Source: Planctomycetota bacterium (lineage in GTDB: Bacteria > Planctomycetota > SZUA-567 > H5-PLA8). Taken from it: a stretch of DNA of 59,925 nt. The notes beneath the pieces are model-generated. The model made no database searches, was not told where the DNA came from, and saw only the letters and a list, made by a program, of their open reading frames with translations. Of this stretch, positions 1-59,925 are shown one piece after another (position 1 is the stretch's first letter; every line of letters starts with the position of its first letter). Both the position numbers and the translations under genes were made by a program. The DNA is taken from the NCBI GenBank assembly GCA_038227875.1, contig JBBRPR010000054.1, positions 1 to 59,925 of the forward strand, given 5' to 3'.

Positions 1-72
1 CCGCCGCTCCGCCGCTATCGTCGCCGGCCGAGCTGGTGAGTGCGACCGACGCCGATAGCGACGGAGCAGCGG
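1..72. repeat. 30-bp imperfect inverted repeat (arms 1-30 and 43-72, 12-nt loop); may extend beyond the window edge
   Basis: The arms are reverse complements at 25/30 positions; 4 of the 5 mismatches become G-U pairs on the minus strand. Confidence 0.8.
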
Positions 73-277
73 GGCTCGAGGGGAGCCCTGTTTTAGGAAA
101 AACTCTCATAACGGCTGGTACATAAAACGGGGGCAGGTCATGAGTACAGCGTCATATCGAATCGCGGTATTCCAAACGCGTCCTCAGTGGCTGAACGCAC
201 TCAAATGGCAATCTCTGCCAAACGCTACGGGTAAGTTGTCAACATCGCATAAGCAGTCTGGACACTCTCGTTTCACG

Positions 278-296
278 ATCTTAATAACTTCTTAAT
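278..296 (+). promoter_or_regulatory. Candidate OmpR-family binding site (TCTTAAT direct repeat, 11-bp period)
   Basis: TCTTAAT at 279-285 and 290-296, upstream of the response regulator; ATCTTAATAACTT (278-290) recurs at 10982-10994. Confidence 0.45.
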
Positions 297-477
297 GCCG
301 ATGTCTGCCTTTTAAACGGACTTTTAATGTATTACCGAGCTACAGTTCAACCACGTTGATCGGACGCACGTTCTTGCACGATCTGATCAAACTTTCTCGC
401 AGTTCATACCGAAAACGCAGCGCGACACTGCATCGCAGCAGGTAAAGAGTCGTCGTGAAAACAGGAGTGTTGTAATC

Positions 478-1176
478 GTGAGCGATCACTTGGGTACAGT
501 TCTTGTCATTGACAGCGACCCGCAGACTCACTGTTTCCTTCGGGAGTCGCTGGGTCACAATGGCTACACTTTGATTGAGACAGTAAATGGAATTTCCGGC
601 ATGCGGGAAGCTGCATCGCGGCAACCGGATGTCGTCCTGCTGGATATCTACCTGCCGGATATCAACGGTCTGGAAGTGATCCGCCAGCTGCGGGTACGGA
701 GCGCCGTGCCGGTAATCGTACTCACCGCGCACGGCCAGGAGCAGGATAAGGTCGCGGCGCTGGATTTCGGTGCCAACGATTATCTCACAAAACCTTTCGG
801 TGCGCCTGAACTGATGGCGCGCATTCGGGTCGCCATGCGGGAGTCGGCGCGGAAATCCAGCCAGAGAGATGAATCCATTTTCAAATCCGGTGTCTTGAAC
901 ATCGACCTGCTCCGCCGGATCGTAACGTTGCGGGGAAAGGAAGTGCGGCTGACGCCGATCGAATTCCGGCTGCTCATTGCATTTGCGAAACACGCAGGGC
1001 GAGTGCAGACGAATCAACAGCTTCTTCACGCCGTGTGGGGACCCGTAACCGCCGACGAGGGCAATTATCTCCGCGTCTACGTCCATCAGCTTCGTCGAAA
1101 AATCGAAGAGGATCCTGAACACCCACGATTCCTGCTTACGGAAACCGGCGTCGGCTATCGACTCTGTACAAATTAA
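478..1176 (+). CDS. kdpE: KdpE-like OmpR-family response regulator (REC + winged helix)
   Basis: REC (VVLLDIYLP, DYLTKPF) and the KdpE-typical C-terminus YLRVYVHQLRRKIEEDPEHPRFLLTETGVGYRL; no kdpD/kdpFABC in the window, so orthology is uncertain. Confidence 0.85.
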   Translation: MSDHLGTVLVIDSDPQTHCFLRESLGHNGYTLIETVNGISGMREAASRQPDVVLLDIYLPDINGLEVIRQLRVRSAVPVIVLTAHGQEQDKVAALDFGANDYLTKPFGAPELMARIRVAMRESARKSSQRDESIFKSGVLNIDLLRRIVTLRGKEVRLTPIEFRLLIAFAKHAGRVQTNQQLLHAVWGPVTADEGNYLRVYVHQLRRKIEEDPEHPRFLLTETGVGYRLCTN

Positions 1177-1189
1177 TAGCTATTCGGTG

Positions 1190-3697
1190 CTAGATAAGGC
1201 TGCGAATCGTATCCAGCAGCTTTTCCTGCTCAAACATGCTCTTGATGATATGGGCATCGGCTCCCGCGGTGATGCCTTTTTCGCGGTCTTCAGGAGAGGC
1301 CAATGAGGTTACGAGCACAACTGGTGTGTCTTTCAAGCGCGCATCCGTCCGAACTTTTCGTGTCAACTCGAATCCATCCATGCGGGGCATGTTGACGTCC
1401 GTGATGACAATGTCGAAGTGCGCCTTCTGCATGAGCTCCCACGCGTCCACGCCATCGTTAGCCAGACTGACGTTGTAGCCGGCCCCTTCGATGATGGTTT
1501 TTTCCATGGTGCGAACGGTGATGGAGTCGTCGACGACCAGCACCGACGGCGCTTTTTTGGCGGTGTCGGCGACAGGCGCGGCGAAGCCCACGGCTTGCGT
1601 TCCGCGCGTCAAGTCCGCGGCATTGAGAATGATGACAACCTCGCCGGTTCCCAGAATTGTGGCGCCGCCAATGTACGGAACTTTGAAAAGCGGCTTGGGC
1701 AGGTTTTTGGACATAACTTCCTGCGTGCTCAGCACGGAATCGACAATGAACGCCATGCGTTCCTCGACAAATCCAACGATGATTGCAAGATAGCTCGACG
1801 ACACCGCCGTCTCAGATTTCAATCCCAGAGTATCGGCGAGCGAGACCAGCGCGAGATGGCGACCGTCTACATGCAGCACCGCCCGCCCACTGGCGGATCC
1901 GATCTGCTCCGGTTTAACCCGAATCACTCGAATGACATTGGCCACTGGCAGCGCAAATACCAGCCCACCTGTCCGAACCATCAGCGACAGAGTGGTGGCC
2001 ACCGTCAACGGGAGCGTAATCAAGAAGCGAGTGCCCTTGCCCACTTGCGTTTCAATATCGATGATGCCGTTGAGCCTCTCGACAATTTCTCGGACCGCGT
2101 CCATGCCAACGCCGCGGCCCGAAATCTCCGTGACGGCACCGCGGGTGGAAACGCCAGACCGAAAGATCAGCCAGATCGCCTCGCGCTCAGTCATCGTCGC
2201 GGCGGCTTCAGCAGTAATGACACCCTTTTTTACAGCAGAAGCCTTAACCTTGGCCGCATCGATACCTGCGCCGTCGTCGGACATTTCAATCAGGATACTG
2301 CCGCCCCGCTGAGACGCGGAGAGCAGCAACGAGCCCTTGCGCGGCTTTCCGGCTGCCTCGCGGACATCGGGAGTCTCCAAGCCATGGTCGACACAGTTTC
2401 GCAGGAGATGGACCAGCGGCCCACCGATCTGCTCGATGACCGAGCGATCCATTTCATTCTCGCCACCCGTGATTTCGAGTTCGACCTCCTTGCCCAATTC
2501 CCGTGAAAGATCGCGGACCATTCGCGGCAGAGTCTGAAAAACCGTGGCGATGGGCAACATGCGGATACGGCGTACTTCATCCTGCAAATCCGCAACGACC
2601 TGCGCCATGCGGCGGCTATCCGCGCGGACATTGCGTTTAAGTGCATTCATCTGATTGAGCGCCAGCCGCAATCGGCCCTCACTGTTGCGCAGGAATCCGG
2701 GAAGCTTGCGCGGCACTTCCGTCAACGCATCGGGAGTTTCCTCGTCTTCAGACAATCCGCGCTGAAGAATCTGGCGGCATTCCGAACGCATGCGCGTCCA
2801 TTCAGCTTCCCAGGATTCGAAGAGATCCAGCGACGCGCCAATTTCGTTCAAGCGGCGGAGGGTGCTGACACGGGTGACTTGAATTTCACCGACCTGAGCC
2901 ATGAGCGCATCCAATTTGGAGATGGCCACGCGCACGGTTTCATCGCCGCCCCGGCGTACGTCCAGCGCGCCTGCCTTGGGCCCTCGAACGTCGTTCTCCT
3001 TGTGCTCGGGCTCTTTGGCTGCCTGGGGAGATCCGTGTTCCGGGGCAGGCGTCGGCTTTTCCGGCGGGGCCTCGGCTGGGACCGCGGCGATGGTGGGCGC
3101 GGGCGCTCTCGTGGCGGGAGCGTGCTTGATCTCGTCGTGGTAGTCGGTGACGACCACCTCCAAATTCACGCCCGTTCCCGCGGCGGCGTGGGCGTCGAGC
3201 AATTCGGCCTCAACGACGGAGGGCTTGCTGGCGGGCGTCGTGGGCGGAACGTGTTCAGTGGCGCCGGCGGGAGCCGCGGGTACGGCGTTGGGATCGATTA
3301 ACCGTTCCAGCAACTGGCAGATTTGCGCGACGTCCACGCCCGAATCGGATTCGGTCGCTGCGGCCTGCACAAGCGCTCCGATTTCGTCGAGTCCTCGATA
3401 GACCACGTCAAATAGCGCAGCGGATGTTTTCAAGGCGCCACTCTGAACGCGGCTGAAAACATTCTCCATTTTGTGCGCGATAATGCCGACGTCTTCCAAG
3501 TCGAGACCGCGCGCAGATCCCTTTAGCGTATGCGCCTCTCGAAAAATATCGTGCAGTAACGCTGCCGCCTCGTCTGGCGCGGGATTGTTCTCAAGTGCCA
3601 GCAAACTGCTGGTCATGGCCTGCAGGCGTTCCTTCGCTTCCTGCTCGAAGGTGGCCATGATTTTCTTGCGCAGCCGAGCATTGAAATCGTCACTCAT
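1190..3697 (-). CDS. cheA: Hybrid CheA-REC histidine kinase (WspE-like)
   Basis: Hpt (FREAHTLKGSA), HATPase (HLLRNCVDHG, DDGAGID, SGRGVGMD), CheW-like domain, C-terminal REC; start placed at MSDDF (ORF open to 3712). Confidence 0.95.
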   Translation of the reverse strand: MSDDFNARLRKKIMATFEQEAKERLQAMTSSLLALENNPAPDEAAALLHDIFREAHTLKGSARGLDLEDVGIIAHKMENVFSRVQSGALKTSAALFDVVYRGLDEIGALVQAAATESDSGVDVAQICQLLERLIDPNAVPAAPAGATEHVPPTTPASKPSVVEAELLDAHAAAGTGVNLEVVVTDYHDEIKHAPATRAPAPTIAAVPAEAPPEKPTPAPEHGSPQAAKEPEHKENDVRGPKAGALDVRRGGDETVRVAISKLDALMAQVGEIQVTRVSTLRRLNEIGASLDLFESWEAEWTRMRSECRQILQRGLSEDEETPDALTEVPRKLPGFLRNSEGRLRLALNQMNALKRNVRADSRRMAQVVADLQDEVRRIRMLPIATVFQTLPRMVRDLSRELGKEVELEITGGENEMDRSVIEQIGGPLVHLLRNCVDHGLETPDVREAAGKPRKGSLLLSASQRGGSILIEMSDDGAGIDAAKVKASAVKKGVITAEAAATMTEREAIWLIFRSGVSTRGAVTEISGRGVGMDAVREIVERLNGIIDIETQVGKGTRFLITLPLTVATTLSLMVRTGGLVFALPVANVIRVIRVKPEQIGSASGRAVLHVDGRHLALVSLADTLGLKSETAVSSSYLAIIVGFVEERMAFIVDSVLSTQEVMSKNLPKPLFKVPYIGGATILGTGEVVIILNAADLTRGTQAVGFAAPVADTAKKAPSVLVVDDSITVRTMEKTIIEGAGYNVSLANDGVDAWELMQKAHFDIVITDVNMPRMDGFELTRKVRTDARLKDTPVVLVTSLASPEDREKGITAGADAHIIKSMFEQEKLLDTIRSLI

Positions 3698-3763
3698 TGC
3701 ACTGGCTTCCAATCCATATGCGCGAATCCTGCCGGGAGATCCGGCAGGATGTAATGGGCCACA

Positions 3764-5623
3764 TTAGTGAGTTTCAGCCAACTCCGCTTCAGCAGGGGGT
3801 GCGCTCTTCACCCGTGTTTGCACAGTCGTTTTCGACGGATTGCGGAACGCGTCGGTCATGGACTTAAGCTGCCCGGCGAGGCGGTTGAGACCGCTGGCGG
3901 CCGATTCCAACTCCTTGGCGCCATCCACAAATTGCTTGGTCGATTGATCGATCTCGCGCATCGCACCGGCGATTTGATCCATGCCGACGTTCTGCTGATT
4001 GGCTGACGCCGAGATCTGCTGAACCGCCTGGGAAGCGGAACGGATGTTGTCGCCGAGTTTGCGGATGACTTCGCCGGCTTTTTCCGCAAGCACCATGCCT
4101 GACTCAACACCTTTGGTCCCCTGCTCGCTGGCCATCACGGCCGCGTTTGTGGCCTTCTGGATTTCACCCAGGATCGATCGGACCTTCGCAGTGGATTGTT
4201 TGGACTGCTCCGCGAGGTTGCGGACTTCTTCGGCCACCACGGCAAAACCCTTGCCCTGCTCGCCTGCGCGCGCGGCTTCAATCGTCGCATTCAGCGACAG
4301 GATGTTGGATTGATCCGCGATGTCGTTGACGGCGCTGGTGATTTCGCCAATTTGCTGCGTCTGCTCAGAGAGCGTGAGAATGTTCTGCGCGATGGCCTCG
4401 ACTTTTTCGCGAATGTTCTCCATGCCCTTGAGGATGTTGTCGACGGCTTGCGCGCCATCCAGACCGATCTGAACAGCCGACTGGGCGATCGTCGAAACTT
4501 CCACGGCCTTGCGGGCGGTCAATTCACACGTGGCGCGGAGTTCTTCGACTGTCGACGTGGTCTCGGTGACAGCGGCGGCCTGTTCCTGTGCGCTGCTGGT
4601 CTGCTGACTGACCGTGGCCAGAATCTGCGTCGTCGCCGAAGAGATGCTGCCGGTGCCTTCCTGGATGCGTCCCTGGATATCCTTTTCGGCCTTCGCCACG
4701 CGGCGCAGCCGTTCTGCCATGGTATTGAAGCTGAGCGACAGCGTGTCCCGCTCTGATTTTGGATTCAGGTGCGCGTTCAGGTCGCCTTGTGCGATGGCCC
4801 CTGCGGCTGCGGACACACCTTTGATATAGCCCACCAGATTCTGAAAGGATGCCGCCAATTCGCCGGCTTCGTCATTGCTCTCCACGGTGACTGTTTGTTC
4901 CACATCGCCTTCGGACAATTTTCGCGCGATGCGCGACATGGCGCCCACCGGCCGGGCGATGCCCTTCGAAATGGAGCCCGCAATCAGGATGGCGAGAAGA
5001 ATCGCCGCCAGCATGATGCCGCCCATCACCGTAAGCGCGTTGTTGTGAATGCGTTCACCTTCCAGGCGCGCGGCGTCCGCGTTTTTCACGTTACGATTCA
5101 CCAGATCCAGGAGTGCGTTGCTGGCGTCGTCGAACGCCTTGCGAGAGTCGTTCATGCCTTTCTGGGCATTCTTGCTCGCCTGCCCTGTGGTATCGGTGGG
5201 TGTTTTTCGCGATTCGGAACGGATCTTGGGCCATTCGTCCATGTAGCTCTTCCATTTTGTCTTGTACGTATCGTAAAGAGCTTTGTCCTCCTTGTCGTCG
5301 TACATGGTCTGTTCGTACGACTTTTCGTTGGCGTCTATTTGCTTGAGAACATCCGCAATGGTGCGCTCAAGCTGATCCATTTCCGGATCGGTATCGGCCA
5401 GAATGTGCGCCAGTTGTGCGACGCGAATATCGGAGGTGTTCGTGTCGATATCAGACGTCGTTCGAATGTTATTGATATTTCGAGTGGAGATGCGCAATAG
5501 GCATTTGTTCATCTCCTCCAACTGTAAATAGGAGACTGCACCGATGACGATCATCAGGGCGAGAACAACGCCAAAGCCCAGTGTGAGCTTCTGTGCGATC
5601 TTGAGGTTCTTAAGAAATCCCAT
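3764..5623 (-). CDS. Methyl-accepting chemotaxis protein (WspA-like; 4-helix-bundle sensor, HAMP, signalling domain)
   Basis: Two TM segments, HAMP ([11 protein letters not shown]), signalling tip [32 protein letters not shown]. Confidence 0.95.
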
Positions 5624-5664
5624 GACAGTCTCCCTCTGGTTGCGTTCACAAAAAAGGCCGGACG

Positions 5665-6210
5665 TTATGGGCGGTCTTCGCCCACTGCAATTCGTGGATC
5701 ACTAAGCAGCGCATTCAAGTCCAGCACCGAGATCAAATCCGCCGTAATTCCCGTGATGACTTCCACGCCCTGGCGCGAGGCGTTCCGCACGGGCGGCTGT
5801 ATCGCCTCTTTGGCGAAGCGCCGGGCCCCCTTCACTTCGTGGACAAACAGCGCCACGGTCAATCCGGCACCGGTCACAACCACGATCTTCGAGTACGACG
5901 CGCCGTTGATTCCCGGCAGCGCCAGGTAGCTGTGCAAGTCCAGAGCGGGAACCAGGCGTCCGCGCAGGTTGATGAGTCCGGCCCAGAACTTCGGCGTTCC
6001 GGGCACGGGAGTCAGTCCCTTCAAGATCTGTATCTCCTGCACGCTCTCGATGTTGACTCCGAACAATTCCTCACCCACGCCCAGAATCAAAAGTTCATGG
6101 CTGGTGCCCGGCGCGCTTGTTTTCTGTTTCGGCAAGCGTCCCAATTCCCGTGCGCGGTCCTCGAGCAAGCGCTGCACGTCCTTCTCGGCCGCTGTTAGCT
6201 CCGCTTCCAT
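5665..6210 (-). CDS. cheW: CheW adaptor (WspD-like)
   Basis: [26 protein letters not shown]heW motif. Confidence 0.92.
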
Positions 6211-7690
6211 CGTGCGCTCTCCATTCCGCGACCCATCCCATCAATTGCCCCACGGTCAGCCCATCACCGTCCCGCACCGCATCGTCAGCTGGCAAGCCTT
6301 GCAATGCCGACGCGGCACGCTCCATTGTTTTTTCCGCCCGGGCATCGGCGCCCAGATGGCGCAGGCTGACGGCCATCAAGTAATGCGCCAGCGCATGTGC
6401 GGGCTCCAGATACGTGCAGTGACGAAAGCTCTCCACCGCACCACCAAAGTCATCGGATTCCTTGAGAATCAACCCCTGCAGATAATGCGCGGAGGCATTC
6501 AGCGGGGCGAGTTTCACGGCCTGCTCGATGGATGCCGCGGCTTCACGCCAATGGGCCTGCACCGCATGAACGCGCGCTGACAGATAGCAGGCCTGCGCGA
6601 GTTTCGGGTACGTAACGTGGATGGCTTCCAGCGCCACCAGCGCCTGCGCGTGACGCCTCCCGGCGATCAGTGCTTCGACTTCGGCCAGCAATTCATCCAC
6701 AGAGGATTTTGATTTGGAATCGGCGCGGACTCGCGGCGGTTCGGTGTGCGTGGCTGGCGAGCGGTTGGATTCAGGAAGCGGCGCGTCGAGGGCCGGCGCA
6801 GTCCAGGCGACTGGGATGTTGCGATGGTCCACATCGAAGCTCGAATCTGCCGTACTGCATTTTTGATAAAGCACGGCTCCCGGAAAATCGCGCGTGGCAA
6901 ACGCTGCAAAGATTTTCTGCGACGGTTCGGCATGGCCCACCACCAGCCAACCCCGCTCCGCCAGAGACTGGTGAAAGCGATGGACGATGGCCTGTGTCGT
7001 GGCTTCGTCGAAATAGATGAAGACATTGCGGCACAGAATCAAATCCAGTGAAGCAGTTGCGCCTGCCAACGATGGGTAGCTGGGCTCAACCAGATTCATC
7101 CGCACGAAATGGACCATGCTTACAATGTGGGACGCAATTCGGAACTTCCGCCCATCCGGCGTGAAATAGCACTCCTTGTAGTGATCCGGGATCTGGCGGA
7201 AAGACCAGGCGCCGTACAAACCTTCGCGGGCTTTTTCCAGTGAACTGGCGTTCAGGTCGGACGCCAGCAGGCTGATCTTCCACATCGCAAGATCCGGAAG
7301 CAAGCGGTGCAGCAGCATGGCGATCGTGTAAGGCTCTTCGCCCGTGGCGCAGCCGGCGCTCCAGATTCTAAGCGTGCGGGATTCGCGGTTGCGCCGGATC
7401 AACTCGGGCAGGATGTGCTGCTCGAGTGCTTCAATCTGAGGCCTGTTGCGAAAAAAATGCGTTTCACTGACCGTGAGTGATTCGACCAGTTTGTCCTGCA
7501 GCTGGTGACCTGTCGGCTGCGATTGCATCAGCGCGTACAAATCCCGTGGAGACTGCGCCCGGGTCTCCTCCATCAAGTTGATGACGTGCTCTGACAGATC
7601 CACGCGCCGCGTCCGCAGCATGATCCCGCTACGCTTGTGAACCAGATTCTCAAAAAGCGACAGCTCAGCGTCACTGGGTGCGGTGGTCAT
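6095..7690 (-). CDS. cheR: CheR methyltransferase with C-terminal TPR repeats (WspC-like)
   Basis: TVSETHFFRN, IWSAGCATGEEPY, DLILCRNVFIYF, then TPR helices; true start MTTAPS at 7690 inside the longer ORF; 3' end overlaps the downstream cheW. Confidence 0.92.
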   Translation of the reverse strand: MTTAPSDAELSLFENLVHKRSGIMLRTRRVDLSEHVINLMEETRAQSPRDLYALMQSQPTGHQLQDKLVESLTVSETHFFRNRPQIEALEQHILPELIRRNRESRTLRIWSAGCATGEEPYTIAMLLHRLLPDLAMWKISLLASDLNASSLEKAREGLYGAWSFRQIPDHYKECYFTPDGRKFRIASHIVSMVHFVRMNLVEPSYPSLAGATASLDLILCRNVFIYFDEATTQAIVHRFHQSLAERGWLVVGHAEPSQKIFAAFATRDFPGAVLYQKCSTADSSFDVDHRNIPVAWTAPALDAPLPESNRSPATHTEPPRVRADSKSKSSVDELLAEVEALIAGRRHAQALVALEAIHVTYPKLAQACYLSARVHAVQAHWREAAASIEQAVKLAPLNASAHYLQGLILKESDDFGGAVESFRHCTYLEPAHALAHYLMAVSLRHLGADARAEKTMERAASALQGLPADDAVRDGDGLTVGQLMGWVAEWRAHDGSGANSGREGRAALARGPRTGIGTLAETENKRAGHQP

Positions 7691-7695
7691 GGTTT

Positions 7696-8226
7696 CTACC
7701 GTTGTCCCGCCGGCTGAGTGTGCGGCTGCGCATGAGGCAAGGACGGCAGGCCACGCGTTTCGCTTGCCAGTAGCGTGCGCGGCTCCAGGATCAGAATCAA
7801 GCGGTCGCCGGTGTTGGCAATGCCGGCCACAATTCCCGAATGTCCTCCCGCGCCCTCTGTCGGACGGATGGACTCCGGCGGAAGCGAGAGAAACTCCATG
7901 GCCTGATCCACAATCAAACCCAGCATGCGGCCGTCGACCTGGATCACGACGATGATCATATTCAAGGCATAGGGGCGTGCCGGCATGCCGAGGCGAAGGC
8001 GCAAATCCATCACGGGAACTCCGCGGCCGCGCATGTTCATTAGACCGGCGATCCAGGGCGCCGTGTCCGGCAAAGGCCGCACGGCGACCATGCGAAGCAC
8101 TTCCACGATCGAATCGATGTGAAGCGCGTATTCCTGCTTGTCGACACGCAGGACAATCCACTGCAGCAGAGCGTCGGTAATGGCCATTGACGGCACCTTC
8201 CATGTCCAATTCAAAAGCCTGCTCAC
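7696..8226 (-). CDS. cheW: CheW adaptor (WspB-like)
   Basis: PLPDTAPWIAGLMNMRGRGVPVMDLR; the start may be 8187. Confidence 0.92.
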   Translation of the reverse strand: MSRLLNWTWKVPSMAITDALLQWIVLRVDKQEYALHIDSIVEVLRMVAVRPLPDTAPWIAGLMNMRGRGVPVMDLRLRLGMPARPYALNMIIVVIQVDGRMLGLIVDQAMEFLSLPPESIRPTEGAGGHSGIVAGIANTGDRLILILEPRTLLASETRGLPSLPHAQPHTQPAGQR

Positions 8227-8934
8227 TTACGGCTTCGTTGCGGCGAAAATCGCTTCGAGACGTTTCATCTTGTTCAACTCGATGGAGCGGCCGGCGATGA
8301 ACGCCAGGTTGTTCAGGATGACTACTGCGTTGCGGCCGGAGTCCTTTTTGCTGATCGCATTGAGCCGCTGAAAAAAGTGCGTGTTGACTTCCTGCACTTC
8401 TTTTAGAATTGCCACCAATCCGTCCAGATTCCACTCCACCGACTTTCCGCTTTTCAACTGAAAGTATTTGCCCATCAGATGCATCGTCGCCAGGCGATAA
8501 GTCGCCTCGGAAGGCGTGACAAAGGGCAGATGTACGTCCACCAACGGGCGCAGATGGCTCATCGCCGGACAGCCGCTGGTGGTCATAAAAATTCCGAGCA
8601 GGGATCCGACAGCCTCTTCCATGGTGGTGTGCTTCGAATACGTGCGCGCCTCGGTCGTGACCGTGACGTCGACTTCTTCAAAAGAGACCATGTCGTTGCA
8701 GAAGTCGATCAAGTCGACCAGGGCCACGGCGGCGGGACAGTGCGGCGATTCAGCCGAATTCAATGGGCAAGTGGCGCATTTGTGAAATGCCAGGAGAGTC
8801 CATTCTGGCAGTGGTTCGGCCTTTTTATTCACCAATGCGAGCGTATCGAAATCGAGCTCTGCAGTAATTTTGCGCTGCCGCTGATCTGCGAACTTGAAGT
8901 CGTATTCAATGGTAATCATTTTCGACATCATCAT
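8227..8934 (-). CDS. Conserved Cys-motif protein (resembles DUF6901 family)
   Basis: LPEWTLLAFHKCATCPL, HCPAA, TTSGCP, HLPF motifs; embedded in the operon; family name from memory. Confidence 0.7.
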   Translation of the reverse strand: MMMSKMITIEYDFKFADQRQRKITAELDFDTLALVNKKAEPLPEWTLLAFHKCATCPLNSAESPHCPAAVALVDLIDFCNDMVSFEEVDVTVTTEARTYSKHTTMEEAVGSLLGIFMTTSGCPAMSHLRPLVDVHLPFVTPSEATYRLATMHLMGKYFQLKSGKSVEWNLDGLVAILKEVQEVNTHFFQRLNAISKKDSGRNAVVILNNLAFIAGRSIELNKMKRLEAIFAATKP

Positions 8935-8959
8935 CTTCCTGTGTTAGAGGCCAGCGGGA

Positions 8960-10381
8960 TCAGGCGATCAGGTATGTTTCCATGGGGCCCTTACCCTTGA
9001 CCTCGATGACACCCCGGCTTTCACACTGAAACTTATCCTTTACCAGCGCGTAGGTGGCCGCGGAGATTTGCACCCGGCCCACGACGCCGTGCGACTCCAT
9101 GCGACTGGCGGTGTTGACGGCGTCGCCCCAGAGATCGTAAATGAACTTATGCGTGCCAATCACTCCGGCAACCACCGGCCCGGAATGGATCCCGATGCGG
9201 GCCCTGAACGGTTCCGGTGCTTTTTCGGTCACCGCTTCAAGCACCTTCAACATTTCCAGTCCCATGTTGGCGACCGCCTCCGCATGATCTGCGCGGGCCA
9301 CGGGAAGCCCGCCGGCCACCATGTACGAGTCACCAATGGTCTTGATCTTCTCCAGACCATACTTATGCGTGAGCCGATCGAAGCCTGAAAAGATTTCGCT
9401 GAGCAACGCCACGAGTTCGGCGGCGGAAATTTTTGCGGAGATCTTGGTAAATCCGACGAGGTCCGAGAACAACACCGTCGCGCATTGAAAGTCGTCGGCG
9501 ATCATGTGTTCGCCTTTTTTCAAGCGCGTCGCAATGGAGCCAGGGAGAACGTTGAGCAACAGCCGCTCAGATTTCTCACGCTCCGTCCGCAGCGCCTCCT
9601 CAGCCTTCTTCCGTTCCGTGATGTCGCGAATGAAAACGTTGAAGGTTGACGTCTCGTTCCACTCCGCACGGGAAATTGAGAGCTCACACGGAAACTCCGT
9701 TCCGTCGGCGCGCATCGCCGCGGTCTCGATGGTGCTGCCCAGCAGCTTCCAGGGTTTTCCCGCCAGCAAATCGTTCCAGCCGGCGTTGTACTCCAACCGG
9801 AACGCCGGCGGAAAAACCACTTCAGCCAGTTGCAATCCCATCACGTCTTCGGGTTTTCGCCCGAACGCCAGCGTGGCCTGGGGATTCCAGATCAGAATCT
9901 TGCCCTGTCCGTCCGTGACGATCACCGCTTCCAGCGCCGTTTCGACAATCAATCGTATCCGCGCCTCGCTCTCCTTGCGAAGGCGCTCTTCCTGCTCCCT
10001 GGCCATGAGCCGGTTGAGAATGGCGCCGATGCGTGCCTTGAGCAGAAGCATGTTGATTGGCTTGGGCAGATAATCTTCCGCTCCATTCTTGATGCATTGC
10101 AGCACACTATCCATCTCATCGATGGCGGAGATGACCAGCACCGGCACGTCGCGGGTTTTCGAATCGGCCTTCAAGGCTTCGAGCACCTGGTAGCCGTTCA
10201 TGATCGGCATCATGATATCCAGCAACAGGATGTCGGGCAGCTTCTTGCGAATTTTATCCAATCCTTCTTTGCCGTTGACGGCCGTCTCCGCCTGGTGGCC
10301 CAGTTCGACTACCATCTCCTCCAGGATCATGCGGTTTGTAGCAGAGTCGTCCACAATCATGATGGTAGCAGGACGCGTCAT
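8960..10381 (-). CDS. REC-PAS-class III adenylate cyclase
   Basis: REC (IVDD, LLLDIMMP, YLPKP), PAS ending RDITERK, cyclase FSDLVGFT, KIKTIGDSYM, YDLWGDAVNTASRMES; the Lys/Asp specificity pair indicates ATP; start at MTRPA. Confidence 0.93.
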   Translation of the reverse strand: MTRPATIMIVDDSATNRMILEEMVVELGHQAETAVNGKEGLDKIRKKLPDILLLDIMMPIMNGYQVLEALKADSKTRDVPVLVISAIDEMDSVLQCIKNGAEDYLPKPINMLLLKARIGAILNRLMAREQEERLRKESEARIRLIVETALEAVIVTDGQGKILIWNPQATLAFGRKPEDVMGLQLAEVVFPPAFRLEYNAGWNDLLAGKPWKLLGSTIETAAMRADGTEFPCELSISRAEWNETSTFNVFIRDITERKKAEEALRTEREKSERLLLNVLPGSIATRLKKGEHMIADDFQCATVLFSDLVGFTKISAKISAAELVALLSEIFSGFDRLTHKYGLEKIKTIGDSYMVAGGLPVARADHAEAVANMGLEMLKVLEAVTEKAPEPFRARIGIHSGPVVAGVIGTHKFIYDLWGDAVNTASRMESHGVVGRVQISAATYALVKDKFQCESRGVIEVKGKGPMETYLIA

Positions 10382-10462
10382 GTATCTGTCTCCCAGTGTG
10401 TCTGTGAATAGCATTTAAAAATCGTCGAACCCGTCGAACCCTTGTGGGATGCGGTCCGCGAA

Positions 10463-10735
10463 TCAATCAACTTTTGTGTGTTGCCCGGAGTTCATATCTG
10501 CCGCGCGATATTTGATCTTCTTCTTTACACCTTCTTCAGCGCTCTGATTCCGAGCTTCTTCTTCGCACAATTTGCGATAAGCAGCTAGACGCTCTTCGCG
10601 TTTTTCATCGGATTCCGTCGACGCCTTCAGTTCAATAGCCGCACCCTTTTCAGGCTCACTGCTCCCGCGCGAGAACATCTGCGTAAAACGCCGTATCAGA
10701 GTTTTTCGTTCAGGTTGAGGCGCTGGCTCTGACAT
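10463..10735 (-). CDS. Small hypothetical protein, 90 aa
   Basis: Preceded by an AAGGAG ribosome-binding site; co-oriented with and directly upstream of the cyclase. Confidence 0.65.
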   Translation of the reverse strand: MSEPAPQPERKTLIRRFTQMFSRGSSEPEKGAAIELKASTESDEKREERLAAYRKLCEEEARNQSAEEGVKKKIKYRAADMNSGQHTKVD

Positions 10736-10934
10736 TATGCTTCTCCTTTGAAAATTTATCCGGAGTTTCGGAAATCAGTGGACGACTTTGCAGGCGAGCA
10801 AACTACGTACCGTGCAAGAAATGCTTGTAAGCCGTTTTTGCATGCCTCGCTTAAAGAGATTGCAACATTAGCGTGTTGCGACTCGCGACATCGGATTCAA
10901 CCAATTCAATAATTTGTCGCAAACAATTCATTCG

Positions 10935-11091
10935 TATTAATAAATTTTAATAGGTCATGGAGGATCGGATTGTATTAAGAAATCTTAATAACTTTATAGA
11001 ATTTGTTGGGGGAATGAAAAATGTTGTTACAAGCAAATCCTGAAAGCGCGGCGTCAGTGAAGTTCGAATTAGATATTAAGAAATCTTAATA
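10935..11091. promoter_or_regulatory. Three copies of an 18-bp palindromic operator TATTAAGA-AA-TCTTAATA
   Basis: Exact copies at 10973-10990 and 11074-11091; 16/18 copy at 10935-10952; in an AT-rich gap upstream of the chemosensory operon. Confidence 0.7.
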
Positions 11092-11155
11092 GGCTCGCGT
11101 AAGATTAAATGGATTATATTTTAATAGTATCTGGCTAACGGCTCATTACTCATTA

Positions 11156-12364
11156 CTAAGGTGCGCTTAAACACACGTTCGCCAGACGAAGGGGGATATC
11201 TTTCAACGCCAGACTGATATTCACCGCCTCCAGAGCTACGGCAGCCTTGGGCATACCGTAAACGACGCACGTCGCTTCGTCCTGCGCGATGGTGTAGCCG
11301 CCGGCATCGCGGATCGCTTTGAGTCCCACGGCACCGTCGTCTCCCATTCCCGTCAGCACCACGCCCACCGCCTGGTTGTTGTAATGCTTCGCTACGGATT
11401 CGAACAACACCGTGGCTGACGGGCGCACGAAACTCACGGACGGAGTCTGTAAGAGCCCCAGCACCCCGCGCCGCAGGAGAATCATGTGATGATTATCGGG
11501 TGCAAAGTAGACTTCCCCGGGATAGATCCGTTCGTCCTGTTTCGCGACTTTCAGCGGCAGAGCGCTCTCACCCTGAAGCCAGTCCACCAAGCCCCTCGTG
11601 AATCCCTGCGCGATATGTTGAACAATGACAATGGGAGTCGGAAACGTGGCGGGCAGATTTTTCAATACAGTGTTCAATGCTGCCGGTCCGCCCGTGGACG
11701 ACCCAATCGCCAAAATAGCAGGAGAAATTGCTCGTGAGTATCCGGAGACACTTGCCGATCCAGTGCGCAGCCCGGATTGGGTGGCCGGTCTCAAGCCCGA
11801 CTGCCCCGACTGGACCGAGGTAAACATTCCAGACTGCGACGTTGGGCGCGCGCCCGGAAGCTGAATGGCCGGACGCAGGGCGGACGTTCCCGCCGTCGGC
11901 AGCCCGGGTACGGAAGGCGTGGGGCCACTAATCCCACTGTCAGGATAATGCCGGCGCTGCCGCACGACCTTCACTTCCGACATGAGTTTCACCAATGTCA
12001 CCAGTTTTTCACGAATCGAATCAAAATTAGCCAATGCGCCGCGGGGCTTCTCAATGACATCCAGCGCACCGGCCTTGATCGCATTGAAGGACGTATTCAA
12101 ATCTGGTGAGTCAACTCCCGCGCTTACGACGATGATTCGCGTCGGACATTCCCGCATGATCCGGCGCGTCGCTTCAAAGCCGTCCATGATCGGCATGCGG
12201 ATGTCCATGGTGACGACATCCGGCTTGAGCTCAATGGCCTTCTGGACGCCTTCCAGCCCATTGTTGGCAACCCCGAGCACCTTGATCCCGGGATCCGACG
12301 ATAAAATCTCGACCAACATGGATTGCATTGTCGCCGAGTCTTCCACTATCAGAACGCCTATCAT
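11156..12364 (-). CDS. cheB: REC-CheB methylesterase (WspF-like)
   Basis: N-terminal REC; catalytic GSSTGG, VQH, LTGMGDDG; long Pro/Ser/Gly linker. Confidence 0.95.
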   Translation of the reverse strand: MIGVLIVEDSATMQSMLVEILSSDPGIKVLGVANNGLEGVQKAIELKPDVVTMDIRMPIMDGFEATRRIMRECPTRIIVVSAGVDSPDLNTSFNAIKAGALDVIEKPRGALANFDSIREKLVTLVKLMSEVKVVRQRRHYPDSGISGPTPSVPGLPTAGTSALRPAIQLPGARPTSQSGMFTSVQSGQSGLRPATQSGLRTGSASVSGYSRAISPAILAIGSSTGGPAALNTVLKNLPATFPTPIVIVQHIAQGFTRGLVDWLQGESALPLKVAKQDERIYPGEVYFAPDNHHMILLRRGVLGLLQTPSVSFVRPSATVLFESVAKHYNNQAVGVVLTGMGDDGAVGLKAIRDAGGYTIAQDEATCVVYGMPKAAVALEAVNISLALKDIPLRLANVCLSAP

Positions 12365-13169
12365 GCGCCATTCTCCCTGTTGTTATTGTCAAACCGTGAA
12401 CCCTCACATCAACACGCATCGCGATTATTCCGTGATTATACGCTTAATTGGTGGGTTTCGATCCCTAATCTTTGCATCGCCCGTCCAATAGACATGGATT
12501 CTGGCGACTGATCCATTAATTTTGTTCAAGCTTCCGGCAAGGGTACCGCATGGATAATCGGCCCCAAGAAAAAATGCTTTGCGAGGCGAATTCGATTTTA
12601 GTGCTGGGAATTTGTCATTTAACTTAGCCCCAATATCGTCAAATGGAATATCCCTTAAGCAACCGGGATGATGCATCGATAAATTCACCCTTGTTTGTTG
12701 CATCCATTTCCGCGCAATCCCATAGCTTGAGAAATACATCCAATAGCCTGCTGAATAAGAGCTTTGGGGTCCAGATGGATACCGAGCCCTAATTTTTGGG
12801 GGCTTCGGTCCGAAGCCTGTCCAGCCCGATACGCACTCCACCGTGCCGCAGACCGCGATGCCCGCAATCTGTTCGACTACGTGGAACTCGGCGCTTGGAA
12901 AGCGATCACAGTTTGCGCGTCGTCCATGTCGCTCAACCGGCCGGGAACTCTCCTCCCGGGCACCTACAGCGCCGCATTCTGGCCAACATGGCGAGCTTCT
13001 ACACAAAACAACAAACCGTGGATGTCAAAGTGGGCATGTTACGGCGGGTGGGTTACGGCAGATTACAACGCAAAACAAAAGATCCTCGATCTACTCTGAT
13101 TGAACTGCAAGCTCGAAGGTATAAGTCTTGTTCCGACGATGTATTGGCTGAAGGACTCGTTTTGAAAAA

Positions 13170-13248
13170 TGGTCGGGGCGGAGGGATTTGAACCCTCGAC
13201 CTCTTGCACCCCAAGCAAGCGCGCTAATCCAAGCTGCGCCACGCCCCG
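13170..13248 (-). tRNA. tRNA-Pro(GGG)
   Basis: Cloverleaf: acceptor CGGGGCG/CGCCCCG, anticodon arm CTTGC-TTGGGGT-GCAAG, T loop TTCAAAT, encoded CCA. Confidence 0.97.
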
Positions 13249-13310
13249 ATGTCTTAAAGGGTTGTATTTATTGAACTTACGAGCTTTTTATCTCTCCTAA
13301 TTTTCCAAGG

Positions 13311-13342
13311 CTATCGCACTTTGTGATAGCTGGTTGTGATAG
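13311..13342. repeat. Candidate integrase arm-type sites, left end
   Basis: TGTGATAG at 13322-13329 and 13335-13342 (13-bp period); inverted variant CTATCGCA at 13311-13318. Confidence 0.7.
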
Positions 13343-13441
13343 CATTTCATCGCTTCTCCGAACCAACACCCACGAGCCACTATGAATAACCCGCGCCGGG
13401 GTAATTCGCAAGCGGAAAGGCTCCGTCTGCTGGTCGCTTGT

Positions 13442-13463
13442 TTCAAATCCCGCCGCCCCGACC
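13442..13463 (+). other. tRNA-Pro-like 3' fragment (T arm + acceptor strand), inverted relative to the tRNA
   Basis: TTCAAATCCCGCCGCCCCGACC matches the tRNA 3' end at 21/22 positions. Confidence 0.65.
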
Positions 13464-13684
13464 GAAAAGCTTCTGCTGTGATTGGTGCTTCCATTCATGG
13501 GCTGTAGATGAGTCGGGAAAGTTCACCGGCAAAGGGCATTGATGTTGACCACTCCAGCGCACCGTGGGTAGAGAAAATTGTGCTGGCAACCCTGAGCATG
13601 ACCGCAGCGGCGGCATCCTTCGAGACAACGTAGACCCGTTCGAAAGTGCTATGAGAAGTTGCTTCCAAAGGGCGTGCGAAGTGC

Positions 13685-14395
13685 TTAGCCGAGACCCAAG
13701 TCTTGCACAAAACGATTTTCGGGACGCAGTTCGCTCGCGGGGCGATTGGCGTGCTTGGCGATGATGCTGTACAGCTTTTCTCTCACTTCTTCACGTGACT
13801 GCAACGGGCCTTTGTTGCGAATTATTTCCTTGCCGTGGCGAGTGGCTAAGTGAGAAACCAAATCCCTCATTGTGTGCGCTACCTTTGGCACCGTACAAGG
13901 TTCAGCACCAGTAATCCAAACCACTATCATCCACAGCAATAAAAGCACCAACGGAAGACCAACGACAAGAGCGGGAATGGAAGCAAGAACAACTGCTTTC
14001 CCGACCGAAAACGCTGCCCAACCACAAAGGACGGTCACAGTCAGCCAGAAAAGCGAAACGAGTCTTCGCGAATAGGAAAGCTTGGGTAGCGGGACTCCGA
14101 CCGCTTGTGTCATTTGGGTCCAGACTTTGGCTCTGGAAGATTTCGGAAGCACATCATCCATCTTCGTGGTTAAACGAATCTGTGCGCGACTCGCCCCTGC
14201 GTTAGCAACAAGAGCGTGCCGTAAACGAAGGGCAAAGATGACGTTTGGACAAACGCCGGGTTCAGCTTTTTGTTGGAGCTTTTTCCAAACCAACTCTTCC
14301 ATTTCACCGACTGTAGTGAACGTGTCAGTATCAAGAAGATTGATTTCAAACTCATCTTCGGCGTCCATTACCAATTCAACGATGTCAAGACCCAT
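13685..14395 (-). CDS. Circularly permuted acyl-carrier-protein-like protein with two TM helices
   Basis: Starts MGLDIVELVMDAEDEFEI (ACP helix II), ends LRPENRFVQDLGLG (ACP segment preceding helix II); central hydrophobic hairpin. Confidence 0.75.
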   Translation of the reverse strand: MGLDIVELVMDAEDEFEINLLDTDTFTTVGEMEELVWKKLQQKAEPGVCPNVIFALRLRHALVANAGASRAQIRLTTKMDDVLPKSSRAKVWTQMTQAVGVPLPKLSYSRRLVSLFWLTVTVLCGWAAFSVGKAVVLASIPALVVGLPLVLLLLWMIVVWITGAEPCTVPKVAHTMRDLVSHLATRHGKEIIRNKGPLQSREEVREKLYSIIAKHANRPASELRPENRFVQDLGLG

Positions 14396-14606
14396 AGCAT
14401 CGGGCTCCGCACTTGCACTTTGTCATTGCAACAAGAATAACGACCAGACTGCCCACATCAAAACGAAAAATTGCCGGAGAGTCACGCACACAGGATGGCC
14501 CCACCCCGCCGCCGCGATGATTACCGTCTCCGTTAGCTCTTTCGTGGCGACAAAGAAAGAGAGCAGTGCCTTGCCGTCCATGCGACCGTATTTGATTATT
14601 GCGGCA

Positions 14607-15305
14607 TCAAGAACCGAATATGGCAGTGGCGAGCCCTTGGCCCTTGCTGCGTTGGAAGCATGGCTCGGTCTTCTCGCTAAGTTGCTCTTCGTACTCAGTG
14701 CTGCTACGCCGAAAGACGATATTCAACGCTGTCTCGGAAATTTCCGCTTCCGCGTCGTCGAGACAGTACGTGTAATTGGTGAGGCGGACGAAGCGGCGAA
14801 AGTAACCGTCTTCTCGGAACCCATCACGAATCTTGAGGCAGTCAACCGGGCTTGGACCGCCAGCGATTTGAATAATGCGGGCGATGCGAGTTGCCTCACT
14901 TGCCAGTGCCGGACTGATTCGCGAGAACACCAACAGCAACATCGTGAGATACAGGGCGTCATCTTTCGCCACACCCGGTCCCAATGCGCGGGAAATGAAT
15001 GTTTCGTCGTGCTCCGTTTCGCACTCAAAGGCGCGCATCTGTTCAATGCGCTGGTGGATGTCGGCATTGGATTCGGACAAAGCACGCAAGAGCGCCGCCT
15101 TCGATTTTTCATCGCAGCACATCATAGGACATAGCTCGTGTTGGATGCGCAGCCGGTTCATCGCCGCAAGGACCGTCGCTTTCCCCTGCATCAACCAGTG
15201 GCTCACTCGTTCATAAAATTCCTTGGTTTCCATCGCCGTGTTCCTTTCCACAATATTATCGTGCACGGCGGTGAAGATTCTAAGAGAATCTGAAAAGAAT
15301 CTCAC
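14607..15305 (-). CDS. Hypothetical protein
   Basis: Long helical-looking ORF co-oriented with its neighbours; start may be METKEF. Confidence 0.55.
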   Translation of the reverse strand: MRFFSDSLRIFTAVHDNIVERNTAMETKEFYERVSHWLMQGKATVLAAMNRLRIQHELCPMMCCDEKSKAALLRALSESNADIHQRIEQMRAFECETEHDETFISRALGPGVAKDDALYLTMLLLVFSRISPALASEATRIARIIQIAGGPSPVDCLKIRDGFREDGYFRRFVRLTNYTYCLDDAEAEISETALNIVFRRSSTEYEEQLSEKTEPCFQRSKGQGLATAIFGS

Positions 15306-15318
15306 AGACCCCCAATAA

Positions 15319-15831
15319 TTATGGAGCCGGATTATTGGCAGTCGATGGAGCAGCCGTGTACATAGTTGGTGTGGCTGGTAAGTTCTGGCGTGCGCGAGCC
15401 GCCTCTACCTTTCGCGTCTGCTTGCACATGAACTCGCAATGCTCTAACCACCGGCGCACCGTTCTTTTTGATGGCATCGGGCCACGTATGCAGTTTTGGA
15501 TTTCCTGTTGCATGATGCTTGAATTGGTCTTTCGCTTGAGAACCACCACGGCGCGGTAGACGTAGTGGTACGCTCCCCGGTACTCCCGTTTAATTTTTCC
15601 AAAATTTTTGTGACATAATGCGCCAATGTAGTCGCCCTTGTTAATCTTATGGATGAATCGCCACAGCGTTCTGCGAGTTCTACATCCAAGCATTTTTTGA
15701 ATCGCAAGCGCAGATAAATTTCCCGAACACATGCGGAGTGCTTTGGCTCGCTTATCCACCCACGGCGTAGTTGCTCGCAGCCCCAACACTTCCGATAACG
15801 CAGTATCAAAGTCCTGTCCATCGCTCTCCAT
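15319..15831 (-). CDS. Helix-turn-helix protein resembling the IS630/Tc1 DNA-binding region, no DDE domain
   Basis: SALAIQKMLGCRTRRTLWRF and PSKRTVRRWL HTH-like motifs; GAGGGG RBS upstream. Confidence 0.55.
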   Translation of the reverse strand: MESDGQDFDTALSEVLGLRATTPWVDKRAKALRMCSGNLSALAIQKMLGCRTRRTLWRFIHKINKGDYIGALCHKNFGKIKREYRGAYHYVYRAVVVLKRKTNSSIMQQEIQNCIRGPMPSKRTVRRWLEHCEFMCKQTRKVEAARARQNLPATPTMYTAAPSTANNPAP

Positions 15832-16209
15832 AGTAAGCCCCCTCTTTTCATAGATACGCGGCCACGATTATCGACAATATGCACGGGCGAACAGACTTGT
15901 GACCAAAGTCATGTCCACATTAGTAAGGTGATTATAAAGAAATTCTCAATGCAAAGGGTCTGTTCGGTGCCAAGTTAAAAAAAACAGCCTTTCAAAATAT
16001 GGCAAATTCTATATTCGCGAAATTCAAGAATCGCCGTTTGCCAACTGAAAGCGAAATTTAATCGCAAGTGCCGGTTGCCATTTCAAAAATATTCCTGAAC
16101 AAAGAACTCACAGGTGCCCCCTTCGGGTATAAAAATTTATTTTTATTGCCGTCGTATTTTTTCGGACGATTTTCATAGAAAATAGCGGTGGTCAGACGTT
16201 AATTACAGC

Positions 16210-16818
16210 ATGGACACGAATCGAAAAACATTGCGTGCGGCAATCTACTGTCGGGTGTCTACTGCCGACCAAAGTACAACCATGCAACTTCAAGAGCTTC
16301 GCGATTACTTGGAGCGCCGGGGCTGCACCATCGTCGATTCTTACGTCGATGAAGGCGTGTCGGGAACGAAGGCTTCAAGGCCGCAGTTGGACCGGCTCAT
16401 GGCCGATGCTCGACGCCGCAAGTTTGACTGCATCGCCGTGTGGCGTTTTGACAGATTCGCACGCTCTACGGCTCACCTGCTGTCGGCATTGGACGAATTC
16501 CGTGTGCTTGGCATCGACTTCATTAGCTTGAACGAATCCATCGACACAACGACGCCTCTTGGAAAAATGGTTTTCACTGTCTGCGCAGCCGTCGCGGAGC
16601 TTGAGCGCGCCATCATCGTTGAACGAGTCCGGGCGGGGGTGGCCAAAGCGCGCCGCGATGGAAAGCAGCTTGGTAGACCACCCGGAAGTAAAATTGATGT
16701 AGACGCAGCGCGCTGTCTCCATAAAAGGGGTAAGTCCATCCGAGAGATTGCCAAAGAGTTGGGAGTGAGCATTGGAAGTGCTCACAAAGCCGTTCACAAT
16801 ACCCATCAGGAAAACTGA
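16210..16818 (+). CDS. Serine recombinase (resolvase/invertase family)
   Basis: YCRVST catalytic motif, SG..RPQL, DRFARS, ER..AG, GRP, C-terminal HTH. Confidence 0.95.
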   Translation: MDTNRKTLRAAIYCRVSTADQSTTMQLQELRDYLERRGCTIVDSYVDEGVSGTKASRPQLDRLMADARRRKFDCIAVWRFDRFARSTAHLLSALDEFRVLGIDFISLNESIDTTTPLGKMVFTVCAAVAELERAIIVERVRAGVAKARRDGKQLGRPPGSKIDVDAARCLHKRGKSIREIAKELGVSIGSAHKAVHNTHQEN

Positions 16819-16820
16819 CC

Positions 16821-17192
16821 ATGCTAAGGAAGAATTCTAAGTTTTTGAAGAATCAGGCGCTTATCAAGAAGCGCAACCGCGAAATCTTAGCAGCGCAGTC
16901 GGACTTGCGCGACATCGTGAGATTTGCAAACGTGTTCCAATTCAATGACTATGAGGTTGCCATCCTCTATCAGTTCGCCAGCCGTTATCATTGCCGCGAC
17001 AGGTCTGAGCTAATAAGTGAACTTCGCAGGCAAAAGTTGGCAAGCGAAAAGAAGACAAACAAGGCTTTTGAGCGACTGATTGCTGAGAACATTCTGGTTC
17101 CATCAGCAGGCTATCTTACCATCAATCTTAAATACATTCGTGATGATTTCGCGAGCGAAATATCAGACATGGTGTTTCAGGAATTTGAATGA
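16821..17192 (+). CDS. Hypothetical protein, possible winged helix
   Basis: Starts 2 bp after the recombinase stop; YEVAILYQF...AFERLIAENIL...YLTINL pattern. Confidence 0.55.
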   Translation: MLRKNSKFLKNQALIKKRNREILAAQSDLRDIVRFANVFQFNDYEVAILYQFASRYHCRDRSELISELRRQKLASEKKTNKAFERLIAENILVPSAGYLTINLKYIRDDFASEISDMVFQEFE

Positions 17193-17455
17193 GGAAACCT
17201 GTTCAATAAATCCCCTACCAAGATGCCCTCGTGCTTCCCTATGGCGCTGATAGGGCGTTTCGGTGTTCAAAGAAACAGATGATTCTTTGAACGCGGCCCC
17301 GGTGAATTAGCGTCCCCGTCGCGCTAAGGCGATTCCGGGCCAATTCGGAACCATTGGCGCACGCTACGCGGGAAAGTCGCGCCAGTGCCCGCGAATGCGA
17401 ATGGCGGGTCATAATGCGCGCCGGTGCTCTTTTTGGTAGCACCGGGCTATAAGCA

Positions 17456-19018
17456 TCAATGAGGGGGCGGCGGTAATAAAGGCGTTTCTCGCTCTGGATT
17501 GGGCAGCAGTCCAAGGGTCGTATCAAGATTCTCAAGTACCATTTTCGAGTGGTCGATGATTGAAAATAATATTTTGAAATATCCCTCTTTGGACTGCTGG
17601 ACATCCTTGACCTTTGTTCCTTCAAAGGTCTTGCGCAATAATTTGAAGACAATGGGAGTATCGAACAATGAAATCCGCCAGTTCTCCAATGTCATTCCAA
17701 CCGGGCTGATTATCTCGTAATCTGTGGGTGGATTGTTGGGAACGGTGACAGTAAAATTTCCATTAACGATTTCGGTGACAGAACCTTTCGCAGCAAGTTC
17801 CCATAACCTTAAAATATCCTGTTCATGTTCTTTCGTAATCATTCGTGGCAATTTCGGTTTAACGTTAAAATGTTCAGCGAGTTCACGTGCACGCTTTAGG
17901 AATCGCAAAAACCCTTGAAGGGTCACGAAAACTTCGCGGTCGGGAATTGCACCAATCACAAGCTCCGATTCGGCAAACCCTTCAATAGAAAAAACCGCCC
18001 CCTCTACAACAGCATCAGCAATTTTAACAACTTCGTCAAACCTGTTCAATCGTAACAACGGACAATTGTACCATGCCTTAAATTTAAAACTTAACTCCAT
18101 CGAGCCGGAATCCTTTTCTACCACAACACCAAGATGCAGAACGGCGCTATCATCATTGCTTTCAAAGCGCGATTCTTTCTGTGCTCGTGTTCGCAGCCCT
18201 TCTATTCGTGGAATTGCCAAAAGTTCGTTTCCATTTGCAGCCCTTGCAACCAAAGTGACCGAAGTGCGGTCTTCATTTGCAAACTTTATTGTCCCGACCT
18301 TTTTGATTTCGAACAATGGAGCGCCTTTAACTGTACATGATTCTGGTGATACAGGTATTTCGTAGCCCTTTGAAAACTTGTCGAGCATTTCGGGCGTCAT
18401 ATCTTTAAACGTAACGGCGAATTCGACGGGCTTTATAGGGGTACAGGTGTAATTCGTATGCGTTGCTGTTGCGCTGATTTCAACGGAGAACCGTGGGTCA
18501 AGCTTTTGTAATCGCCATTGTTCAAGCCGGATTTTATGCGCTACCATGAACTGTGTGGCATCGTCACACGCCGTTAAAAAGCTGGCGTGGTCCGCAAGAA
18601 AATTAGTGTACGGACATTTGACGTTTATCGTTTTTTGTGTTTCCCATTTTATGCCTTCAAGATGCTGATAGATATAGTCCTGTAAAAAGCAATAATACGC
18701 CGCTTTGTCTTCCAAGTCCACAACCACGAGAAATGCCGGAAGTGGCCATGTCTTGAGGCAGTCAATGAGAGTGGAAACTTCCAAGGGATAGCTAATGTAG
18801 TCCTTGCAATGCTTACCCCTACCATCCTTGGTTCTTCCCTTCAACTGGATAAAAATCTCGACACCGGCTGGCTCTTCATTCTTGAAAATTTGCCCTTTAT
18901 AATCCACCCCGTAGTCATTTACCGATATGATTGCGAGAGCGCACTTTTTGGTTATTAGGGATTCAAAGACGCTCTTTGCCGCGTCATTGATTTCATGCTG
19001 TTCGGTTCTCTTCGCCAT
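17456..19018 (-). CDS. DUF4365-type PD-(D/E)xK nuclease-domain protein
   Basis: N-terminal DYGVD...IFIQLKG motif and LPAFLVVVD strand; long unrecognised C-terminal region. Confidence 0.8.
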   Translation of the reverse strand: MAKRTEQHEINDAAKSVFESLITKKCALAIISVNDYGVDYKGQIFKNEEPAGVEIFIQLKGRTKDGRGKHCKDYISYPLEVSTLIDCLKTWPLPAFLVVVDLEDKAAYYCFLQDYIYQHLEGIKWETQKTINVKCPYTNFLADHASFLTACDDATQFMVAHKIRLEQWRLQKLDPRFSVEISATATHTNYTCTPIKPVEFAVTFKDMTPEMLDKFSKGYEIPVSPESCTVKGAPLFEIKKVGTIKFANEDRTSVTLVARAANGNELLAIPRIEGLRTRAQKESRFESNDDSAVLHLGVVVEKDSGSMELSFKFKAWYNCPLLRLNRFDEVVKIADAVVEGAVFSIEGFAESELVIGAIPDREVFVTLQGFLRFLKRARELAEHFNVKPKLPRMITKEHEQDILRLWELAAKGSVTEIVNGNFTVTVPNNPPTDYEIISPVGMTLENWRISLFDTPIVFKLLRKTFEGTKVKDVQQSKEGYFKILFSIIDHSKMVLENLDTTLGLLPNPERETPLLPPPPH

Positions 19019-19443
19019 CTGCGCCTTTCCGGGTGCGGACTGTCGTATGATTTTACCGCAGAAGAGCCAGCGTTCAATGCAGGGTTATTATCAGTCATCG
19101 TACCCAACGGGATAGCCCATGTCGCTGCAAGCTTTTTGAATCTGCTCAAGGGCGGTGTGTGGTTGGCGCTGCCCGTTCTCCAATCCGCCATCCAAAGCCC
19201 CGAAGCGCGCCTATAATAGCTCACCCGCCGCATTCTGGCCGCATCCGTGAGTGTCTAAAGGCACTATTGGCCTTCGAACATGGTTTGACGGATTAATCCC
19301 GCCACAGCCCGCCAAAATCACTGTTTCTTATATCGTTTTTAGTACATAAATTTATTTGTATTGGGTTGTACCGTAACACTTTCATAATTTTTTTATAATC
19401 GGGAAAGTGTGACGTTAAACCTTAGAGGAAAAGGAGAAAAACA

Positions 19444-19648
19444 GTGGATACGCCAATTACATCCGAACAGGTGCCAAGTCGGACATACGGAATGAAGATT
19501 CCCGCCCCGGCCTTGGAGTGGCTACATCAAAAGGCGCGATTGGAATCCGTGAAACACCGCCAGCACTGTCAAGTGCTGCGACCTAATCAGAAGCGCACTT
19601 ATAAAGCAGTACGGTGAAGAGTTGAAACAACTCCTTGCCAAAGTGTAA
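19444..19648 (+). pseudogene. Ribbon-helix-helix regulator with an apparent +1 frameshift near 19567
   Basis: AAGGAG RBS and GTG start; TYGMKIPAPALEWLHQKARLES continues in the next frame as VKCCDLIRSALIKQYGEELKQLLAKV*. Confidence 0.5.
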
Positions 19649-19728
19649 CACTCATCAAGGGAGCGCCCGTGTCTGTATACGCGGGGCTTCTATCGCAGCA
19701 CACTGCCTTTATAATAAGGAGTCACATA

Positions 19729-20013
19729 ATGGAAAATTATCACAAGAAGCAGACCATAACAATTGAACCGCCCGGCTACGTTCATGGTTGGGACCGTGGA
19801 GGCTACTATGGCATGGTATTCAGATACCTAAAGGAGATAGGTGCAGAAATCGTTATTGATGTTGATAAAATTCCCTCTCAAATACTATGTGATGGAGTCA
19901 CCGTCGAGCCTGTGAAAGACCCATTATTTCAAGCCATGAATACTGCCGACCGCCTTGGCTACACAAAATTTCGGCTTGAAATAGCTAAAGCACGAAGGGA
20001 GAGCCGAAAATGA
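19729..20013 (+). CDS. Hypothetical protein
   Basis: AAGGAG RBS before ATG 19729; stop overlaps the start of the next gene (ATGA). Confidence 0.65.
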   Translation: MENYHKKQTITIEPPGYVHGWDRGGYYGMVFRYLKEIGAEIVIDVDKIPSQILCDGVTVEPVKDPLFQAMNTADRLGYTKFRLEIAKARRESRK

Positions 20014-21365
20014 TTACCAGCGCAGACTTGAAGGCTTATGAAGTGTGGAAAATTCGCAAATTGAACAGCAGTACATCCAATAACCGCACTCCGATTGCGC
20101 CGGTTGAAGATGTGCCCGGCTCTATAGGATTCGCAGTCAATACTCCGTCGCTTCCACCTGATACTTCCGCCAACTCCTGTTCTTGGCGTGGTGTAAGCAA
20201 CGCGGACGTGGAAAAGGTGCTCGCTCAATATCCACTCGGCAAAATCGTCGCAGAACTGAGGCGGGTATCGGACCCGCCGTTGCCACTGGAACTCGCATTG
20301 CCGAACGCCTTGGCAATGACTTCTTGCGCACTCTCTCGTGATAATGGGATTCTGGTTGACCCGGCGACAGGTACTCCGCGTACAGGCACAGACAGGCTTG
20401 CTGTGCGCGTCAGCATCAACGGGTTGGTACAGGGCCTGAATCTTTACCTTTTCGTGGTCGCGCCGTCAATGAGTGGAAAGGATTTAGGCGGGTTTGAGAA
20501 AGTTTTGACGGATTTGGGGATTGTAGTTCAAACTGGCGGCTCGCGTGAGGGTATCATGGACGGTCTTGATTACCCGAACCCGCTCATTCGAATCTCGGAA
20601 TTCAAGCATTACATGGATGCGCGGCACTACAACAATGGCGTCCTGAGTCTTTTAACAACACTGTTCACGAAGTATGAAGGTTCCGACAAATACGCAAACA
20701 GCAAACGCGATATCTTGTTCACAGCGCCGACATTGTTAGCGTCGGTGCAGCCGGGAATCATGCGCGACAAATTTAATTCGGAAAACGTAAACGATGGCTT
20801 CTTTGGGCGGTTGCTAATTACCTATTTAAGTGACATAGAGTTTTGGAAAATTGGGAAGGGCTTGGATAGAAAATTTCTTCAAGGCGCGGTGAAGGAGTAC
20901 ATGGAACTAACCGGCGAGTTGCGTCTGACCGGAGAAATGTTTGAACCGCTGGCCCGCGAAGTATGGGGTTCGCCGATTCGAACAACTGCGGGAAGGCACT
21001 TTAGAGAAATGGGACATCGACTGGCAGTGCACTTGACCCGCTCCTTGACCCCAACGCCAGCGGATTGGGCGAATACCGGCATTCTGCTTCGCTGGTTCAT
21101 CAATCAGCATGAACGTGCATTTTTCAATGTCGGGATGTCGGAGAGCGAGAGCTACGCCGCTAAAAGGGAGCGATGGCAGAATCTTATTATTTCGGCTATC
21201 CAGAAATGCCATGAAAAGGGATTGCCTACGGGTCGCGAGAATATCGCACGTCAGCACAACCATCTGACGTGGGGTTGCAATGGAAAGACAAGGAAGGCGG
21301 TTTTGGACGACATGGTAGAATTGGGAACCCTCATGGAAGGTGGTGGGGAATATCGGGTTGTGTAG
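20010..21365 (+). CDS. DUF3987/YfjI-like P-loop NTPase (putative replication helicase-type protein)
   Basis: Walker A VVAPSMSGKD, SREG, Walker B-like IRISEF, ASVQP, DGFFGRLL, C-terminal winged-helix-like end. Confidence 0.75.
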   Translation: MITSADLKAYEVWKIRKLNSSTSNNRTPIAPVEDVPGSIGFAVNTPSLPPDTSANSCSWRGVSNADVEKVLAQYPLGKIVAELRRVSDPPLPLELALPNALAMTSCALSRDNGILVDPATGTPRTGTDRLAVRVSINGLVQGLNLYLFVVAPSMSGKDLGGFEKVLTDLGIVVQTGGSREGIMDGLDYPNPLIRISEFKHYMDARHYNNGVLSLLTTLFTKYEGSDKYANSKRDILFTAPTLLASVQPGIMRDKFNSENVNDGFFGRLLITYLSDIEFWKIGKGLDRKFLQGAVKEYMELTGELRLTGEMFEPLAREVWGSPIRTTAGRHFREMGHRLAVHLTRSLTPTPADWANTGILLRWFINQHERAFFNVGMSESESYAAKRERWQNLIISAIQKCHEKGLPTGRENIARQHNHLTWGCNGKTRKAVLDDMVELGTLMEGGGEYRVV

Positions 21366-21642
21366 TGGTCCGGCGTTGTGGTTGGTGTAGTGGGAAAATC
21401 CTTCGGAAAAGGATGCTGCAAGATTGTGCCGAAGGCTACTACCCACTACAACCACCGCTACAGCCATTATGTAGTGGTCTACAACTGCTTTGCATATAGG
21501 AGAGATTATAAACTACTACACCACTACAGTAGTTATCAATTTTAACCTTTTTGCAAAGGTTTTTACCGATGCAGGCAGTCACAGGGCATTTTTGTTCTTT
21601 CAGAATGGAAGCCAAGGGGTTCCACTGTAGTGGCTGTAGCGG
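21361..21642. repeat. TGTAGTGG/CCACTACA iteron-like array (candidate origin)
   Basis: Copies at 21361, 21386, 21470, 21626 and variant 21635 (forward); 21443, 21521 and variants 21455, 21513 (reverse). Confidence 0.75.
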
Positions 21643-21731
21643 TGTTGTGGTAGGGTCGGGGTTCTTATGCGGCGCAGTCAGCAGTAGTTCTATATTGGGT
21701 CCCAAGACTGTGGCGGTAAGAAACCCGAAAA

Positions 21732-21821
21732 TGCCTTGGACTTTTGGATGTTAAGAATTTCGCCTCAATATCCAAAAGTCCAAGGCAAAGCAGCCTTTCA
21801 TACCGGGTCCAGAAGTCCAAG
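21732..21821. repeat. 18-bp perfect inverted repeat plus a third partial copy (TCCAAAAGTCCAAG family)
   Basis: TGCCTTGGACTTTTGGAT at 21732-21749 / ATCCAAAAGTCCAAGGCA at 21770-21787; TCCAGAAGTCCAAG at 21808-21821. Confidence 0.8.
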
Positions 21822-21825
21822 ACTT

Positions 21826-22788
21826 TCAGCAAGTATCATGCTTTGATTTCCCATGCGACTCCAACCATTTCCGCTTGTACTCGTAGTAGTAGCTCCGGTT
21901 TAGCTGTGTCTTCGAATGCCACACTTTTTCGCGGTCTTCCTTATCGCTCTTGAGCTTCGGGTCATTGAGAATCTCGGCTATCACTTTCATGCGACGAGAT
22001 TCCTGATTGTCCTTTTTGCCTTGAGCGGTGCCGGAGCGAATCAACTGGACTGCCCGACGCTTCCAGTCTCGTGGATATTTCCGTTTAAGTGGCAAAATGG
22101 AATGGGTGTAGAGCCGAATGTCTCCCACATGGACGTATTCGATGTTGTCCTCAACGAGACGGTAAACGTCCTTGTGGTGCTTCATATCCCACCATGTCTT
22201 GACGTAATCGTGGACTTCGGGGACGGTCGGCTCAAACGCAATGAATGTTTCCGCACGGCTGTAGAGCGCCTTTAAGTTGCCAGTCATTTTCGTCGGCAAT
22301 TCATTTGTAATCAGGCACACGCGGCCAGAAGTCTCAAAGCAAGTTGGGATTCCCGCTTCCATGAGCGTCTTGTTTTGCTTTTCCCATGACATGATTTGGG
22401 GGGCTTCGTCGCACATGCTTTTCAGCATCGAGACGGTTTTCTTGTCGTCGTATATGGCATCCATGTCGTCCAGAATCAGGCCCGCGCCATTTTGTTGCAA
22501 TGCCTTCCACGCAAGAGTGTAAAGCCCCACGGGGCTTGCGTCCGTCTTGCGATAAAGGCAATTCGCTTGCTGTGCGTTGCTTCGCAAGTAGTAGGATTTT
22601 CCCGTTCCGGGCGAACCTAAGACAACCAAACAGGGTGTCTGATAGGTGGGCTTCCTTTTCGTCTGTGTCCCCCACAAAAACATGTCGCACTCGTCGATGA
22701 ATTCGGCGAAGGTGTGGATGTTCTGCACACGAATGTGTCGCGCCCGGAGCCAATCGAAAAACTTCCGCACGTCCATTGGGTTTTGCAT
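21826..22788 (-). CDS. P-loop ATPase (AAA+/SF3-like) with C-terminal HTH-like tail
   Basis: Walker A GSPGTGKS, Walker B LILDD, sensor CLITN, ALYSR arginine finger, tail TQLNRSYYYEYK. Confidence 0.8.
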   Translation of the reverse strand: MQNPMDVRKFFDWLRARHIRVQNIHTFAEFIDECDMFLWGTQTKRKPTYQTPCLVVLGSPGTGKSYYLRSNAQQANCLYRKTDASPVGLYTLAWKALQQNGAGLILDDMDAIYDDKKTVSMLKSMCDEAPQIMSWEKQNKTLMEAGIPTCFETSGRVCLITNELPTKMTGNLKALYSRAETFIAFEPTVPEVHDYVKTWWDMKHHKDVYRLVEDNIEYVHVGDIRLYTHSILPLKRKYPRDWKRRAVQLIRSGTAQGKKDNQESRRMKVIAEILNDPKLKSDKEDREKVWHSKTQLNRSYYYEYKRKWLESHGKSKHDTC

Positions 22789-23089
22789 TGTGTCCTCTAT
22801 TCTGGCCGGGTGAAGACAGCCCTTCTACCGGGGATGCGCACATGAGCATCCGTCACGTGTCTCGAAGCTTGGCTTTGAGTCGTCTCTAATCGAGCGGCGG
22901 GCTATCTGTCCCGGCCAGTATCATTAACGTGCGGTTTGGGGGATTTTCTAACAAAATCACGCAAAATTCTTGAATGCGTCAGAATTCTTATGAGTTGGGA
23001 ATGGAGCACGGCAGCGCTAATGTATGTGGCCGCATGGGAAGTAATATTAGTCCCACTTTTCGTCTTCGGTCATAAACATGATGATAACT

Positions 23090-23554
23090 TCATTCATGTA
23101 ACGACGCAATCTCAGCCGAAAATACGCGACACCCTGATTTCAAAATACGAGCCGTATCAACAGGAAGATACCAGTAGCTCTGTGGCGGTAAGAATCCCGG
23201 CACTCGTTCGCGAAGTTTTTCAAGTGCCACGGGTCGCGTATAGCGCCAAGCTTTTTCGATGCCGATACCATAGGCTTTATTACAGCCTTTAAAATAGCTA
23301 TGAAACTCGGTGCGAGTCAGTCCAGACGTAGCGCCAACACGGAGCCATAGCTTCTCTGGAGATTCTGCATGCACGCCTGAAACTTGGAACGCACCCGCCA
23401 GCGCCATTACGGGTGCGGTCACGTACACAAAAACAACGTCTCCCCGCTCACGCCGTGGTCGAATTCGCCTTAGCTCCACAGTTTTTTCACCACGGAATAT
23501 GCGGTCTGCATGTTCCGGGCGAATCGACAATAAGAGGGTACTGTCTGAACTCAT
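23090..23554 (-). CDS. ASCH (PUA-like) domain protein
   Basis: LLSIRPEHADRIFRGEKTVELRR, VYVTAPV, PPQSY. Confidence 0.9.
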   Translation of the reverse strand: MSSDSTLLLSIRPEHADRIFRGEKTVELRRIRPRRERGDVVFVYVTAPVMALAGAFQVSGVHAESPEKLWLRVGATSGLTRTEFHSYFKGCNKAYGIGIEKAWRYTRPVALEKLRERVPGFLPPQSYWYLPVDTARILKSGCRVFSAEIASLHE

Positions 23555-25614
23555 TTGCGCCCCCCCGCTGCAAGCCGATAAAGCTCAAAGTACGTTGTCG
23601 GGGAAATCAAAACAGGCGACTGATGCGTGGTCTTAATGTCAGCGGCGCGTAGAATGGGTTTGAGCGCTTTAAACTTGATTGGCGCGGGGAGCACTTCGGT
23701 ATCGACAAAGCGAATTGCCATTATCCTGTTGTCCAGATTTCCCTTGGCAAGTTTCTTTACATGCTGCCGATGATAAACTCCGTATCGGCGATTCTTAGCA
23801 AAGAGTTCTCGTGCAGAACCCACTTCAACTTCCGTTATCAAGGATGTAGCGCATAGCTCTTTCACTTCTCTGCTGACATACCAGTACACTCTTGCTGGCG
23901 CTGTAAGAATAGCTGGTCTTGCAGCACGGTAATAGACAGCCTCACGATTCATTGCCACGCTCTCATCCGCTCCCAACAACTCACCCTTCGCAAGCCGCTG
24001 GTCAACCAGATGCTTCGCCCACTCAGGCCTTATTGGAATGATGAAACACGGAATGTTGCCGTCCTTAACCTTGAACGGCCAAAACCGCCTCTCAATCTTC
24101 AAAACCGTATCTGTGCTCTTGGGAGTTATCGGCAAAGACAGGCCGTTACCGAAGGGATTGATTGAATCTAAAGACTCGCCGCTCGAATTCGCGACGCCGT
24201 CAAGTATCAAGGAAAGCTGGCTACAATCGCCACAGGCTCTTGGGCACACTTTGAGCCAGTCGAATTTACTGCGTGAGAACTCCTCTTGCAACGCCGTCGA
24301 AGTTTCATCCTGTAGGAATGAATCAGTAAGTCGAATAAGCAAAAGCTCACGACTGACAGCGTGTTTCACTATTGAAAACAGGAGGTGCCGCACAAGAGTA
24401 GAGGCTTGCGGTCCCTGTCGCAATCTCAAGCATGGAATCCGCAGTTCACTTTCTTTGGAATAATCGTATCCAATTAGCGCAATTGGCTGCTCATCAGCGG
24501 TTTGAATAATCTCAAGCTTGCATTTTTGGGTTTGGACAAGAATTGCGGCCAGCCGGTTAGTAAATTCTGTCTTCTTCTCACGTTGGGCCGCGTTTTGGAA
24601 CACTTCGGCACATCTGGAAAAATCATCTTTGGAAGCCCGTGTTACCGTGCATCGAGTCTCCGCCAAGCGTATGGGTTGATATTGGTCCTCATGGCGCAAA
24701 GCATCCAGTTCAACGATAAGCTCCACTGGGCGAATAATCCGCAATCCGAATTCTGCAAATACGTCGAAGGATATTCCTAAAAGTCGCGAATCACGTGTCA
24801 CAAAGACGGAGATTTGATTTGTTATGCTTTTCAAGACTTGGCGAAAATCGGATTGGTCACTTTCGGTGCCCTTGTCGCTCAGGATAGGTCGAAGCTTCTT
24901 GACCACGGCTTCGAAAGAATCGTGGGGCGCGCTAAGGATGGGAAATGATTTTGCAAAAGCCCGATTTGCTTTGCGGCGTTCCTCATTTGCATGCCGATGG
25001 ATTTCATTGAATATCTCGTCGGTAACGCATAACTCGATTAGCCCGACTAACCAATCACTTTGTAGTGCGTGTGATTCTTCGTTAAAGGGTTCGGCGTTTG
25101 GGCAAAGGTCGAAGAAAATATTTGCATCGAGCACAATCCGCAAAGCGGTTGTCGTGGGCGGAACAGAGAGTAGATTCTTGTGGCAGTTGTCAGACCACCA
25201 AATCGTGAGCCGCTTTGCATCCTTGCTCCGCCCAACACATTCACCCACCGCAGCAAAATTAAATTTTGGCCAAACCTGATTTTCCTTAAAGTCTTGACGG
25301 CACTTCAACCCAATTCCTGCACAATCCCTTGTTCTGATTCGAAGTCCATCAATCAGCATCCTTGCAAGACCTTGCTTCCGATATTTTGGAGCCGAACAAA
25401 GATGCACAATTGTGGCCTGTACGCCACTTCGGCGGTATAGCAGATATCCGAAAAGATTCGCTCCTTCACAAACGGCCAGCAACAGTTTTTTCGAAGCATG
25501 CTCTTTAAAGCCGCCTTCCGGCAAGAAACCGAGAGTGCCTGATTGGCTACGCCACAGTTCAAGCACTTGCCGAAAGTATTGGGAATCTGGCTCGACTTCG
25601 ACAACTTCGCGCAC
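23551..25614 (-). CDS. GNAT acetyltransferase-PIN ribonuclease-ASCH/PUA-like fusion protein
   Basis: GNAT (HLCSAPKYRKQGLAR), PIN (IVLDANIF, TDEIFNEI, SD, FVTRD), C-terminal FIIPIRPEWA...VYY...VYWYVS. Confidence 0.82.
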   Translation of the reverse strand: MREVVEVEPDSQYFRQVLELWRSQSGTLGFLPEGGFKEHASKKLLLAVCEGANLFGYLLYRRSGVQATIVHLCSAPKYRKQGLARMLIDGLRIRTRDCAGIGLKCRQDFKENQVWPKFNFAAVGECVGRSKDAKRLTIWWSDNCHKNLLSVPPTTTALRIVLDANIFFDLCPNAEPFNEESHALQSDWLVGLIELCVTDEIFNEIHRHANEERRKANRAFAKSFPILSAPHDSFEAVVKKLRPILSDKGTESDQSDFRQVLKSITNQISVFVTRDSRLLGISFDVFAEFGLRIIRPVELIVELDALRHEDQYQPIRLAETRCTVTRASKDDFSRCAEVFQNAAQREKKTEFTNRLAAILVQTQKCKLEIIQTADEQPIALIGYDYSKESELRIPCLRLRQGPQASTLVRHLLFSIVKHAVSRELLLIRLTDSFLQDETSTALQEEFSRSKFDWLKVCPRACGDCSQLSLILDGVANSSGESLDSINPFGNGLSLPITPKSTDTVLKIERRFWPFKVKDGNIPCFIIPIRPEWAKHLVDQRLAKGELLGADESVAMNREAVYYRAARPAILTAPARVYWYVSREVKELCATSLITEVEVGSARELFAKNRRYGVYHRQHVKKLAKGNLDNRIMAIRFVDTEVLPAPIKFKALKPILRAADIKTTHQSPVLISPTTYFELYRLAAGGRK

Positions 25615-25617
25615 TGG

Positions 25618-26808
25618 TCACAGCTCCCCGTTAAACGCTTTGTCGAGAATCGAAGGCAACAGAGCGTCCAGTTCGGCGGCGGTTTCTGCTTGAAGTTTCT
25701 TCAACGCATCGACCTTGGCTTGTAGGCCGTCAAGGTAAGCCACGATGCGATGTTGTTCTTGAAGTGTCGGAACCAGAATCGGTATTTGTCGGATTCGTCC
25801 TACACTAAGGCTGCGAAGGCCGCTCGTAGTACGACTTTGCTGTTGAACCGCGTCTTTACCGACCGGACTATTGAGATACAAGTTTAAATACTCTGGCCAA
25901 ATTCTTGCTTGGTCCAGTCTAACCCGGATGACATGGTTTTGGTGTACGCACGGTTGAAGTTCTCCACGAAACAACGCCGCTCGTCCAATTTCGCTTTCGC
26001 TTCCATTTCCCTCAATGATTAAGACATCGCCCGCAATTAGCGCCCACCGCTCAAGCTCGCCAGCGTTTACTTCGAAATATCGGGGGTCATCAAGAACGAT
26101 TCTATTTCGATGGACATGCGCAACGGTCAAGTAACGAATGGGATTGGCCCCTGCAACACGATGTGGACCCTTTTGAATGCCACCGCGTACTTCGGCCAGC
26201 ATTTCAATTGGTAGAACTACAGCATCGGGTTGCTCACGAAGGAGTTTCGCGGCGGTGGATTCTCTAAACGAATTCGCTTCTTCCGCCGCCAATCGCCGCA
26301 GCCCCCGCGCCTCTTCCACCTTTGCCGCCAATTCCTCAATTCGAGATAAAATTCGACGCTGTTCCGACACAGGTGGTAATGGAATTTTAATAGTAAGAAA
26401 TAGTTCGGGTTTAATGCGGTTCTTTCCACTTGTACCGCGAGATAACTGGTCGCACTTCTCCCAAAAGGAGCGTGTCTTTGTCTGCCAGTGAATCCACCGG
26501 TGTAGGACTTTGGATAAGTCCAATTCGAACGTGGGAAACTCATTAGATGCGGCACAACCGTCAACGGCCTTCGTCGCAATAGCTGTTGACCCATGCCGAA
26601 CCCAAATCTTGTTGATAATTAGGTCGCCCTCTCGAACGAACGATAGCACTCTCGCCGCTGTCTCGGAGCCGTCGATGGTTTCTCGTTCATAGGCACCCTC
26701 TCCCCACCATTTCACACCGATGGTGCGATACGATGTACCCGGAGTGACCGGAACAACGCGGCTGATAGGACTGGATATTTCACATAAGGGTACGTCCGGG
26801 TAAATCAT
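25618..26808 (-). CDS. hsdS: Type I restriction-modification specificity subunit
   Basis: Two TRDs with conserved IPLPPVSEQRRI and VPTLQEQHRIVAYLD; ends SILDKAFNGEL. Confidence 0.93.
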   Translation of the reverse strand: MIYPDVPLCEISSPISRVVPVTPGTSYRTIGVKWWGEGAYERETIDGSETAARVLSFVREGDLIINKIWVRHGSTAIATKAVDGCAASNEFPTFELDLSKVLHRWIHWQTKTRSFWEKCDQLSRGTSGKNRIKPELFLTIKIPLPPVSEQRRILSRIEELAAKVEEARGLRRLAAEEANSFRESTAAKLLREQPDAVVLPIEMLAEVRGGIQKGPHRVAGANPIRYLTVAHVHRNRIVLDDPRYFEVNAGELERWALIAGDVLIIEGNGSESEIGRAALFRGELQPCVHQNHVIRVRLDQARIWPEYLNLYLNSPVGKDAVQQQSRTTSGLRSLSVGRIRQIPILVPTLQEQHRIVAYLDGLQAKVDALKKLQAETAAELDALLPSILDKAFNGEL

Positions 26809-28343
26809 ATCTTTGCCCCTTCAAGCACTATCTTAATTTCCGCCATAATGTCCGCAATGCGCTGTTCCTTTTTTAAAATGTCGTCTGCCAATTGTTCTGG
26901 CGGTAGGTGTTCAAAATCGACCTTGCCGCGTGGATTCTTGATGTCGAGATTGCAACCGTGGGAAAGAATGTCGCCAGCGGGCACTTTCCAAGCCCGGTCA
27001 TTTTCAACGCGCTCTTTCCACCACGCCATGCATGGTGCGAATTCTTCGAACTGAATCGGCGCGGTCTTCGTGTAGTTCTTGCGGTCTACTGGTAACGGCT
27101 GCTCGTAGTACCAGATTTCCGTCGTGGGGCCGGTGCGGTCAAAGAACAGCAAGTTCGTGGGGATGCCGGTGTAGGGCGCGAACACACCGTTCGGAAGGCG
27201 CACGATGGTATGTAGATTGAATTCTTTGAGCAAGTCTTCCTTGATACGAGCACAGATGCCGTCACCAAAGAGCGTGCCATTCGGTACAACCAATCCGGCG
27301 CGGCCCGGCTTGGGCTGGCGCTTGAGTTTCCGCATAATCAGTTGCAAAAATAACAGCGCTGTCTCAGCGGTCTGCTTGTCGTCGGGAAAGTTCGATAGAA
27401 TCCCGCGCTCCTCTTCACCACCGAAAGGCGGGTTTGTCAAAATCACATCAACGCGGTCCCTGTCGCCGATTTCATTCAGCGGGAACCGAAGCGCATTTCC
27501 GGGGTCAATTTGCGGTGATTCCAAACCGTGAAGCAGCAAATTCATTTGCCCCAACAAGTATGGCAACGGCTTGGCTTCAACACCGAAGATGCTTTCAGTT
27601 TGCAATGCCCTTCGGTGCTCGACGGTCTTGCATTGCTTTTCTAAATGCAAATAGGACTCGACCAGAAATCCGCCTGTGCCGGAAGCCGGGTCGAGAACTT
27701 TTTCACCAAGACGTGGGTGTGTCACTTCAACCATGAAACGGACAACGGCACGGGGCGTGTAGAACTCGCCGGAATCCCCCGCCGCATCCCGCATTTCCTT
27801 GAGCATAGACTCATATAAGTGGCCGAGCGTATGGATTTCATCGCTGCTTGTGAAGTGAATGTCGTTCAACTTGTTGATGACATCCCGTAGCAGATAACCG
27901 TTTATCATCCGGTTCAACGTGCCCTTGAAAACGGTTGCGACCACATCGCGCCGGTCACCGCCATTAGAACCCTGTAGGCTCCGCAAATACGCAAAGAGTC
28001 CCGGCCCTTTTTTTCCATCCGGGAGCCTTGCTTCTTCGTTGTTGATAAAGGAAATCAGTTCATCCCCGGTGATGCCGTCTGACTTCGCAGCCCAATCCCG
28101 CCAGCGATACGGCTTTTCAATGGAAGGCTTAAATCGCTTTCCAGAGAGTTTCGATTCTTCTTCGCGGATATGTTCCATGTCATCAAGGAATTTCAGGAAC
28201 ATAATCCATGTCAACATGGGCAAACGGTCAAGGTCGCCACTCAGTCCCTTATCCTTTCGCATAATATCGCGGGAGGACTTAACGATGGAGCCAAGTTTTT
28301 GGGCAGTTGTAACTTCACTCAAATTTTGTAGTTTTCCTTTCAT
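26805..28343 (-). CDS. hsdM: Type I RM N6-adenine methyltransferase
   Basis: GEFYTPR, DPASGTGGF, NPPF. Confidence 0.97.
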   Translation of the reverse strand: MKGKLQNLSEVTTAQKLGSIVKSSRDIMRKDKGLSGDLDRLPMLTWIMFLKFLDDMEHIREEESKLSGKRFKPSIEKPYRWRDWAAKSDGITGDELISFINNEEARLPDGKKGPGLFAYLRSLQGSNGGDRRDVVATVFKGTLNRMINGYLLRDVINKLNDIHFTSSDEIHTLGHLYESMLKEMRDAAGDSGEFYTPRAVVRFMVEVTHPRLGEKVLDPASGTGGFLVESYLHLEKQCKTVEHRRALQTESIFGVEAKPLPYLLGQMNLLLHGLESPQIDPGNALRFPLNEIGDRDRVDVILTNPPFGGEEERGILSNFPDDKQTAETALLFLQLIMRKLKRQPKPGRAGLVVPNGTLFGDGICARIKEDLLKEFNLHTIVRLPNGVFAPYTGIPTNLLFFDRTGPTTEIWYYEQPLPVDRKNYTKTAPIQFEEFAPCMAWWKERVENDRAWKVPAGDILSHGCNLDIKNPRGKVDFEHLPPEQLADDILKKEQRIADIMAEIKIVLEGAKI

Positions 28344-29137
28344 GGAACGCTATGGCCCCCTTTGGAAGAGTTCGCCTTCTTAGAACGTGGCTTTCTACCC
28401 TTGTTAATCACCTTACTTAACTTTTGAAGAGACACGGTACGATTGCCGAGCACTTCCTCAAGTACATGGTAAACCAAATCCAGTGCGTCAAAAATATCGC
28501 TCCTTTCCACAATACCTGTGTGGCTACCTTCATTCCCAATCCATTTTGCAGCGAGCAACAAGTCGGCAAGCTCTGGCCTTTGTACTCGAAATCGCTCTAT
28601 CCGTTTGTGAAGGGACAAAGGACTCCTTTTTGACCCTTTTTTCAATAACGCATATTGGGGAATGTTCTGAGTAGTAAGCAATGCTTCTATCGACGAACGA
28701 ATATGATTTACAGCCGACCCTTTATCGCACCAGAACACTGAAAATGCTTCTTCAATCGGTGCGCAGACTTCCTTTGGCCAACCAGATGGCAAGTTCAACA
28801 ATTTCAAAGGGGGGTCAAAATACTTAGGATAATACTCATATAAATTGACAGGAATGCCCTCATTATCTTCGTAGTCGTTTACTCGATACGAACCACAGGT
28901 GCTAACTACTTCACTGCAATGTTTGCGATTACAACGAAGCAAACAAGAAAATTTCCCGTGCTCCCAACTTGGGTCCCAATCTTGGTGTTTCCTATCCGCG
29001 CCAGATTCAGGTGCTTCTTGTCTAACAAGTAATTTGGCATCGGGTGTGAGCACTCCGAGCCTACAGACAGGGCACAACCATTTTGTATCGTAATCATCTA
29101 TAAAAGATTCTCGAAAGCTGTCTCTATCAATTGCCAT
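28340..29137 (-). CDS. DUF4145 (HEPN-like) domain protein with N-terminal Zn-ribbon-like Cys pairs
   Basis: CPVC and CNRKHC; IEEA...AVNHIRSSIEALL...LHKRIE...KWIGNEGSH. Confidence 0.8.
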   Translation of the reverse strand: MAIDRDSFRESFIDDYDTKWLCPVCRLGVLTPDAKLLVRQEAPESGADRKHQDWDPSWEHGKFSCLLRCNRKHCSEVVSTCGSYRVNDYEDNEGIPVNLYEYYPKYFDPPLKLLNLPSGWPKEVCAPIEEAFSVFWCDKGSAVNHIRSSIEALLTTQNIPQYALLKKGSKRSPLSLHKRIERFRVQRPELADLLLAAKWIGNEGSHTGIVERSDIFDALDLVYHVLEEVLGNRTVSLQKLSKVINKGRKPRSKKANSSKGGHSVP

Positions 29138-29149
29138 TTTCGCCCCCGC

Positions 29150-31504
29150 TCACGCGACGTAAAGCAGTGTCTGTAATTTGTTCACAGCCTCACGCAGCTT
29201 CTCCGCCCCGCCAAAAATCTGTACAATCTCGACCACATTGCCCAGCTCGGAAATCGGCGGCACCTTTAGCACGTCCGGGATAACAAACTGCGCCGTGCCG
29301 TGGTCGGCATACTTTTCGAGCAACGTTTCCAGTATCGCCTTCGCCTTGGGGCTGAATTGGTCGAAAAAGTCCTTTTTATCGCGCCGGAGCCTTTCTGCCC
29401 GCTCACGACGGGTGCGAAGCGGCGCGTTGTATGCGACATGGCACAGCAAGTCGAACGGGTCCGCGTCCGGCTGCTTGCTCTCTGTTTTCAGGTGGTCGAA
29501 GTCGATGCCGTGGTCTGCCAGCGCCGCGATAAGTTCCGAACGCTTCTCCGGGTCGGACCACTTGGCGCGCAACTCGACGGCGGAAGGATACAGTGTCCGA
29601 ACTTTTTCCGCCGTGTAATCCGTGTACAGGACACAGCGCAACTGCTTGCCATCCGGGTCTACGTCGTAGACAAGGTGGGTGCCAATTTCAACGTGCCCGC
29701 CATCGTAGTAAAATTTGCGGCGCTGTTCCGGTGGGTCGTCACTGACATCGGGCGGATGCGTATCCAAGTCGGGGTACGTTGGCTCGTTGATAACGGGCTG
29801 CTGCGTCGGTCGTCCTGTGTCGTCTATCTGCTCTTCGGTGATTCGGGCCGGGTCGCCGTCGAAATCCGGGTCCGCGAAAAGCTGTGTGGCAGACCCCGTG
29901 TAGTCAAGGATGTTGAAGAAAAGCTTGCCGTAGTCATCACGCACGCGAGTGCCGCGCCCGATGATTTGCTTGAACTCGGTCATGGAATTTACGATTCGCG
30001 CCAGCACGACATTTTTACAAGTCGGCGCATCAACGCCCGTGGTGAGAAGCTGTGATGTTGTGAGAACGACCGGCGTTTGCGTTTCAACGTCTTGAAAGCG
30101 GCTTAAATGCCCCCGTCCAATGTCGCCTTCATCGGCTGTCACCCTGCAAACATAGTCCGGGTATTTCAGCACAAGGTCGGCATTCAAGTTGTTCAAGGCT
30201 TGCCGCATTTCGTCGGCGTGTTCTTGGTCAACGCAAAAGATAATGGTCTTGGCAAAGCGGTCAGTGGCTTTCAGGAACTCCGTAAGATGCCGCGCGAGAG
30301 CCTCTGTGCGAGCCTTGAGCGCCACAAGTCGTTCAAAGTCCCTTGTCTGGTACATGTCATCCGGGATGCTGCGCCCGAAGCGGTCAATATCGCCTTGACT
30401 TGGACGCCAGCCAGCCGCATCCCACGTCGTGACCACCCGATGCACACGGTAGGGCGCAAGGAAGCCATCTTCGATGCCTTGCCGGAGACTGTACGTGTAG
30501 ATTGGATTTCCGAAATACCGATACGTGTCTGCATTGTCGTTGCGTTTTGGAGTTGCAGTCATGCCAAGCTGGAATGCTGGCTCAAAATATTCCAGAATTT
30601 CGCGCCAGTTGCTGTCATCCTTGGCGCTTCCACGATGGCACTCGTCCACCACGATTAAGTCGAAGAAGTCCGGCGCGTATTCCTTGTACAAGCCGGGGCG
30701 GTGTTCGTCCTTCGCAATGGCTTGATATATGGCGAAGTACATTTCACGGCCCTTGTTGATGACGCCGTTCTCAATTTTCCAACGGGCGTCACCAAAGGGG
30801 GTGAACGTCTTGTCTTTCGGGTCATCAACAAGAATGTTCCGGTCGGCCAGATACAGAATCTTGGGGCGGTGGTGGTCGCCCTTTCGACTCCAATGGGCAT
30901 TCCAAAGCTTCCAGCAAATCTGGAAGGCTACCTGTGTCTTGCCGGTTCCCGTTGCCATCGTCAGCAGCACCCGGCGATTCTTTTTTAGAATTGCTTCGAC
31001 GGCGCGGTTGATGGCGATTTCTTGATAGTAGCGTGGCTGCTTTCCGCCAATCAAGCAGTACGGCGAGAGCAACTGTGAAACGCTCTTGTCGTCGGCCAGC
31101 CCTGTCGCAGCCCGGAGCCGCTTCCACAATTCCGTGGGGGTCGGATATGCGTTGACCTTTCGTTCAATCCCGGACGTGTAATCGAATTCAACAACTTCGT
31201 GGCCGTTTGTCGAGTAAGCGAATTTTAGGTCGAGAATTTCCGCATACTCTTTCGCTTGCTGCAAGCCCGCAGTCGGCAATTCGTCTTCGGCCTTGGCTTC
31301 GATGACGCCAATGGGGAAGTCGCGAGTGTACCGCAAGATGTAGTCGGAACGCTTTTGCGGGCGGCGGCGCACTTTGTTGCCGGTGACAATGATGCGTCCG
31401 TCAGTGAACGTGCGCTGTTCCGTGAATGAATGCGGGTCGTTATCCCACCCCGCCGCAATCAGCTTCGGGAGCACCAGTTTGCGGCAAGTGTCGGCTTCGT
31501 TCAT
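29150..31504 (-). CDS. hsdR: Type I RM restriction subunit (EcoAI/EcoEI-like)
   Basis: Nuclease IEAK, ATGTGKT, DECH, TATP, QIIGRGTR, EcoEI-type C-terminus; start at MNEADT. Confidence 0.96.
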   Translation of the reverse strand: MNEADTCRKLVLPKLIAAGWDNDPHSFTEQRTFTDGRIIVTGNKVRRRPQKRSDYILRYTRDFPIGVIEAKAEDELPTAGLQQAKEYAEILDLKFAYSTNGHEVVEFDYTSGIERKVNAYPTPTELWKRLRAATGLADDKSVSQLLSPYCLIGGKQPRYYQEIAINRAVEAILKKNRRVLLTMATGTGKTQVAFQICWKLWNAHWSRKGDHHRPKILYLADRNILVDDPKDKTFTPFGDARWKIENGVINKGREMYFAIYQAIAKDEHRPGLYKEYAPDFFDLIVVDECHRGSAKDDSNWREILEYFEPAFQLGMTATPKRNDNADTYRYFGNPIYTYSLRQGIEDGFLAPYRVHRVVTTWDAAGWRPSQGDIDRFGRSIPDDMYQTRDFERLVALKARTEALARHLTEFLKATDRFAKTIIFCVDQEHADEMRQALNNLNADLVLKYPDYVCRVTADEGDIGRGHLSRFQDVETQTPVVLTTSQLLTTGVDAPTCKNVVLARIVNSMTEFKQIIGRGTRVRDDYGKLFFNILDYTGSATQLFADPDFDGDPARITEEQIDDTGRPTQQPVINEPTYPDLDTHPPDVSDDPPEQRRKFYYDGGHVEIGTHLVYDVDPDGKQLRCVLYTDYTAEKVRTLYPSAVELRAKWSDPEKRSELIAALADHGIDFDHLKTESKQPDADPFDLLCHVAYNAPLRTRRERAERLRRDKKDFFDQFSPKAKAILETLLEKYADHGTAQFVIPDVLKVPPISELGNVVEIVQIFGGAEKLREAVNKLQTLLYVA

Positions 31505-31710
31505 AAGCCCGCCAAAATCGAAACTGGTTGCCTCACAACGACAATGAACATCGCTCAAGAATAGTCACCGCAAATCCTAACAAGAACGTAGGCGTGGGGC
31601 GAGAAGAAGAAGGTGAAAAAATAAGTGATGCGTGTGAGCACTCGACGGTGTAATCTGCAACGGTACGCAAAGTGAGAGGGGGGGTGTGCGGTTGAATTTA
31701 TGTCGTGCTG

Positions 31711-33210
31711 TTATCTTTCAGTCGAAGTGTCGCTTGCGACCAAATTCCCGTAATGTTTTTTTATTGTCTCAACATCATCCCTCAAAACCGATGCTGCCCG
31801 GTCACACCCGTACTTGAGCACCAATTCACGGGCACACGTCCGCCTAAAGGTCCGTGAATCCATCGGTTTGGTGTTACCCAATACGCTCGTTGCGGCCTTG
31901 CGTAGAATTTTTCTAAAAGCATTGGTGAACGTGTAGCCATTACCGCCTTGCTCTGCTTTATCCTCATTGCCGTCAAATATGGGTGGTACTGGCCACAACT
32001 TGTGCTTGCGTTCAAACTCTGTTATTTTTTCTTGAAAACGTGGTTCAATGAATTTTAAATCACAGGGGAAAAGCAAAAAATTATTTTCAGCCAAACGTCT
32101 CTTGATTGCGTCCATTACAGCCTTGTTAAGCTGCACGTATTCCTCTGAGTTGTCTGTTTTCAGACGGCGCACTAGCTGCTTGCCGTCGAAAATGCGTGCT
32201 ATGTGGATTTGGTTCTTGACTAAATCGACTTTGGAACTTTGCAGCAATGGCAATTCCTCTGCTCGCAACCCAAGCTGATACTGAATAGTTGCGGCATCCC
32301 GGAAATACTGTTCAGGTATCGCAGCTATGACTTGTGTGGCTTGTTCCGGTTCCAACCATACCCATTCCGTATTGGTCTCAAGGCGTGCTTGTACTGAAAG
32401 GCTCTTGGTGAGCGTGAACAACCGACGTTCATCAAAATTGCCGTTAGTGCTGTAGCGTAGGAACGTGGCAAGGTTGATGCGTATGCGCCTCTTGGTGTCC
32501 GCACCCACGGGCTTACCGTCCTTCCCATTTTTGCCCTTGCGTCTTAACCCGAAAATGTGCTTGGCAACTTGTTCCGGGGTCACATCCATAATATTTTCGC
32601 CCATCCCAAGTTCATTGCCAAAGCGCTTAAACCAGCCTTTAAGTGCGTCACGCCATGAACTACGGGCACCACACGCCCCACTGTCGAAATAATCCGCTAT
32701 CGCTTGGGAAATGAGCTTTCTTGCCCCATCCTTTATATCCCTCAAGCCCTGTCTCTTGCGTTCAGCCTTGAACAACATGTTTTCGTGCTTGTATTTATCA
32801 CGTTCTTGGATTAGGGCCGGGATTTCCGTGACCTTGTTTACAAGGTCAATAAAAATGCGGCGTGCCTGAATGAACTGCGTTTGGTTCTCCGGAGTGAGTC
32901 CGTTTTTGAGTTGCTTGAAAATAATTGACAGTGCTTGGTCACTTGTCATGTCATCAATTTCTGTGTCCACAGGATTCCAAATTTGTGTGGTCCGTGGATG
33001 CAACCCCGATGGCAATTTATGCCAATGCTCTGTGGGTCCGTAGATGATACCGGAAAGCTCACCGGCTATGCGTTCAGCAATGCCCATGTCTACCGTTTCG
33101 GTGGTAGTGTAGATTTGGCGTTTGGGATGGGTTCTTGGGTCTCTGAAACGAACGTAGAGCATACCGCCCGTGGACTGCTGTTTGATTTCTACGCCCTTGA
33201 ATTTTTTCAT
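31711..33210 (-). CDS. Tyrosine recombinase/integrase
   Basis: GLRAEEL (Arg), RLKT (Lys), RTFRRT, KKHY (Tyr); lies about 100 bp from the att repeat. Confidence 0.88.
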   Translation of the reverse strand: MKKFKGVEIKQQSTGGMLYVRFRDPRTHPKRQIYTTTETVDMGIAERIAGELSGIIYGPTEHWHKLPSGLHPRTTQIWNPVDTEIDDMTSDQALSIIFKQLKNGLTPENQTQFIQARRIFIDLVNKVTEIPALIQERDKYKHENMLFKAERKRQGLRDIKDGARKLISQAIADYFDSGACGARSSWRDALKGWFKRFGNELGMGENIMDVTPEQVAKHIFGLRRKGKNGKDGKPVGADTKRRIRINLATFLRYSTNGNFDERRLFTLTKSLSVQARLETNTEWVWLEPEQATQVIAAIPEQYFRDAATIQYQLGLRAEELPLLQSSKVDLVKNQIHIARIFDGKQLVRRLKTDNSEEYVQLNKAVMDAIKRRLAENNFLLFPCDLKFIEPRFQEKITEFERKHKLWPVPPIFDGNEDKAEQGGNGYTFTNAFRKILRKAATSVLGNTKPMDSRTFRRTCARELVLKYGCDRAASVLRDDVETIKKHYGNLVASDTSTER

Positions 33211-33237
33211 TGTGCAAAACCCTCAAAAAGAGAGCTT

Positions 33238-33314
33238 TGTGATAGTCAAATGTGATAGGATTTCAAGTTGATTTCATGGGTAAAGCTTACAGCGCAAGGC
33301 TTTAACTATCACCA
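33238..33314. repeat. Candidate integrase arm-type sites, right end
   Basis: TGTGATAG at 33238-33245 and 33251-33258 (13-bp period); inverted CTATCAC at 33306-33312. Confidence 0.7.
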
Positions 33315-33316
33315 TT

Positions 33317-33364
33317 TCTTGCACCCCAAGCAAGCGCGCTAATCCAAGCTGCGCCACGCCCCGA
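33317..33364 (-). repeat. Attachment-site repeat: 5' half of tRNA-Pro (through the anticodon arm)
   Basis: Identical to 13202-13249. Confidence 0.95.
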
Positions 33365-33408
33365 CTTTTCTGGACGCGCTCTCGATTCGCACCGAAAACA
33401 CGATTGAG

Positions 33409-33436
33409 ATGGTACGGACTCCGCGTGGAATTGCAA
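33409..33436 (-). promoter_or_regulatory. Putative sigma70 promoter of the original tRNA gene
   Basis: Minus strand TTGCAA-16 nt-TACCAT, about 45 nt upstream of the tRNA 5' fragment. Confidence 0.55.
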
Positions 33437-33579
33437 ATAGGTTCGCGTGTAGAGCGACAGGAGAATGAACGATATTCGGTGGAAAAACCCACTGGCGCGC
33501 TTGCCTCGTCGCAACGTCGCTGTCTCAAAATCACAAACCTCCATTTTGCTTTCCAGAAGTTTGCATTATATTAGTCGCC

Positions 33580-33990
33580 ATGGGTTTCCCGACGCATTAC
33601 ATCAAGAAGCGCGACACGCTCCATGCGGAGAAGTCGTCGCCGGCCACGCTGAGCCAGATTGCGCGCGATTTTTTCGCGGCGGAACGGTTCTCCGATGCAC
33701 TCGATTTTTTCGAGAAGGCGCGCGATACGGCCGGCATTCAACAGATCAAAGACGTCGCCCTCTCGCGCGGCGATACGTTTCTGCTCGCGCGCCTGGATCG
33801 CTTCGACCGCCGCTTGATTTCTGCCGCGGAATGGGAAGCGGCGGCGAAGAAGGCTGAAGCGGAAGGCCGCGCCAGCATGGCCGCCTTTGTCGCGCGCAAG
33901 TTTGCTCCGCCACCGCCCGCCGCGGCTGCGGCTGGAGCGCTGGTCCGGCCTGCGGAATTGCCCGGTGAGGCGCCGCTTTCGGAAGTCTAA
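33580..33990 (+). CDS. Hypothetical helical-repeat protein
   Basis: Host-like GC-rich codon usage; TPR-like DALDFFEKA pattern. Confidence 0.7.
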   Translation: MGFPTHYIKKRDTLHAEKSSPATLSQIARDFFAAERFSDALDFFEKARDTAGIQQIKDVALSRGDTFLLARLDRFDRRLISAAEWEAAAKKAEAEGRASMAAFVARKFAPPPPAAAAAGALVRPAELPGEAPLSEV

Positions 33991-34088
33991 ATCACACCGC
34001 TTTATTACCAGCCCAGCGACACTGTTGAGGGATGCGCGTTCCGGGGTGAACGCTGTGGCGCAACAACGAAAGAAGGAGTTGTACAGCA

Positions 34089-34205
34089 ATGGCAGCGAAG
34101 GAAAAGAACCGACCGTTGAAGAACCGCCGCAACAAGCGTGCGAATCATGGCGTCAAGCCCGGCTGTGGCCAGCCGCGCAGCCAGTTCAAGCGCGCGCGCC
34201 GCTAA
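34089..34205 (+). CDS. Ribosomal protein bL37-like basic peptide (38 aa; absent from the ORF track)
   Basis: MAAKEKNRPLKNRRNKRANHGVKPGCGQPRSQFKRARR; ANHG.KP motif; AAGGAG RBS at 34073-34078. Confidence 0.72.
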   Translation: MAAKEKNRPLKNRRNKRANHGVKPGCGQPRSQFKRARR

Positions 34206-34252
34206 AGTGAGAGGGGACGGAGCTGGGCGGCCGCCCGGCTCCGATCCCTGCT

Positions 34253-34774
34253 ATGAAAACGTCAGCCCTCGAACGGGCTCGCTCGGATCTCGCGGCGGGC
34301 CGTCCCGATCAGGCTCGCGAACGCCTCACGGGCTACCTCTATACGCTGCATCGCTCCGGCCGCTACGATCAGCCCACCTACCTCCTTCTTGGCGATGTCT
34401 ACTTCGAAATGCGCGACTACGCGCGTGCTGGAGCGGCGTGGCTGTTGACGGAGAAGTCCGGACTCGACTTCGAAAAAGCCAGCGCTGCGTTCCATCAACG
34501 TTTCGGCCGTGACTCCGACAGCGTTCTCAAGCAAGTCAAGCCGCACGCGCCGTCGGAAGCATATCCGCCGCTCGTTCAAGAACGTTTGAAAGGCTGGGAT
34601 TACCGCTACCGCCCGTACCGTCCGCGCTCCAATCCGCATGTGCTGACCGAGGAATCCGAAGAAGCTCAGGCAAGCAAAGGCCAACTGCGCCCGGTTGAAT
34701 TGGGATGCGTCGTGGCGGTGGTCATTTTTGCGCTCGCGATTGTCTTCTGGATGATCGCTTCGATTCGACATTGA
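34253..34774 (+). CDS. Hypothetical TPR-like protein with C-terminal TM helix
   Basis: ARERLTGYL...LLGDVYFEMRDYARAGAAW; hydrophobic C-terminus. Confidence 0.7.
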   Translation: MKTSALERARSDLAAGRPDQARERLTGYLYTLHRSGRYDQPTYLLLGDVYFEMRDYARAGAAWLLTEKSGLDFEKASAAFHQRFGRDSDSVLKQVKPHAPSEAYPPLVQERLKGWDYRYRPYRPRSNPHVLTEESEEAQASKGQLRPVELGCVVAVVIFALAIVFWMIASIRH

Positions 34775-34961
34775 TGCTGAATTTCCGATAGTTGAAACTG
34801 GTTCGCAACAAGACTCGGTCGCCGCACATTTTTCCTGAGAAAAATCGAGCTTCCCGTGAAAACGTGCTTTACAACGCGCAAATTCTTGGGCATAAAGTCT
34901 CCATCCACTGGCTACAGTGATTTAAAGGGACTTTCGAAGTTTTCGAGAGAGGAGAGGTAGA

Positions 34962-35285
34962 ATGGCTCACGTCGTTTGTTCACCGTGTGTTGGCACGCAC
35001 GATACTGCTTGCATGAAGGTGTGTCCGGTCAATTGTTTCTACGACGTGGAGTTGGGCGAGCTGGGACTTGCCCCGACGGCTGAAAAGCCGGAACTGACGA
35101 AGATGCTGATCATCAATCCGGACGAATGCATCGACTGCGGTCTGTGCGTCCCCGAATGCCCCGTCGCGGCGATCTTCCCGCTTGACGACGTTCCGGAAAA
35201 CGAAAAGGCGTACAACGACATCAACAAAAACTGGTTCTCCGGCAAGGATCAGGGTGCGCTCGACGCCGCTCGCGTCACCCCTTGA
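34962..35285 (+). CDS. fdxA: FdxA-type dicluster ferredoxin
   Basis: PCVGTHDTACMKVCPVNC and INPDECIDCGLCVPECPV; GGAGAGG RBS. Confidence 0.92.
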   Translation: MAHVVCSPCVGTHDTACMKVCPVNCFYDVELGELGLAPTAEKPELTKMLIINPDECIDCGLCVPECPVAAIFPLDDVPENEKAYNDINKNWFSGKDQGALDAARVTP

Positions 35286-35313
35286 TTTAGCTATCAAAAT
35301 TCGCACGCTTCAG

Positions 35314-35356
35314 ACACCGCACGCATCTGCAGGACGCAGATGCGTGCGGTGTTTTT
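35314..35356 (+). terminator. Intrinsic terminator after the ferredoxin gene
   Basis: 17-bp perfect stem (35314-35330/35336-35352) followed by a T run. Confidence 0.85.
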
Positions 35357-35591
35357 ATCTGAACGGAGATCGACTTCAGACTTGCTGAAGTCGATCTCGT
35401 CGGCAAAGCGTTGTAGTTTTTACTTATGGCCAATTGGCCATATGTTGGCTTTTGAGCACCTGCCAAATTTTTCCTAACTACCATCCCGTGTTGGGTCCGA
35501 AAAATTCCCGCAACGCAACCCTCCTAAACCGCGTCTAATCCTGTAGAGTGCCTGAAGATGGACCGTTACCGGGGCTGGACTGGGAGCTGCG

Positions 35592-38500
35592 ATGAAATCC
35601 GATCCGCTGAGCACTCTTCCCACGCCCCTCTCACCGCCGTCCACCACCCCACCCAAGCTGACAACGCTGCGCGATAAATGGGCGGCGTTTTGGCACAAAG
35701 ATCCCGTCGCTGAACGCCTTGACGCGATCACGATGCGCCAACGGCTGTTCAATCTGCTCGCGGTGCTGATGTTCGCCGGCACGTTCGGTTTGATTTACAT
35801 CAACGTCATGATGAGTCTCGACCGCGCGTTCGAGCTCACGTCCATCACGCGGCAACTGGCGTTGCTCGCGGCGCTCGGCGCCACGGTGGCGGCGGCGATC
35901 CTGCTGTTGCGACGCATGGTTTTCCGGCGGATGGACCCGCTGCTGTACGCCCGCAAGATCGACGAGGCGCTCGGATTTGACGACGACGCGCTGATTACGT
36001 ATTTCGATCTCAGCCGCAAAAAGACGCTGCGCGATAGCGAGACGGAAGTCGTGGGACTCTTGAAAGAACACGCGGCCGAACGTCTCAACGCGATTGATGT
36101 CGATCAGGTCGTCGATGCGCGCTGGCCGGGCCGCCTGTTGCGCGCCATGGGTTTGAGCTTCGGGTTGTTGCTGGTGTTCTACATTGTCTGGGGCGGCTCA
36201 TTTGAAGACTCGTTCTTCCGCTGCATCACGCCGTGGCAGAAGATCGCCCCGCCACGACCGACGCGCATACTCGACGTGCTTCCCGGCAACGGCACCGTTG
36301 TGGCCGGCGAGCCGGTGAAGTTCATCGTTACGGCTCGCGGCAACGCGCTGCCGGAATGGGCGACACTGGTTTACAAGCTCGACGGCGATGCCACGGAATT
36401 GGTGGAGCGCCTGGAACGCACTGAGGCTGGCAAGTACGAACACGTCATCCCTGGCTTCGGTCGCGCGATCTCGTATTCGGTCGTGGTCAATACCGAGTCA
36501 AAAGGTCCGTTCGTACTGAGAGTCGTGGAACGGCCTCTCGTGACCAACGTCAACGCGCGTATCCTTCCGCCCGTTTACGCGCCGTTTGCTCCCGCGCGCG
36601 ACGTGGAAGGCGGGCACGTTCAGGCCATCGTCGGAAGCCGCATTGAAATCACGGCCGTAGCAAACCAGAGCGTCGCCAACGAGCTGGATCCCGGCGCGGT
36701 GAACGCCTGGCTCCAGGTGGGTGTGCGGCGCGTACCGCTGGCGGTTCAAGGGACCACGTTGAAAGGCACGTTGCTCGCCAGCGAAGACACCGAGTACGAA
36801 ATCTGCTACCGCGGCGCCACGGGTTTGACCAGCCGCGAAGGCGTTCACTATAAAGTAAAAACGTTCCCCGATGCGCCGCCCAAGGCGACGCTGCAGCGTG
36901 AAGGCGCGCCCGACGCGCCGGCCGATCCGGGTGCAACGGTCTTTCTGCGCGGTGGCGCGACCGACGATCTGGGTGTGCGCAAGGTTCAACTGAGTGTCAG
37001 CGTTCCCGGCCGAACGACCGGCACGGCACCGCGGATTATCGATCTATCTCCCGCCAACCCGCAGGCCCAGCTTCAGCAGCGCATTCCCGTCGATCTCTCG
37101 GGGCTGAAGCTCAACGACGGCGACATCGTGGAATGTGTGCTTAGCGCGTATGACGTGAAACCGCCGACCGGGCAACTTGGCGCAAGCCCCGTGGTGAAGA
37201 TTCCGATTCTGCGCGGCAGCAAGGATGATTCCGACCATCGCGATAAGGAGATCAAAGACGAGAAGAGCGACGACACGGTGATCAAGTCGCGCGACGAGAC
37301 GAAGCCCGGCGATACAAAGAAGGCTGACGCCTCTGCCACCGATGGACCAAAACCTGACGAGCAGAAAGCGCAGGAGGATCAGGACGCCAAACGCGACCTC
37401 TCGAAGCCTTCGAAAGAGACAGGGAAAACGGTCACGCCGCAGGAACGTGAAGAGATGGCGCGCAAGTTGAAAGAAATGGCCGACCAACTCGCGGAGAAGA
37501 GCAAGCAGGAAAACAAGGACGCCAGCAAGAAGGACAATCCGTCAGAAAGGGACGAGCAGCAACCGTCCAAACCCGGCAGCGATTCAGCCAAGGGCGACCA
37601 GGGGAAATCGGATAAGAATCAGAGCCAGGACGGTAAAGGCGCGGATCAAAGCAACGGAGAGAAAGCGCAAGGACAAGGTGGCGAGGGTGGCCAGGGAAGT
37701 GATGGCGGTCAAGGGCAAGGCCAAGGCAAGAGTAAAGAACAGGGCCAAGGACAGGGTCAGACACAAGGTCAAGGCCAAGGGCAAGAACAAGGCAAGGGTC
37801 AGGGCGAAGGCAAGGGTCAAGGCGAAGGCAAAGGTCAAGGCGAAGGCAAGGGTCAAGGCGAAGGCAAGGGTCAAGGCGAAGGTAAGGGTCAAGGCGAAGG
37901 CAAGGGTCAGGGCGAAGGCAAAGGTCAAGGCGAAGGCAAGGGTCAGGGCGAAGGCAAAGGTCAGGGCGAGGGCAAAGGTCAAGGCGAAGGCAAAGGTCAA
38001 GGCGAAGGCAAGGGTCAGGGTGAAGGCAAGGGTCAGGGCGAAGGTAAGGGTCAAGGCGAAGGCAAAGGTCAGGGCGAAGGCAAGAGTCAGGAATCGGGAA
38101 AGAGTTCCAGCGGCGGCTCACCGGGCCAAGGCGGCGGAAATCCTAATAGCGGATCCGGCGGCTCTCCCACGGCCGGAAAAGGACGCACTCCCAACTCGAA
38201 CAACTCCAGCAAGAATCCCGGCGAAAAGCAGCTCGAAGGCCTGGCCGATGACATCCGCGAGAACAAGATCGACGAACAGACACTCCGAAACATTCGCGAC
38301 ACGCTCGACCATCTTTACGAAAGCGGCCGGAAATTCAGCAGCGAAGACCGCGCGAAGCTCCTCGAGGCTGCAAAGAAAATCGCGCCGGAACATACGCCCA
38401 CTACTGCGGACGAAAGCGATCCGGCCCGCGTCACAAGTCCCGACGGCCGGGCTCGAAAGGAACTGGTGGGACGCTTTGAAAAGTCGAACGTTCAGAATCA

Positions 38501-38615
38501 TACCGGCGAACTGAAAGAGGACGATCAGCGCAAAGCGACCGACTCAGAACAGATTCACGTCGCCCCGGAATACAAAAAGTCCGTCGAGCAATACTACAAA
38601 GCCGTATCACACTGA
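35592..38615 (+). CDS. Large membrane protein (DUF4175-like architecture) with Ig-like domains and a Gly/Gln/Lys/Glu repeat
   Basis: Three N-terminal TM segments, beta-rich domains, ATDDLGV motif, low-complexity region, ends APEYKKSVEQYYKAV. Confidence 0.85.
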   Translation: MKSDPLSTLPTPLSPPSTTPPKLTTLRDKWAAFWHKDPVAERLDAITMRQRLFNLLAVLMFAGTFGLIYINVMMSLDRAFELTSITRQLALLAALGATVAAAILLLRRMVFRRMDPLLYARKIDEALGFDDDALITYFDLSRKKTLRDSETEVVGLLKEHAAERLNAIDVDQVVDARWPGRLLRAMGLSFGLLLVFYIVWGGSFEDSFFRCITPWQKIAPPRPTRILDVLPGNGTVVAGEPVKFIVTARGNALPEWATLVYKLDGDATELVERLERTEAGKYEHVIPGFGRAISYSVVVNTESKGPFVLRVVERPLVTNVNARILPPVYAPFAPARDVEGGHVQAIVGSRIEITAVANQSVANELDPGAVNAWLQVGVRRVPLAVQGTTLKGTLLASEDTEYEICYRGATGLTSREGVHYKVKTFPDAPPKATLQREGAPDAPADPGATVFLRGGATDDLGVRKVQLSVSVPGRTTGTAPRIIDLSPANPQAQLQQRIPVDLSGLKLNDGDIVECVLSAYDVKPPTGQLGASPVVKIPILRGSKDDSDHRDKEIKDEKSDDTVIKSRDETKPGDTKKADASATDGPKPDEQKAQEDQDAKRDLSKPSKETGKTVTPQEREEMARKLKEMADQLAEKSKQENKDASKKDNPSERDEQQPSKPGSDSAKGDQGKSDKNQSQDGKGADQSNGEKAQGQGGEGGQGSDGGQGQGQGKSKEQGQGQGQTQGQGQGQEQGKGQGEGKGQGEGKGQGEGKGQGEGKGQGEGKGQGEGKGQGEGKGQGEGKGQGEGKGQGEGKGQGEGKGQGEGKGQGEGKGQGEGKGQGEGKGQGEGKSQESGKSSSGGSPGQGGGNPNSGSGGSPTAGKGRTPNSNNSSKNPGEKQLEGLADDIRENKIDEQTLRNIRDTLDHLYESGRKFSSEDRAKLLEAAKKIAPEHTPTTADESDPARVTSPDGRARKELVGRFEKSNVQNHTGELKEDDQRKATDSEQIHVAPEYKKSVEQYYKAVSH
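37791..38078 (+). repeat. 16 tandem 18-bp units encoding GKGQGE
   Basis: Units differ only at synonymous positions. Confidence 0.95.
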
Positions 38616-38622
38616 CCGTTTC

Positions 38623-39510
38623 TTACTTCCCGGCGCTCTCGCTCTGTTCAAACACAAATAATTGTCCCCGCGGCAGAGCGTCGTGGAACCAGCCGTCGTG
38701 CAGACCCTTGATGCTATGAAAGTAGCTGGGCTTTGTGTTTCGCGATTCTGCACCGAAGGCGCGAAGTTTGGCGCCGGCGAGCTGGTAGCCGTTCTCGCGG
38801 CGCAGAGAGTATCCCGCCCCGATGCTTTTCAACGGTAGTCTCAGTTCCGCCGAATAACCCGAGTAGATTTCCTTACCGGTTTCCCCCGAGGTTTTCTCGT
38901 GCACCGCGGTCTTGACCGTGTACTCGCCATCGTCCTGAATATAGCACGGCCACAACCACACCACCGGGCTGCGCGGGGAGTCCAGATAGCTGCGCAGTGG
39001 ATCGTCCTTGTCGCGCGGCTTGATGCAGAAGTAATCGCCCAGCGCATTCCGGTCGTTGTGCTGCAGTTCCCAGAAGTGGAATGCGTCGTCGTGCAACGAA
39101 ATGAAGAACTCAAAGCAATCGAATTGCGTCTTTTCGTCATTCAATCGAACCACCGGCCGAGGGTTGCTTCGCGGCCCGCGTTCGTCTTGCCATACCGCGC
39201 TCTTGGGCTTCGTCGCGGATGTCCAGTCATAGGCGATGTAAAGGTAATGCTCGTCCCAGGCGACCATGTAATAACCGGTTGCCGTGGCATTCGGTTCTTC
39301 GCGTTTCGTAAACATTTCGTAGACCATGGGAATTCGAACCGCGGCCTTCCAGGCGGGCTTGTCAAGATTCCCATCGATCGTGAGCGGCGCCGTGTGATAC
39401 GTCGAAATGGTTTCTTCAGCCACACTCGAAATTGCATTCAACATGATGATTCCTACGGCCAGAGTTGTGGGCGCCCGGAAATTCATAACGAAGGTCCTCG
39501 CTTCTCCCAT
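38623..39510 (-). CDS. Secreted CBM9/DOMON-like sugar-binding protein
   Basis: Signal peptide; TIDGNLDKPAW, AWDEHYLYI, DCFEFF, YSAELRLP. Confidence 0.75.
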   Translation of the reverse strand: MGEARTFVMNFRAPTTLAVGIIMLNAISSVAEETISTYHTAPLTIDGNLDKPAWKAAVRIPMVYEMFTKREEPNATATGYYMVAWDEHYLYIAYDWTSATKPKSAVWQDERGPRSNPRPVVRLNDEKTQFDCFEFFISLHDDAFHFWELQHNDRNALGDYFCIKPRDKDDPLRSYLDSPRSPVVWLWPCYIQDDGEYTVKTAVHEKTSGETGKEIYSGYSAELRLPLKSIGAGYSLRRENGYQLAGAKLRAFGAESRNTKPSYFHSIKGLHDGWFHDALPRGQLFVFEQSESAGK

Positions 39511-39572
39511 TTATATAGAGAGTCAAATAATAGTACACATATTTATAAATGATATACAAAATCAGGCAGCTG

Positions 39573-42500
39573 CTATTTCTTGAATTTCCCGCTGACGCCC
39601 GGCTTGCCTGCGTACTGTGTGATCACCGTTGCCGAATAAATATTGCCATTGAAGGTCAACGTCGCCGTCAGCGGAAACGCAGCGCTTGTTTTCGCGGGAT
39701 CCAACCCGCTCAGCTGCCAAGCCGCAACGAAACTGCCCTTCAACATCGCAGAGAATGAACCGCCGGTCTTTCCTTTCTTCGGCAACTTCAATTTGAAGCT
39801 GCTCGTACCGCTTTTTCCGGAGCCCGTTTTGTTCAGCGTGAACAACACCTGTGCGCCGCCGATGGAAATCACGGCCGCCTGCCCCAGTGGCTTGAACGCC
39901 GGCGTCAATTCCGGAAGTGCTCCGCTGATGGAACATTGATCGTGACCAGGCTTTTTGAAATTCATCCCGCCGGCCATTTTGGTAACGCTCAGTGGCAGCG
40001 TCGTGATTCCTGTTCCTGATCCGGAATCTGTTACGGTGATGGTCATGCTGCTAGTGGTCGACTGTCCGACGCCATCGGTAATCGTGACGGTGACGATGAA
40101 GGTCCCCGCCGTCTGAAACGTGTGATTCGCTGTAGCGCCCGTGGCGCTGCTGCCATCGCCAAAATTCCACGCGTAGTTGAGGGTGCTCCCGGTCGCGCCG
40201 ACGGAGAACGTAGTCGGCTGACCAACCTGCACAGTACTCGGTGACGCCGTCACCCCCGACGTGATCACGGGCGCCGCCGGCGTTCCCGGTCCGACTGCCG
40301 AGCTGATCGTGACGCTTGCCGAAGTCGTCTGCGCGCCGGTGTCGTCGGTCGCCACGGCTGTCAGCACGGACGTGCCGAGCGGAATGCTGCTCCACGTCAC
40401 CGCGTAGGGACTCGATGTGGCCGAACCGATCAGCGTGGCGCCGGCGTAGAAGTCGACCTTCGTGACGATGCCGTCACTGTCAGACGCGCTGGCCGTGAGA
40501 CTTGAGCTGGAACCCGCCACGAAATTGGCGCCGTTTGCCGGCGACGTCAGTGTCACCGTCGGCGGAACATTCGGCGCGGCCGGGTCTTTCGCGATCACCA
40601 CGTAAGCCGAAAACGGCGGCACCGTCAACGTGTAGGAGTTTCCTGTTGCGGCAACTGACTGCAGTTGCAGCGTGACAGCCTCACTGCTTTCGTTGTTCGC
40701 GTTGATGGATCCCGCGGTCAGCTTCACCAACTGCGTTACCGTCAGCGCCCGGTTTAGCGTCACCGTCTGCGCAGCCGTGCGGTGGCGGTTCACCACGAGG
40801 ATGCTGTAGCTGCTTCCGTTTTTATAGGGATAGCACGCAACATAGGGCACATTGGATTCGCCCGTCAGTGTGTCATTCCACGTGGCGCTGCCGTTGACCG
40901 TTGACGTGATCAGATTTCCCGAGATGTAGTTGTTGAAGATCTTCAGCGCCTGGTACGCCGGCTTGCGATAAAAGTTCGGCTCGGCCGTCAGCGATGACCA
41001 CGAACCTCCCGTGAAAGCGAAATGATTGTTGAACTTCACACCGGCGCGATTACCCGCGGCGTAATTATCCAGCAGTGAGGCCGCCGCTCCAGCGCTCACT
41101 TCCTTGCTGTACACAAACGTATCGTTGGCGCTGGGACCATTGTAATAATTTCCCCACACGCAGTTGCCTTCGTAGATGCAACATTCCAACGCGTGTCCGG
41201 CCGCGGTCGCGTACGTCGTGTTCATCTGCTTGATCGTACGTTGGTGCCACTGCGCCTTGGCGAAGAGTCCGCCGTAGATTTCCTCGTCGGAGTTGGTGTT
41301 GCTGCCGCTGCCGTAGTACATGAAAATCGTGCCGAAGTCGGCGAGGTTCTTGATCGCGGGAATTAGGATCGTGCTATAGCCGGCCCAACTGTCGGAATCG
41401 GCCGCGAAGCCGCCAAATCCCACTTTCATATTGGCGCGCCAGCCAGCGCGGCTTTTCATCTCCGTCATGCGCTTGGTACAGTACGTTGCGTACGTCTGCA
41501 TCCACGGATCGCCCGGCAGGCCCAGATGCATGTCCCACAAGCCATCCGGCGTGCCCCAGGTTTCATTGCCCATCTCGTAGTAGATCACCGGAAACTGCGT
41601 GTCCCAGCGCGCGAAACCGTCGTTTGTACGCCGTGCACCGTAAGTGGTCGTTCCGTCGCCGCCCAGATAGTCCACGAGATTGCCGTGATCGGCGAAGTGA
41701 TTGGCCACGAGATCAGACGTCAAATCCGTCGCCGCCGCGCTGGCCGTATCCGTGAACGCCGGCGGCACGGTAATAAAGGGACTCGCGTTCACCGTTTTGC
41801 ACAGCGCCATGAATGTGTTGATATGGAGGTACTCGTTGGGCGGCGGCGCGTAGCTCAGCGGCCATGTCTTGAACAGGTAGTGCTCCAGCGTCATCGAATT
41901 CACACCCAGTCCACCGAGGCGCAGCATGGCGGGTTTGAGTTCCGTCAGACGATCCACGTACGTTTGCGCGAATCCCGTTGCGGCGTTGGTGTTGTTGGCG
42001 TCCCAACTGGCGAGATTGTCGATCCAGTAATTGGTGTTGTCGAGAAACTGGATCGAGACGCCACGCCAGAGGTCCGACGTGGTTGGCGTGTACGACCAGC
42101 TGTATTCGCCCCACGACGTGGTCAGGGGCATCGCCGGACTGTAGTGCACCGCCCAGCCGCCATCGATGATCCCGAGCTGAACGCGCGCGTTGGCGACGCC
42201 GGATTTCAACATCACCTTGATCATGTACTTGCCGCTGGGAGTCAACACGCGGGTGAACGGGGCCTGCGGCAGATCGACCGTCGCCTGTTCCATGGCCACC
42301 GGAGCTGCGCCGACGGCAACTTTCTGACTCTGCTTTCCGGAAACAAACGTGGACGTATCGACGCTCGCCGTGAACGTTCCGGACTTGAACCACCCCCAGC
42401 CTTCCGATGCGAAACCATTGCTGTCGGCAGCCGCTTCAAAGCAGCCGCCATTGATGATGTTGGCGCTGTTGCTGCTGACGTTTATGCCCATCGACGATTT

Positions 42501-42593
42501 GGGAGCCACAATCGTATCGTTGAAGTCCACCGTGGTGGCCGCAAAGAGCGACGACGAGAAGACTAAAAACAGGGCGAGAAAGCAACGTCGCAT
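39573..42593 (-). CDS. Secreted GH51-like glycoside hydrolase with CBM-like, Ig-like, PKD and C-terminal basic domains
   Basis: Signal peptide; LKPAMLRLGG, YYEMGNETWG, IYEG, VPPFSAYV; PTVTLTSP Ig domain; YAWNFGDG PKD. Confidence 0.82.
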   Translation of the reverse strand: MRRCFLALFLVFSSSLFAATTVDFNDTIVAPKSSMGINVSSNSANIINGGCFEAAADSNGFASEGWGWFKSGTFTASVDTSTFVSGKQSQKVAVGAAPVAMEQATVDLPQAPFTRVLTPSGKYMIKVMLKSGVANARVQLGIIDGGWAVHYSPAMPLTTSWGEYSWSYTPTTSDLWRGVSIQFLDNTNYWIDNLASWDANNTNAATGFAQTYVDRLTELKPAMLRLGGLGVNSMTLEHYLFKTWPLSYAPPPNEYLHINTFMALCKTVNASPFITVPPAFTDTASAAATDLTSDLVANHFADHGNLVDYLGGDGTTTYGARRTNDGFARWDTQFPVIYYEMGNETWGTPDGLWDMHLGLPGDPWMQTYATYCTKRMTEMKSRAGWRANMKVGFGGFAADSDSWAGYSTILIPAIKNLADFGTIFMYYGSGSNTNSDEEIYGGLFAKAQWHQRTIKQMNTTYATAAGHALECCIYEGNCVWGNYYNGPSANDTFVYSKEVSAGAAASLLDNYAAGNRAGVKFNNHFAFTGGSWSSLTAEPNFYRKPAYQALKIFNNYISGNLITSTVNGSATWNDTLTGESNVPYVACYPYKNGSSYSILVVNRHRTAAQTVTLNRALTVTQLVKLTAGSINANNESSEAVTLQLQSVAATGNSYTLTVPPFSAYVVIAKDPAAPNVPPTVTLTSPANGANFVAGSSSSLTASASDSDGIVTKVDFYAGATLIGSATSSPYAVTWSSIPLGTSVLTAVATDDTGAQTTSASVTISSAVGPGTPAAPVITSGVTASPSTVQVGQPTTFSVGATGSTLNYAWNFGDGSSATGATANHTFQTAGTFIVTVTITDGVGQSTTSSMTITVTDSGSGTGITTLPLSVTKMAGGMNFKKPGHDQCSISGALPELTPAFKPLGQAAVISIGGAQVLFTLNKTGSGKSGTSSFKLKLPKKGKTGGSFSAMLKGSFVAAWQLSGLDPAKTSAAFPLTATLTFNGNIYSATVITQYAGKPGVSGKFKK

Positions 42594-43038
42594 GGATGAT
42601 CAACTCCGGATGCCGAACAGGCTGCCGATCATCGCGATTTTTCGCGCCGCGATAACAAGAATCTCATTCGATTTCGAAATTTCCTATGAACATGTGCATT
42701 ATTTCATATCAAAAACCACATGTTGCATCGAAGCACGTGTGCTGACCTCGCCCCAATGCCCCTGCGCTTGATCGGGAAAAGTGGCGGGTTAAGTTTCAAA
42801 CGTGGACAGAGCGAATTAACTCGAATGACAAAAACCAGTTAAGAAATTTTACTCTAAATTCGAAGTCGTTGTCGAAACGGGCTCTCGTCACCCGACATGG
42901 AGTTGGAAGCGAGGGACGGCGAGAGATCAAAACGCTGACTTTGATGCGATTGATGGTCCGGAAACTGACATCAGAAACTTTCTTCCAAATTGGAATCGGG
43001 ATCGACAAGAGTCACCTTTTTTAACCCAGGAGAACGGC

Positions 43039-43446
43039 ATGAACATCCAACCCTACCTGTACTTCGAAGGCCGCTGCGAAGAGGCGATCACCCACTACAA
43101 GAAGACGCTGGGCGCAGAAGTGGTCATGATGATGCGCTTCAAGGAATGTCCGGATCCCCAGCCCGGCATGATTCCACCCGGCGGCGAAAACAAGATCATG
43201 CACGCAAGTTTAAAAATCGGCGAGGCGACGATCATGGCCTCGGACGGCAATTGCAACGGCAAAGGCGTCTTCCAGGGCATGGCGCTATCCCTGATCGTGA
43301 AAACAGAAGCCGAAGCCGAGAAGCACTTCAAAGCGCTGAGCGACGGCGGCAAGGTGCTGATGCCGCTGACCAAGACGTTCTTCTCGCCGAAGTTTGGCAT
43401 GACCGGCGATAAGTTCGGCGTGATGTGGCTGGTGATCGTGATGTAG
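43039..43446 (+). CDS. VOC/PhnB-family protein
   Basis: PYLYFEGRCEEA, IMHASL, IMASD, DKFGVMW. Confidence 0.92.
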   Translation: MNIQPYLYFEGRCEEAITHYKKTLGAEVVMMMRFKECPDPQPGMIPPGGENKIMHASLKIGEATIMASDGNCNGKGVFQGMALSLIVKTEAEAEKHFKALSDGGKVLMPLTKTFFSPKFGMTGDKFGVMWLVIVM

Positions 43447-43451
43447 TAACG

Positions 43452-44825
43452 TCAGGGATTTGCGACCAACGTCGTCACCGAGAGTGCCGGCAACTCCACG
43501 CTATCCACGCTCTTCAACGCTCCGTCGTCCTGGCAGTGCTTCTCCGCGGTTGTGGTGAAGCGCTGCCAGGCTCCGGTTTCCGTGAGCGAAATTGTTCGCG
43601 CTTCTTTGGCCGTGTTGACCAGTTCGACGACCCGATGGCCTTTCGTGACCGGATCGTCGAAGGCACTGACCAGCACGCCCTTGGCATTCGTCGCTGCAGA
43701 GACGCGCACCATGCCCGGCCGCACGAATTTGAAGAAGTTCATCGACGTGTAAAACTTGGGCGTGACTTCGTATTTCTTATCCTCGGACTTCTCGCAGTAA
43801 ATCAACGCCTCACCCTTCTTATCGAAGAACAATTGCCAATAGCAGACCATCTGGCAATCGCCTTCGCACAGTGCCCAGTGCATTTTCTGCGCCCAGACGA
43901 ACGCTTCGGCATAGGAACCAGGTTCGACGCCGCTGAGGTAATTGGCCGTCTCAACCATCCACAGCGGCCGCTTGTATTTCTCCGCCAGTTCGCGCGCCTT
44001 CTTCCAGCGCGGCGGATCCATCGCTACGTCCTCAAACGGAATCTCCAAATCGTAAAGATGGGTGAGAATCGGCGTGCCCGGACTGGCGTTCCATTTCTCC
44101 ATTTGCTCGACGTATTCCGGAAGATGGAAAATGCGGCAGGTGTCCGGACCGAGCACACGGACGGCTAGTTTCTCGCGCTCGAGCTTCTTACGCGTGGCGA
44201 GCATCGTACGCGCCAGCAATCCGCCGTCGATGCGACAGGTGGGGTAGTACCAGGTCAGGTCCGGTTCGTTCTGCAGACAGATGTCGTGGATCTCGATCTC
44301 GAAATCCCGCTTCATCGCGATCACGTAAGCGGCCCAGAGCTCTGCGAATTCGTCGGCCATTTCAGGCTTCAACATCGCACCGCTGCCCGTGCGCTTGCCG
44401 TTGTCTTTCATCCATCCCGGCGGACTCCACGTCACCGGCAGAATCGTTTTCACGCCGCGCGCCTGGGCCGACTTGATGTTGAGCGCCGCCTTGGCCTCCG
44501 TTTCCTTGAAATTAAATTTCGGCCAGTCGAAGACGTTTGGATCGGAGTTGTCGTTTACCTTTTCAGGCGTGACCTCGTCCCCGCCCTCCCCGCCCAGCGC
44601 CTGCACGCGCAGCACCGACGCTCCGAGCTGCTTGAAAAGCAGATCGAACACTTCCTCACGCTGATCCGGATGCGGATGAATCCACCCCATTGTTCCGCCG
44701 AAGCCGACGATGGTCTGATGGGTCTCCGTCCAGACGATGATGATGGGTTCGGGCTTTTCGGCGGCGAACGAACTGGAGTTGGCGACGAGCATAGTTCCGA
44801 AGCACAACCAGCACGCCAATTTCAT
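43452..44825 (-). CDS. Secreted GH30-family glycoside hydrolase
   Basis: QTIVGFGG, WSPPGWMK, QNEP acid/base, LWMVE nucleophile, FVRPG. Confidence 0.88.
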   Translation of the reverse strand: MKLACWLCFGTMLVANSSSFAAEKPEPIIIVWTETHQTIVGFGGTMGWIHPHPDQREEVFDLLFKQLGASVLRVQALGGEGGDEVTPEKVNDNSDPNVFDWPKFNFKETEAKAALNIKSAQARGVKTILPVTWSPPGWMKDNGKRTGSGAMLKPEMADEFAELWAAYVIAMKRDFEIEIHDICLQNEPDLTWYYPTCRIDGGLLARTMLATRKKLEREKLAVRVLGPDTCRIFHLPEYVEQMEKWNASPGTPILTHLYDLEIPFEDVAMDPPRWKKARELAEKYKRPLWMVETANYLSGVEPGSYAEAFVWAQKMHWALCEGDCQMVCYWQLFFDKKGEALIYCEKSEDKKYEVTPKFYTSMNFFKFVRPGMVRVSAATNAKGVLVSAFDDPVTKGHRVVELVNTAKEARTISLTETGAWQRFTTTAEKHCQDDGALKSVDSVELPALSVTTLVANP

Positions 44826-44849
44826 ATAGCCGTTCCAATCCGCGCGCGT

Positions 44850-44877
44850 TTTTGAATTTCGAATTTTGAATTTCGAA
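44850..44877. repeat. Four tandem heptamers TTT(T/C)GAA
   Basis: TTTTGAA-TTTCGAA repeated twice in a short intergenic gap. Confidence 0.8.
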
Positions 44878-44884
44878 TTGCTCT

Positions 44885-46402
44885 TTAGTTCTTCAAGTCC
44901 GGCACCTGCACCGCCTCGAAATCGCTGCCCTTAAACTTCGTCACCGCCTTCATCGCTTCCATATTAAACCGCTTATCGATCGTCGAGCACAAATACCAGT
45001 CGGAACCATTGTCGGCGACAATCGCGCCGTACTTCTTCAAGGCATTGGCAATGATCTGCGCATCCTTGGGCATGCTGGAGATATCGACGCTCGCCTTTAG
45101 ACGGAAACGCTGGCCCATCGCCGGATAGGTCGGGTCGTCCGTGCTTCCGGCGTGATGTGTCGCCGGATAGATGAAGGCCTTGCGCGTTTTCGTCACGGTC
45201 ATGCGAATCGCGTGCTCGATCACGCCGCGCTTCATTTCGTCATTGCGAATCAGGCCCGGCAGCATCGCCAATCCGGCTGCGTCGGCGGATGTCCAGTTCT
45301 TCGGGCGCTGCTTGTTGGATTTCAGATCGAACGTCGCTTCGTTGGCGCAGGTCCACGCGCCGGCGGCGGTTTTGCGAAGTTGGTAAAATTCATAGAGCAT
45401 GCCGCTCGCCGCGTCGATCACGATGCCGTGCCGGTCTCCGTCGCCTTCGCGCTGAAACGTATCCAGCGACGGCATTTTCTTGTCCCAGAAACAGGGCCAG
45501 CCTTCGATCGGCGTGTTCGGAGCGACCGGATACGGCCCCTTGTCCGATTCGGCGGCGTAGCCGAGCTTCACGTCGATCTTAGGCTGATCGGCCGGAACAA
45601 TGATGTAGCTGAAATCGAAGCCGAGGAAGACGTGCTTCTCCGCGCCGATGTGCGCGACCATCTTGTCGGACTCCGGCAGCAGCGGCAGCTTCGAGACATC
45701 CTGGTTCCACGCATTGGACTTCGGGAAAATCTGCAGCGCGGACATGATCGCATCGGCTTCTGGCGTGTCGAACATGATCGGCGCTTTGAAATCCGGAATT
45801 CGCGCGGTGCCTCCAGAGGGAGCGCTGGCGACGCCGGTCAGACCGGCGAGATTGTTTTTCGGCGGCGGGGGCTTTTCGCCTTCGGCGGAAGGATTCGAGA
45901 CCGCCGCGGATGTTCCCGGCGCCGCTGGCGTAACAGGTGCTACAACTTTTGGTGCATCCGGCTTCGGTTCGTCCTTGCCGATGATCGCGCCGATTTCGGA
46001 CGTCAGGGACTTATCGTGCTCCACCGCCTTGATCGCCGCCTTCTCCGCGTGATCCTTGAGCTTGTTCTGTGCGAAGTAGCGCGCGACGGACAGGTAGTCT
46101 GCGCCGGTCTTCGCGTACTCGCTGGCCAGGCCGCCGAATTGGTCGGGTGTCAATTCTGTCCAGCCAACAGGAAGCACCGAGCCATCCGACGACGCATTCA
46201 CGCCCTTGTCGTCGGCGCCGACAATCTGCACGCGCGCGGGTTTGCCCAGGAAGTTGATGTACACGGTTGGTTTCGCGCCTTCCGCCGAGCCGGCAACGAT
46301 CAGCTTCTTCAACGACGCGACTGTCTCCGCGTCTGCGAGGTCAGCCGAATATGCGCCGGAAGCGCACGACAGCAAGAGCACACTCAACACCCGAAGTATC
46401 AA
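44885..46402 (-). CDS. Secreted two-domain hypothetical protein
   Basis: Likely TTG start with GAGGTG RBS and signal peptide; Pro/Ala linker; C-terminal domain with GDRH, LYEF, DAAGL, HAIR, LKKYGAIVADNG. Confidence 0.75.
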   Translation of the reverse strand: MILRVLSVLLLSCASGAYSADLADAETVASLKKLIVAGSAEGAKPTVYINFLGKPARVQIVGADDKGVNASSDGSVLPVGWTELTPDQFGGLASEYAKTGADYLSVARYFAQNKLKDHAEKAAIKAVEHDKSLTSEIGAIIGKDEPKPDAPKVVAPVTPAAPGTSAAVSNPSAEGEKPPPPKNNLAGLTGVASAPSGGTARIPDFKAPIMFDTPEADAIMSALQIFPKSNAWNQDVSKLPLLPESDKMVAHIGAEKHVFLGFDFSYIIVPADQPKIDVKLGYAAESDKGPYPVAPNTPIEGWPCFWDKKMPSLDTFQREGDGDRHGIVIDAASGMLYEFYQLRKTAAGAWTCANEATFDLKSNKQRPKNWTSADAAGLAMLPGLIRNDEMKRGVIEHAIRMTVTKTRKAFIYPATHHAGSTDDPTYPAMGQRFRLKASVDISSMPKDAQIIANALKKYGAIVADNGSDWYLCSTIDKRFNMEAMKAVTKFKGSDFEAVQVPDLKN

Positions 46403-46613
46403 ATTCCGCGCACCTCGAACTTGTCTGTGAAACCGTTGGAATGACGAGCAACGCAAGCTTCGTATTAGCGTCATTAGCTGCACAGGTGTGCAACCCGTAG
46501 TAGCGTCATGTCTACTTACACCTACTCGTCGAAATGGGTACAAAAATTCACCCCGATGACTTTTGCAATAATTTTCTTTAAAAAGATTTCGACCACGCGT
46601 AGTCTTTTTAGTT

Positions 46614-47285
46614 ATGGCTCGATTGCAAAAAGCCGCCCGTGAGGGCGCACACGACGACGAACTCCGCTCCCGGCGGCGCATCATGGAGGCGCTGAAGATC
46701 CAGGGCCCTCAGGACGCCTCGGCGCTGGCCGCGCAGTTTGGCGTCTCGGCGATGGCCATCCGCCAGCACCTTTACGCGCTGGCGGAACGGAATCTCGTCG
46801 TCTACCAGGAAGAGCACCGCCCCATGGGGCGCCCCGCGAAGCTCTGGAAACTCACGACCGCTGCGGACAAGCTCTTCGAAGACCGCCACGGCGACCTGAT
46901 CGTAAATCTGTTCGGGGCGATCAAGGGTACGTTCGGCGACGACGGCCTGGAGAAGCTCCTCTCCCACCGCGCCAGGCAGCAGATCGCCAACTACAAGCTC
47001 GAAGTTCCCGCCAAAGCACCGTTACGCAAACGTGTCGACGCGCTGGCCGCACTGCGTTCCAGCGAAGGCTACCTGGCCGAAGTTCAGCCACAAAAAGACG
47101 GCACGTTTCTCCTGATCGAAAACCACTGCCCCATCTGCGCGGCAGCGACAGCTTGCGTCGGTCTGTGTAATTCGGAACTGCTGGTCTTCCGCGAAATTCT
47201 TGGACCGGATGTGAAGATCGACCGTACAGAACACATCGTCGCAGGCGCTCGCCGCTGCGTTTACGCGATCTCCGAGATACAGTAG
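46614..47285 (+). CDS. SufR-like HTH transcriptional regulator with metal-binding cysteines
   Basis: AIRQHL HTH, GRP, ENHCPIC...LC..E...RCVY. Confidence 0.88.
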   Translation: MARLQKAAREGAHDDELRSRRRIMEALKIQGPQDASALAAQFGVSAMAIRQHLYALAERNLVVYQEEHRPMGRPAKLWKLTTAADKLFEDRHGDLIVNLFGAIKGTFGDDGLEKLLSHRARQQIANYKLEVPAKAPLRKRVDALAALRSSEGYLAEVQPQKDGTFLLIENHCPICAAATACVGLCNSELLVFREILGPDVKIDRTEHIVAGARRCVYAISEIQ

Positions 47286-47288
47286 CGC

Positions 47289-47960
47289 ATGGAAAAAACT
47301 CACGCCGCGATCCGTAATCTGCTGAATAAACTGTCGAAAATCCCGCACACCGAGACGCTCGCCAATCCCTACGCGACCGAGCGCGCCGACCTGGACCGGC
47401 CAGGCGGAGCGGCCATTCGCCGGCGCAACTGCGAGATGTACCTGCAGAAACTGGCCGCGCGCGGCGTCAAACTGATCATCCTCGGCGAAGCGGCCGGCTA
47501 TCAGGGCTGCCGGTTCAGCGGCATCGCGTTCACCAGCGAGCACACGCTCGCCAACCATTCGTTTTTCAAGGACGGTGGATTCGAACGCAGCGGCATTCGC
47601 GAACGCCTCTTCCGTGAACCGTCAGGCAGCATCGTCTGGGAAACCATCGAGCGACTGCCGCACATTCCGGTGCTCTGGAATATCGTTCCGTTCCACCCGC
47701 ACACCGCCGACAAGCCGCTCTCCAACCGCACGCCGACGCGGCCCGAGCGGGAACTCGGCAAACAATTTCTGCTGGAGTTGATGGAGATTCTCGGCCAGCC
47801 TCAGATCGCCGCAGCCGGCAAAATTTCATCGGAGACGCTGACTCAACTGGGCATCAAACACACCGCTGTGCGGCACCCGGCCTACGGCGGAAAAGCCGAA
47901 TTCCAAGCCGGCATCGCGGCGTTCGAAGCCGGCGGTGCTTACAAATTGGCGAGCAGTTGA
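47289..47960 (+). CDS. Uracil-DNA glycosylase superfamily protein
   Basis: GEAAGYQGCRFSGIAFT, WNIVPFHP, NRTP, RHPAYGG. Confidence 0.88.
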   Translation: MEKTHAAIRNLLNKLSKIPHTETLANPYATERADLDRPGGAAIRRRNCEMYLQKLAARGVKLIILGEAAGYQGCRFSGIAFTSEHTLANHSFFKDGGFERSGIRERLFREPSGSIVWETIERLPHIPVLWNIVPFHPHTADKPLSNRTPTRPERELGKQFLLELMEILGQPQIAAAGKISSETLTQLGIKHTAVRHPAYGGKAEFQAGIAAFEAGGAYKLASS

Positions 47961-49075
47961 TCGACCTGCTCGGCCGAATTGTAAAAGTGCGGCGATGCTC
48001 GCAGCCGTCCTTCGCGCTGAATGATCACGATCTTTTTCGCTTTCAGTTCGTTCACCAGCTCGGTGTGATCGCGCGTGGGATGAGTGAACGCGACGATGCC
48101 GCTCTCCTCCCCCGGCCTGCGGCTGCTGATGATCGAGCAACCCTTTTGTTTCAGCCCATCGCAGAGTTGATCGGTGAGCGCCAGAACGCGCTGGCTGATC
48201 GTGTCCATCCCGACGCTCTGCAGCACGCGCAGCGATTCACCAAATCCAAGGATGCCGGGAATATTGTACGAGCCGCATTCGAAGCGCTTGGCATCGGCGC
48301 GAAGCGTAAAGTCGTAGTTTCCGTATTCAGCAGCGTTGATCACGTTGAGCCAGCCGATCTCCGGACGCAGTGACGTGAGCAGCTCGCGTCGGCAGTAGAA
48401 AATCCCGCAGCCCTCCGGCGCGAGCATCCATTTGTGGCCATCGGCAGAGAGGAAATCGATCTTCATGCTCTGCACGTCGACTGGCAGCACGCCCATGGAT
48501 TGGATCGCGTCGACGCAAAGCAGAATTCCGCGCTCGCGGCAGAACGACCCGATCGTCGCGAGGTCCGAGCGGTAACCGCTGGCGTACTGGACATGAGAGA
48601 GCGCAATCATGCGCGTACGCGACGTCACGGCCTTCAGCACATCTTCGGTCGGCACGCGGCCCTCGCGTTCGGCGACCATCACGTGCTTGACGCCGAAGCG
48701 TTGCGCGATGTCCATCCACGGATAAATATTGGCGGGGTATTCAACATTGGAGGTGATGACTTCTTCGCCGGATTTCCAATCCAGACCGTTGGCGACAAAC
48801 GCGATGCCTTCGCTGGTATTCTTTACAAACGCCAGTTCGTCAGCATGCGCGTTGATCATCTGCGCCGCCAGTTTGCGCGCAGTGTCCGCCCTTCCGTACC
48901 AGTTTCCAGACAAGTAAGCGTCTTCGCGCGCTTCCTTGGCGTAGCGTTCAATCACAGTCGCGGCCTGAGCCGTCAAAGGCGCTACGGCGGCGTGATTGAA
49001 GAACAGCCAATGCTTGACAATTGGAAACTCGCGGTCAACATCGAAACTAGGTGAAAGAGGTGACAATGTTCTCAT
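47939..49075 (-). CDS. Class V PLP-dependent aminotransferase/cysteine desulfurase-like enzyme
   Basis: FNHAAVAP, NTSEG, VDAIQS, DGHKWMLAP, RASPHFYN; start at MRTLSP. Confidence 0.92.
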   Translation of the reverse strand: MRTLSPLSPSFDVDREFPIVKHWLFFNHAAVAPLTAQAATVIERYAKEAREDAYLSGNWYGRADTARKLAAQMINAHADELAFVKNTSEGIAFVANGLDWKSGEEVITSNVEYPANIYPWMDIAQRFGVKHVMVAEREGRVPTEDVLKAVTSRTRMIALSHVQYASGYRSDLATIGSFCRERGILLCVDAIQSMGVLPVDVQSMKIDFLSADGHKWMLAPEGCGIFYCRRELLTSLRPEIGWLNVINAAEYGNYDFTLRADAKRFECGSYNIPGILGFGESLRVLQSVGMDTISQRVLALTDQLCDGLKQKGCSIISSRRPGEESGIVAFTHPTRDHTELVNELKAKKIVIIQREGRLRASPHFYNSAEQVDQLLANL

Positions 49076-49443
49076 AATATTAGTATATCTAAAACCAGGA
49101 CCCTTTGCACGAACACGCACCGTGTGTGAATGCCTAAAAAGATGGGGTATGATATACAATAATCAAGCACTGGTGCAATCCCCTCAGCCCCCGACCCCAC
49201 TCATGCTACTGCCTTAGTAGTATGAATTTAGGTAATCCTAAAGCGCCTAACTCATGTCTATGCAATAACTACCACATTTACGATGCACAGGTGAATGTTC
49301 CATTAGCGGACAATTTTTTGTCGTGATTTGTGAAAGTGGAACTACATTTTATTGTCTCTGTAGGAATTGGGGATTTCCAGTCCGTACACAGACTTGGAAC
49401 AGATTGAACGGGAGTGCCCGGAATCCAATTAATGGAGCTCAGA

Positions 49444-50118
49444 ATGAAAGCAAAACGTGGCTTTACCATGATTGAACTGTTGACGGTTATCGCGGTCATC
49501 GGAATTCTGATGGCTTTGTTGTTACCCGTGCTCGCCAACGTCCGGCGCAACGCCAAAGAAACGGCAACGCGCACGTTGATCAAAAGCATCGAGACCGCCA
49601 TCGCCGCGTACGAATTCGATTGGGGCGTTTTTCCGCCCGACGGTCTGACGGCCGCAGTCACGGCACTGTCGCCCACCGTCAGCGGCGCGCCGACTTATAA
49701 CGTCTCCAATTCCAGTGCGCTTTACTACTACTTGTCGACGCCGTTCCGCATCACCAACACCCCGGCCAAGGGTGAAGTCTGGGCCTCAAAGGACACGGGA
49801 CCGTACCTCGACGTGCCGGTGCGCAATCAGAAGAATCCCGGAACTGCATCCGCGAAAGCTACGGACATCATCGACGTCTGGGGTCGCCCATTGCAATACA
49901 ATAACGTGCGCGACACCGTCGCTGGCTATGTCGCCGTTCCTACCACGGCCAATTCAAAGGAAATCCGCGCCACAGCCACCCTGGTGACGCCGGATCCGCG
50001 CTTCCCCGGCAACAACGCGCATAATCTCCAAGGTGTCGATATTTTCTCGATGGGTGAAGGTGCGGGCGTCAACTGCACCCGTCCCATCGCGAACTTCCGC
50101 TGCGTGTGGGAACAATAA
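49444..50118 (+). CDS. Prepilin/pseudopilin (GspG-like)
   Basis: KRG/FTMIELL cleavage-methylation motif; DVWGRPLQY. Confidence 0.9.
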   Translation: MKAKRGFTMIELLTVIAVIGILMALLLPVLANVRRNAKETATRTLIKSIETAIAAYEFDWGVFPPDGLTAAVTALSPTVSGAPTYNVSNSSALYYYLSTPFRITNTPAKGEVWASKDTGPYLDVPVRNQKNPGTASAKATDIIDVWGRPLQYNNVRDTVAGYVAVPTTANSKEIRATATLVTPDPRFPGNNAHNLQGVDIFSMGEGAGVNCTRPIANFRCVWEQ

Positions 50119-50135
50119 GCCAACTCTATTTTGAG

Positions 50136-50759
50136 ATGAAGATGCCAACACTCTACAGCCCGAATAAAAACGTCCGTCCCCGTGGCTTCACCATGGTCGA
50201 ATTACTGGTGGTGATCGGGATCATTTGCCTGCTGGTCGCCATCCTGGGTTCAGTTCTCGGCAAGCTGCGAGAACGAACGAAGATGGGCGCGGCCAAAACG
50301 CTGGTCGAGAAATGTTACAGCGGGTTGGAGCTCTACCACCTCACCTTCCGCGCGTACCCCCCTGCCACGGCCCCTGGCGGCCTGACCGGAAGCCAGGCGC
50401 TTTACTACTATCTCTCAACCACCTGGCGCACCGCACCGAATGCAGCCAATGGCGAGAAGTGGGCCGACATCAACGTTGGCCCTTACACGCAGTTTCAAAA
50501 TCAGGAATACCGCAAGAACGGCACAGGCTACGACATCTTGGACGCCTGGAATACGCCGCTGCAATACAAGATGAATGTGCTGGGCGATTCCTTGAACATG
50601 ACCACCAACAGTCCGCTGATCTATTCCTGCGGCATCAATAAAGTCGATGAACATGTCGTCTTCCGAGCGGGAACGGTGGCGGGCAGCGGCATATTCGCCA
50701 CCACCGCAACGGACCCGAATCCAAATTTGAACAGCGACGACATCATGTCGGGCAACTGA
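50136..50759 (+). CDS. Prepilin/pseudopilin (GspG-like paralogue)
   Basis: RG/FTMVELL; DAWNTPLQY, IYSCG...DDI. Confidence 0.9.
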   Translation: MKMPTLYSPNKNVRPRGFTMVELLVVIGIICLLVAILGSVLGKLRERTKMGAAKTLVEKCYSGLELYHLTFRAYPPATAPGGLTGSQALYYYLSTTWRTAPNAANGEKWADINVGPYTQFQNQEYRKNGTGYDILDAWNTPLQYKMNVLGDSLNMTTNSPLIYSCGINKVDEHVVFRAGTVAGSGIFATTATDPNPNLNSDDIMSGN

Positions 50760-51571
50760 TGGATCAGCTTGAGGAGCACCTGATGCAACGAACTCCCAAG
50801 ACCGGCGGCTTCACTCTAGTTGAGTTGATCCTCGTCATCTTCATCATGTGTCTGCTGACATTCATGATGGTTCCGATGTTGTCGCAGTTCGTCAAGGGGA
50901 CCAAAGTTCAACAGACCGTATCCATCGTCACCGCGGTCTTGTACAAGGCCCGCATGGAAGCCACGCGCACCCGCCACATGGTTGGCGTGTTCTTCGGCGA
51001 TGATGTCACGCAGTGCAAGATCAAGCCCACGCCCGGCGTCATTCCGCAGAAGGGCCATATAGAGATCTGGACCGTGCTCGACAATCATGCCAATGGCGAT
51101 TGGGGTGCCGATGCCGGCGGCAGCACCGGTGTCCAGGAACCCTATAACAATCAGGGACCGTGGTATCCTTACCGTTATCCAGACCAGAATTTGACGCCGG
51201 AACCGATCACCTTTCCCGACGGCGTGCGCATCTTGGCCGGCCAGTTCTGGCACAATTCGGGTCCCATCGCCTACACGTTCGGCTGGTCGAATCAGTACAA
51301 CCCCGTTGCCGATGGCGAGATCAAGCGCCACACGGTCACGTATTCGGGACATGGAACCATGCCCGGATGGTACGACGGGTTGAGCACGTGGTGGTCGCTG
51401 CTGGTCTTTGACGAAAAGACGGGCGAACACCAGGTCATCTCCGTCGGACAGTGGCTGATGACTTGTAAACCCCGTGTCCTGCCGTTCCAGTTGACCGGAC
51501 TTTACGGCGTGTCCGGCACGTACTATCCGATCAAGAAGAATTCGGACATCCCCGACAACTGCGAAAAATAG
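50759..51571 (+). CDS. Minor prepilin (GspH/FimT-like)
   Basis: GG/FTLVELI; LYKARMEA. Confidence 0.88.
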   Translation: MDQLEEHLMQRTPKTGGFTLVELILVIFIMCLLTFMMVPMLSQFVKGTKVQQTVSIVTAVLYKARMEATRTRHMVGVFFGDDVTQCKIKPTPGVIPQKGHIEIWTVLDNHANGDWGADAGGSTGVQEPYNNQGPWYPYRYPDQNLTPEPITFPDGVRILAGQFWHNSGPIAYTFGWSNQYNPVADGEIKRHTVTYSGHGTMPGWYDGLSTWWSLLVFDEKTGEHQVISVGQWLMTCKPRVLPFQLTGLYGVSGTYYPIKKNSDIPDNCEK

Positions 51572-51582
51572 GAGCGGACATA

Positions 51583-52164
51583 GTGAATTACCGGCGACGC
51601 CATCCCCGCGCACTCACGCTTCTGGAAGTCATCATCGCCATGTTTATTTTTCTGGTCGGAATTGTCGGTGTGCTTGCCGCGATGCCCACCGGTGTCAATT
51701 CGGCCACGTGGGTGATCTTCCAGGACTCGGCCATCCACCTCGCGCATTCCAAATTCACTGAATTCCGACGCGACCGCATCGATCCCAACGTGGATCTCGT
51801 CCCCACTCCCGGCGGCTATCTGCCCACCACCACGCCGTACGCCAAGGGCAAGCAGGAACCCTACAACTCCGGGACCGGAGACGACAACCCGTGGCGGGAC
51901 TTCGCTCACAACCCCAGCGATCCCTACCAGTATTTTGAAGACGTCGATCGTTACGAATGGAAAGTCGAAACGCAGCCGATTGAAAACGGTGTTTCAGCGC
52001 CAACCGACGTCGTCTCTGCCCCGGCCGGGAGCTTTTTTCCTGTGCCTTCTAAAAACAATCCATCGCCCATCAATCTGGTGAAAGTGTCCGTGACCATTCG
52101 CATGAAAAGCACCACTCGCGAGATGAAGTTTTCACAACTGTTCTACAGCTACGGTCAACTGTGA
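51583..52164 (+). CDS. Minor prepilin (GspI/PilV-like)
   Basis: RA/LTLLEVIIAMFIF; C-terminal KVSVTI strand. Confidence 0.85.
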   Translation: MNYRRRHPRALTLLEVIIAMFIFLVGIVGVLAAMPTGVNSATWVIFQDSAIHLAHSKFTEFRRDRIDPNVDLVPTPGGYLPTTTPYAKGKQEPYNSGTGDDNPWRDFAHNPSDPYQYFEDVDRYEWKVETQPIENGVSAPTDVVSAPAGSFFPVPSKNNPSPINLVKVSVTIRMKSTTREMKFSQLFYSYGQL

Positions 52165-53357
52165 GGCCTCGAATCATGCAATCCCGGTTTTCTCTTCGCG
52201 GATTCACGCTGGTCGAAATGATGGTCGTGCTCACCGTCAGCCTGCTGATGATGACCATGGTCGTCCCGATCTTCCGTGTTTCGACCCGCACCGTGCAAGT
52301 AGTGGAACGGAGGCTCGCCGTTTACGAATCGGCGCGCAACATTCTGGACATGGTTGAGTCCGATATTCAACTGGCCATGACGAACGAAAAAGGCGAAGGC
52401 TTTTCGCTCAAGCATGTCGCCTGGCAGGACACCGATCCCTTCACACCGCCCTGTCAAATTCCGCCCATTCTTCCGGGAGTCTCCGACTTCACCAGCCAGG
52501 CCTACAAACAATCGCGCCGCGTTTCGGATGCGATGGATTACGTACGCAGCGAAGGCCACGGCTCCAACGCCAATTACGTTCCCTACATGACCACCGCACC
52601 TGGCGGAAAGTATTTTCCGCTTCAATACCCGGTGATCGACAAGTCCTTCCCCGAAGCATGGCGCTGTTCGATGCGCTCAACCTTGCTCTATCAGCACGAT
52701 CTGGAATGGTGGCAGGATTACGATTCCGACAAGTCACAGGCCCGCTGGAGCCGCCCCGAGCAACTGGCTGACGTGGGGCAGAGCGAGATTGCGTTTATCT
52801 ATGAAGCCATGGACGAACAGTGGCAGCGCAACGATACGCAATGGGACGCCATTCCTCTGCGCCTGGCGCCTGGCCGGGAAATTAAAGTTCCTCATGGCTA
52901 CGCGGGCGGCACGGGCATCGTCTATCAGCGCCGTTTGGGTCAGATCAAGGTCATGGATCTGGCAGTTTCCTACTGGGACGACAATCAGAAATTGTTCCTC
53001 GATCTTCCAGACAACACGGCGGTCTATTTCTTCCCCTCGCCCAAAGCAGTGCGCGTCACCATCACCGCCTGCGATCCCGACAAACGCGCCGTCATCACGC
53101 TCTGCCGCATGATCCAGATCCCGGTGGGATCCGGCGACGGTTACGTGAAGGGGGACGCCATGGATAACGCCTACTTCACTGACAAGTTGCAACCCGCCAA
53201 CACCATCAACGCGCTCTACAACCGCACCAAGTACCTGCCGACGCTGCCCAATGCGTTCAATGGTGACGGCTCGCGCGGTTGGGCGGGAGACTACACCACC
53301 TGCACTGAAAACACGATCATTACGCAGGACGGGGTCAAGCCGATCAATTGGCCCTAA
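52161..53357 (+). CDS. Minor prepilin (GspJ/PilW-like)
   Basis: RG/FTLVEMM; PKAVRVTI. Confidence 0.86.
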   Translation: MRPRIMQSRFSLRGFTLVEMMVVLTVSLLMMTMVVPIFRVSTRTVQVVERRLAVYESARNILDMVESDIQLAMTNEKGEGFSLKHVAWQDTDPFTPPCQIPPILPGVSDFTSQAYKQSRRVSDAMDYVRSEGHGSNANYVPYMTTAPGGKYFPLQYPVIDKSFPEAWRCSMRSTLLYQHDLEWWQDYDSDKSQARWSRPEQLADVGQSEIAFIYEAMDEQWQRNDTQWDAIPLRLAPGREIKVPHGYAGGTGIVYQRRLGQIKVMDLAVSYWDDNQKLFLDLPDNTAVYFFPSPKAVRVTITACDPDKRAVITLCRMIQIPVGSGDGYVKGDAMDNAYFTDKLQPANTINALYNRTKYLPTLPNAFNGDGSRGWAGDYTTCTENTIITQDGVKPINWP

Positions 53358-53403
53358 ACACGCCCACTACTATTGCAGAAACAGTTCCTGAGGAAAAGAT
53401 GCC

Positions 53404-56400
53404 ATGAAGCACCGACTTGCAAAACGTCCTCTCCCCATCGAAGCACCCCGTGCTTCGAGGGGATTTCTGCTGCTGGTGGTCGTCGGCATCCTGGCTGTGC
53501 TATTGACACTCTGCGTGGGATTCCTCTCGTACACACGCTCCGAGTTGATGTCCGTGACCTCGCAGCGCGATAAGAGTGATACGCAGGACGTCATGCATTC
53601 CGCCATCGACTATGCCCTGTCGAACATCTGCACCGATCTGATGGACGCCTCGGGAAAAATGAAGGCGGACATCCCGACCGCCTTCACCATTGATCCCGCG
53701 GCCAATTCCAATGGCGCGCATTGGTGGATGCGTCCCTATCAAAACGGCATGTGTGCATTTTTGCCGGGCAATCCATGGGGCGCGGGTGCCTCCGGATGGG
53801 GCTTCCCCTTGCAGCCCGCAACACAGCCGGGCGCAGAGGCGCAGTGGGTCTATCTTCAGCCTGACTTCTTTCCTGCCGGCGGCATTCGTGGACGTTTTCA
53901 GGTCCAGGTCCTTGACTGCAATTGCGGCATCAACGTCAACGACTGGAACGAAGACTGCAGCCCGTCCCAGTGTCAAATGGCACACATGATCGGCGACGCG
54001 TACGGATTCCTGCAACTGGAAAGCGCGCGCCGTTTCCGCGACGTTGGAAATTCAATGTCAGCCAACAATGCTCCACTGCGTTACCAGGAAGCCTGGCGCG
54101 TGGCCTCTCACACGGCCCGTTACATGGCTTGGCCCAGCTGGAGTGGAAACAGGGTACTCAATACTGCCACGTTCGACTGGGTCACGAGCAATTCCTCCTG
54201 GTACAGCATGTATGGTCCGCAATACAATTCCATCTCTGCGACCATCATGTCCGACGGCTTGTGCATGGCGCAGACATCGCCGTGCGTTCCGTACCAGGGT
54301 TCGCAGTATTTTTGCAGCGTGAACCCGTCAGGGTACCCGGGTGGTTACACTCGAGGGGGGGCAACTTCGCCTGGCGGCTCCTTGCAATGGGGGAACCCTC
54401 AGAGTGCCGGATTTATTCCGTGGTGTATGTCGGGGTTTGTCACTCAGTCGTACACGGATCCCGATACGGGGCGCAGTCCGATCAACGTCAATTCCTGCTA
54501 CAATTCCGGTGAAACGCTCCCCTTCGATTTCTGGAACAATCCACAGGCTTACACCATGGAAGGCGTCTGGAATGTGGAATCGTTGCGCCGCATCATCAAA
54601 GTCGGCTGGGTTTGCGATCCCAACAGCCCCGATCCCGCGAATCCAGTCTGGTATCACGCCCAGCGTGATTGGTCCATACTTACCCCACAGATGAAGATGT
54701 TGATCGAACAACTGAAACTCAAACTCGCATACCAATATCAGGAAACGCTCTGCCGTTACTTTACGGGCACGTACGCACATAACGGTCAAGGGCAGGCTTA
54801 TCCCCCGCTCTGTGCCTCAAACACGGCCCTCTATCCCGCTGCGTATGTGGGTGCCCCCGGCAAACAACCCAAGTACTATTGTACCGTCACCGATTATTCC
54901 ACGGCCCGCTTCCCGGTAAAGCTGAACGACTTTCGCGCCCACTGCCACGACGACTTTCTGGCCATGACGGACCAGAACAACAAAAATCCCAAGTACGGGC
55001 TGACGATTCCGTCGGACACACTGCTTAATCATCCCGTGAATGCCCCGATTAAAGGTGGTCACTCCACAGTGATCTTCGCTGGCGATCTGGGCCCCGACCA
55101 CACCGATGGGTGTGTGAATTTTGACAGCAAGAACAACTGCGAAATTGGGCCGGGTAAGCTCGACATGCGTACCGCTTGTGCCTGTTATGACAACATGTGT
55201 CCTGGGAAGCCCAGTGGCTCAGGGCTCGATCTTGCCGACTTTAACGGATGCAGACCCTACGGCCCGGGTGATCCGCTCTTCGAAATGTTCACGCTGCAGG
55301 AAGGCCGACAGGAAGACATCGATGATCCTTATAATATCGATCCCGCTGTGATTCACGGGCCGGCCCCCACGGGTAGCGGCACCAAGCAGGACCCCGATAG
55401 CATTCGAGCCGCCTTGGGAGGATCCGCGCCGTACAATGCCACTGCGCCCAGCGGTTCAGCGTGGTCGACAGCCTACACCAATCGAAACAATATCTATCAC
55501 GGCTGGGTGGATAACCCGAGCTTGGGCGCGGTCACGTACTTCCAAGGCAATGCCTTCCCGGACCCCACGAAAGAAATCGATATGTACGATCACTACGGCC
55601 GGAGTCTGACGCTCTTTCCAAAGGGCAATGATATCTGTTCAGGCAACGTCATAGGCGATCCCGCGGTTCCAGGAGGCACCAAATTTAAGAATGTGCCCTT
55701 AGACACAGTGTATGTTCCGACTGGCCCTTGGCTCGACGACCCGACCAATGTTTATGTCTGCATAAATAATCAATCCGACAGAAACGCAAGTAACATCATC
55801 AAGCGACCTGCTGCAGAACATGATGTCCCTTGGCGGCAATTGTGTTTTTCACCGGACTCCTTCTCGACTGAACTGACCACCACCTCCACCACGTTCATGC
55901 TCATCATCAACGCGCAACTCGTGGATGCCCAGAGCGTAACAGCCAATCCGGGCAACCCGGCCTTGCACCGACCGCAGTGCTGGAACCAATGGGGAGCGGT
56001 CATGGAAATCGCACCAGACGTGAAAACGGAGGTGCCTGGCGCGGACGCGTACGCAGAGACCAGCGATGTTCCCGCACAAGTTGGTGTGGTTGCAAGACCG
56101 GGCGGCATGCACTTCTTCCAGTGGTACAAAAACGAAATGCCGCGTATCGCCAAGACCGATCAAGGCACCAGCCCCATCACCGCTGCTAGCTGGAATGACG
56201 ATTCGTTCCAGGATGATGTCTGCCCGACGTTGGTCTCGAAGAACCAGGGCAACACGTCCCAGTATTACACGCCGCTGGGACGCACGAACAATCAGGCTCG
56301 CATGCCGTGGAGTTCCGTCGGCGGCTGGTCCCCGGGACTTCCCGGAGGCAATCCTGACTTGGAAAATTCCAGCTCAACGGTGGTCCGCGACTGGAAATTT

Positions 56401-56574
56401 ATCGCGGCGCCCGGGAATGAAGTCACCACCGGCTGCGATATTCACCAAGTCCCACCCACGGGCACTCCGCACGGTGCCGGTTACCTCTACGACATCAATC
56501 ATCAGACGCAAAAACGTATAATCTACCGCTCTGTGTGGTGTCTCAATCAAGGGATTGAGGCAAGCTCCAATTGA
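53404..56574 (+). CDS. Large GspK/PilX-like prepilin (1056 aa)
   Basis: RG/FLLLVVV lacking Glu5; INVN motifs twice; last gene of the cassette. Confidence 0.8.
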   Translation: MKHRLAKRPLPIEAPRASRGFLLLVVVGILAVLLTLCVGFLSYTRSELMSVTSQRDKSDTQDVMHSAIDYALSNICTDLMDASGKMKADIPTAFTIDPAANSNGAHWWMRPYQNGMCAFLPGNPWGAGASGWGFPLQPATQPGAEAQWVYLQPDFFPAGGIRGRFQVQVLDCNCGINVNDWNEDCSPSQCQMAHMIGDAYGFLQLESARRFRDVGNSMSANNAPLRYQEAWRVASHTARYMAWPSWSGNRVLNTATFDWVTSNSSWYSMYGPQYNSISATIMSDGLCMAQTSPCVPYQGSQYFCSVNPSGYPGGYTRGGATSPGGSLQWGNPQSAGFIPWCMSGFVTQSYTDPDTGRSPINVNSCYNSGETLPFDFWNNPQAYTMEGVWNVESLRRIIKVGWVCDPNSPDPANPVWYHAQRDWSILTPQMKMLIEQLKLKLAYQYQETLCRYFTGTYAHNGQGQAYPPLCASNTALYPAAYVGAPGKQPKYYCTVTDYSTARFPVKLNDFRAHCHDDFLAMTDQNNKNPKYGLTIPSDTLLNHPVNAPIKGGHSTVIFAGDLGPDHTDGCVNFDSKNNCEIGPGKLDMRTACACYDNMCPGKPSGSGLDLADFNGCRPYGPGDPLFEMFTLQEGRQEDIDDPYNIDPAVIHGPAPTGSGTKQDPDSIRAALGGSAPYNATAPSGSAWSTAYTNRNNIYHGWVDNPSLGAVTYFQGNAFPDPTKEIDMYDHYGRSLTLFPKGNDICSGNVIGDPAVPGGTKFKNVPLDTVYVPTGPWLDDPTNVYVCINNQSDRNASNIIKRPAAEHDVPWRQLCFSPDSFSTELTTTSTTFMLIINAQLVDAQSVTANPGNPALHRPQCWNQWGAVMEIAPDVKTEVPGADAYAETSDVPAQVGVVARPGGMHFFQWYKNEMPRIAKTDQGTSPITAASWNDDSFQDDVCPTLVSKNQGNTSQYYTPLGRTNNQARMPWSSVGGWSPGLPGGNPDLENSSSTVVRDWKFIAAPGNEVTTGCDIHQVPPTGTPHGAGYLYDINHQTQKRIIYRSVWCLNQGIEASSN

Positions 56575-56710
56575 ACCGTTTTGTGAAATGCAGTATCAAC
56601 ACACGCATTCAGCGCAAAAATTTGCGCTCTTTTTCAATTTCAGGTAGAGTAATTGCGTCGAGTACAACTGTACATCTTTAGTGTAGCACCCTGGGACTTT
56701 GGAGTACGAA

Positions 56711-58096
56711 ATGGCAGGTGAGAACCAGCAAGGCGCATCTCCTAGCCAAAAACCATCTTCTGGTTTCAGAGCACCTGTACCCAATCCAATGAAGAACGAA
56801 GCACGCGCCATTCCCGGTGCCAATCCCGCTTCCAGACCCGGCGGTGCAACAGGCAAGTATGCACCGATTGGAGCAAAAGGCGTCACTCCAAAAACGCCTG
56901 TGCCCCCTTCACGTCCCAACACGGGTCCGGCCAAAACGTCTCAGAACCCGCAGGGGGCCTCGGGAAGTACGTTCAAGCCCGCCACCACCGCGAATGTGCC
57001 GCTCCCGCGCCCCCGTACCGGTCCACCTCCGGGCATCTCCGGCCGTCTCTCCTCGGTCGGTGCAACTGTTTCAACGCCGGGCGCGTTTCCCAGGTCGGCT
57101 CAGTGGTGTTGCTCGACCTGCAAAAAAGCTTTGGGCCCCCAATGCGTTGTTTTAGGCACGGGGATCATTCTTGACGGCAACCTGATTTGCGTTGACTGCG
57201 TAAAAGGAAACAAGCGCCGCGATCTTTCACCCGTCGTCACCACCAAGTCGCTGATCATTTTTGCTGCCGGCACCGCAGTTGTGCTCGGTATCGCAGGAAT
57301 TTTCTTCCCCGGCCAAGCCTTCCTCGTGGCGCTGTTGCTGGGGATCGCCATCCTCCTGACTGGCCTGATCGGCTTTACGCTTTCCAGCCGCGCTCGATTG
57401 TCCGCGATCGCTGCAGGTCTTCTGGTCCTGAGCGGATCCGTGTGGGGACTCATTGTCGTCAGCTCACGCGCCGAAGCCCGCGCCACCCGCTCCGAAGTAT
57501 CCGCGCATGCCGACGAAATTCAGAAATTGCTCGATCAGAATTGTATTTTTGAAGCGGAACTGCGCGTCAGTTCCATCGAACAGACCCTGAAGGGCAGCTA
57601 TCAAGGCACGCTCAGTCCCACCGCTCAAAAGGCAATTACCGATCTGAAAGGTCTCTGCGACACGTGGCTGAAGACCAATTTTGGAGAGCTGTCTGATCCC
57701 GAGAAACAGTTGCTCCTGGAACTGTTCCGCGAATTTGGCTCCGTCACACCGAAGACGCAAACCCGCCGGCTTAAAAGCATCAAGATTTCCGATAAGACCA
57801 ATGTGGCGCTCGCGGTTGCGATGGACACGGTCTCAGACAAAGACGTGGCTCCGACACGCAAAGACAAGATGCAGATGCAAACGCTCGACATGAGCGATCC
57901 GGTTGAAGCCGAAGCGGCGCGCTACTTCCAGATCGTGCTGAAGAAATATCCCCTGGCCGAATCCGTGGAGCTCAAGATCCTCTCCACCGACAGCGGCGCG
58001 AAGGAGCTGTTCAACAAGACGCTGGACCGGGGGGCCATCGTTCAAATGCGTCAGGGCGTACCGCACGGCGAGCCCGGCGGCCGGATGAAGCCTTAA
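56711..58096 (+). CDS. Membrane protein with Pro-rich N-terminus, CxxC...CxxC motif and three TM helices
   Basis: GGAG RBS before ATG 56711; CSTC and CVDC; hydrophobic segments. Confidence 0.75.
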   Translation: MAGENQQGASPSQKPSSGFRAPVPNPMKNEARAIPGANPASRPGGATGKYAPIGAKGVTPKTPVPPSRPNTGPAKTSQNPQGASGSTFKPATTANVPLPRPRTGPPPGISGRLSSVGATVSTPGAFPRSAQWCCSTCKKALGPQCVVLGTGIILDGNLICVDCVKGNKRRDLSPVVTTKSLIIFAAGTAVVLGIAGIFFPGQAFLVALLLGIAILLTGLIGFTLSSRARLSAIAAGLLVLSGSVWGLIVVSSRAEARATRSEVSAHADEIQKLLDQNCIFEAELRVSSIEQTLKGSYQGTLSPTAQKAITDLKGLCDTWLKTNFGELSDPEKQLLLELFREFGSVTPKTQTRRLKSIKISDKTNVALAVAMDTVSDKDVAPTRKDKMQMQTLDMSDPVEAEAARYFQIVLKKYPLAESVELKILSTDSGAKELFNKTLDRGAIVQMRQGVPHGEPGGRMKP

Positions 58097-58150
58097 GCCT
58101 TCTCCCGCTTCTTCCGGGTCAACTGCAAACTTTCTGGTAAAATTCACCGC

Positions 58151-59644
58151 GTGGATACCGCCGCGCGCAAACCTTCCGATCCGCCCCGACTTCCCCGCTC
58201 CAGCCCCTTTGGCCTGGCGCTGAAAATCACGCTGCCGTTCGTGGCGCTATTCGCGGTACTGCTGATGGTGCTGGGCGTAGTCCTGGCGCGGGAAATCATC
58301 GCGGAGCTTGAAGACCGGGTCGAACGCGAGCAGCGCTTCGTCTTGGAAGCGCTCAGTGGCTTCATCCGGCAGGACATGCTGATGCGTATCCACGATCTGG
58401 AAGCACGCTCGATGCTCTCCGAATTCCCGAACGCGCGCACGGAGTTTGTCGTATTCACCGGAGAAACAAGCGTACTTAGCACCGTCCCGGTAAAGGATAA
58501 ACTGGCCTGGCGGCTGATCGACGATCTGAAAGCCGCGCGGCAAAAGGATGAGTTCAAAGCCGGACCCGAATTCAAGCGCCAGACGGCGGTGCTCAACAAC
58601 CAGACGTGGTTGCTTCTATTTCGCTCGTACTCCGGCGAGGGGTCGCTGCCCCGCGAGATCTACCATCTCTACCCGTACGATGAAATCGCCGGCGCCAAAC
58701 GCCGCGCCATCGAACACATCATAACCCTCGGCATGCTCGGGTTGCTGGCCGCCGCCCTGTTGGGCCTCTTGATGGCCCACTGGGTTGCGCTGCCCGTGCG
58801 CCGCCTGGCCGCCGCCGCACGGCGCGTCACCTCCGGAGGTCTGAACGAGCCGATCCCCGAGGCGCTCGCCGTCCGCAACCAACCCGAACACGTCGACGAG
58901 ATCGGCGAACTCACTCTCGCGTTCCAGACCATGCTCGAATCCCTTCGCCGCTCGCAAAACGAACTGCTCAAGGCTGAACGCCTCGCCTCCACAGGCAAAC
59001 TCGCCGCCAGCGTCGCCCACGAAATCCGCAACCCCCTCACCAGCCTGCGCATGACCGTTCAGATGCTTCAGCAGCGTTCCAAGGAAACCGATCCGAATTT
59101 GAAGGAAGGTTATGTCATCGTGCTGCGCGAGATCGATCGGTTGGCGTTGGCCGTCGAGGAACTGCTCACCTTCGCCCGCCCGCGCCCGGCTCAGCGCGAA
59201 CCGGTCGACCTGCACAAACTCATTGCCGACGTCCTGAAACTCCTCGACCACCAACTCGCGCACGCGCGCGTGAAATCCGCCATGGATTTGGACCCCACAC
59301 TGCCGCCTCAAGTTCCGCTGGATCCCAATAAGATCCGCCAGCTACTGCAGAACCTGATCATCAACGCGCAGCAGGCCGTGGTCCGTGACGGCACCGTCAC
59401 GGTCAAGACCGCCTGGAACGCCGCCGCCAAAACCGTGACGCTATCGGTCATCGACACCGGCCCTGGAATCTCCCCGGAAGTCCGCGACACCGTTTTCGAA
59501 CTGTTCGTCAGCACCAAGGCGGGCGGCGGCGGCATCGGACTAGCGGTGGCCAAACAGATCGCCGAAGAGCACGGTGGCTCGATCAGTTTTGAGACATCCA
59601 ATAGCGGCACGGCATTCAACGTCGTCCTCGCCGCCCGGGAATGA
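58151..59644 (+). CDS. Membrane sensor histidine kinase (HAMP, HisKA, HATPase)
   Basis: AHEIRNPL, NLIINA, DTGPG, GGIGL. Confidence 0.95.
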   Translation: MDTAARKPSDPPRLPRSSPFGLALKITLPFVALFAVLLMVLGVVLAREIIAELEDRVEREQRFVLEALSGFIRQDMLMRIHDLEARSMLSEFPNARTEFVVFTGETSVLSTVPVKDKLAWRLIDDLKAARQKDEFKAGPEFKRQTAVLNNQTWLLLFRSYSGEGSLPREIYHLYPYDEIAGAKRRAIEHIITLGMLGLLAAALLGLLMAHWVALPVRRLAAAARRVTSGGLNEPIPEALAVRNQPEHVDEIGELTLAFQTMLESLRRSQNELLKAERLASTGKLAASVAHEIRNPLTSLRMTVQMLQQRSKETDPNLKEGYVIVLREIDRLALAVEELLTFARPRPAQREPVDLHKLIADVLKLLDHQLAHARVKSAMDLDPTLPPQVPLDPNKIRQLLQNLIINAQQAVVRDGTVTVKTAWNAAAKTVTLSVIDTGPGISPEVRDTVFELFVSTKAGGGGIGLAVAKQIAEEHGGSISFETSNSGTAFNVVLAARE

Positions 59645-59772
59645 ACAGGCACAAAAAAAACCGGGCGCATCTGTGTCAGGGCTCGCACAGTATTGCATCG
59701 TAGACAGCAGTAATTCTCGCGCTAATCTGCGCCGATGCGGTCAGTAGGCCGCAGAAGATTTCGGACGGTTAT

Positions 59773-59816
59773 AAAAAAAGCAGGGCCCCGCAAAGCTCGA
59801 ACTTTGCAGGGACCCC
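59773..59816 (-). terminator. Intrinsic terminator on the minus strand
   Basis: GGGTCCCTGCAAAG/CTTTGCGGGGCCC stem followed by T7. Confidence 0.8.
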
Positions 59817-59865
59817 GGTCGGTTTGCGGTACAAGCCCGCAGACATCACTTGCATACGAGTGCAG

Positions 59866-59894
59866 ATTATTTGCAAATCCCCAGGCGGTGTCAA
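59866..59894 (-). promoter_or_regulatory. Near-consensus sigma70 promoter
   Basis: Minus strand TTGACA-17 nt-AATAAT. Confidence 0.65.
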
Positions 59895-59925
59895 CGCCTA
59901 TCTTTCCAAGCCTGGCATGCTGGTC

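Follow-up and report, generated by a model that had tools for sequence, protein, structure and literature searches.

The six genes lying between positions 23,090 and 31,504 of the window (the whole 59,925-nt stretch of Planctomycetota DNA that was analyzed) are best explained as an intact-looking type I restriction operon carrying two separately acquired passengers, rather than as a single co-evolved system (Table 1). One of the passengers, formed by a 687-aa fusion and a solo ASCH gene, is a portable, near-obligate two-gene cassette that occurs independently of type I restriction-modification (RM), and its placement behind a type I RM operon in the window is a local accident of island assembly. 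The DUF4145 gene embedded in the operon is a passenger separate from the cassette. Regarding function, the cassette is tentatively interpreted, at somewhat less than an even chance, as a toxin-antitoxin (TA) pair in which the fusion would modify RNA by acetylation and cut it, with the solo ASCH enzymatically removing the acetyl mark.

Table 1. Features of the six-gene block and of the island that carries it.
Feature	Position in window	Strand	Supporting evidence
hsdR, type I restriction subunit, EcoAI/FtnUII family	29150..31504	-	nuclease, Walker A and DECH motifs
DUF4145 gene (HEPN-like), embedded accessory	28340..29137	-	DUF4145 E 5e-13; four-cysteine N-terminal region
hsdM, N6-adenine methyltransferase	26805..28343	-	N6_Mtase E 6e-61; SAM-binding and NPPF motifs
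hsdS, specificity subunit	25618..26808	-	Methylase_S E 1.5e-11, two matched stretches
687-aa PIN_17-type fusion, predicted toxin	23551..25614	-	PIN_3 E 1.4e-7; GNAT E 3.6e-4
Solo ASCH, ZmASCH / PDC-M11B / GevA family, predicted antitoxin	23090..23554	-	ASCH E 1.7e-3
Left attachment repeat, 48 bp	13202..13249		5' part of tRNA-Pro(GGG) 13170-13248
Right attachment repeat, 48 bp	33317..33364		identical to left copy
Tyrosine integrase of the island	31711..33210	-	PF00589 E 2.9e-7

All six open reading frames of the block were found on the minus strand, spaced by 12, -4, -4, 3 and -4 bp from hsdR to the solo ASCH gene, in agreement with the co-oriented, closely packed arrangement described in a first-pass annotation of this DNA. 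Co-transcription of the six genes is predicted from this spacing alone; promoter and terminator counts were below the shuffled expectation. The mobile setting proposed in the same annotation was also confirmed: the block is part of an island of approximately 20.1 kb, bounded by a perfect 48-bp direct repeat overlapping a tRNA-Pro gene, which contains a tyrosine integrase and a resolvase and has a GC content of 44-56%, vs. 59.6% for the genome. HsdR scored 1069 bits on the EcoAI/FtnUII model NF046051 (cut-off 550), and HsdM and HsdS matched their respective Pfam and PADLOC models. The three subunits resemble EcoAI/FtnUII type I RM systems, including their catalytic motifs, but the operon differs from these in the DUF4145 gene located between hsdR and hsdM and in the cassette following hsdS. 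Neither passenger was present in 11 type I loci with an HsdM 62-78% identical to that of the window, three of which end less than 1 kb from hsdS and one of which has no hsdS match. An AAA-like gene at 21826-22788 was considered as a third component of the cassette and rejected, as it lies 301 bp away and had no match in 81 loci.

The GC content of the DUF4145 gene was 44%, vs. 56% for hsdR and 51% for hsdM. Its product carries the motif K-W-x-G-N-x-x-x-H, with Lys where HEPN RNases carry Arg (canonical motif R-x4-6-H; 10.1101/2024.01.29.577857). Nine proteins, itself counted, were retrieved at E 1e-20 or better; the four Cys residues, K198, N202 and H206 were invariant in 9/9, as was the motif K-x-x-G-N-x-x-x-H. 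The DUF4145 product may be an HEPN-type RNase with Lys replacing Arg.

The GNAT, PIN and ASCH domains initially read in the fusion were all recovered, but the count of three did not hold, as a second, degenerate GNAT lies between the PIN and the ASCH-like domain. The order is GNAT1 (aa 1-143), PIN (approximately aa 158-305), GNAT2 (aa 318-462), a helical linker and an ASCH/PUA-like domain (aa 520-684); the AlphaFold2 model of the protein, based on 114 sequences, had a mean pLDDT of 89.6 and a pTM of 0.60. Pfam gave matches to PIN_3 (159-276) and GNAT (39-123), and none to the EVE family (PF01878). In fold searches GNAT1 was most similar to Ard1 (Z 19.7, rmsd 1.8) and RimI (Z 19.2), and residues 318-462, folded alone, corresponded to a second GNAT (Z 13.3, rmsd 2.7 over 135 residues), an identity settled by the fold search given that the sequence-profile comparison between GNAT2 and GNAT1 showed no significant link (0.9%). 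The best fold match of residues 520-684 was ZmASCH (Z 16.3, rmsd 2.5 over 141 residues); the profile of this C-terminal domain retrieved nothing below E 0.1 among PDB sequences. Residue conservation was counted in the 248 homologues of at least 640 aa among 254 collected proteins. The acetyl-CoA motif A was intact in GNAT1 of 187/248 homologues and in GNAT2 of a single one (1/248), and the PIN acidic tetrad (D163/E200/D256/D275) was intact in 234/248. Conserved aromatic residues of the fused ASCH-like domain in the homologue alignment were W532, Y561, Y562, W578, Y579 and Y614.

The fused ASCH-like domain and the solo ASCH are paralogues (HHalign 95.6%, E 1.2e-8) that differ at the catalytic Lys and Glu, which are kept in the solo protein and lost in the fused copy. 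The G-x-K-x-x-E-x-R motif of the solo ASCH is intact, and K24, E27, R29 and Y44 were invariant in 101/101 sequences, a set that leans towards the ASCH of the window because it was gathered with it (145 sequences thinned to 100). In the fused copy, Y561 occupies the Glu position (243/248), and the Lys, whose position falls within a gapped region of the alignment, is conserved nowhere. ZmASCH (PDB 5guq) was the sole solved structure with a sequence relation to the solo ASCH (E 5e-15). The solo ASCH keeps its Tyr47 and Ser128, but has Met in place of Lys53, a position that is Lys in 63/101 solo ASCH relatives; in addition, ZmASCH was studied alone, without a partner gene or a defence assay.

ZmASCH was first reported as a weak single-stranded RNA nuclease; none of the adenine and ribose methylations tried had an effect on its binding or cleavage (Kim et al. 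2017, PMC5615036). According to a 2026 preprint, every ASCH protein tested, ZmASCH included, stripped ac4C34 from bacterial tRNA in vitro, and both Lys and Glu were essential in a GKER-type ASCH enzyme; ZmASCH, however, showed no activity on free ac4C and did not reduce the ac4C content of tRNA inside E. coli, and the authors caution that the activity is possibly a remnant (10.64898/2026.02.27.708502). Binding to both DNA and RNA is also described for ASCH proteins (PMC5615036; 10.64898/2026.02.27.708502). The idea that the ASCH modules act as sensors was not favored for the solo protein, which, judging from its invariant K24/E27/R29 and from the antitoxin label of its relative GevA (see below), looks more like an antitoxin enzyme.

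Cassette relatives were compared in 169 other loci, comprising the best 80 of 230 genome matches, the best 80 of 500 metagenome matches, 5 loci from the phylum, 3 from a plasmid collection and 1 viral contig. The ASCH partner was found in 163/169 loci, and four of the six misses have less than 180 bp of downstream DNA. None of the 169 loci had an adjoining type I RM operon, with at least 2 kb of upstream sequence available in only 95 of them. HsdM-like matches were detected in two loci, and neither was accepted as an adjoining type I RM: one (L046) fuses methyltransferase and specificity parts and lies next to a type II nuclease, and in the other (L171) hsdM is 8.9 kb away, with unrelated genes in between. 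As a control, the same queries detected a second type I system in the genome of the window (E 8e-31). Among 401 genomes of the phylum, the fusion was present in 6 and a close HsdM in 11 (relatives 62-78% identical in 10 genomes other than that of the window), and both were present only in the genome of the window; the linkage to type I RM was not conserved across genomes. In the nearest kin carrying the cassette (G328, same family), the latter is located behind a DUF499 operon. With a threshold of E 1e-30, the family counted 1,719 representatives; clustering at 50% identity gave at least 150 clusters, almost all of them full-length matches, and the large Atlas clusters of the family were spread across several phyla. 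Searching 50,697 phage records with the full fusion gave no match, and viral contigs yielded one locus; a metagenome scan with a single protein as query gave no match.

Most of the nearest neighbours of the cassette (229/234) were scanned against Pfam, the five omitted being members of already scanned families. Restriction systems were recurrent among them, including Mrr (10 loci), McrB (8), DUF499 (5) and type III RM (3), as well as type IIG, type ISP, BglII and Eco29kI; methyltransferase-based systems abutting the cassette included type ISP (L020), DUF499 (L021, L088 and L117) and Eco29kI (L173), and most Mrr and McrBC cases corresponded to cyanobacterial kin. A restriction-type gene was located within 3 kb in 23/72 genome loci (15/72 without self-hits), vs. 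0.5% of random stretches of the genome of the window, with a query set picked from the neighbours themselves and with many of the loci being cyanobacterial kin. These 72 loci were those left after removal of 13 near-duplicate or very short ones, and 3 of the 23 positives are based on a family termed HNH-like by motif, which had no library match at the thresholds used. In the remaining 49/72 loci no restriction gene was found within 3 kb by the query set used.

The PADLOC check that had been suggested for the two distal genes yielded a match for each: the ASCH matched PDC-M11B (E 5.4e-34) and the adjacent fusion matched PDC-M11A (E 2.7e-17, partial). All family members searched (17/17) matched PDC-M11, either in the PIN or in the C-terminal parts. 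The PDC-M11A profiles examined, of 357-501 positions and starting with PIN or GNAT, differ from the fusion of the window in length, and PDCs are candidate systems (Payne et al. 2024, 10.1101/2024.01.29.577857). Together with the restriction-type neighbours, these matches make the defence role originally proposed for the cassette plausible. A related pair is annotated in Escherichia phage PhiR47_2 (GenBank PV340567.1), where a GNAT-EVE gene is designated a toxin (GevT) and the adjoining ASCH gene an antitoxin (GevA), the names being those of the deposited record. GevA, with an intact G-x-K-x-x-E-x-R motif, was recognised by the ASCH profile (E 5e-39); the two genes overlap, and both match PDC-M11. 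In contrast, GevT is 357 aa long, has no PIN, no extra GNAT and no canonical motif A, directly follows cI in a lambdoid phage, and shows only a weak alignment to the family of the fusion (HHalign 5%).

The architecture of the cassette has been published before, as the PIN_17 operon. Matelska et al. 2017 define PIN_17 and list it among potential TA toxins (PMC5499597); in their Suppl. Fig. S6B the labels for six genera, as taken from the text layer of the figure, read GNAT, PIN_17, GNAT and PUA, and then a further PUA gene. In most of the rows shown of Table S1 (PMC5499597) the PIN domain of PIN_17 members starts at approximately residue 150-190, and the table includes proteins from Nitrospira defluvii and Prevotella oral taxon 299, the sources of two of the loci compared here (L007 and L175), in which the PIN aspartate is residue 166. 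The cassette of the window likewise has a VapC-like PIN in the expected range (approximately residue 160-330) behind an acetyltransferase domain, a degenerate GNAT without motif A between the PIN and the PUA-like domain, and a second PUA/ASCH copy in the next gene, here with a 4-bp overlap. The fusion was assigned to PIN_17 because of this shared architecture and of the two organisms common to Table S1 and to the present loci. According to Matelska et al., the PIN-associated GNAT lacks motif A and acetyltransferase activity is probably absent (PMC5499597), whereas here the N-terminal GNAT keeps the motif in most homologues; an RM context and experiments are absent from the available part of that description. 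Because this architecture had been published, the novelty test set in the first-pass annotation largely fails, although the literature search listed no experimental or mechanism paper on the family; the search by Gev names was swamped by unrelated matches, and such a paper may exist.

Operons of PIN-GNAT-EVE and ASCH genes near type I RM and DUF499 were also described, as uncharacterised, by Bell, Wolf and Koonin 2020 (PMC7641849), who found this sister class of PIN-GNAT-EVE proteins to be frequently linked to type I RM, mention an ASCH-HsdS fusion, and argue that ASCH in such operons binds modified DNA. The cassette shares with these (PIN)-GNAT-EVE operons a fusion of PIN, GNAT and PUA-like domains adjoining an ASCH gene, but its fusion has an extra N-terminal GNAT and no Pfam EVE match, an AAA_17 or HTH partner was not seen, and the type I RM link is rare in the four-domain branch. 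Three motifs of the family were absent from the available supplements of that paper (PMC7641849).

In the tentatively favored interpretation of the cassette as a TA pair whose antitoxin is an enzyme, GNAT1 would acetylate its target, most probably producing N4-acetylcytidine on tRNA or another RNA. The marked base would be bound by the fused ASCH-like domain and RNA cleaved by the PIN, and in the absence of infection the solo ASCH would take the mark off again. Infection by a phage would tip the toxin/antitoxin balance and lead to cell arrest, and the cassette would simply use the transcript of the restriction operon. This model is supported by the intact motifs of GNAT1 and PIN next to the degenerate GNAT2, by the invariant Lys/Glu of the solo ASCH and the Tyr at the Glu position of its fused paralogue, by the removal of ac4C34 by ASCH proteins and the GevT/GevA labels, and by the near-constant partner, the restriction neighbours and the patchy spread (6/401 genomes). 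Counted against it are the inactivity of ZmASCH on free ac4C and in cells, its weak nuclease activity on single-stranded RNA, the possibility that the activity described for ASCH proteins in the preprint is a remnant, the weak alignment of GevT, and the 49/72 loci with no restriction gene in the surrounding 3 kb. Moreover, the Lys/Glu motif is not tied to GNAT1, because GevA keeps it even though GevT lacks a canonical motif A and a PIN; and the substrate of GNAT1 could be a protein or aminoacyl-tRNA, because its best fold matches are protein N-terminal acetyltransferases. The more specific proposal of a self-contained circuit, in which cytidine in RNA would be acetylated, read through the dead ASCH, cut by the PIN and erased by the solo ASCH, is possible, yet rather unlikely.

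A modification-dependent, type IV-like defence, in which the ASCH/PUA domains would read a modified base in phage DNA or RNA and aim the PIN or the GNAT, corresponds to how Bell et al. 2020 read these operons and to part of what the first-pass annotation proposed. The conserved aromatics of the fused domain, the frequent Mrr and McrB neighbours and the argument of Bell et al. for the binding of modified DNA (PMC7641849) are in line with it; nevertheless, it is considered unlikely, since it leaves the invariant Lys/Glu of the solo ASCH and the 'antitoxin' label of GevA unexplained, the Mrr and McrBC cases are mostly cyanobacterial kin, and binding and cleavage by ZmASCH responded to none of the adenine and ribose methylations tried (PMC5615036). 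The near-obligate two-gene unit with overlapping frames, the Gev names and the listing of PIN_17 among potential TA toxins (PMC5499597) would also suit an ordinary type II TA pair, with a fusion toxic through GNAT (acetylation of aminoacyl-tRNA or protein) or PIN and an ASCH that blocks it by binding, with no enzymatic role. Yet the residues conserved without exception in the solo ASCH serve catalysis in the pocket of other ASCH proteins, and a binding-only antitoxin need not keep them; this pairing appears quite unlikely.

A layered system, close to the back-up to type I restriction put forward in the first-pass annotation, would have the cassette and the DUF4145 gene guarding the type I RM and firing on its inhibition, in a PrrC-like manner. 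PrrC acts with EcoprrI as a guard, firing when the restriction complex is inhibited. Tight gene spacing in a single block speaks for such an arrangement, as do the cassettes abutting methyltransferase-based systems (type ISP, DUF499 and Eco29kI) and the type I RM links and ASCH-HsdS fusion reported by Bell et al. (PMC7641849). A guard must, however, fit its partner, and the neighbours of the cassette are unrelated systems or none; with no type I operon adjoining any of the 169 loci, neither passenger in the 11 related type I loci, and fusion and close HsdM together in a single one of the 401 genomes, this reading is very unlikely. Similarly improbable is self-marking, an idea of Iyer et al. 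2013, as cited in Bell et al. (PMC7641849) and Matelska et al. (PMC5499597), by which DNA would be marked or protected through acetylation of a base by GNAT1, with the ASCH domains reading or resetting that mark. The intact GNAT1 motif, the restriction neighbours and the binding of ASCH proteins to DNA besides RNA are compatible with it, but the PIN has the fold of an RNase and keeps its active site, and the loci share no conserved cognate DNase.

The family is widespread and has been predicted three times in print, with no mechanism given in the available text of those sources. The combination of an active-motif GNAT, an intact PIN, a dead fused ASCH and an intact solo ASCH provides four single-residue handles that would separate the models. 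The reading as a writer-reader-cutter-eraser circuit, if true, would make the cassette an RNA-acetylation immune switch with an enzymatic antitoxin, and would supply a function for the entire PIN/GNAT/EVE-ASCH family.

The attachment sequence present at both ends of the island, the integrated element of about 20.1 kb, corresponded to the 5' portion of tRNA-Pro(GGG). The intact tRNA gene therefore takes its 5' side from the island; in most elements that integrate at tRNA genes, the duplicated portion is the 3' end of the target. Imperfect repeats were observed immediately within each island end and may be arm sites of the integrase. Within the left end, a stretch of 22 nt repeats the 3' end of the tRNA in inverted orientation and might be what is left of a different tRNA target.

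Among the other genes of the island, the DUF4365 protein was considered, on the basis of its profile matches, a candidate additional defence gene, and the convergent gene pair, judged likewise by similarity, possibly constitutes a replication module. A protein of 1007 aa with a long Gly/Gln/Glu/Lys low-complexity repeat was observed outside the island.

Features of the window and of related loci (L-numbers)
Feature	Coordinates	Matches
Attachment duplication	13170-13249, 33317-33364	
Imperfect repeats	13319-13349, 33235-33265	
Inverted tRNA copy	13442-13463	
DUF4365 protein, 520 aa	17456-19018	DUF4365, E 5e-9; AbiGii (PADLOC), weak, E 0.005
Convergent gene pair	20010-21365, 21826-22788	DUF3987 and AAA, weak
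Low-complexity protein	35592-38615	
Cassette between thymidylate-synthase-like/DUF4346 gene and Mrr	L006:6981-12774, L027:8401-14087	
HNH-like-motif gene	L075:12562-13392	
Cassette on Calothrix plasmid	L173:5832-13536	
Two big genes 3' of the cassette	L025:3148-10057	
GevT-GevA	L187:2944-4372	

In two relatives, L006 and L027, the two-gene cassette (GNAT-PIN-GNAT-ASCH fusion plus solo ASCH) was flanked on one side by a thymidylate-synthase-like/DUF4346 gene, and on the other by Mrr and a dCTP deaminase or dUTPase gene, and in L075 a NUDIX-deoxynucleoside kinase gene was found upstream of it. On the Calothrix plasmid (L173), the cassette had a cytosine methyltransferase-Eco29kI pair on one side and McrBC on the other, with all of these genes running in the same direction. 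A family of 258-317 aa, which adjoined the cassette in eight loci (L075 and seven more) and had no library match at the thresholds applied, was read from its motif as HNH-like. Two big co-oriented genes immediately 3' of the cassette in L025 (1438 and 866 aa) gave no Pfam or PADLOC match at strict thresholds.

ASCH relatives were present in 31 phage records, archaeal viruses among them. In the lambdoid Escherichia phage PhiR47_2 (L187), GevT and GevA, deposited as toxin and antitoxin, directly followed cI, the position occupied in lambda by rexAB.
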